Both the position numbers and the translations under genes were made by a program. From the NCBI GenBank assembly GCA_015222795.1, contig JADFVY010000120.1:1-28668 (forward strand): a DNA stretch of 28,668 nt. The letters run 5' to 3'. This stretch comes from Pseudomonadota bacterium. GTDB taxonomy: Bacteria > Pseudomonadota > Alphaproteobacteria > UBA8366 > JADFVY01. Below the pieces are notes generated by a model. That model had not been told where the DNA came from. It searched no databases and saw only the letters and a program-made list of their open reading frames with translations. Position 1 is the stretch's first letter, and each line of letters opens with the position of its first letter. Below, one piece after another: positions 1-28,668 of this stretch.

Positions 1-77
1 CCTGACCAACCTCAAAGCCGCATAGGCCATTCAAACGAGTAAACAATGAACCCTGAAACCTTAAAGCCGACAGACTG

Positions 78-204
78 CTAGTCAGTTCCTAATATCCCGA
101 AGGTCACGTGGTCGCACCAGCGGCCGTTGATCTTCAGATATTCCCGCGCCAATCCTTCTTCTCGGAAGCCGCATTTCAGCGCCAGGCAGCGACCTCAACC
201 CGGT
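78..204 (-). pseudogene. Decayed 3'-terminal fragment of a RimJ-like GNAT gene (second copy of the 3' end of 3017..3619)
   Basis: Minus strand 188->78 translates to CLALKCGFREEGLAREYLKINGRWCDHVTFGILGTD* (TAG at 78-80). This matches the intact gene's CL[PANEASRGLL]LKCGFREEGLAREYLKINGRWCDHVTFGIL. Upstream, RVEVA (190-204) matches RVEAA in another frame, implying a 1-nt frameshift plus a ~27-nt internal deletion. No start codon is linked to this frame. Confidence 0.9.
91..178. repeat. Direct repeat, copy 1 (partner at 3060..3147)
   Basis: Hand alignment at offset 2969: first 38 bp identical, 81/88 overall, mismatches at 129, 132, 152, 153, 159, 162 and 165. Confidence 0.95.
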
Positions 205-363
205 CGCCGCGCGTATATTCACGCGAAATTATTGAATCGCCTCCGAACGAAGCCGTCGCGTCAAACAAGCAGCGAATTCCTTTAAGACGAGCTTTGACAT
301 CCCCTCTCTTCATAAAACGCCCCTCAAGGCGTTTCAGCCCATGACAATCAGGCAAGGCCATTA

Positions 364-386
364 AAGATGCATTAAAAATATTGCTT
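364..386. promoter_or_regulatory. Putative NsrR operator 1, overlapping the nirK -35
   Basis: AAGATGCATTA-A-AAATATTGCTT versus the 11-1-11 NsrR consensus AAGATGYATTT-N-AAATRCATCTT: left half 10/11, right half about 7/11. An nsrR-like gene lies in the same cassette. Confidence 0.6.
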
Positions 387-409
387 TCTATGTCAGGGCA
401 GCATATGAT
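381..409 (+). promoter_or_regulatory. Putative sigma70 promoter of nirK
   Basis: TTGCTT (381-386), 17-nt spacer, TATGAT (404-409), in an AT-rich tract ~125 nt upstream of the nirK ATG. Confidence 0.65.
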
Positions 410-431
410 ACATGTATATATTTTACATCTT
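409..431. promoter_or_regulatory. Putative NsrR operator 2, over the predicted transcription start
   Basis: cATGTAT-atatt-TTACATctt fits the gATGYAT-N5-ATRCATc core. It starts at the last base of the -10 element. Confidence 0.65.
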
Positions 432-535
432 TCAGAATATACCGGAATTCAACCATGTGGCGGCGCCCGGGTTATTGGGTGGCTCCGATCCGGCAGCCGG
501 CTCTTTGTCACCAACTTAACTGGGAGGAATTGCAG

Positions 536-1651
536 ATGCCGAATTTAACGAGAAGGCAGGTTTTGAAAAGCGGGGGCGCCGTGGCGGCCGCTCCGGTTCT
601 GGTCCAGGCAGGGCTTCAGGTCGCTCAGGCCGAAACCACGGACATAAGCAAACTGAGGCGCGTGAAGCAGCAAATGGTTGCTCCGCCAGCCGTGCCCGAA
701 CATGAACAGGTCGCCAGCGGCGGGCCGAAAATCATTGAGGTTCGCCTGGTCGTCGAGGAGAAACAGATCGAAATCGACGGCGATGGCACCAAGATGTGGG
801 CCATGACCTTCAATGGCTCCGTGCCGGCCCCGATGATCGTCTGCCATCAGGACGACTACGTCGAGGTGACCCTGGTCAATCCGGAAAGCAATAACCTGGA
901 GCATAATATTGACTTGCATGCCGCGACCGGATCGCTTGGCGGCGGCGGATTGACCCATGTTACGCCGGGCGAGGAGGTTGTGATCCGCTTCAAGGCGACG
1001 AAAGCCGGCGTTTTCTGTTACCACTGCGCCCCGGGCGGCACGATGATCCCGCTGCACTGTGTCTCGGGCATGGCGGGCACCATCATGGTCCTTCCCCGCA
1101 ACGGCTTGACCGACGCCAACGGAAAATCAATCAAGTACGACAAGGTCTGGCACATCGGCGAGCAGGACTACTACATACCAAGAGACGAGGACGGCAATTT
1201 CAAGTCCTACGAAAGTGTCGGCGACTCAATGTCCAACACACTTGAGGTCATGCGGGATTTCGTCCCCACCCACGTCGTCATCGGCGGCGCCGCCTTCGCC
1301 TATACCGGCGACAACTCGTTGACCGCGAAGGTCGGGGAAACGGTCCTGATCACGCATATGCAGGCCAACAACCCGACCCAGCCGCACCTGATCGGCGGCC
1401 ACGGCGATTATGTCTGGGCGGACGGATCCTTCCAAGACCCTCCGAAAACAGGACTGGAGACTTATTGGGTCGCGGGCGGTTCGGCCGGGGCCATGATGTA
1501 CACCTTCCGCCAACCCGGACTATACGTCTACCTCAACCACAACCTGATCAAGGCCGTAATGGGGGGCGCCGCCGCCCACATCAAGGTCGAAGGCAAGTGG
1601 GACGACGATCTGATGACCCAGGTAAGGAAACCGGGGCCGATCAGCAGTTAA
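536..1651 (+). CDS. nirK: Copper-containing nitrite reductase, Tat-exported, 371 aa
   Basis: RBS GGGAGGA at 522-528 supports the ATG at 536 rather than 455. Twin-arginine signal TRRQVLK...AQA. Motifs: HNIDLH (T1 H123, catalytic D126, T2 H128), YHCAPGGTMIPLHCVSGM (H163, C164, H174, M179), PHLIGGHG (catalytic H284), NHNL (T2 H335). Confidence 0.96.
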   Translation: MPNLTRRQVLKSGGAVAAAPVLVQAGLQVAQAETTDISKLRRVKQQMVAPPAVPEHEQVASGGPKIIEVRLVVEEKQIEIDGDGTKMWAMTFNGSVPAPMIVCHQDDYVEVTLVNPESNNLEHNIDLHAATGSLGGGGLTHVTPGEEVVIRFKATKAGVFCYHCAPGGTMIPLHCVSGMAGTIMVLPRNGLTDANGKSIKYDKVWHIGEQDYYIPRDEDGNFKSYESVGDSMSNTLEVMRDFVPTHVVIGGAAFAYTGDNSLTAKVGETVLITHMQANNPTQPHLIGGHGDYVWADGSFQDPPKTGLETYWVAGGSAGAMMYTFRQPGLYVYLNHNLIKAVMGGAAAHIKVEGKWDDDLMTQVRKPGPISS

Positions 1652-1683
1652 TTCAAACCATGGCTCGCTGATGGAAAGCTCGG

Positions 1684-1731
1684 CAAACAGTCCCCGACAG
1701 CCATTCACCCCCTCCTGTCGGGGACTGTTTG
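1684..1731. repeat. Perfect 17-bp inverted repeat with a 14-nt loop between nirK and sco (terminator/stabiliser-like hairpin)
   Basis: CAAACAGTCCCCGACAG (1684-1700) and CTGTCGGGGACTGTTTG (1715-1731) are exact reverse complements. Confidence 0.9.
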
Positions 1732-1782
1732 AACCGGGAGGCCTTCACGCACGGAAAATATCAACTGATTGAGGAGGCCGCC

Positions 1783-2421
1783 TTGGAAACGAAAGCTGGA
1801 ATATGGCACCCGGTGCTGGCGGCGATTGTCGTCATGGCCCTTAGTCCGGCGGCGAACGGCGGAACAGCGGAGACCGGCAAGAGGGAAGTTCCCACCGTCG
1901 GCAAGCCGATAGCGGGACATATCGGCGGACCGTTCACCCTGGTCGATCACAACGGAGACACCGTTACCGACGCCGATTTCCACGGCCGTTTCATGCTGAT
2001 TTATTTCGGCTATACCTTCTGCCCGGACGTTTGCCCGACGGCGGCAATCATGATGACGCACACGCTGGAGGAACTGGGCGAGCAAGAAGCGAAAGTGACG
2101 CCCATCATCATAAGCATCGACCCCGAGCGCGACCGCCCCGATGGCATGAAGGATTACGTCTCCCATTTCCATCCGCGCATGGTGGGGCTCACCGGCTCGC
2201 CCGAACAGGTCGCGGTGGCGATCGAAGCCTACAAGGTATATGCGGTCAAGGTATTCGAGGAGGGATGGGGCGTGGACGATTATTTCGTCTATCACTCCGA
2301 TGTCATTTATTTCATGGGCCCCGATGGGGAATATCTCGATCATTTCGGCAGCGGCTCCACGCCCAAGGTTATGGCCGCGCGAATGCGGGCGCACATGGGC
2401 GGAAGTCCACCTCGCCCCTAA
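1783..2421 (+). CDS. senC: Sco/SenC/PrrC family copper chaperone, 212 aa
   Basis: GPFTLVDHNG, YFGYTFCPDVCP (CxxxC) and the conserved His in YFVYHSDVIYFMGPDG. Start reassigned to the in-frame TTG at 1783 because GAGGAGG lies at 1771-1777 and the track start (1729) falls inside the hairpin. Hydrophobic N-terminal segment. Confidence 0.92.
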   Translation: METKAGIWHPVLAAIVVMALSPAANGGTAETGKREVPTVGKPIAGHIGGPFTLVDHNGDTVTDADFHGRFMLIYFGYTFCPDVCPTAAIMMTHTLEELGEQEAKVTPIIISIDPERDRPDGMKDYVSHFHPRMVGLTGSPEQVAVAIEAYKVYAVKVFEEGWGVDDYFVYHSDVIYFMGPDGEYLDHFGSGSTPKVMAARMRAHMGGSPPRP

Positions 2422-2888
2422 TTGACGGTGGTTGCGGAGCCGCCGGACCACACGTCGGTGGGGAACGCCTTGATCAGTTGAGGTTTCGGTAGGACAAGAT
2501 CCTTGATGCTGTAGCCATCAAGAACCTCGAGAAAGGCGTTGTGCGCCTGGCGCATGATGCCGGCAAGAACGCACGCGCTAACAATCTGGCAGTTGAAATC
2601 TCCATCGGGCTCGAAACACTCTACTATGGCCATGTCTTTCTCCATGGCGCGAACCACCTCGCCAACGGAAATCGTTGCCGGGTCCCGCCCGATGCGCAGG
2701 CCGCCATTCTTTCCGCGGACGGTTTCGGCGAACCCGTGCTTGCCCAGATCCTGGACCAGTTTCATCAGATGATTGCGCGAGATATCGTATTGCTCGGAGA
2801 TTTCCCTTATCGTCGCGAGCCTTCCATCCTGGATGCTGAGATAAATCAGAACCCTCAGTGCATAATCGCTATAGTTGGTTAAACGCAT
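2418..2888 (-). CDS. nsrR: Rrf2-family NO-sensing repressor NsrR
   Basis: MRLTNYSDYALRVLIYL N-terminus, ISRNHLMK helix, RGKNGGL wing, and three C-terminal Cys (VECF...NCQIVSAC) typical of [4Fe-4S] NsrR. Adjacent to nirK, which has matching boxes. Confidence 0.88.
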   Translation of the reverse strand: MRLTNYSDYALRVLIYLSIQDGRLATIREISEQYDISRNHLMKLVQDLGKHGFAETVRGKNGGLRIGRDPATISVGEVVRAMEKDMAIVECFEPDGDFNCQIVSACVLAGIMRQAHNAFLEVLDGYSIKDLVLPKPQLIKAFPTDVWSGGSATTVN

Positions 2889-2914
2889 TTTTCGCCACGA
2901 ACTCCCCTATTCAA

Positions 2915-2937
2915 AACATGCATGGTAGATATAGCTA
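2915..2937. promoter_or_regulatory. Possible autoregulatory NsrR box upstream of nsrR
   Basis: aacATGCAT-ggtag-ATATAGcta: one perfect ATGCAT half and a degenerate second half. It overlaps a CTATAT (-10-like) on the minus strand at 2929-2934. Confidence 0.4.
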
Positions 2938-3016
2938 TAACCTCGAGAAACTCCAGTGGTTTTTGGGTAAAATCCCCGGCCCCCCGGCTAATACCAAGGC
3001 TCGCTGATAGAGCTTT

Positions 3017-3619
3017 TCAAGTTTGAAGTGAAGCGACTCCGGGGCGCGGGTCGCCATGCAATATCCCGAAGGTCACGTGGTCGCACCAGCGGCCGTTTAT
3101 TTTCAGATATTCCCGCGCCAGGCCTTCCTCGCGAAAGCCGCATTTCAAGAGCAGGCCGCGGCTCGCCTCGTTGGCGGGCAGGCAGGCGGCCTCGACCCTG
3201 TGCAGCTGCAAAACCCCGAAGGAATAATCCAGCACACAGCGGACCGCTTCGGTCATATATCCGTGGCGGGCGCTGGCCGCGCCGACCCAGTAACCCAGGC
3301 TGCCGGTCCGCGCCACGCCCTGGCGCACGTTGGACAGGGTGATTCCGCCCAACATCTCTCTACCGTCACGGCTGAAAATCAGAAACCCGTATCCGGTTTG
3401 CGCGTGCCAGTCTTCCTTGACCTGGGCGCGCCGGCGCTGGAAGGCGGCAATGCTGGCGCCATCGGGCGGCCAGGTCGGCTCCCATGGCTGCAGGAACGCC
3501 TCGCTGGCCCGCCGCAGCGTCACCCAGGCTCGCGCATCCTGGGAAACCGGTGGGCGCAATAACACCCGGGGGCCGGTGAGAACAGTATCCGATACCGCGC
3601 TGCGCAACATCGCCCACAT
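3017..3619 (-). CDS. rimJ: RimJ/RimL-family GNAT N-acetyltransferase
   Basis: FLQPWEPTWP, GGITLSNVRQG, GSLGYWVG, LHRVEAACLPANEASRGLL.KCGF..EG.AR.YLKING.W.DH. Usual position downstream of the M16 peptidase. Confidence 0.88.
   Translation of the reverse strand: MWAMLRSAVSDTVLTGPRVLLRPPVSQDARAWVTLRRASEAFLQPWEPTWPPDGASIAAFQRRRAQVKEDWHAQTGYGFLIFSRDGREMLGGITLSNVRQGVARTGSLGYWVGAASARHGYMTEAVRCVLDYSFGVLQLHRVEAACLPANEASRGLLLKCGFREEGLAREYLKINGRWCDHVTFGILHGDPRPGVASLQT
3060..3147. repeat. Direct repeat, copy 2 (inside the rimJ 3' end)
   Basis: Matches 91..178 at 81/88 nt. Confidence 0.95.
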
Positions 3620-3625
3620 AGTTAT

Positions 3626-4885
3626 TCAGACGGAAAGCCGCTCGGCGAAGCGGTCATAGGGCATCATACGCCCCAACGGCCCAATGGCGGCAAGCGACGG
3701 GCGGCCAGTAAATATCCGCCCCGCCACGCGTCGAACCGCATCCATATCAACTGCGTCGATGTGTGCCACTATCTCATCGATTGGCAAAGGCCGGCCGAAA
3801 ATCAACATCTGTTCGCCAAGCTGCTCGGCTCGCGATCCGGTAGATTCCAGCGACATAAGGGTCGCCGCCTTAAGCTGGTTTCGGGCGCGTCGCACCTCGC
3901 TTTCCTCCAGGCTTCCCGCCAGCCGCTTCACCTCGTCGACCAGCACCGGCATCAACTCGGCTATCTCTTCCTCGCCGGTCCCGGCGTAGATGCCGAACAG
4001 GCCGCAATCTGTATAACAGGAACAATAACTGTGGATCGAATAAGCCAGCCCTCGGCGTTCGCGGACCTCCTGGAACAGCCGTGACGACATGCCACCGCCG
4101 AACAGAACCGACATCACGGTAGAGGCATAAATGTCGGGGTCGTGCATCCCCAGCCCCGGGAACCCGATCGTCAGATGCACCTGTTCCAGTTCGCGGTCTT
4201 CCAGATGCTCGCCGCCGCCGTATGCCGCCGTTTCGTTGCCCAGTGGCCGGCTGTCCGGCAGATCGTTGAACAGATGACGAGCCAGAGTAACCAATTGATC
4301 ATGCTCGATCATTCCGGCCGCCGACAACACCAGACTGCCGGCGCCATAGGCCTGGTCCATATAGCCCATGATGGCCTCGCGCGACATTGTTCGCACCCGT
4401 TCGGCATCGCCGAGCACCGGGCGGCCCATGGGTTGGTCGGGAAAGGCGGTGGCCTGAAAATGGTCGAAAACAACATCGTCCGGCGTATCGTGCGCCTGGC
4501 CGATCTCCTGCAGCACGACACTGCGCTCGCGCGCCAGTTCCTCGGGCTCGAATGTGGAATGCTGCAGAATGTCGGCCAGAATATCGACCGCCAACGGCGC
4601 GTCCTCTTTCAGAACCTTGGCGTAATATGCGGTGTGTTCGCGCGAGGTATAGGCGTTCAAATGGCCGCCGACCTCCTCGATTTCGGCCACAATATCCAGC
4701 GCCGAGCGGCGCTTGGTGCCCTTAAAGGCCATATGCTCCAGCATATGGGCAACGCCGTTGATCTCAACCGGCTCGTTGCGGGTGCCGGCGTCGACGAAGA
4801 CCCCGACCGAGACCGTCTCCACCGCGTCCATCGTGTGGGAAACGATGCGCAGCCCGTTCTCCAGGGTTGTCTGGCGGACGGTCAT
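3626..4885 (-). CDS. M16B-family zinc peptidase (pitrilysin / mitochondrial processing peptidase-like)
   Basis: Inverted zinc motif HMLEH in GVAHMLEHMAFKGT, plus LNAYTSREHTAYY and SSRLFQEVRERRGLAY. Start overlaps the thrC stop by 4 nt. Confidence 0.95.
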   Translation of the reverse strand: MTVRQTTLENGLRIVSHTMDAVETVSVGVFVDAGTRNEPVEINGVAHMLEHMAFKGTKRRSALDIVAEIEEVGGHLNAYTSREHTAYYAKVLKEDAPLAVDILADILQHSTFEPEELARERSVVLQEIGQAHDTPDDVVFDHFQATAFPDQPMGRPVLGDAERVRTMSREAIMGYMDQAYGAGSLVLSAAGMIEHDQLVTLARHLFNDLPDSRPLGNETAAYGGGEHLEDRELEQVHLTIGFPGLGMHDPDIYASTVMSVLFGGGMSSRLFQEVRERRGLAYSIHSYCSCYTDCGLFGIYAGTGEEEIAELMPVLVDEVKRLAGSLEESEVRRARNQLKAATLMSLESTGSRAEQLGEQMLIFGRPLPIDEIVAHIDAVDMDAVRRVAGRIFTGRPSLAAIGPLGRMMPYDRFAERLSV

Positions 4886-6282
4886 GCCTTCACGCCCACG
4901 CGCGTCCGAATATGCGCCATCACGCCCTCGAGGTTATTAGCCATTACGTCGTATCTCTCCTCTCGCTCAAACAGGTCGGCCAGGCGGGGCGGCAGTTGCG
5001 GGCGTATGCCTGTTGCGCGCTCGACCGCCTCGGGGAATTTGGCCGGGTGGGCGGTGGCCATCGAAACCATCGGGATCGCCGGATCGGGGTTCTTTGCACG
5101 CGCCGCGGCAACGCCGATCACGCTATGCGGATCCAGAAGCGCGCCGTTGGCCTCTTGCTCTCCCTTGATGGCAGTCAGCGTCTGTTCGTCGTCGAGGCGA
5201 TGGCCTTCGAACAGTGACTGTATGGCATCCATGCCGCCCTGCGGGATTGTCAGCCGGCCGGTTTCACGAAATTCGGTCATCGCGCTTTTAACAGCTACAC
5301 CCTCGCGGTCGCAGGCGTCGAACAGTAGCCGCTCGAAATTGCTGGAAACCTGAATGTCCATGCTGGGCGAAAGCGACGGCTCGACCCCGCGCGCCTCCAT
5401 CGCCCCGGTTTCGATGAAACGGGTAAGGATGTCGTTGCGGTTGGAGCCGATGACGAACTGCGATATGGGCAAACCCATCTCGCGCGCGGCATAACCGGCA
5501 TAGACATTGCCAAAATTGCCGGTCGGCACGGCGAAATTCACGGGGCGATCCGGCGCGCCAAGAGCCAGGGCGGCGCGGAAATAATAGACGATCTGGGCCA
5601 TGATCCGCGCCCAATTGATCGAATTGACCGCGCCGAGCCGCATTTCCTGGCGAAAACCGGGGTCGCCGAACATTGCCTTCACCATATCCTGGCAGTCGTC
5701 GAAGCTGCCCTCGATGGCGATGTTGTGGACGTTGGCCGAGGGCACGGTCGTCATCTGGCGCCGCTGAACATCGGACACACGGCCATGGGGATGCAGAATG
5801 AAAATATCGATAGCCTCGCGGTCGCGGCAGGCCTCGATTGCGGCCGAACCAGTATCGCCCGAGGTCGCGCCGACGATGGTAATGCGCTCGCCGCGACGGC
5901 CGAGTACATGATCGAACAGCCGTCCCAGCAACTGGAGCGCAACATCCTTGAAGGCCAGCGTCGGGCCGTGGAACAGTTCCATCAGCCAGAGATTGTCGTC
6001 CAGTTGTTTCAGCGGCACGACGGCGGCATGATCGAACCCGGCATAGGCGTCGCGCACAAGACCGGCGAATTCGTCCTCGCCGATCCGTCCGCCCAAAAAC
6101 GGCTGCATGATTCGGATCGCCAGGTCCGCGTATGAAAGGCCGCGCATGGCGCGAATTTCATCGGCCGGGAAATGCGGCCATGTCTCGGGAATATAGAGGC
6201 CCCCGTCCGTGGCCAGTCCAGCCAGCAGAACCTCGTCAAATTCCAGAATCGGGGCCTCGCCCCTGGTGCTTATGTAACGCAC
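4882..6282 (-). CDS. thrC: Threonine synthase
   Basis: MRYISTRG start (GTG), ELFHGPTLAFKD (PLP lysine), GATSGDTGSAA, VNSINWARI, VPTGNFG, TAHPAKF. Confidence 0.97.
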   Translation of the reverse strand: MRYISTRGEAPILEFDEVLLAGLATDGGLYIPETWPHFPADEIRAMRGLSYADLAIRIMQPFLGGRIGEDEFAGLVRDAYAGFDHAAVVPLKQLDDNLWLMELFHGPTLAFKDVALQLLGRLFDHVLGRRGERITIVGATSGDTGSAAIEACRDREAIDIFILHPHGRVSDVQRRQMTTVPSANVHNIAIEGSFDDCQDMVKAMFGDPGFRQEMRLGAVNSINWARIMAQIVYYFRAALALGAPDRPVNFAVPTGNFGNVYAGYAAREMGLPISQFVIGSNRNDILTRFIETGAMEARGVEPSLSPSMDIQVSSNFERLLFDACDREGVAVKSAMTEFRETGRLTIPQGGMDAIQSLFEGHRLDDEQTLTAIKGEQEANGALLDPHSVIGVAAARAKNPDPAIPMVSMATAHPAKFPEAVERATGIRPQLPPRLADLFEREERYDVMANNLEGVMAHIRTRVGVKA

Positions 6283-6314
6283 GGCTCGTTTCGTCCTCTT
6301 AACCCAAGCGCATC

Positions 6315-6343
6315 AAACTAGCGATGCGGCCCGCCGCAAGCAA
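6315..6343 (-). promoter_or_regulatory. Putative internal sigma70 promoter for thrC-M16-rimJ
   Basis: Minus strand reads TTGCTT (6343-6338), 17 nt, TAGTTT (6320-6315), in the 67-bp gap upstream of thrC. Confidence 0.5.
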
Positions 6344-6349
6344 GGCGAC

Positions 6350-7870
6350 TCATGTCATCAGGTAACGCTGGCGCAAATGATCCTTGAAGGCGTCGGCGCC
6401 GAGCGGCTTTCCGGTTGCCTCAATCAGCAACTCGTCCGTCGAGATAAGCGACGCCTTGTTGTGGACGTTGGGCCGCAGCCACGCCATCAGGGGCGCGAAA
6501 TCGCCCTTGGCGACCGATGGCATGATCAGCGCGTCGGCGGTCCGCGCGGCGGCGGCCAGCTGCGCCGCGGCCATCGCGCCCAGGCTGTAGGTCGGAAAAT
6601 AACCAAAGGCGCCGTCCGGCCAGTGGATATCCTGCAGACAGCCCAGCCGGTCATCCGGCGGCCGTATGCCGAGCAGTTCGACCATGCCGTCGCCCCAGGC
6701 CCCGGGAAGATCGGCCACCGCAAGGTCGCCGGCGATCATCGCGCGTTCCAGTCGGGTACGCAGGATGATATGGGCGGGATAGGTGACCTCGTCGGCCTCG
6801 ACGCGGATCAGGCTGGGCTCAACCCTCGTTGCAAGGCGGTACAGATTGGCGGCTGTCCATGCGGGGCCTTCGGCGGCGAAGGCCTGCCCGGCCACCGGCG
6901 CCGCCCATTCGAAGAATTCGGGCGAACGGCAGATTTGCATTTCGATCAACAACGACTGGCTTTCATGCATAACCATGCCGCGCGCGTTGCCAACCGGCTG
7001 GTATCGCCACGCCTTCGGCAGGCCGCGCTCATACATGGCGTGGCCTGATTCATGCAGCACGGCCATCATGGAATCGAGGAAGCCGCCGTCGTGATAGCGG
7101 GTGGTTATGCGGCTGTCCTCCGGCACGCCACCCGAAAAGGGATGCAGGCTTTCGTCGAGCCGAGCACTATCAAAATCGATACCCACGGTCTCGGCCAAGT
7201 GGCGGCAGAGAATGCGCTGGGCGGGGATGGGAAAGGGACCGGTGGGCATAACCGGTTCCGGCTCGCGGGCCTGATGCGCCAGGACGGCGTCGAGAAGTTC
7301 CGGCAGAAAACCTGCATAATCCTCCAGGATGGAAACCACCCGCGCGCTGTCGGCGTCTGGTTCGTACTCGTCCATCAGGGCGTCGTAAGCGGGCCGGCCC
7401 AGCATTTCCGCCTTGGCGGTCCCGGCTTCGCGCGTCAGGGCCAGCACTTCCTCGAGGAAAGGCTGAAGCGCCTTAAAGTCGGAATCCGCCCGCGCGCCGC
7501 GCCATGCCGCCTCGGCCGCCGCGCCAGCGTGGGACCGGGCGGCGACCAGGTCCGCGGGTACAGCGGTCGCATGCAGCCAGGCGCGGTGGATTTCACGCAG
7601 GTTGGCCGATTGCCACCGGTCCAGTTGATCCGCGTTCGCGGCCGCTTCGTCCATCAGATCGCCAACCTGGGGGTCGGTGACCAGTTCGTGCGCCATCGTT
7701 CGCAGCGTGGCCATCTGTTCGGCGCGCGCCGCGGCCCCGCCGGGCGGCATGTTGACGGAAGTATCCCAGCCCAGCACGCCCTCGGCCTCGCCAATCAGTG
7801 CGCGGCGGCGGAAGACTTCCTCCAGCCGCCGATAGGCCCCGCTGATATTGGAGCCGGGGTCAGTCGTCAT
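6350..7870 (-). CDS. M32-family thermostable-type carboxypeptidase
   Basis: HPF, HESGH (HExxH), HESQSL, IRVEADEVTY, GCLQDIHW and GYFPTYSLG motifs. Confidence 0.95.
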   Translation of the reverse strand: MTTDPGSNISGAYRRLEEVFRRRALIGEAEGVLGWDTSVNMPPGGAAARAEQMATLRTMAHELVTDPQVGDLMDEAAANADQLDRWQSANLREIHRAWLHATAVPADLVAARSHAGAAAEAAWRGARADSDFKALQPFLEEVLALTREAGTAKAEMLGRPAYDALMDEYEPDADSARVVSILEDYAGFLPELLDAVLAHQAREPEPVMPTGPFPIPAQRILCRHLAETVGIDFDSARLDESLHPFSGGVPEDSRITTRYHDGGFLDSMMAVLHESGHAMYERGLPKAWRYQPVGNARGMVMHESQSLLIEMQICRSPEFFEWAAPVAGQAFAAEGPAWTAANLYRLATRVEPSLIRVEADEVTYPAHIILRTRLERAMIAGDLAVADLPGAWGDGMVELLGIRPPDDRLGCLQDIHWPDGAFGYFPTYSLGAMAAAQLAAAARTADALIMPSVAKGDFAPLMAWLRPNVHNKASLISTDELLIEATGKPLGADAFKDHLRQRYLMT

Positions 7871-8594
7871 CCGGGCCGCGCCGCCTGGTGTGATAGATCA
7901 CGTAGATAACGAACAGGGCCCCGGCCAGCGAAAACCAGGTGATCGCATAAGTCAGGTGGTTGTTGGGCAAATCTACGTGCCATTCGTTGGGGTCGGGTGT
8001 GAGCCACGGCATAGGCTTACCCGACAGGGCTTTCTCACCGGTGGCGAATACATAGTAGTCCGTGAAGGGCAGAACACCCGCGGCCGCCGACATCCCGGCC
8101 AGATCGATAAAGTACCAATTGTTCTTTTCCGGCTTGTTGTCGGGCGTAAACCATCCCGGCAGGTCCGGAATTCGTACAACGCCGGTGACCTCCACTACGG
8201 CCGGCTCGTCGCCCAGCTCCTCGATGGGGGTTCCGGGCCAGTCTATCGGTACCCAGCCGCGGTTCACGAGCAACGTTGCGCCGCCATTGGCGAGGACCAA
8301 GGGTGTGAATACATTGATACCCGGTATGCCGTTGCGCACCCGATTCAGCAGATGCATTTCGGCTTCATGCATATAGTGTCCGGTTACCGTGACCTTGCGA
8401 TACATCAGATCATCGGCGGAAATACGGGCGTCCAGGAGCAGCGGTATCGCTGGACCGGAATCGCGGATTTGCAATTCCTGGATCAGTTCCATCTTCCACT
8501 GCAGGCGGTGAACCTGCCAATAGCCGAACAGAACGAGGATCGCCACCGCCGGGACGGAGATCAGTGTCGGCCAGAATGTGGGTCGGAATTGCAC
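7860..8594 (-). CDS. surf1: SURF1/Shy1 cytochrome c oxidase assembly protein
   Basis: N-terminal TM helix followed by GYWQ..RL.WK, LLVNRGWVP, and LPNNHLTYAITWF before the C-terminal TM helix. GTG start. Confidence 0.95.
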   Translation of the reverse strand: MQFRPTFWPTLISVPAVAILVLFGYWQVHRLQWKMELIQELQIRDSGPAIPLLLDARISADDLMYRKVTVTGHYMHEAEMHLLNRVRNGIPGINVFTPLVLANGGATLLVNRGWVPIDWPGTPIEELGDEPAVVEVTGVVRIPDLPGWFTPDNKPEKNNWYFIDLAGMSAAAGVLPFTDYYVFATGEKALSGKPMPWLTPDPNEWHVDLPNNHLTYAITWFSLAGALFVIYVIYHTRRRGPDDD

Positions 8595-8652
8595 GTCTGT
8601 TTAAGACCGGTTGCTTGCGTCATTACCGCTCCCGGATAAACCGGCGACGGGT

Positions 8653-9030
8653 CTATGTAAAGGTATTCTTGCCGCCCTCGCCCGCCTTGTGGTGATACTG
8701 CAGGGCGATCATCAACGCCTTCATAGGATGCAGCAGCAGGACCGACAGGCCGATAATAACCGGCGTCCAGATGACCAGATGCAGCCAGTGGGGCGGACGG
8801 AAGGTGACCTCCACCCACAACGCCATCGCGATAACCAGCGCGCCGACAATGGCCATGACGAAGAATGCCGGGCCGTCGGCGCTGTCCCCGGCCTTCATTT
8901 CCAGGCCGCAGACCGCGCATTTGTCGGTTAGTTTCAGGAGCCCACTGTAAAGTTTGCCCTCGCCGCAGCGCGGGCAGCGGCACAGAAATCCCGCCCTGAA
9001 AGGTGAAACCGGCGCGCGGGGCTCCGTCAC
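8653..9030 (-). CDS. DUF983 family protein (CPxCG motif plus two TM helices)
   Basis: CRCPRCGEGKLY...C..CG and DSADGPAFF, then two hydrophobic helices. Start reassigned to GTG 9030 (GGAG 5 nt upstream); the track ORF starts inside coxC. Confidence 0.85.
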   Translation of the reverse strand: MTEPRAPVSPFRAGFLCRCPRCGEGKLYSGLLKLTDKCAVCGLEMKAGDSADGPAFFVMAIVGALVIAMALWVEVTFRPPHWLHLVIWTPVIIGLSVLLLHPMKALMIALQYHHKAGEGGKNTFT

Positions 9031-9070
9031 TGGAACTCCGGCGCGCCGGCAAAACGGAACAGGGCCAAAT

Positions 9071-9898
9071 TCAGCCGCCCCAGATGTAAATAAAGGTAAA
9101 CAGGAACAGCCACACCGCATCGACGAAATGCCAGTACCAGGACGCCGCCACGAGGCCGAAGTGATGGTCGGGCTTAAAGTGGCCTTTTATGGTGCGTATC
9201 AGGCAAACCAGCAGGAAAATCGTGCCGACAATGACATGAAACCCATGGAACCCTGTCGCCATGAAGAATGTCGACGGGTAAATGCCGTCGGCGAAGTTAA
9301 AGGGCGCGTGGCCGTATTCGACGGCCTGCAACGTGGTGAAGAGGGCGCCCAGAGCGACCGTCGCGATCAGCCAGTTTACCGCCAGTTTCTGGTTGCCGCG
9401 CATCAGCGCGTGATGCGCCCAGTGGACGGTGACGCTGGAAGTGAGCAGGACAACCGTATTAGCCAGCGGCAATTCATACCAGACGAAGGTTTCGATACCC
9501 TCCGGCGGCCAGATGCCGCCCGCCAGATCGTAGGGAAACTCCCGAGGGAACAGGCTGGAATCGAAGAACGCCCAGAAGAAGGCCACGAAGAACATCACTT
9601 CGGACGCTATGAACAAGAGCATGCCGTAGCGAAGGCCATTCTGAACGACCGCCGTGTGGTGCCCCTCGAATGTGGCTTCCTTGATCACATCGCGCCACCA
9701 CAAAATCATGGTCGAAGCCATCAGCAGGACGCCTGGAACGACCGTTCCAATACCAAGGGCCTCGCCGATGCCGCCCATCATATCCGGGTGCATAAAGAGC
9801 ACCAACCCGATGGCCAGGGTAAAGCCCGCCAATGCGCCCAGCGCGGGCCACGGGCTCGGGTCCACCAGATGGTAATCATGTTTAACTGCGCTGCTCAT
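9071..9898 (-). CDS. coxC: Cytochrome c oxidase subunit III
   Basis: HDYHLVDPSPWP, LFIASEVMFF..FFWAFF, TGFHGFHVIVG, WYWHFVD.VWLFL. Confidence 0.97.
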   Translation of the reverse strand: MSSAVKHDYHLVDPSPWPALGALAGFTLAIGLVLFMHPDMMGGIGEALGIGTVVPGVLLMASTMILWWRDVIKEATFEGHHTAVVQNGLRYGMLLFIASEVMFFVAFFWAFFDSSLFPREFPYDLAGGIWPPEGIETFVWYELPLANTVVLLTSSVTVHWAHHALMRGNQKLAVNWLIATVALGALFTTLQAVEYGHAPFNFADGIYPSTFFMATGFHGFHVIVGTIFLLVCLIRTIKGHFKPDHHFGLVAASWYWHFVDAVWLFLFTFIYIWGG

Positions 9899-9950
9899 AT
9901 TCTATTTCCTCGCTTGTCCCGTACCGTAATATTAAAGAATCGCACCAATT

Positions 9951-10544
9951 TCACTGTATCGTCCCGTCGGGTATGGCCGCCGCGTTGACCGCGACCTTCC
10001 CGCCTTCGGTCCCGTATTTGGGAAAGAAGGTATAGGACAGGGTGATAGTGTTCACATCGTCGAGAATTCGGTCTTCCATGATCGCCGGGTCGACGAAAAA
10101 GGAAACCGCCATATCGGCCGTCTCCCCCGCTTCGAGACGCTGCTCGGTGAAGCAGAAGCAGTCGATCTTATCCACGTATTTCGCGACCTTCAGCGGCGTC
10201 ACGTTAAAAGTCGCCGTGCCCATTGTCGGGCCGTCTGCCACGCTCTCTGCCCGGTAAAAGGCCAGCGCGGTCTCACCGACCTTGATCTTCATCGGCTCCT
10301 GTCCCGGCGCGAAGCGCCACGGCAGATTCTGATCGACCCTGGAATCGAAGCGCACGGTAATGTCGCGATCCCCGATTACTTCCGACGGCGCCTGCGCGAT
10401 TCCCGGGGTCCCGCCGAACCCGGTGACCTTGCAGAACAGGTCATAGAGCGGCACCGAGGCATAGGCCAGGCCGACCATCCCGAAAACGACGCTGACAACG
10501 GCAATCATCGTCTTCTTGTTGCGGCGTTGGAGCTTGGCGTTCAT
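9951..10544 (-). CDS. ctaG: Cytochrome c oxidase assembly protein CtaG/Cox11 (CuB insertion)
   Basis: YASVPLYDLFCKVTGFGGT, KIDCFCFTEQ, ITLSYTFF. Confidence 0.96.
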   Translation of the reverse strand: MNAKLQRRNKKTMIAVVSVVFGMVGLAYASVPLYDLFCKVTGFGGTPGIAQAPSEVIGDRDITVRFDSRVDQNLPWRFAPGQEPMKIKVGETALAFYRAESVADGPTMGTATFNVTPLKVAKYVDKIDCFCFTEQRLEAGETADMAVSFFVDPAIMEDRILDDVNTITLSYTFFPKYGTEGGKVAVNAAAIPDGTIQ

Positions 10545-10547
10545 GGC

Positions 10548-10724
10548 TCAGCGTATACCCATTTTGACGATGGCGACGACATAGAACAACACGACCAGGC
10601 CGAACAGCACCAACCCCAGGGCGATGTTCTTGCCCCGCTGACGGCGATGCATTTCGCTCGGCTGGGGGCCATCGGCCGCGTCGTTGTTCTGTTTATCGTT
10701 CTCGTTCATCACCAGTTCCGACAT
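10548..10724 (-). CDS. Small single-TM protein, CoxF-like (58 aa; alternative start 10709); absent from the ORF track
   Basis: Manual translation: MSELVMNENDKQNNDAADGPQPSEMHRRQRGKNIALGLVLFGLVVLFYVVAIVKMGIR*. It fills the ctaB-ctaG gap exactly (7 nt after the ctaB stop, 3 nt before the ctaG start). Confidence 0.82.
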   Translation of the reverse strand: MSELVMNENDKQNNDAADGPQPSEMHRRQRGKNIALGLVLFGLVVLFYVVAIVKMGIR

Positions 10725-10731
10725 GATTCAG

Positions 10732-11649
10732 TTAACCCAGAATGCCCGGCGCGCGATCAACGATCAGCAGCGCGAACAATGCAGCCAGATACAGCAGCGA
10801 AAATCCAAACATGCGCTTGGCCGGCCGGTCACCGTGATCGCGCATGACCGCAATTGCGTGACCCAGAAAACCCAACCCAAGCAAAATAGCAGCGCCGCCG
10901 TAAATCCATCCGGCGATACTCAGCCAAACCGGCGCCAGCGATACCGGGATCAGCAGCAGCGTGTAGAACAGCATCTGCCGCCGCGTCGCCGCCTTGCCGG
11001 CCACCACCGGCAGCATCGGCACGCCGGCGTCCTGATAATCGCCGCAACGGTACAGCGACAGTGCCCAGAAATGCGGCGGCGTCCAGAAGAAGATCAGCGC
11101 GAACAACGCCACCGACTCAATAGATACCGATCCGGTCACCGCGGCCCAACCGATTATCGGCGGGAAGGCTCCCGCCGCGCCGCCAATCACGATATTCTGC
11201 GGCGTGCGGCGCTTCAACCAGATCGTATAGACAAAGACATAAAACAGGATCGCCAGCGCCAGCAACGAGCCGGCCGCCCAGTTCACCATCAGCCCCATCA
11301 TGCTGACCGACGCCACCGACAGAAATATCCCGAAGCCCAGCGCCTCGCCCGGCGCAACCCGGCCCGCCGGAATTGGCCGGTTTTTCGTGCGGGCCATTAC
11401 GGCGTCGATATCCCGGTCGAACCACATATTGATCGCCCCGGCCGCGCCGGACCCGACCGCGATGCACAGCACCGCGACCGCGGCCAATACCGGATGAAGA
11501 TAGCCCGGCGCCACATACATGCCGACAAACCCGGTAAACACCACGAGCGACATCACGCGCGGCTTCAACAGCGCGAAAAAATCGCCGGCACCGGCGGAGC
11601 TTGCAACTCCGCCGGGCTGGGTCGTCATGCGATATGCGGTTTCGGACAT
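10732..11649 (-). CDS. ctaB: Protoheme IX farnesyltransferase (heme o synthase)
   Basis: [63 protein letters not shown]. Confidence 0.97.
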
Positions 11650-11675
11650 TGGTCCTCGTCTTCAGCAGCCTGTCA

Positions 11676-13313
<1,638 letters not shown>

Positions 13314-14180
13314 TTACTGTACTGGGGTGGTCTGAGCCAGGCGGGTCGCGCTTTTCGCGGCCGGCTCGTCAACACGTGCGAATTCTTCTTTCGCAGTCTC
13401 CACCCAGGCATTGAATTCTTCCTCGCTGACCGCCTTGATGGCGACCGGCATATAGGAATGGTTCACGCCGCAAAGCTCGGAGCAGAAACCGTAATACATG
13501 CCGGGCTTGGTGATTTCCACCCAGGTTTCGTTAAGTCGCCCGGGAACCGCATCCAGCTTGATGCCCAATGCCGGGATGCCCCATGAATGTAGCACGTCGC
13601 CCGCGGTGAATAGCAGGCGCACTTTCTTACCGACGGGAAGGACAACATGATTGTCCGTCTCCATCATGCGCAGGCTTTTATCCTCGAGGTCTTCGGCGAA
13701 GGTCATGTTGGCGTCGAAGGTGAAGTTGCCGTGGTCCGGATACTCATAGCTCCAGTACCACTGGTGGCCGATTACCTTCAGCGTCATGTCGGCGTCCACG
13801 ACCCGGTCATTCTCCACCATCATGTTGTAGGAGGGAATGAACAGCCAGACCAGGATGATCACCGGCACCACCGTCCAGATAATCTCGATCATTGTGTGAT
13901 GCGTGGTTTTCGAGGGGACCGGGTTCTTCTTTTCGTTATACCTGTAGGCGACGTAAATCATCAGCCCAAGGACGAAAAGCGAGATTACGGTAATCAACAC
14001 CAACAGCAAATTGTGGAATTCGTTGATCCGTTCCATCGATGTCGAGGCGGGCTCCTGAAAGCCCAACTGCCATTCGGTGGGGATACCGTCGGCGAACGCA
14101 ACGCCGCTCATAATAGTCAGCAGGAATGCCGCAATCGCGGCCAATCGCATAGTCACGGTGGTCTCTCCCGTCTCTGACAC
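13314..14180 (-). CDS. coxB: Cytochrome c oxidase subunit II (CuA); true start possibly 14156 or 14150
   Basis: Signal peptide, two TM helices, GHQWYWSYEY, DVLHSW, CSELCGVNHSYM CuA motif. Confidence 0.97.
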   Translation of the reverse strand: MSETGETTVTMRLAAIAAFLLTIMSGVAFADGIPTEWQLGFQEPASTSMERINEFHNLLLVLITVISLFVLGLMIYVAYRYNEKKNPVPSKTTHHTMIEIIWTVVPVIILVWLFIPSYNMMVENDRVVDADMTLKVIGHQWYWSYEYPDHGNFTFDANMTFAEDLEDKSLRMMETDNHVVLPVGKKVRLLFTAGDVLHSWGIPALGIKLDAVPGRLNETWVEITKPGMYYGFCSELCGVNHSYMPVAIKAVSEEEFNAWVETAKEEFARVDEPAAKSATRLAQTTPVQ

Positions 14181-14377
14181 CAGCCAATTAAACTCGGGTT
14201 CACCCGTGGGCGGATTCAGTCCGTCACGGTTCCCGATGGAATTCTGCGCGGCATTCTAATCAGTCGCGGCAGCCAATCAAGCGCCATGGAGACCGCATCC
14301 CCCTCAGCATCGGAATCTGAAAAACCCTATATGTTTCAGTCCCTCGGCATTGCAGGATATCTTCACCATTACCCCGC

Positions 14378-14392
14378 GCGACACTATGTCGC
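14378..14392. promoter_or_regulatory. Putative RegA/PrrA/RegR binding site upstream of coxB
   Basis: GCGACA-CTA-TGTCGC is a perfect 6-3-6 palindrome. It matches GCGRC-N5-GNCGC, and the RegR box GNGRCRTTNNGNCGC with one mismatch. Confidence 0.6.
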
Positions 14393-14412
14393 AAGCGGTT
14401 TTCTGCAGATTA

Positions 14413-14426
14413 TTGACCTATGTCAT
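14413..14426. promoter_or_regulatory. Possible FNR/FixK-type box upstream of coxB, overlapping the DUF3422 stop
   Basis: TTGAC-CTAT-GTCAT versus TTGAY-N4-RTCAA: one mismatch. Confidence 0.4.
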
Positions 14427-15721
14427 GGCTTGGCGTCAACGTCATCACGGGCCAGTCTTCGGCGCACGCGCTGCAACGCCAACCAGACAATGAGGACCAC
14501 GACGGGAATAGATAGCCCGGTAACCAGCGCCACGGGTACCGGGAATCCAGAGGCGGCGAATCCCTTGGCCGCATAACCGACCAATCCGACCAGATAATAG
14601 CTGATTGCCGCGATCGACAGGCCCTCGACCGTCTCCTGCAGACGAAGCTGCAGTCTGGCTCGCCGGTCCATGGAGCGCAGCAGGTCACGGTTCTGCGCCT
14701 CCATGGCAAGATCGACGCGGGTGCGCAGCAGGCCGGTCGTCCGTGCGACACGTTCGGCCAGCCGGTCCTGGCGCGCCGCCATGGTTTGGCAGGTCCGCAT
14801 CGCCGGCGCCATGCGGCGATCCATGAACTCGCCGATCGTTTGCGTGCCTTCGATGCGCTCTTCTCTCATTGCGGCGACACGTTTTTCAACCAGTTCGTAA
14901 TAGGCCGCCGATGCGCTGAACCGGTAGGTATTGCGCGACGCCAGCCTTTCCAGCCGGGCGGCGAGACCGGTCAACTCGCCAAGCGCGGAACGCTCGTCCT
15001 CCAGCCCCTCGATCCCAGGCATCCGTTCTGTAATCTCGGACAACACGCCCGCCGCATCGCCGATTTCGGGCCCGGCCTCGCGTGCCAATGGCAGCGAAAG
15101 AAGAGCAAGGATACGGTAGGTCTCGATTTCCAGCATACGCTGCGTCAGACGCCCCGCCTGGCGAGGGCGCAGCCCCATATCGCGAACCAGAATACGACTG
15201 AACCCGTCCTCGTGAAGACGGAAATCCGCCCAGACTTCCGCATGTCCTCCGGCGACCCGGCTACCGGCCAGACTTTCCTCCGAAAACAAGCAGTGCAGGA
15301 TGTCGCGATCCCGCTCTTGCGCGGCAGCCGCCTCCAGAACCAGATGACTGGCGACCAGAAGGTCGCCGGAAAGCTCCTCAAGCCATTCTTCGGGCACGGC
15401 GGCGATTGCCGTGTCTGCAAATGGGTCGCCGCCACCGCCCTTCACGAAAAAGCTGTAGCTGTCGAACTCGGCATGGCATTCCCACTTACAGCGAAATTCG
15501 CCGAAATCCCCGGCAAAATGATTAATCCCGGGATCCGGCGGCGACACATCCATCCGTTCACAGAGCGCCGTTATATGGGCCAGCCCCGTCTGAACGGACC
15601 CTTCGCCGGTTAGCAGCGCGACATGCGACACCAGGACCGGCGCCTCCAACCGCTCAAACGGACGGGCATGGACTTCGTTGGCCAGCGTGTGACGTAAACC
15701 GTGTTCGTTGAATTTCGCCAT
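14423..15721 (-). CDS. DUF3422-family membrane-anchored protein, 432 aa
   Basis: NEVHARPF, KWE.H.EF..Y.F, GRL.QR.LEIETYR..ALL.LP.AR, LRTRVD...E.QN..LL.SM..RA..QLRLQ.TVEGLS.AAISYY, and two C-terminal TM helices. Start moved to ATG 15721 because the track start overlaps tldD. Confidence 0.85.
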   Translation of the reverse strand: MAKFNEHGLRHTLANEVHARPFERLEAPVLVSHVALLTGEGSVQTGLAHITALCERMDVSPPDPGINHFAGDFGEFRCKWECHAEFDSYSFFVKGGGGDPFADTAIAAVPEEWLEELSGDLLVASHLVLEAAAAQERDRDILHCLFSEESLAGSRVAGGHAEVWADFRLHEDGFSRILVRDMGLRPRQAGRLTQRMLEIETYRILALLSLPLAREAGPEIGDAAGVLSEITERMPGIEGLEDERSALGELTGLAARLERLASRNTYRFSASAAYYELVEKRVAAMREERIEGTQTIGEFMDRRMAPAMRTCQTMAARQDRLAERVARTTGLLRTRVDLAMEAQNRDLLRSMDRRARLQLRLQETVEGLSIAAISYYLVGLVGYAAKGFAASGFPVPVALVTGLSIPVVVLIVWLALQRVRRRLARDDVDAKP

Positions 15722-15833
15722 TGGGTATTGCCTGCGGGAAAGGTAAGCTGGGCTTTGGTGGGACTTGCGCGCGTATCGCGCTATATACATTCTGGTAAAG
15801 TAACGCGTGGCGCCGCGATAATCGAGAGGGATC

Positions 15834-17267
15834 ATGAGCAACCTTAGCAAGACCGACGAGCTTTTCTTCAAGCGCACCGGACTGGACCGCGAAAAAACGG
15901 AAAAACTGGTGGCAACCGCGTTGAATGGGGCCGATGACGGCGAACTCTATCTGGAATATTGCCAGTCGGAAGGCATATCGCTGGATGACGGCCATATCCG
16001 CAGCGCCAGTTTCGACACGGCGCAAGGCTTCGGCCTGCGCGCGATCTCCGGCGAGACCATCGGCTACTCCCACGCCAGCGAACTGAGCGAGGAAGCCATG
16101 AAACGGGCGGCCGAGACGGTTCAGGCCGTGCGTAGCGGCAAGGGCGGCACGATGGCCGAGCCGCCGGCCGGCACCAACCGGGCGCTTTACACCGATGAAA
16201 ACCCGCTGGGCGCCTTCAGCTTCGAGGACAAGGTGAAACTGCTGGGCGAGATCGACGCCTATGCGCGGAGTAAGGATCCCCTGGTCAAACAGGTCAGCGC
16301 ATCGATCGCCGGCGAATGGCAGGCGGTCCAGATCATTCGGGCCGACGGCAAACGGGTCGCCGATATCCGGCCGCTGGTGCGGCTGAACGTATCGGTGACC
16401 GTCGGCAAGGGCGACCGCATGGAAAGCGGCAGCTACGGCGCCGGAGGCAGGTTGGGTTTCGCCGTCTTCGTCGAGCCCGATGCTTGGCGATATCAGGTGG
16501 ACGAGGCCCTGCGCCAGGCGCTGGTCAATCTGGAATCGGTTCCCGCACCGGCGGGCGAGATGGACGTGGTTCTGGGTTCCGGCTGGCCGGGGATCCTGCT
16601 GCATGAGGCCATCGGCCATGGGCTGGAAGGCGATTTCAACCGCAAAAAGACCTCGGCCTTCGCCGGGCTGATGGGATACAAGGTTGCCGCGGAAGGCGTT
16701 ACCGTGGTCGATGACGGCACCCTCGCCGACCGGCGTGGGTCGCTGTCGGTCGACGACGAGGGTACGCCGACAAGCTGCACCACGCTGATCGAAAACGGCA
16801 AGCTGGTCGGTTATATGCAGGACCGCCAGAACGCGCGCCTGATGGGCACGAAGCCCACCGGCAACGGGCGCCGGCAATCCTACGCCCACGCCCCCATGCC
16901 CCGCATGACCAACACCTGCATGATGGCCGGCGAGCGCGAGCATGAGGAAATCATCGCCTCGGTCGACAAGGGGATTTACGCGGTCAATTTCGGCGGCGGG
17001 CAGGTGGATATCACCAGCGGCAAGTTCGTGTTCTCCTGCACCGAGGCCTACATGATCGAAAAGGGCAAGGTGGGCGCCCCGGTCAAGGGCGCGACCCTGA
17101 TTGGCAACGGGCCGGACGTGCTGACCCGGGTTTCGATGATCGGCAATAACATGGAAATGGACCCGGGCATCGGCACCTGCGGCAAGGATGGCCAGGGCGT
17201 GCCGGTCGGCGTCGGCCAGCCGACCATCCGCATCGATGGATTAACCGTCGGCGGCACCGCCGACTGA
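15834..17267 (+). CDS. tldD: TldD metalloprotease subunit
   Basis: ADDGELYLEY, LLHEAIGHGLEGDFNRK (HExxxH), PMPRMTNT, GGGQVDI.SG.F.F, C-terminal CGK.GQ.VPV..GQPT. Confidence 0.96.
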   Translation: MSNLSKTDELFFKRTGLDREKTEKLVATALNGADDGELYLEYCQSEGISLDDGHIRSASFDTAQGFGLRAISGETIGYSHASELSEEAMKRAAETVQAVRSGKGGTMAEPPAGTNRALYTDENPLGAFSFEDKVKLLGEIDAYARSKDPLVKQVSASIAGEWQAVQIIRADGKRVADIRPLVRLNVSVTVGKGDRMESGSYGAGGRLGFAVFVEPDAWRYQVDEALRQALVNLESVPAPAGEMDVVLGSGWPGILLHEAIGHGLEGDFNRKKTSAFAGLMGYKVAAEGVTVVDDGTLADRRGSLSVDDEGTPTSCTTLIENGKLVGYMQDRQNARLMGTKPTGNGRRQSYAHAPMPRMTNTCMMAGEREHEEIIASVDKGIYAVNFGGGQVDITSGKFVFSCTEAYMIEKGKVGAPVKGATLIGNGPDVLTRVSMIGNNMEMDPGIGTCGKDGQGVPVGVGQPTIRIDGLTVGGTAD

Positions 17268-17299
17268 GAATTCTACGAGGGTTGCAGGATATTTAAATA

Positions 17300-18028
17300 A
17301 TGGTGCAAACGCCACCGCCATCGCCGCGCGGCACCGGGCCGAACCGCTGGTTCTGGTTTCTGACCGTCGCAGTCGGGTTGACCGGCCTGGTCGTCTGGCT
17401 GATCGGCCGCTACCCCAACGCGCTCGATTCGCGCGATGCGATGATAAACATCACGCGCTACGGCGCGATCCTGCTGCTGGTGGCCAGCGGTATCCTGGGC
17501 AGCCGGACAATGAACGTGAAAAAGGCGGTGCGGGATATCGCGATCTGGGTCGCCATCCTGGCGGGCCTGGTCGCCCTGTATGGGTTCCGCTATGAGCTGG
17601 AAACATTGGGACTGCGAATCGCCGGCGAACTGGAGCCCTCGCGAGGCAACCAGACCACCAGCGGCGAAATGCTGTACCGACGTAGCGCCGACGGGCATTT
17701 CTATATTGACGCCACGGTGAACCGGCAACTGATCCGTTTCCTGGTGGACACCGGGGCGAGCGATATCGTGCTGAGCCCCGCGGACGCCGAACGAGCCGGC
17801 TTTAACCGGTCCGAACTGCTATTCAACCAACAGTACCAGACCGCCAACGGTATCGGTTGGGGCGCGCCGGTCGTGCTTCGCTCGATCCAGGCCGGCACGA
17901 TTCGCTTCAATGGCGTCGCCGCCTCGGTAAACGACGCGCCGATGTCGGAATCCCTTCTTGGGATGAGTTTCCTGGATCGGCTCTCCGGGTTCGAGGTCCG
18001 CGGCGATTCCCTGATCCTGCGGCCGTAG
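17300..18028 (+). CDS. Membrane-anchored retropepsin-like (clan AA, TIGR02281-type) aspartic protease
   Basis: Three N-terminal hydrophobic segments, DGHFYI, FLVDTGASDIVL (DTG), TANG, SLLGMSFL. Confidence 0.92.
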   Translation: MVQTPPPSPRGTGPNRWFWFLTVAVGLTGLVVWLIGRYPNALDSRDAMINITRYGAILLLVASGILGSRTMNVKKAVRDIAIWVAILAGLVALYGFRYELETLGLRIAGELEPSRGNQTTSGEMLYRRSADGHFYIDATVNRQLIRFLVDTGASDIVLSPADAERAGFNRSELLFNQQYQTANGIGWGAPVVLRSIQAGTIRFNGVAASVNDAPMSESLLGMSFLDRLSGFEVRGDSLILRP

Positions 18029-18036
18029 GGCGCAAC

Positions 18037-19404
18037 TTAATACGCATACTCGTCGAACAGCGGCTCGATATTGCGGTTCCAGCGGTTTTCATAGGCGTCC
18101 AGCAGTTCCTCGGCTGGGGTAATGCCGCTTTCCGCTATTTCGTCCAGGGCGTTCAGGAAATGCGCCTCGTCCTCGCCGAAGCTATCCCGCACGGCGCGGC
18201 CCTTGAGCCCATCCCTGGCGATGGCCAGCACGTCCTTGGCCAAATCCTGCATCGTACCGCCGCGGAATTTCGTCTTCAGCGCCAATTTGGGGGCCTCGTT
18301 GCGCAGCATCTCGCGCTCGTCCATCGACCAGTCGCGGCAAAGGCTCCAGGCCGCGTCCAGCGCCGCGTCGTCATACAGCAGCCCCACCCAAAGCGCCGGC
18401 AGCGCACAAAGCCGCCGCCACGGCCCGCCGTCGGCGCCACGCATTTCCAGGAAATGCTTCAGCCGCACCTCGGGGAAAGCGGTGGTCATATGGTCGACCC
18501 AGTCGGCGATACCGGGCGCCTGGCCCTCGAAGCCTTCCAGCTTGCCGGCCATGAAGTCGCGGAAGGATTTGCCGGCGACATCGATATAATTTCCGTCGCG
18601 GTAGACGAAATACATCGGCATATCGAGGAGATAATCGACCCAGCGCTCAAACCCGAACCCGTCCTCGAACACAAACGGCAGCATGCCGGACCGGTCGGGG
18701 TCGGTGTCGGTCCAGATCTGGCTGCGATAGCTGAGGTATCCGTTGGGTTTGCCCTCGGTAAAGGGCGAATTGGCGAACAGCGCGGTCGCGATCGGCTGCA
18801 GCGCCAGCGCGACGCGGAATTTCTTGACCATGTCGGCCTCGGACGAAAAGTCCAGATTCACCTGCACCGTGCAGGTCCGGGTCATCATGTCGAGCCCCAG
18901 ATTGCCGCGTGTCGGCATATAGCGGCGCATTATCTTGTAGCGCCCCTTGGGCATCCACGAAACATCGTCGCGGGTCGCCTTGGGGTGAAAACCGAGGCCG
19001 ATCATCCCGGCGCCGATCTCGCCGCATATTTCCTTCACCTCGCGCAGATGTTCGTTCACCTCGTAGCAAGTCTGATGCATGTTCTCCAGCGGCGCGCCGG
19101 AAAGCTCGAACTGGCCGCCGGGCTCCAGCGTGATCGAACAGCCGTCGGCCATGCGCAGCGCGATGATATTGTCGCCCTCGCAGACCGGCTCCCAACCAAA
19201 GCGCTTCAGCCCTTCCAGCAACACTCTGATGCCAGGCGCGCCCTCATAGGCCAGCGGCTTGTGGTTCGCCAGGTCGTAGCCGAATTTCTCATGCTCCGTG
19301 CCAATGCGCCAGGCCTCGCGGGGCTTGTTTCCACGCTCCATATAATCGAGCAGTTGCTGCTTGTCTGTAATGAGGCTACCGCCGTTGTTGGATGGTGCTG
19401 ACAT
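18037..19404 (-). CDS. gshA: Glutamate-cysteine ligase (alphaproteobacterial/plant type)
   Basis: [63 protein letters not shown]. Confidence 0.95.
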
Positions 19405-19432
19405 ATGTCGGGCCTTGCTTGCTGTATCTGTT

Positions 19433-20179
19433 TCAGTGACGTCCCGGAGGACGGTTTTGCCAGTCGCCCAGCACGGCCTGCCAACAGGCCAGCGCCGCCA
19501 ACGCGGCGGTGTCGGCCCGAAGAATCCGTGGCCCCAACCCGACGGCGCTTACATTGGGAAATTTATGCAGCGCGTCAAGCTCCGTTTGATCAAATCCACC
19601 CTCGGGGCCGGTCAGGACCGCCCAGGGTCCGCCGGAGCCACTTTCCCGCAGAAAATCGTGGATCGGCGCGGCTTCCCCGGCCTCGGCGCAAAGCAGAATA
19701 CGGCGTTCGGCGGGCCATGAATCAAGAATTTGTGATAACGGCCGCGCGTTCTCGATGCGCGGCACGGTCAGCCGTTCGCATTGCTCGGCGGCCTCGATGG
19801 CGTTGGCCGCCATGCGTTCGCGTTTGACGCGCTCGACCACGGTGCGCCGGGTAATCGCGGGCATCAGGGCCGAAACGCCCAGTTCCGTTGCTTTCTGGAC
19901 CAGGAAATCCAGCGGCGCGCGCTTCACCGGCGCGAAGACCAGCCAGAGGTCGGGCTCCGGCGCCTGCGGGCGAGTCTGGCTGTCGACTGCGAGGATGGCC
20001 GATTTCTTGCCGACCGCGTCGATATGCGCCAGCCATTCCCCGTCACGCCCGTTGAACAGCGCCACCGGAGCGCCGGGCGCCAGACGCAACACGTGAATCA
20101 GGTAATGGGCCTGGTCGCGGCTGCATTCGATCGCCGCGCCGTTGGCAAGATCGCCTTCGATGAACAACCTGATATTCAA
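19433..20179 (-). CDS. rsmE: 16S rRNA m3U1498 methyltransferase
   Basis: [53 protein letters not shown]. Start placed at TTG 20179 (GGAG 7 nt upstream); the track start is 20224. Confidence 0.94.
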
Positions 20180-20243
20180 TAATATACTCCGTGATGCGTC
20201 GTCGAAGCTTGTCCCGTAGGCCAAGGGGCGTCAAGATTAGCCC

Positions 20244-21182
20244 ATGAACGATCCCGCGCAAAGCAACGCCGACGCTTCCGATATTCCAAACGAAAGCTGG
20301 GTCGACCGTTACGCCCCGGCGGGGGCGCGGCCCTGGATGCGATTGGCGCGGCTGGACCGGCCGATCGGGACCTGGCTGTTGCTGCTGCCCTGCTGGTGGA
20401 GTCAAGCGCTGGCAACGGCCTCCGGGCCGCACCCGGCATGGCCCAACCCGTGGTATATCCTGCTGTTTGCCGTCGGCGCATTGGTGATGCGTGGGGCTGG
20501 CTGCACCTGGAACGACATCACCGACCGGGAGTTCGATGCGCAAGTCGCGCGTACCGCGACTCGGCCTATTCCCAGCGGCGAGGTTAGCGTGCGCGGGGCG
20601 ATTATTTTCCTGGTGTTGCAGATGCTGATCGGGCTGGCGGTGCTGATCAGTTTCAATCCCTTCGCCATCGCGGTCGGGGCGGCCTCGCTGCTGCTGATTT
20701 TCCCCTACCCCTTCATGAAGCGCGTCACCTGGTGGCCACAGGCCTGGCTTGGTCTGACCTTCAACTGGGGCGCGCTGGTCGGTTGGGCGGCGGTGGCGGG
20801 AAGCCTGTCACCGGCGCCGCTGCTGATGTATGCGGCAGGTTTCTTCTGGACGCTGGGCTACGACACGATCTACGCCCATCAGGACAAGGAGGACGATGCG
20901 CTGATCGGCGTCAAATCCAGCGCAAGGCGACTGGGCGGTCGGACCCGGCCATTCCTGTTTCTGTTTTACGGGGTAACGGTGATACTGCTGGCCGCATCCG
21001 GCTGGGCCGCCGGCATGGCCTGGCCATTCTATGTCGGATTGGCGGCTGCGGCTCTGCAGTTGGCATGGCAGGCGGCGGATGTCGACATAGACTCGCCGCA
21101 AGACTGCATGGCCAAGTTCAAATCCAATAAATGGTTCGGGCTGATTCTGCTGGCTGGAATTATCGCGGCCGGCGGGATCTGA
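20244..21182 (+). CDS. ubiA: 4-hydroxybenzoate polyprenyltransferase
   Basis: LARLDRPIGTWLLLLPCWW, MRGAGCTWND..DR.FD..V.RT..RPIPSG, YPFMKR, YDTIYAHQD.EDD..IGVKS. Confidence 0.96.
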   Translation: MNDPAQSNADASDIPNESWVDRYAPAGARPWMRLARLDRPIGTWLLLLPCWWSQALATASGPHPAWPNPWYILLFAVGALVMRGAGCTWNDITDREFDAQVARTATRPIPSGEVSVRGAIIFLVLQMLIGLAVLISFNPFAIAVGAASLLLIFPYPFMKRVTWWPQAWLGLTFNWGALVGWAAVAGSLSPAPLLMYAAGFFWTLGYDTIYAHQDKEDDALIGVKSSARRLGGRTRPFLFLFYGVTVILLAASGWAAGMAWPFYVGLAAAALQLAWQAADVDIDSPQDCMAKFKSNKWFGLILLAGIIAAGGI

Positions 21183-21194
21183 CCCATCCCGCGA

Positions 21195-21581
21195 TCACAG
21201 CTTGTCGATCACGCCCTTGATGATGTCCCGCACCTCGCCGGCGATGGCGCCGAGATCGGCGTTCTCGATGGCGGACATGGAGGCGATCGGGTCGACCGCC
21301 GACACCTCGACCTTACCCTCTTCCTTCTGCTGGATGACGAAATTGCACGGCAGCATCACGCCGATCTTGTTTTCGCATTGCAGCGCCTTGTAGGCGAAGG
21401 CGGGATTACAGGCGCCGAGAATGGTGTAGCGCGGGATATCGACGTCCAGCGCGCCCTTCAGTTTTTCGCTGACCGGGATCGTGCACAAGATGCCAAACCC
21501 GATGCCCTGTAACGCGGCGGTAACATCGTCGATGGCCTGGTCGAACGAACGGTCAATGGTCTTGCTGAAATGGTATGACAT
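21195..21581 (-). CDS. DUF302 family protein
   Basis: Characteristic YTILGACNP.FA and IG.MLPCN.VI motifs, 128 aa, RBS GAGGAA. Confidence 0.88.
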   Translation of the reverse strand: MSYHFSKTIDRSFDQAIDDVTAALQGIGFGILCTIPVSEKLKGALDVDIPRYTILGACNPAFAYKALQCENKIGVMLPCNFVIQQKEEGKVEVSAVDPIASMSAIENADLGAIAGEVRDIIKGVIDKL

Positions 21582-21754
21582 ATTTCCTCACGATAAATTA
21601 TCTGGTTTTTCACGGGTCGGCCGCGCAACCGCGCGTCACCCTCTTATAGTATTGGCGAGACCGGTGTCACGGTCTTTACCCGTTAAGCCCTGCTTAAGTT
21701 GTATCCTGTACAAATAACCTCGAGTTTTCGAAAACGTGACGTAGGAAGATTAAA

Positions 21755-22150
21755 ATGAAACAGCTTACCCGTATTGCCTTGGCATTTGCGTTTGTCGTGA
21801 TGGTGCCCCTGACCGCCTTTTCCGCCGAGGCCGAAGTCTCTCGCGCGCAATTTACCTCTTCGATGCTCGATCGTGAACCCACCGATGAACTTTCAGCCAT
21901 CGCCTTGAATACGGAAAAGATGTTCTTCTTCACCGAACTGCGCAATATGGATGGCAAGACGGTGACCCATCGCTGGTCGCTTAACGGCGCGGTCATGGCC
22001 GAGGTCAGCTTCAACGTGCGGGCCTCCCGCTGGCGGGTTTATTCCAGCAAGACGCTGCTCCCGGAATGGCGTGGCGACTGGGTTGTCGACGTTCTCGACG
22101 ACGCAGGCACGGTAATTGAGACCAAAACCGTGAGCTACAGCGCGCAGTAA
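21755..22150 (+). CDS. Secreted DUF2914-like protein
   Basis: Signal peptide (..AFSAEA), then RAQFTSSM.DREP, FFTEL, VTHRW..NG, RWRVYSSK, G.W.VDV: a beta-sandwich pattern recalled for DUF2914. Confidence 0.8.
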   Translation: MKQLTRIALAFAFVVMVPLTAFSAEAEVSRAQFTSSMLDREPTDELSAIALNTEKMFFFTELRNMDGKTVTHRWSLNGAVMAEVSFNVRASRWRVYSSKTLLPEWRGDWVVDVLDDAGTVIETKTVSYSAQ

Positions 22151-22154
22151 TCGT

Positions 22155-22889
22155 TCAGTTCCGCCCGGCCCGGCCCGATTCGGTGCCGGCCGGCCGGGAC
22201 GGATGCCCAAAGGGAACGGCGCCGGTTGAGATCGCCTCGGTGCAGGCGGCCCTGAAATCCGGATCGCCGACCAGTTTCAGCACGAATTCATCAGCGCCGT
22301 CGCCGGGCGAAAACCGTTCCCGCACTATTTCCAGCACTTCCGCAGTCGTCAGCGCCTTCGGGCGGCGCCCTTTCGCCGGCACGGCGGACAGCGCCACCGC
22401 GTCTCCATCATGCATCAGATGGCCGTTCACCCCGACATAGAGATGGACGAAATCCAGGTCCGTCCCGCAGTCGAGCGCCAGCCCGATATCCTCGATCACC
22501 GCATATTCGTATTTGGCGGCGTAAAGTTCGGTGCCGTGCATGAGATCGAGTTGCCGTTCGTCCAGCCAGTTCACAGACAGGGTCGCTTGCGCGCCCAGCG
22601 CGCGCTGCAGCATGGCGGGAACCGACCCGTAGCCGGTGATATGGGCCGAATAATAAATGTCGAAATCCCTCAATTGCGCGCGCTGGACCGGGATTTCCCC
22701 CTTGTCGCCGAACTTGCGCGTCAACTGTTCCGGGGACTGGTTCGACCCGATCGCCAGCACCGGCGTCCTGTCCTTTCGCATCGCGGGTTCGAAGGCGGTT
22801 ACCGCGCCGCGCCGCCAGACATAGGATCCCTCGGGGATCGCGTAGGGATAGCCGCGGGCGCGGGCGAGCCTGGCCTCGGTTTCAGGCAT
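22155..22889 (-). CDS. Hypothetical protein, 244 aa, possibly gamma-glutamylcyclotransferase-like fold
   Basis: Long ORF with host-like codon usage, 5 nt downstream of the DUF4170-like gene. Start moved to ATG 22889. Motif VLAIGSNQSPEQL and ..LDERQLDLMHGTE resemble the GGCT (Y/F)GSN loop and the later catalytic Glu. The fold call is inference. Confidence 0.75.
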   Translation of the reverse strand: MPETEARLARARGYPYAIPEGSYVWRRGAVTAFEPAMRKDRTPVLAIGSNQSPEQLTRKFGDKGEIPVQRAQLRDFDIYYSAHITGYGSVPAMLQRALGAQATLSVNWLDERQLDLMHGTELYAAKYEYAVIEDIGLALDCGTDLDFVHLYVGVNGHLMHDGDAVALSAVPAKGRRPKALTTAEVLEIVRERFSPGDGADEFVLKLVGDPDFRAACTEAISTGAVPFGHPSRPAGTESGRAGRN

Positions 22890-22894
22890 GCGGT

Positions 22895-23269
22895 TCAGAC
22901 GTGGTCGATTCGATAGCGCACATGCGCGTCGTCGATATGTTTCCACGACATTTGCTGCCACAGGGCCTGCGCTTCCTTATAGGACTGGAACGGACCGTAG
23001 CGTTCTTCCTGCTGGCCACTCGCCATATCCACAAAACCGGTATCGGCGTATTCTCCGCCGACAACCCAGTAGGCGCGGGCGTCCTCGGTGTCGATGGTAT
23101 AGCGGACATGGGCGTCGTCGATATGCTCCCACGACAGGCGCGCCCATTCATCCTTGGCGTCGTCGTAGGCCGCGAACGGGCCATGCCGTTCGGGCGCGCC
23201 GCCGCCCGCGATCATAATAAAATCCGTATCGGCATACTCGCCGCCCACTACCCAGAATGTCTTGGCCAT
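22895..23269 (-). CDS. Tandem double DUF4170-like domain protein, 124 aa
   Basis: Two 55-aa repeats (WVVGGEYADT.F...ER.GPF..Y..A...W...SW.HIDDAHVRY.I), 33/55 identical by hand. Start moved to ATG 23269, after a purine-rich RBS. Confidence 0.82.
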   Translation of the reverse strand: MAKTFWVVGGEYADTDFIMIAGGGAPERHGPFAAYDDAKDEWARLSWEHIDDAHVRYTIDTEDARAYWVVGGEYADTGFVDMASGQQEERYGPFQSYKEAQALWQQMSWKHIDDAHVRYRIDHV

Positions 23270-23394
23270 TTGCTCTCTCTCCACTTGACGGTCTTTCAAT
23301 ATCATAACCAGCCGCCAGGATGAAGACTCCGCGCGGGCTTGACGCCGCGCGCCTGAGAGTCTGTAAAGGGCGGGAACAATCCGGCGCGCGCATC

Positions 23395-24903
23395 ATGCCC
23401 TATTCATCCCTTCGCGATTTTCTCGACCATCTGGAAAGCAGCGGCCGTTTGGTGCGGGTTTCCGCGCCGGTATTGGCGGAGCTGGAGATCACCGAAATCC
23501 AGACCCGGCTGCTGGCCGAGGGCGGCCCGGCGGTGCTGTTCGAAAACGTGGTAGGCGCCGATGGGCAAAAATACGACATGCCGGTGCTGGCCAACCTCTT
23601 CGGCACGACCGAGCGCGTCGCCTGGGGCATGGGGCGCGAACCGCATGAACTGCGCGAAGTCGGCGAATCGCTGGCCTTCCTGCGCCAACCGGAACCGCCG
23701 GGCGGCTGGCGCGAGGCCATGGACATGCTGCCGATGGTGAAAACCGTCATGGCCATGAAGCCAAAAACGATCAGCCACGCGCCCTGCCAGGAAGTGGTGC
23801 TACAGGGCGATGACATCGACCTTTCAATGCTGCCGATCCAGACCTGCTGGCCCGGCGAGCCGGCGCCGCTGATCACCTGGCCGCTGGTGGTCACCAGGGG
23901 GCCGGGCAAAAAACGCGAGGACGACCATAATCTGGGCATCTACCGGATGCAGGTGACCGGCCGCAACACGACGCTGATGCGCTGGCTGAAACATCGCGGC
24001 GGGGCGCAGCATCACGCGCGCTGGAAACAGGAAATGAGCGAACCACTGCCGGTTGCCGCCGTGATCGGCGCAGATCCGGGAACCATCCTGGCCGCCGTGA
24101 CGCCGATTCCCGATACCCTGTCGGAATATCAGTTCGCCGGCCTGCTGCGTGGGCAAAAGGTGGAGCTGGTGGATTGCAAGACGATCCCGCTGAAAGTTCC
24201 GGCACAGGCGGAAATCGTGCTGGAAGGCCATGTGTCGCTACAGGATTATGGCGACGAAGGCCCCTATGGCGACCATACGGGCTATTACAATTCGGTCGAA
24301 TCCTTCCCGGTTTTCACGATATCCGCCATCACCATGCGCAAGGACCCGATCTATCTGAGCACCTTCACCGGGCGGCCGCCGGACGAGCCCAGCGTGCTGG
24401 GCCAAGCACTGAACGAAGTGTTCATCCCGCTGCTGCAACAGCAATTCCCGGAAATCACCGATTTCTGGCTGCCGCCGGAGGGCTGTTCCTACCGTATCGC
24501 GGTGGTGTCGATGAAGAAGGCCTATCCCGGCCATGCCAAGCGGGTGATGATGGGCGTCTGGTCTTATCTGCGCCAGTTCATGTACACGAAATGGGTCATC
24601 GTGGTGGATGACGACATCGACGCCCGGGACTGGAAGGAAGTCATGTGGGCGATCTCGACCCGCATGGACCCGGCCCGCGACATCACGCTGGTCGAGAACA
24701 CCCCGATCGACTATCTGGATTTCGCCAGCCCTGAATCGGGGCTGGGCTCGAAGATCGGCCTGGATGCCACCGATAAATGGCCGCCCGAAACCAAGCGTGA
24801 ATGGGGCCGCCAGATCCGCATGAGCGACGAGGTGATCGAAAAGGTCAACGCCATGTGGCCCGAGCTCGGCCTGCCGGGAAGCGGAAAGCCGATCTGGAAA
24901 TGA
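23395..24903 (+). CDS. ubiD: UbiD-family prenylated-FMN decarboxylase (3-polyprenyl-4-hydroxybenzoate carboxy-lyase)
   Basis: [82 protein letters not shown]. Start moved to ATG 23395. Confidence 0.96.
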
Positions 24904-24929
24904 AAACGGCGGGACATGCAGCCCCGCCG
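24903..24929 (-). terminator. Putative intrinsic terminator for the DsrE-like gene
   Basis: CGGCGGG (24907-24913) / CCCGCCG (24923-24929) 7-bp stem with a 9-nt loop, followed by TTTT on the minus strand (AAAA at 24903-24906), between convergent genes. Confidence 0.45.
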
Positions 24930-24958
24930 GATTCCTGAACTGATGATCTCCGCGCGAT

Positions 24959-25411
24959 TTACGGCCGCACGTAGATCCAGCCCTCCTCCTGTAGCTCCAT
25001 CAGCCGCACAACACCGGACGTCACCTGGGTGGCCTCGGAAATCAGCTGGACTTCCTTGCCTTCCTTTTTATTCATGGCCTTCATGGTGTTGCCGCAGGCG
25101 GAAAACGCCAGGTTGTCCTGTTCCAGCGACATGGCGGCGATCCGCGTTTTCACCGGCGACGTGTCTTCGCGTAACATGTGCAATCCTGGTCCATGGGCAA
25201 CGATCTCGATTTTCACATCCTCGCCTTTCTCACGATAATACTTCGTCGCAAACTTCGCGTTGTTGAGGGCGATATTCATTTTCACCGGATCGTTTTCGTC
25301 AACATGAATCGCAAGATAATGCATCTTGCCCTCCGCCATCGCAGGCTGGGCGACAGCGGTAACAACAAGGCCGGTAAGAGCGAGGGCGACCGCCAAAAAA
25401 CCGTTTTTCAT
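24959..25411 (-). CDS. Periplasmic DsrE/DsrF-like family protein
   Basis: Sec signal peptide (..QPAMA), IHVDENDP, ALNNA, IEIVAHGPGL.ML, conserved ACGNTM, SGVV.LMELQ.EGW.Y.RP. Confidence 0.88.
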   Translation of the reverse strand: MKNGFLAVALALTGLVVTAVAQPAMAEGKMHYLAIHVDENDPVKMNIALNNAKFATKYYREKGEDVKIEIVAHGPGLHMLREDTSPVKTRIAAMSLEQDNLAFSACGNTMKAMNKKEGKEVQLISEATQVTSGVVRLMELQEEGWIYVRP

Positions 25412-25449
25412 TGATATTCCTCCCGGAAGTATTTGTATGTTGTTGTAAT

Positions 25450-25473
25450 TTCGATCACATCCATATGATCGAA
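25450..25473. promoter_or_regulatory. Inverted repeat in the AT-rich divergent promoter region (possible operator)
   Basis: TTCGATCA-N8-TGATCGAA is a perfect 8-bp inverted repeat ~40 nt upstream of the DsrE-like start. A second, imperfect 11-bp IR is at 25492-25520. Confidence 0.4.
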
Positions 25474-25640
25474 TTTGATTAAACTGTAACTCATGAATTT
25501 TTCAAATGCAAAATTTCGTGATCTCGCCGTAACCGCGATAAAGGCGCCGCTGGCATATGTCGCGAAGCACCGCTATACAGGCTGATTAATAGGGCCCGCA
25601 TCTGCCGGGGTGGGAAAATCAGACGGGGAGACCGAGTTTC

Positions 25641-27017
25641 ATGGCAAAGCGCGAGCCGCCGCAGCCCAAGCTGACGGAAACCGACGACGCCCTGAATTTG
25701 CTGGACGATCTCGTCGCGCGCGCGCGACACGCCGGCGCGGACGAGGCGGATGCCGTGCTGGCGAACGGGATTGCCGTTTCGGTTGGACAGCGCATGGGCA
25801 AGCGCGAAAAGATGGAGCGCGCGGAGGGCAACGACCTGGGCCTCAGGGTTTTCGTCGGCAAGAGGCAAGCAATCGTCAGTTCCAGCGACTGGACTTCCGA
25901 AAGACTGGACGAGTTGGTCGAGCGCGCGCTGGCGATGGCGAAGTCGGTGCCGGAGGACCCATATTGCGGGCTGGCCGGCGAGAACGACGTATTTCTCGGA
26001 CCGCTGATCGACCCCGATATCTGCGACGATACCGAGCCCAGCACGGCTCAGCTTGGCACCCGCGCAAAACAGTGCGAGGACGCCGCCCGTTCGGTCCCCG
26101 GCGTGACCAACTCCGAGGGCGCGGAGGCAAGCTGGAGTCTGAGCGAGATATCGATCCTCGCATCCAACGGCTTCGCCGGCAGCTACACAACCTCTCGCCA
26201 TTCCATCGGCGCCGCCGTACTGGCCGGTCGGGATACCGAGATGGAGCGCGACTATGATTTTTGCACGACGGTTCATCTGATTGACCTGGACGAACCCGAG
26301 GATATCGGGGTCAGCGCCGGCGTGCGCGCGACCAGCAGGCTGGGCGCCAGAAAGGTGGAGACCACCAGGGTTCCCATCGTCTATGACCCGCGCGTCGCCA
26401 GTTCGCTGGTCAGTCATTTTGCCTCGGCGGCAAACGGAAACTCGGTCGCCCGCGGCACCAGTTTCCTGAAGGACCGCATGGCCGAGCAGGTGTCCGCCGA
26501 AGGCGTCACCATTGTCGACGATCCGCAACGCCCGCGCGGATTGCGGTCCAAGCCGTTCGACGCCGAGGGCATGGCCAATCCGGAAATGACGCTGGTCGAG
26601 GAAGGACGGCTCAGAAACTGGATTCTCGATCTGCGATCGGCGCGCCAGTTGGGCCTGTCCACCACCGGGCGCGCCTCGCGCGGAACCTCCTCGCCGCCAA
26701 GCCCGTCGGCCACTAATTTATACATGCGGCCCGGCAAGATGACGGCGGGTGACCTGATCGGCGACATCAAGGATGGTTTCTATGTCGTTGAACTGATCGG
26801 CATGGGCGTGAACATGGTGACCGGAGATTACAGCCGGGGCGCCGCCGGATTCTGGATCGAAAACGGCGAGGTGACCTATCCGGTAAGCGAGATCACCATC
26901 GCCGGGAACTTGAAGGACATGTTCATGAACCTGACCCCGGCCAGCGACCTGGAATTCCGTTACGGCATCAACGCCCCGACCATCCGCGTCGAGGGCATGA
27001 CGATCGCGGGCGCCTGA
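25641..27017 (+). CDS. pmbA: TldE/PmbA family protein
   Basis: LG.RVF.GKRQA..SSSD, GV.NSEG, MERDY, RG..S.PFD.EG, G.NMVTGDYS.GA.GFWIENGE, EITIAGNL..MF. No HExxxH, as expected for TldE. Confidence 0.93.
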   Translation: MAKREPPQPKLTETDDALNLLDDLVARARHAGADEADAVLANGIAVSVGQRMGKREKMERAEGNDLGLRVFVGKRQAIVSSSDWTSERLDELVERALAMAKSVPEDPYCGLAGENDVFLGPLIDPDICDDTEPSTAQLGTRAKQCEDAARSVPGVTNSEGAEASWSLSEISILASNGFAGSYTTSRHSIGAAVLAGRDTEMERDYDFCTTVHLIDLDEPEDIGVSAGVRATSRLGARKVETTRVPIVYDPRVASSLVSHFASAANGNSVARGTSFLKDRMAEQVSAEGVTIVDDPQRPRGLRSKPFDAEGMANPEMTLVEEGRLRNWILDLRSARQLGLSTTGRASRGTSSPPSPSATNLYMRPGKMTAGDLIGDIKDGFYVVELIGMGVNMVTGDYSRGAAGFWIENGEVTYPVSEITIAGNLKDMFMNLTPASDLEFRYGINAPTIRVEGMTIAGA

Positions 27018-27036
27018 ACGGTATTACGTCACCCTG

Positions 27037-27900
27037 TCAGGAATACCAGGATAGCAGCGCGACGCCGCCGATGATGGCGGCGATGCCGGCCCATTGGGCC
27101 CGGCTCATCGCCTCGCGCAGGATCAAGCGGGCCAGCAGCACCGTCACCGCGCTGAACCCCGATGAAACAACCACCGCCATCTCGGCGCCCGGCAATCCGG
27201 CGGGCGTAAACAACGCCACATAGGCGGCGCTGTCCAGCAGTCCCTGCAGGGCCAGAAAGGGCCACCAGCGAATCGGCATGTGCGGGCGTTGCCGCTTGGC
27301 CGCCAGAACCAGCAACAGGCAGGCGACACCCACCCAGCGGGCGATCCACAGGCTCGGCAATTTGCCGTAAAACGTCGATGCTTCCTGCGCTACCAGCACC
27401 GCGACCGCAAAACCGGCGGCGGCGGCCAGCCCTATCCAGACTGATTTTCGTACATGCTCGTGGCTGTAGCTGCTTTCGCCGCCATCCTCCGCCGCAAACC
27501 GGGCGACGACAACCACGCCCACCAGCACGATCGCGACCGCCAGCAACTCGGTGGCGCCGGGCCGACCGCCGCGCGCCACCGCGATCAGCATGGCGAAGGC
27601 CGGATAGCAGGAACTGATCGGCGCGACCACGGTGACCGGCCCGCGCGCCAACCCCCAATAGAGCAGCAGGGTCGCGAAGGTGATGCCGACACCGCCGGCA
27701 ATCGCCAACGGTCCGCCTTGCGGGTGCCAGGTCAGCGCGGCGAGGTCGTCCCAGGCCAGCAGGGTAAGGCCCAGGCCGCTTATAATCAGCACGCCGACCA
27801 GGGCGACGGTCACACCCATGGCGCGGCCAGTGTAGCGTGCGATAAAGTCCGCCGTGCCCCAGGTTGTCGCGGTTACCGCGCCCCATAATGCCGGATCCAT
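27037..27900 (-). CDS. DMT superfamily EamA-type transporter
   Basis: About 10 hydrophobic helices in two repeats (GL..GPV.VVAPI.S.YP and V.VLLARLILRE......W.GI..IIGGV). Confidence 0.9.
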   Translation of the reverse strand: MDPALWGAVTATTWGTADFIARYTGRAMGVTVALVGVLIISGLGLTLLAWDDLAALTWHPQGGPLAIAGGVGITFATLLLYWGLARGPVTVVAPISSCYPAFAMLIAVARGGRPGATELLAVAIVLVGVVVVARFAAEDGGESSYSHEHVRKSVWIGLAAAAGFAVAVLVAQEASTFYGKLPSLWIARWVGVACLLLVLAAKRQRPHMPIRWWPFLALQGLLDSAAYVALFTPAGLPGAEMAVVVSSGFSAVTVLLARLILREAMSRAQWAGIAAIIGGVALLSWYS

Positions 27901-28012
27901 TTTCGCCTGATTCTCTCTCTTGCCATGGCTTGCCCAAAGACGTCTTAGCGCCTACGATGTTCCCTGATAAAGTGCCTTTCACGGGACTTCAAGCGCACAA
28001 GGGCAAAGTGTC

Positions 28013-28612
28013 ATGCCGGCTGCCGACGATGGAGAAAATGTCATTCGCCTGAACAGCGCCCAGGAAGCGCTGATGCGCCATTTTCTCGGGTGGCAATGCC
28101 GTATCCGCCAGCACGCCATGCGCAAGGATGGCGGACGGCCCTCGCCAGGCATGTGCCCGTCGGTCGAATTTTCTGACGAGGGATCGGCGCGGGTCGAAAT
28201 TGTTATATTGATCAGCCAGAAGGATACGGCGGACACCACCGCCAAGTTCCGCCACATGGCACGCAAGACGCATGACCCGAAGGAACGGCTGGAAGGCGTG
28301 GTAAAGGAACTTTCAGCCGCCTATTTCCAGTATCCGGACGAATTTTCCGACGTCATGACGGCCTTGTTCGCGCCTGCGTCCACCGCCGCCGGCCGACTGG
28401 TCGAGACCGGCCGCTGCGTGCTTCATTTCAGCCAGTATTCGCAGAAATATTCGATTCCCTGCCGGGTCGATCTGCTGGCCGAGGCCGACCCCGTCTGGCA
28501 GGCGACCTTCTGGCACAACAGCCTGTTCAACCCGAACATCCCCGGTGGCGCCCAGGTCCTCGCCTTCACCCCCGACTGGGCCGAGGCGCAAGCCGATCCG
28601 CCGGCGGCATAA
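28013..28612 (+). CDS. Hypothetical protein, 199 aa
   Basis: Complete ORF with host-like codon bias, divergent from the EamA gene. Contains FLGWQCRIRQHAMR.DGGRP and W.ATFWHNSLFNP. No family confidently recognised. Confidence 0.78.
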   Translation: MPAADDGENVIRLNSAQEALMRHFLGWQCRIRQHAMRKDGGRPSPGMCPSVEFSDEGSARVEIVILISQKDTADTTAKFRHMARKTHDPKERLEGVVKELSAAYFQYPDEFSDVMTALFAPASTAAGRLVETGRCVLHFSQYSQKYSIPCRVDLLAEADPVWQATFWHNSLFNPNIPGGAQVLAFTPDWAEAQADPPAA

Positions 28613-28668
28613 CGGGTTTCCCGTCCGCTAATTCACTCCCTCGTTATCGTTCCGCCATGGCGCGGGAC

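Follow-up and report, generated by a model that had tools for sequence, protein, structure and literature searches.

Phage 21 and e14 enter the 3′ part of icd in E. coli, where they bring a replacement 3′ end carrying mainly synonymous differences. They do so with their own integrase at a defined core, and the native gene end is displaced to the far border of the insert. A Campbell-type single crossover, for which host recombination suffices, duplicates exactly the incoming homology and leaves one complete and one truncated copy. Most known cases of such integration involve laboratory constructs or plasmids; as a natural process that repeatedly places small islets at core-gene ends it has, to our knowledge, not been described. 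In staphylococci, rimJ/rimL is occupied by SbCIccrDE, an 18.8-kb island with ccrDE serine recombinases and a 19-bp direct repeat, for which excision has been shown (PMC10581047). CIMEs are defined by the att sites of a known ICE/IME family able to mobilise them (PMC5704250), while homology-facilitated illegitimate recombination (HFIR) in transformation is mentioned in PMC8116780.

The window analyzed here, a 28,668-nucleotide stretch from the metagenome-assembled genome (MAG) G000, contains a nirK-sco-nsrR islet that shares features with each of the first four systems. As with phage 21 and e14 at icd, the 3′ part of a housekeeping gene is hit, a replacement end is supplied, and the native end is displaced. 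The target gene keeps an intact 200-aa frame whose 3′ end is given by inserted DNA, and the native 3′ end is found at the far border, joined to native downstream DNA (seen on the Logan contig L053; in G000 this is interrupted by a second element, X). Unlike those phage elements, the islet carries three metabolic/regulatory genes and a heavily decayed displaced copy, and these three genes are all that lies between the copies in G000 and in two other lineages (G001 and L053), with no tyrosine or serine recombinase in any of them. It resembles SbCIccrDE in its RimJ/RimL-family target, where an island homologue may replace the truncated gene, but the Firmicutes island brings a whole homologue of 70% nucleotide identity, whereas the islet brings an allelic 3′ part (PMC10581047). 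Like a CIME, it lacks integration and transfer genes and keeps flanking direct repeats, though decayed. Unlike a CIME, it has neither a partner element nor a short conserved core that we could find; a survey of about 570 rimJ loci (91 genomes from the order, 400 from the class, and 80 metagenomic loci) found no cognate ICE/IME and no recombinase-bearing element at this gene. As in Campbell-type integration, the arrangement would need only host recombination, and the whole homology segment is duplicated, with one copy complete and the other 5′-truncated.

Results

A repeat search of the window returned a single direct-repeat family, whose two members (91–191 and 3060–3160) span 101 nt each, lie 2969 nt apart in the same orientation, and are 88% identical; the longest stretch without a mismatch is 38 nt. 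The right copy falls inside the intact GNAT gene, and the two copies enclose nirK, a SCO1/SenC gene, and an Rrf2/NsrR-like gene (Table 1). The left copy matches RimJ residues 154–190 by tblastn at 87–89% identity and positions 459–582 of the rimJ model by nhmmer; with 37 RimJ residues and E values of about 1e-17 to 1e-20, a chance resemblance is excluded. The repeat bears out the original prediction that the cassette is bracketed by direct copies of the rimJ 3′ end, and the layout of gene, cargo, and displaced 3′ fragment is real. The module, of ~3 kb, interrupts the last gene of a conserved thrC-M16-rimJ block.

Table 1 Features of the islet and its borders (window coordinates).
Feature	Position	Strand	Basis or remark
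End of multicopy element X	1..81	.	Identical to starts of contigs C192 and C266
Displaced, 5′-truncated, decaying rimJ 3′ copy	82..224	-	Repeat; tblastn; nhmmer
nirK upstream region, presumed promoter/regulator boxes	225..535	+	Poor conservation across lineages
nirK, copper-containing nitrite reductase	536..1651	+	TIGR02376
SCO1/SenC copper chaperone gene; true start codon uncertain	1729..2421	+	PF02630, E = 2.9e-47
Rrf2-family regulator, NsrR/RirA-like	2418..2888	-	TIGR00738; PF02082
Spacer, nsrR to new rimJ stop	2889..3016	.	MITE-like terminal repeat remnant 2990–3012
Intact RimJ/RimL-like GNAT gene	3017..3619	-	PF13302, E = 1.7e-27

The nirK product carries a twin-arginine-type leader and scores 449.7 bits against a TIGR02376 cutoff of 296.3, covering model positions 2–325 of 326. 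The regulator exceeds the general Rrf2 cutoff (TIGR00738, 123 bits versus 73.3) and falls below the equivalog cutoffs for NsrR (NF008240, 132.7 versus 182) and RirA (143 versus 193). The GNAT protein, a full-length Acetyltransf_3 match, likewise scores below the RimJ equivalog cutoff (NF008072, 96.5 bits versus 190) and is best called RimJ/RimL-like. In the spacer, the word TAATACCAAGGCTCGCTGATA of the MITE-like remnant matches a family of about 35 copies; this remnant is specific to G000, and the spacer there differs from those of G001 and L053.

Relatives provide both empty and occupied versions of the site. The thrC-M16-rimJ block was found without the cassette, and a true insertion is further indicated by G001 and L053, where this cassette recurs with an identical placement of its left junction. 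The closest congener, G003, is cassette-free, and no nirK at all was found in this sister species, whose flanking genes share 92% nucleotide identity with those of G000. Further empty sites occur in G005 and G006, in genera g2 and g4 of the family, and at metagenomic loci L055–L057. The sequence downstream of rimJ in G003 is present in the G000 MAG on contig C44, and we infer from synteny that this contig is linked to the islet.

Within the displaced fragment, rimJ codons ~154–190 are well kept (91–191) and codons ~141–148 survive only as a trace. The homology begins at rimJ nt ~324 and, allowing for one deletion, reaches past 191 to about 224, where the junction word at 198–224, GCGTGAATATACG.GCGGC.ACCGGGT, is common to G000, G001, and L053. 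In L053 the left copy continues into the native rimJ TAA and then into the sequence that lies downstream of rimJ in G003, so that the fragment is still joined to the native downstream DDAH-like gene. G000 has lost other parts of the fragment than G001 and L053 have, a pattern that suggests a single ancestral fragment about 255 nt long. The original duplication would have run over about that length, starting at rimJ codon ~108 and ending at or just past the stop; what remains of the displaced copy is a decaying scar of the native rimJ end.

In G000, element X is inserted in the fragment after codon D190. The window starts at contig position 1, and its left side is readable only as far as this contig-end repeat. 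Because positions 1–81 match the starts of two other contigs in the same MAG and reach a depth of 28–141×, compared with 0.6–12× in covered islet bins (6–45 times deeper across four cold-seep runs), they mark the end of a multicopy element. Element X is at least 1.6 kb long, with 1622 nt upstream of 1–81 on one Logan contig, and its terminal word CCGACAGACTGCTAG occurs in nine places, eight of them within about 70 nt of a contig end; the region 1–81 has no Rfam match. The TAG at 79–81, at first read as the left copy's own stop, was not inherited with the fragment and is supplied by X.

The working rimJ has lost its native stop and gained eight codons (PGVASLQT), and a tail alignment shows this foreign end to be common to three lineages. 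Positions 3045–3298 (codon ~108 to the end) appear to be the rimJ copy brought by the cassette. Between G000 and G003, rimJ identity is 97.2% over codons 1–107 and 89.6% over codons 108–187 (Fisher p = 2.5e-4), a drop that falls within the 87–98% range of 150-nt windows in thrC and M16 of the same pair; other rimJ pairs show the opposite trend across codon 108. All nine codons that differ between the G000 copies in 158–187 are synonymous, as are 9 of the 11 that differ between the G001 copies, while differences between the G001 and L053 pseudo-copies are mostly nonsynonymous. Since the copies differ almost only synonymously, one probably derives from another functional rimJ allele, and the pair would represent separate alleles, not a fresh duplication. 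A single homologous crossover would be expected to leave a reciprocal mosaic, with host 5′ and donor 3′ sequence in the complete copy and the reverse in the fragment. Over short segments, the full rimJ of L053 is G000/G003-like to about codon 175 and then G001-like, its fragment is G001-like, and the G000 fragment is identical to G003 in its last 20 kept codons. Judged from the identity drop between G000 and G003, the working rimJ-like gene shows signs of being a chimera of a native 5′ part and an imported 3′ part.

The cassette and its host gene also show different affinities. NirK of G000 shares 92–93% amino-acid identity with those of G001 and L053, and sco and nsrR are 91–94% identical in nucleotides between G001 and L053, but rimJ of L053 is nearer to G000 and G003 (86–88%) than to G001 (83%). 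Nucleotide identity between G000 and G001 is 66–80% in the nirK upstream region and 88–96% inside nirK; at four-fold sites it is 74–81% in the cassette versus 67–73% in the flanks. The conflicting affinities and the four-fold-site values together are signs of horizontal exchange, although codon constraint could be the source of the higher four-fold-site identity of the cassette.

The lack of an integrase inside the islet was confirmed on L053, which can be read from the downstream gene through to rimJ. The same integrase-less layout occurs at an OppC-like permease gene (in G000, and with other cargo in G006) and at an AraC-like gene in G000. An unrelated metagenomic contig, L101, carries a rimJ islet with a TIR protein and a Phd antitoxin as cargo; the two copies of its 300-nt repeat are 93% identical and, across 91 codons, show 15 synonymous differences and no nonsynonymous ones, and the boundary of this islet in rimJ lies only about 14 codons from that of the nirK islet. 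No recombinase was found in the four other islets of this type, and the islets have no boundary motif in common. The nearest nirK modules elsewhere lie in four other contexts and have no flanking gene-end repeat, the short repeat pairs at L041 looking like chance. On one Logan contig (4.7× depth) position 3059 is followed directly by 91, as it would be in a circle or a tandem copy. This joint, however, lies within the exact 38-nt repeat, whose length exceeds the 31-mer used by the assembler, and it may be a graph artefact.

Discussion

Three origins were initially put forward for the cassette: of these, homology-assisted recombination fits best, and a remnant of a larger island or mobilisation in trans are possible. 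We favour insertion and spread of the islet by a homology-driven (RecA-type, single-crossover) process that uses host recombination, with a probability of about 0.55. A single founding event would have taken place in an ancestor within an uncultured, Rhodospirillales-like cold-seep genus. The DNA that entered would have consisted of the module and an allelic rimJ copy from codon ~108 to the end, and the native rimJ 3′ part would have been displaced by 3 kb, keeping its own stop and the downstream DDAH-like gene. Having no recombinase of its own, the islet would depend on host homologous recombination: a circle bearing the rimJ 3′ part and the cargo could enter by a single crossover in rimJ, yielding the gene–cargo–fragment order. 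Recombination between the direct copies could then delete or re-circularise the islet, and flanking homology could allow exchange among congeners.

A homologous crossover and a site-specific element that mimics the gene end cannot be told apart by the architecture that results or by the synonymous-only pattern. A less likely but possible reading is that the islet is a decayed, CIME-like site-specific element with a rimJ-end mimic, comparable to phage 21/e14 at icd or SbCIccrDE at rimL, whose core lay near codon 108 and whose integrase was lost, with movement perhaps in trans by a related element. The layout is exactly attL/attR-like with the target gene restored, and copies that diverge only at synonymous sites are what a gene-end mimic predicts. 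Remnants that keep att flanks but no integrase form a known class (PMC5704250), and a second, independent islet uses rimJ in L101, with its boundary only about 14 codons away. Also in favour of this reading, an island that brings its own homologue is documented at rimJ/rimL in staphylococci (PMC10581047), so rimJ is not wholly novel as an insertion site. Against it, the islets lack a common motif, and the nearest nirK modules have no such gene-end repeat in any of their four contexts. No recombinase lies in the fully delimited L053 islet or in the four similar islets, and no integrase-bearing element was found at rimJ in the roughly 570 loci. The same survey speaks against rimJ as a dedicated attachment site; the duplicated stretch was ~255 nt of imperfect homology and not a short core, and the layout recurs at other genes.

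Direct repeats in the same orientation with no mobility gene could also arise if the rimJ 3′ part was duplicated in tandem within one genome and the cassette was inserted separately between the copies. We consider this improbable. It needs two rare events at one spot, and no relative among about 570 loci has a rimJ duplication without cargo. Many synonymous and hardly any nonsynonymous differences argue that the copies were long separate as functional alleles, the working copy has a foreign tail in place of its native stop in three lineages, and the affinity of G000 rimJ switches at the duplication boundary.

An assembly artefact, in which two strain variants of the rimJ end were merged in one contig, is very improbable. 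The MAG is fragmented (589 contigs, 5% contamination), 90 nt separate the left copy from the contig end, and the repeat contains the 38-nt exact word; however, the same structure recurs in G001 and L053, from other samples and lineages, with a common junction and lineage-specific deletions, and Logan contigs from independent runs span 91–512, 203–954, and 2250–3700. Least plausible of all is a left copy left over from a separate rimJ paralogue, since the GNAT paralogues that exist in these genomes are 30–47% identical to RimJ, compared with 87–89% for the fragment, which in L053 runs on into the native rimJ stop and the gene after it, and which is seen only alongside the cassette.

If homology-driven insertion extends beyond this locus, the same layout at three genes in G000, the second cargo at one of those sites in a congener, and the L101 islet would be footprints of a class. 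We tentatively suggest an undescribed class of recombinase-free islets whose portable homology arm would be the final 80–300 nt of a core gene. With host RecA alone they would alternate between a circular and an integrated form, restore the target gene whenever they insert, and pass between related bacteria, with cargo ranging from nitrite reduction to TIR/antitoxin defence. Should such a route be real and general, many small integrase-less islets at core-gene ends may have escaped island finders, which look for integrases, tRNA targets, and short exact repeats. The nirK islet offers a fully delimited case in which a denitrification step (nirK, a copper chaperone, and an NO-sensing regulator) is gained or lost between very close cold-seep relatives. 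It also shows that a scar of this kind in a core gene can preserve information on the donor, the recipient, and the points of crossover. For annotation, displaced gene ends of this kind risk being called as small genes, and the working rimJ-like gene of this islet is likely to be chimeric.

Structure of the islet and state of the rimJ site in relatives

The window is one entire contig (C549) of a source metagenome-assembled genome (MAG; G000) comprising 589 contigs, with 88% completeness and 5% contamination, and the runs that contain it are cold-seep and marine-sediment metagenomes. A repeat search of the window returned a single strong direct repeat, 91-191 against 3060-3160 (101 nt, 88% identity, spacing 2969), confirming the original prediction that a duplicated rimJ 3′ end brackets a nirK-sco-nsrR cassette. 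The table lists the genes concerned, together with loci of similar or possibly similar geometry and a nirK of another type from a congener.

Genes of the window and comparable loci in other contigs
Locus	Feature	Coordinates	Strand	Remarks
Window	nirK	536-1651	+	TIGR02376, 449.7 bits, exceeding the cutoff of 296.3
Window	SCO1/SenC gene	1729-2421	+	
Window	Rrf2 regulator gene	2418-2888	-	NsrR/RirA-like; under both equivalog cutoffs
Window	Intact GNAT gene, 200 aa (working rimJ copy)	3017-3619	-	RimJ/RimL-like (Acetyltransf_3); under the RimJ equivalog cutoff
Window	M16 peptidase gene, then thrC			Beyond the GNAT gene in window order
L038 (congener G004:C443)	nirK of a different type	1186-2214		
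L101 (Ga0182024_10008021)	rimJ, TIR-domain gene, Phd/YefM antitoxin gene, rimJ 3′ copy	5911-8511		Unrelated lineage
L139 (G000:C300)	OppC-like ABC permease gene, DUF6869 and DUF7674 genes, copy of permease 3′ end	2617-4728		
L156 (congener G006:C25)	Same permease gene end, different cargo	3022-5372		2.2-kb cargo
L140 (G000:C92)	AraC/DJ-1-like regulator gene, GGDEF-like gene, copy of regulator 3′ end	1078-3490		
L141 (G000:C19)	464-nt direct repeat, 86%	2286-2747 and 4376-4838		First copy close to the end of a long open frame; second copy 2.1 kb further downstream

In the closest congener (G003; 99% complete, 92.3% nucleotide identity in thrC-M16-rimJ), rimJ is followed by a convergent DDAH-like gene with no cassette, and no nirK is present anywhere in the genome. 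The sequence 3′ of rimJ in G003 matches another contig of the source MAG (C44) at 93-94% identity, starting with the first base of C44. The site is likewise empty in the congeners G005 and G006, in two other genera of the family (g2 and g4) and in the metagenomic loci L055-L057 (RimJ identity 75-82%); the comparison with relatives proposed in the original prediction thus recovers thrC-M16-rimJ without the cassette. The nirK-sco-nsrR genes occupy the same place in congener G001 (84% nucleotide identity), where a second rimJ piece lies at the contig start, and on a Logan contig from a different sample (L053, 3511 nt), which has a longer left flank. The start of the G001 contig was ruled out as a repeat, having no copies on other contigs of that genome. 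The L053 islet, sequenced from the downstream gene through rimJ and thereby delimited on both sides, holds only the three cassette genes, in agreement with the earlier claim that no integrase is visible inside the cassette. Apart from G000 and G001, neither 91 genomes of the order nor a 400-genome sample of the class yielded a second partial copy of rimJ; double rimJ hits in two genomes (G181 and G323) were rejected as 3′ duplications, as these are full-length paralogues on other contigs.

Origin of the two rimJ copies

The left copy retains rimJ codons ~108-145 in G001 and L053, and codons ~154-190 with a trace of 141-148 in the window. The junction word GCGTGAATATACG.GCGGC.ACCGGGT is common to all three, as are changes of G-Y-W to G-(N/D)-R beside it. 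In L053, a deletion in the fragment is followed by GCGTTAAACCGG.TCGCGGCG..., the native stop and native downstream sequence as found in G003. The working copies of all three lineages have lost the native TAA, and their reading frames run on for a few codons into DNA on the cassette side. The shared junction, the native stop in L053 and the loss of TAA from the working copies therefore trace to one founding event, which duplicated about 255 nt of rimJ, from codon ~108 to a point just beyond the stop. The left copy represents the displaced native end, and its decay was independent in each lineage after that event. Searches with nhmmer detected no homology in the fragment 5′ of rimJ nt ~324, and a whole decayed rimJ paralogue was rejected as its source because the match does not extend 5′ of codon 108.

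Working copies and fragments were compared by codon, with counts taken from one alignment. All differences between the two copies in codons 158-187 of G000 are synonymous (9/9), and those in codons 116-142 of G001 comprise nine synonymous and two nonsynonymous changes; the fragments of G001 and L053 differ from each other by nine nonsynonymous changes and one synonymous change. Since the differences between copies are mostly synonymous, divergence took place while both were functional, with decay coming later. Judging from this codon pattern, one of the two copies must have been brought in from a different functional rimJ. Between G000 and G003, rimJ identity is 97.2% over codons 1-107 and 89.6% over codons 108-187 (Fisher p = 2.5e-4), a difference that is suggestive only, since identity in 150-nt windows taken from other parts of the locus varies between 87% and 98%; in other genome pairs, the 3′ part of rimJ is the more conserved. 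The drop would fit a working gene whose 5′ part is native and whose 3′ part was imported. Each G000 copy shows 6 differences from G003 over the 90 best-kept nucleotides, a tie that is uninformative by itself.

Exchange of the islet and nirK outside it

The sco and nsrR genes of G001 and L053 share 91-94% nucleotide identity, whereas codons 70-192 of L053 rimJ are 86-88% identical to G000 and G003 and 83% identical to G001. The L053 fragment carries the G001-type residues I129 and K138, and the L053 working copy resembles G000 and G003 as far as about codon 175. At four-fold-degenerate sites, identity between G000 and G001 is 74-81% in the cassette versus 67-73% in thrC, M16 and rimJ. The differing affinities of sco/nsrR and rimJ, the L053 mosaic and the four-fold sites thus argue for islet exchange between lineages. 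These patterns point to a swap of the islet, together with its fragment, after the lineages split, via recombination in the flanks.

The nearest NirK proteins outside the genus show 76-82% amino acid identity and are encoded in four other gene contexts, one of which contains the same nirK-sco-Rrf2 trio; the closest foreign nirK modules carry no flanking gene-end repeats of the islet kind. An exact look-up of the window NirK in a contig index found it not on record, and a literature search found no paper connecting rimJ with nirK cargo. The nirK of congener G004 (64% amino acid identity) lies in another gene context, so nirK entered the genus more than once.

Similar geometry at rimJ and at other genes

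One of 80 metagenomic rimJ loci shows the geometry of the islet around different cargo. This distant contig, L101 (thrC 47% amino acid identity), carries a rimJ 3′ copy of 300 nt at 93% identity, with 15 codon differences over 91 codons, none of them nonsynonymous, and no integrase was seen in 12.5 kb of its sequence. A 358-aa gene of unknown kind and a Schlafen/AlbA_2 gene lie beyond the 3′ copy.

Self-comparison of the source MAG identified two further gene-end islets, at L139 and L140. The permease end copy at L139 (116 nt, 92%) has 5 differences, synonymous only, and the cargo is absent from 4 of 4 congeners (G003, G001, G005 and G006). In G006, the cargo at L156 consists of a short-chain dehydrogenase (SDR) gene, a TetR-like gene and an unknown gene, and the permease end copy spans 81 nt at 85%. 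As the G000 and G006 cargo is unlike, the permease site holds different cargo per species. The regulator end copy at L140 spans 80 nt at 96%, and its cargo also occurs in G003. The repeat at L141 may be a further instance of the gene-end geometry, or may represent tandem paralogues. No boundary motif is common to the islets.

Route of insertion

The compared loci show a single insertion with duplication of the gene end, allelic copies, displacement and decay of the native end, and horizontal exchange, all without a recombinase. We favor host homologous recombination as the insertion route, with a probability of roughly 0.55, because five independent islets occur at three genes without recombinases, because the islets share no core, and because the duplicated stretches are both long (80-300 nt) and imperfect. 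A circle carrying the rimJ 3′ part plus cargo would integrate via one crossover, and recombination between the direct copies would delete the islet or re-circularize it.

A site-specific element with a gene-end mimic, its integrase lost later, would leave the same architecture, and we consider this origin less likely on the grounds that favor the homologous route. Such an element would resemble phage 21 and e14, which target icd. It would also resemble CIMEs (PMC5704250) and the ccrDE island situated at rimJ/rimL in staphylococci (PMC10581047).

One 745-nt Logan contig (run X4, 4.7x) joins 3059 to 91, reading 2737-3059 and then 91-512. This candidate junction is what an excised circle, or tandem copying of the islet, would produce, and we leave it out as evidence of excision because the joint falls within a 38-nt exact repeat, longer than the 31-mer used, and the X4 sample is patchy.

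The original reading is upheld in part: the integrase-less insertion at the rimJ end is real, and the sister-species site is empty. A dedicated attachment role for rimJ is improbable. In architecture the islet belongs with gene-end-restoring insertions, a known kind; the apparently recombinase-free, recurrent form is a variant of these and merits a systematic screen.

Repeats at the window edge and within the islet

Two other contigs of the source MAG (C192, L002; C266, L003) begin with exactly the bases of window 1-81 and then continue in different ways. The depth of window 1-81 in four independent runs is 28-141x versus 0.6-12x in covered islet bins, or 6-45-fold deeper, and 1622 nt upstream of it are present on one Logan contig. 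These bases are the end of a multicopy element, X, of at least 1.6 kb. The conserved terminal word of X, CCGACAGACTGCTAG, was located nine times, in eight cases no more than about 70 nt from a contig end, and the X end falls into two or more subfamilies. This end was never seen as an inverted copy, so the ends of X are asymmetric. In the left rimJ copy, X follows directly on codon D190; the TAG previously ascribed to that copy is therefore part of X. Exact and degenerate searches of metagenome and genome collections gave no match to the X end, X had no match among 40 relatives and no Rfam family, and its body is absent from the contigs of the source MAG.

About 35 sites in the source MAG carry members of a MITE-like family whose terminal repeat is TAATACCAAGGCTCGCTGATAAAGAC, often as palindromic units of 60-150 nt; the copies, many at contig ends, seem to break the assembly. 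A MITE also adjoins the permease end copy at L139 and supplies its stop. In the window, a word similar to TAATACCAAGGCTCGCTGATAAAGAC follows the nirK stop (1655-1675), and a MITE-like remnant at 2990-3012 lies directly past the new rimJ stop.
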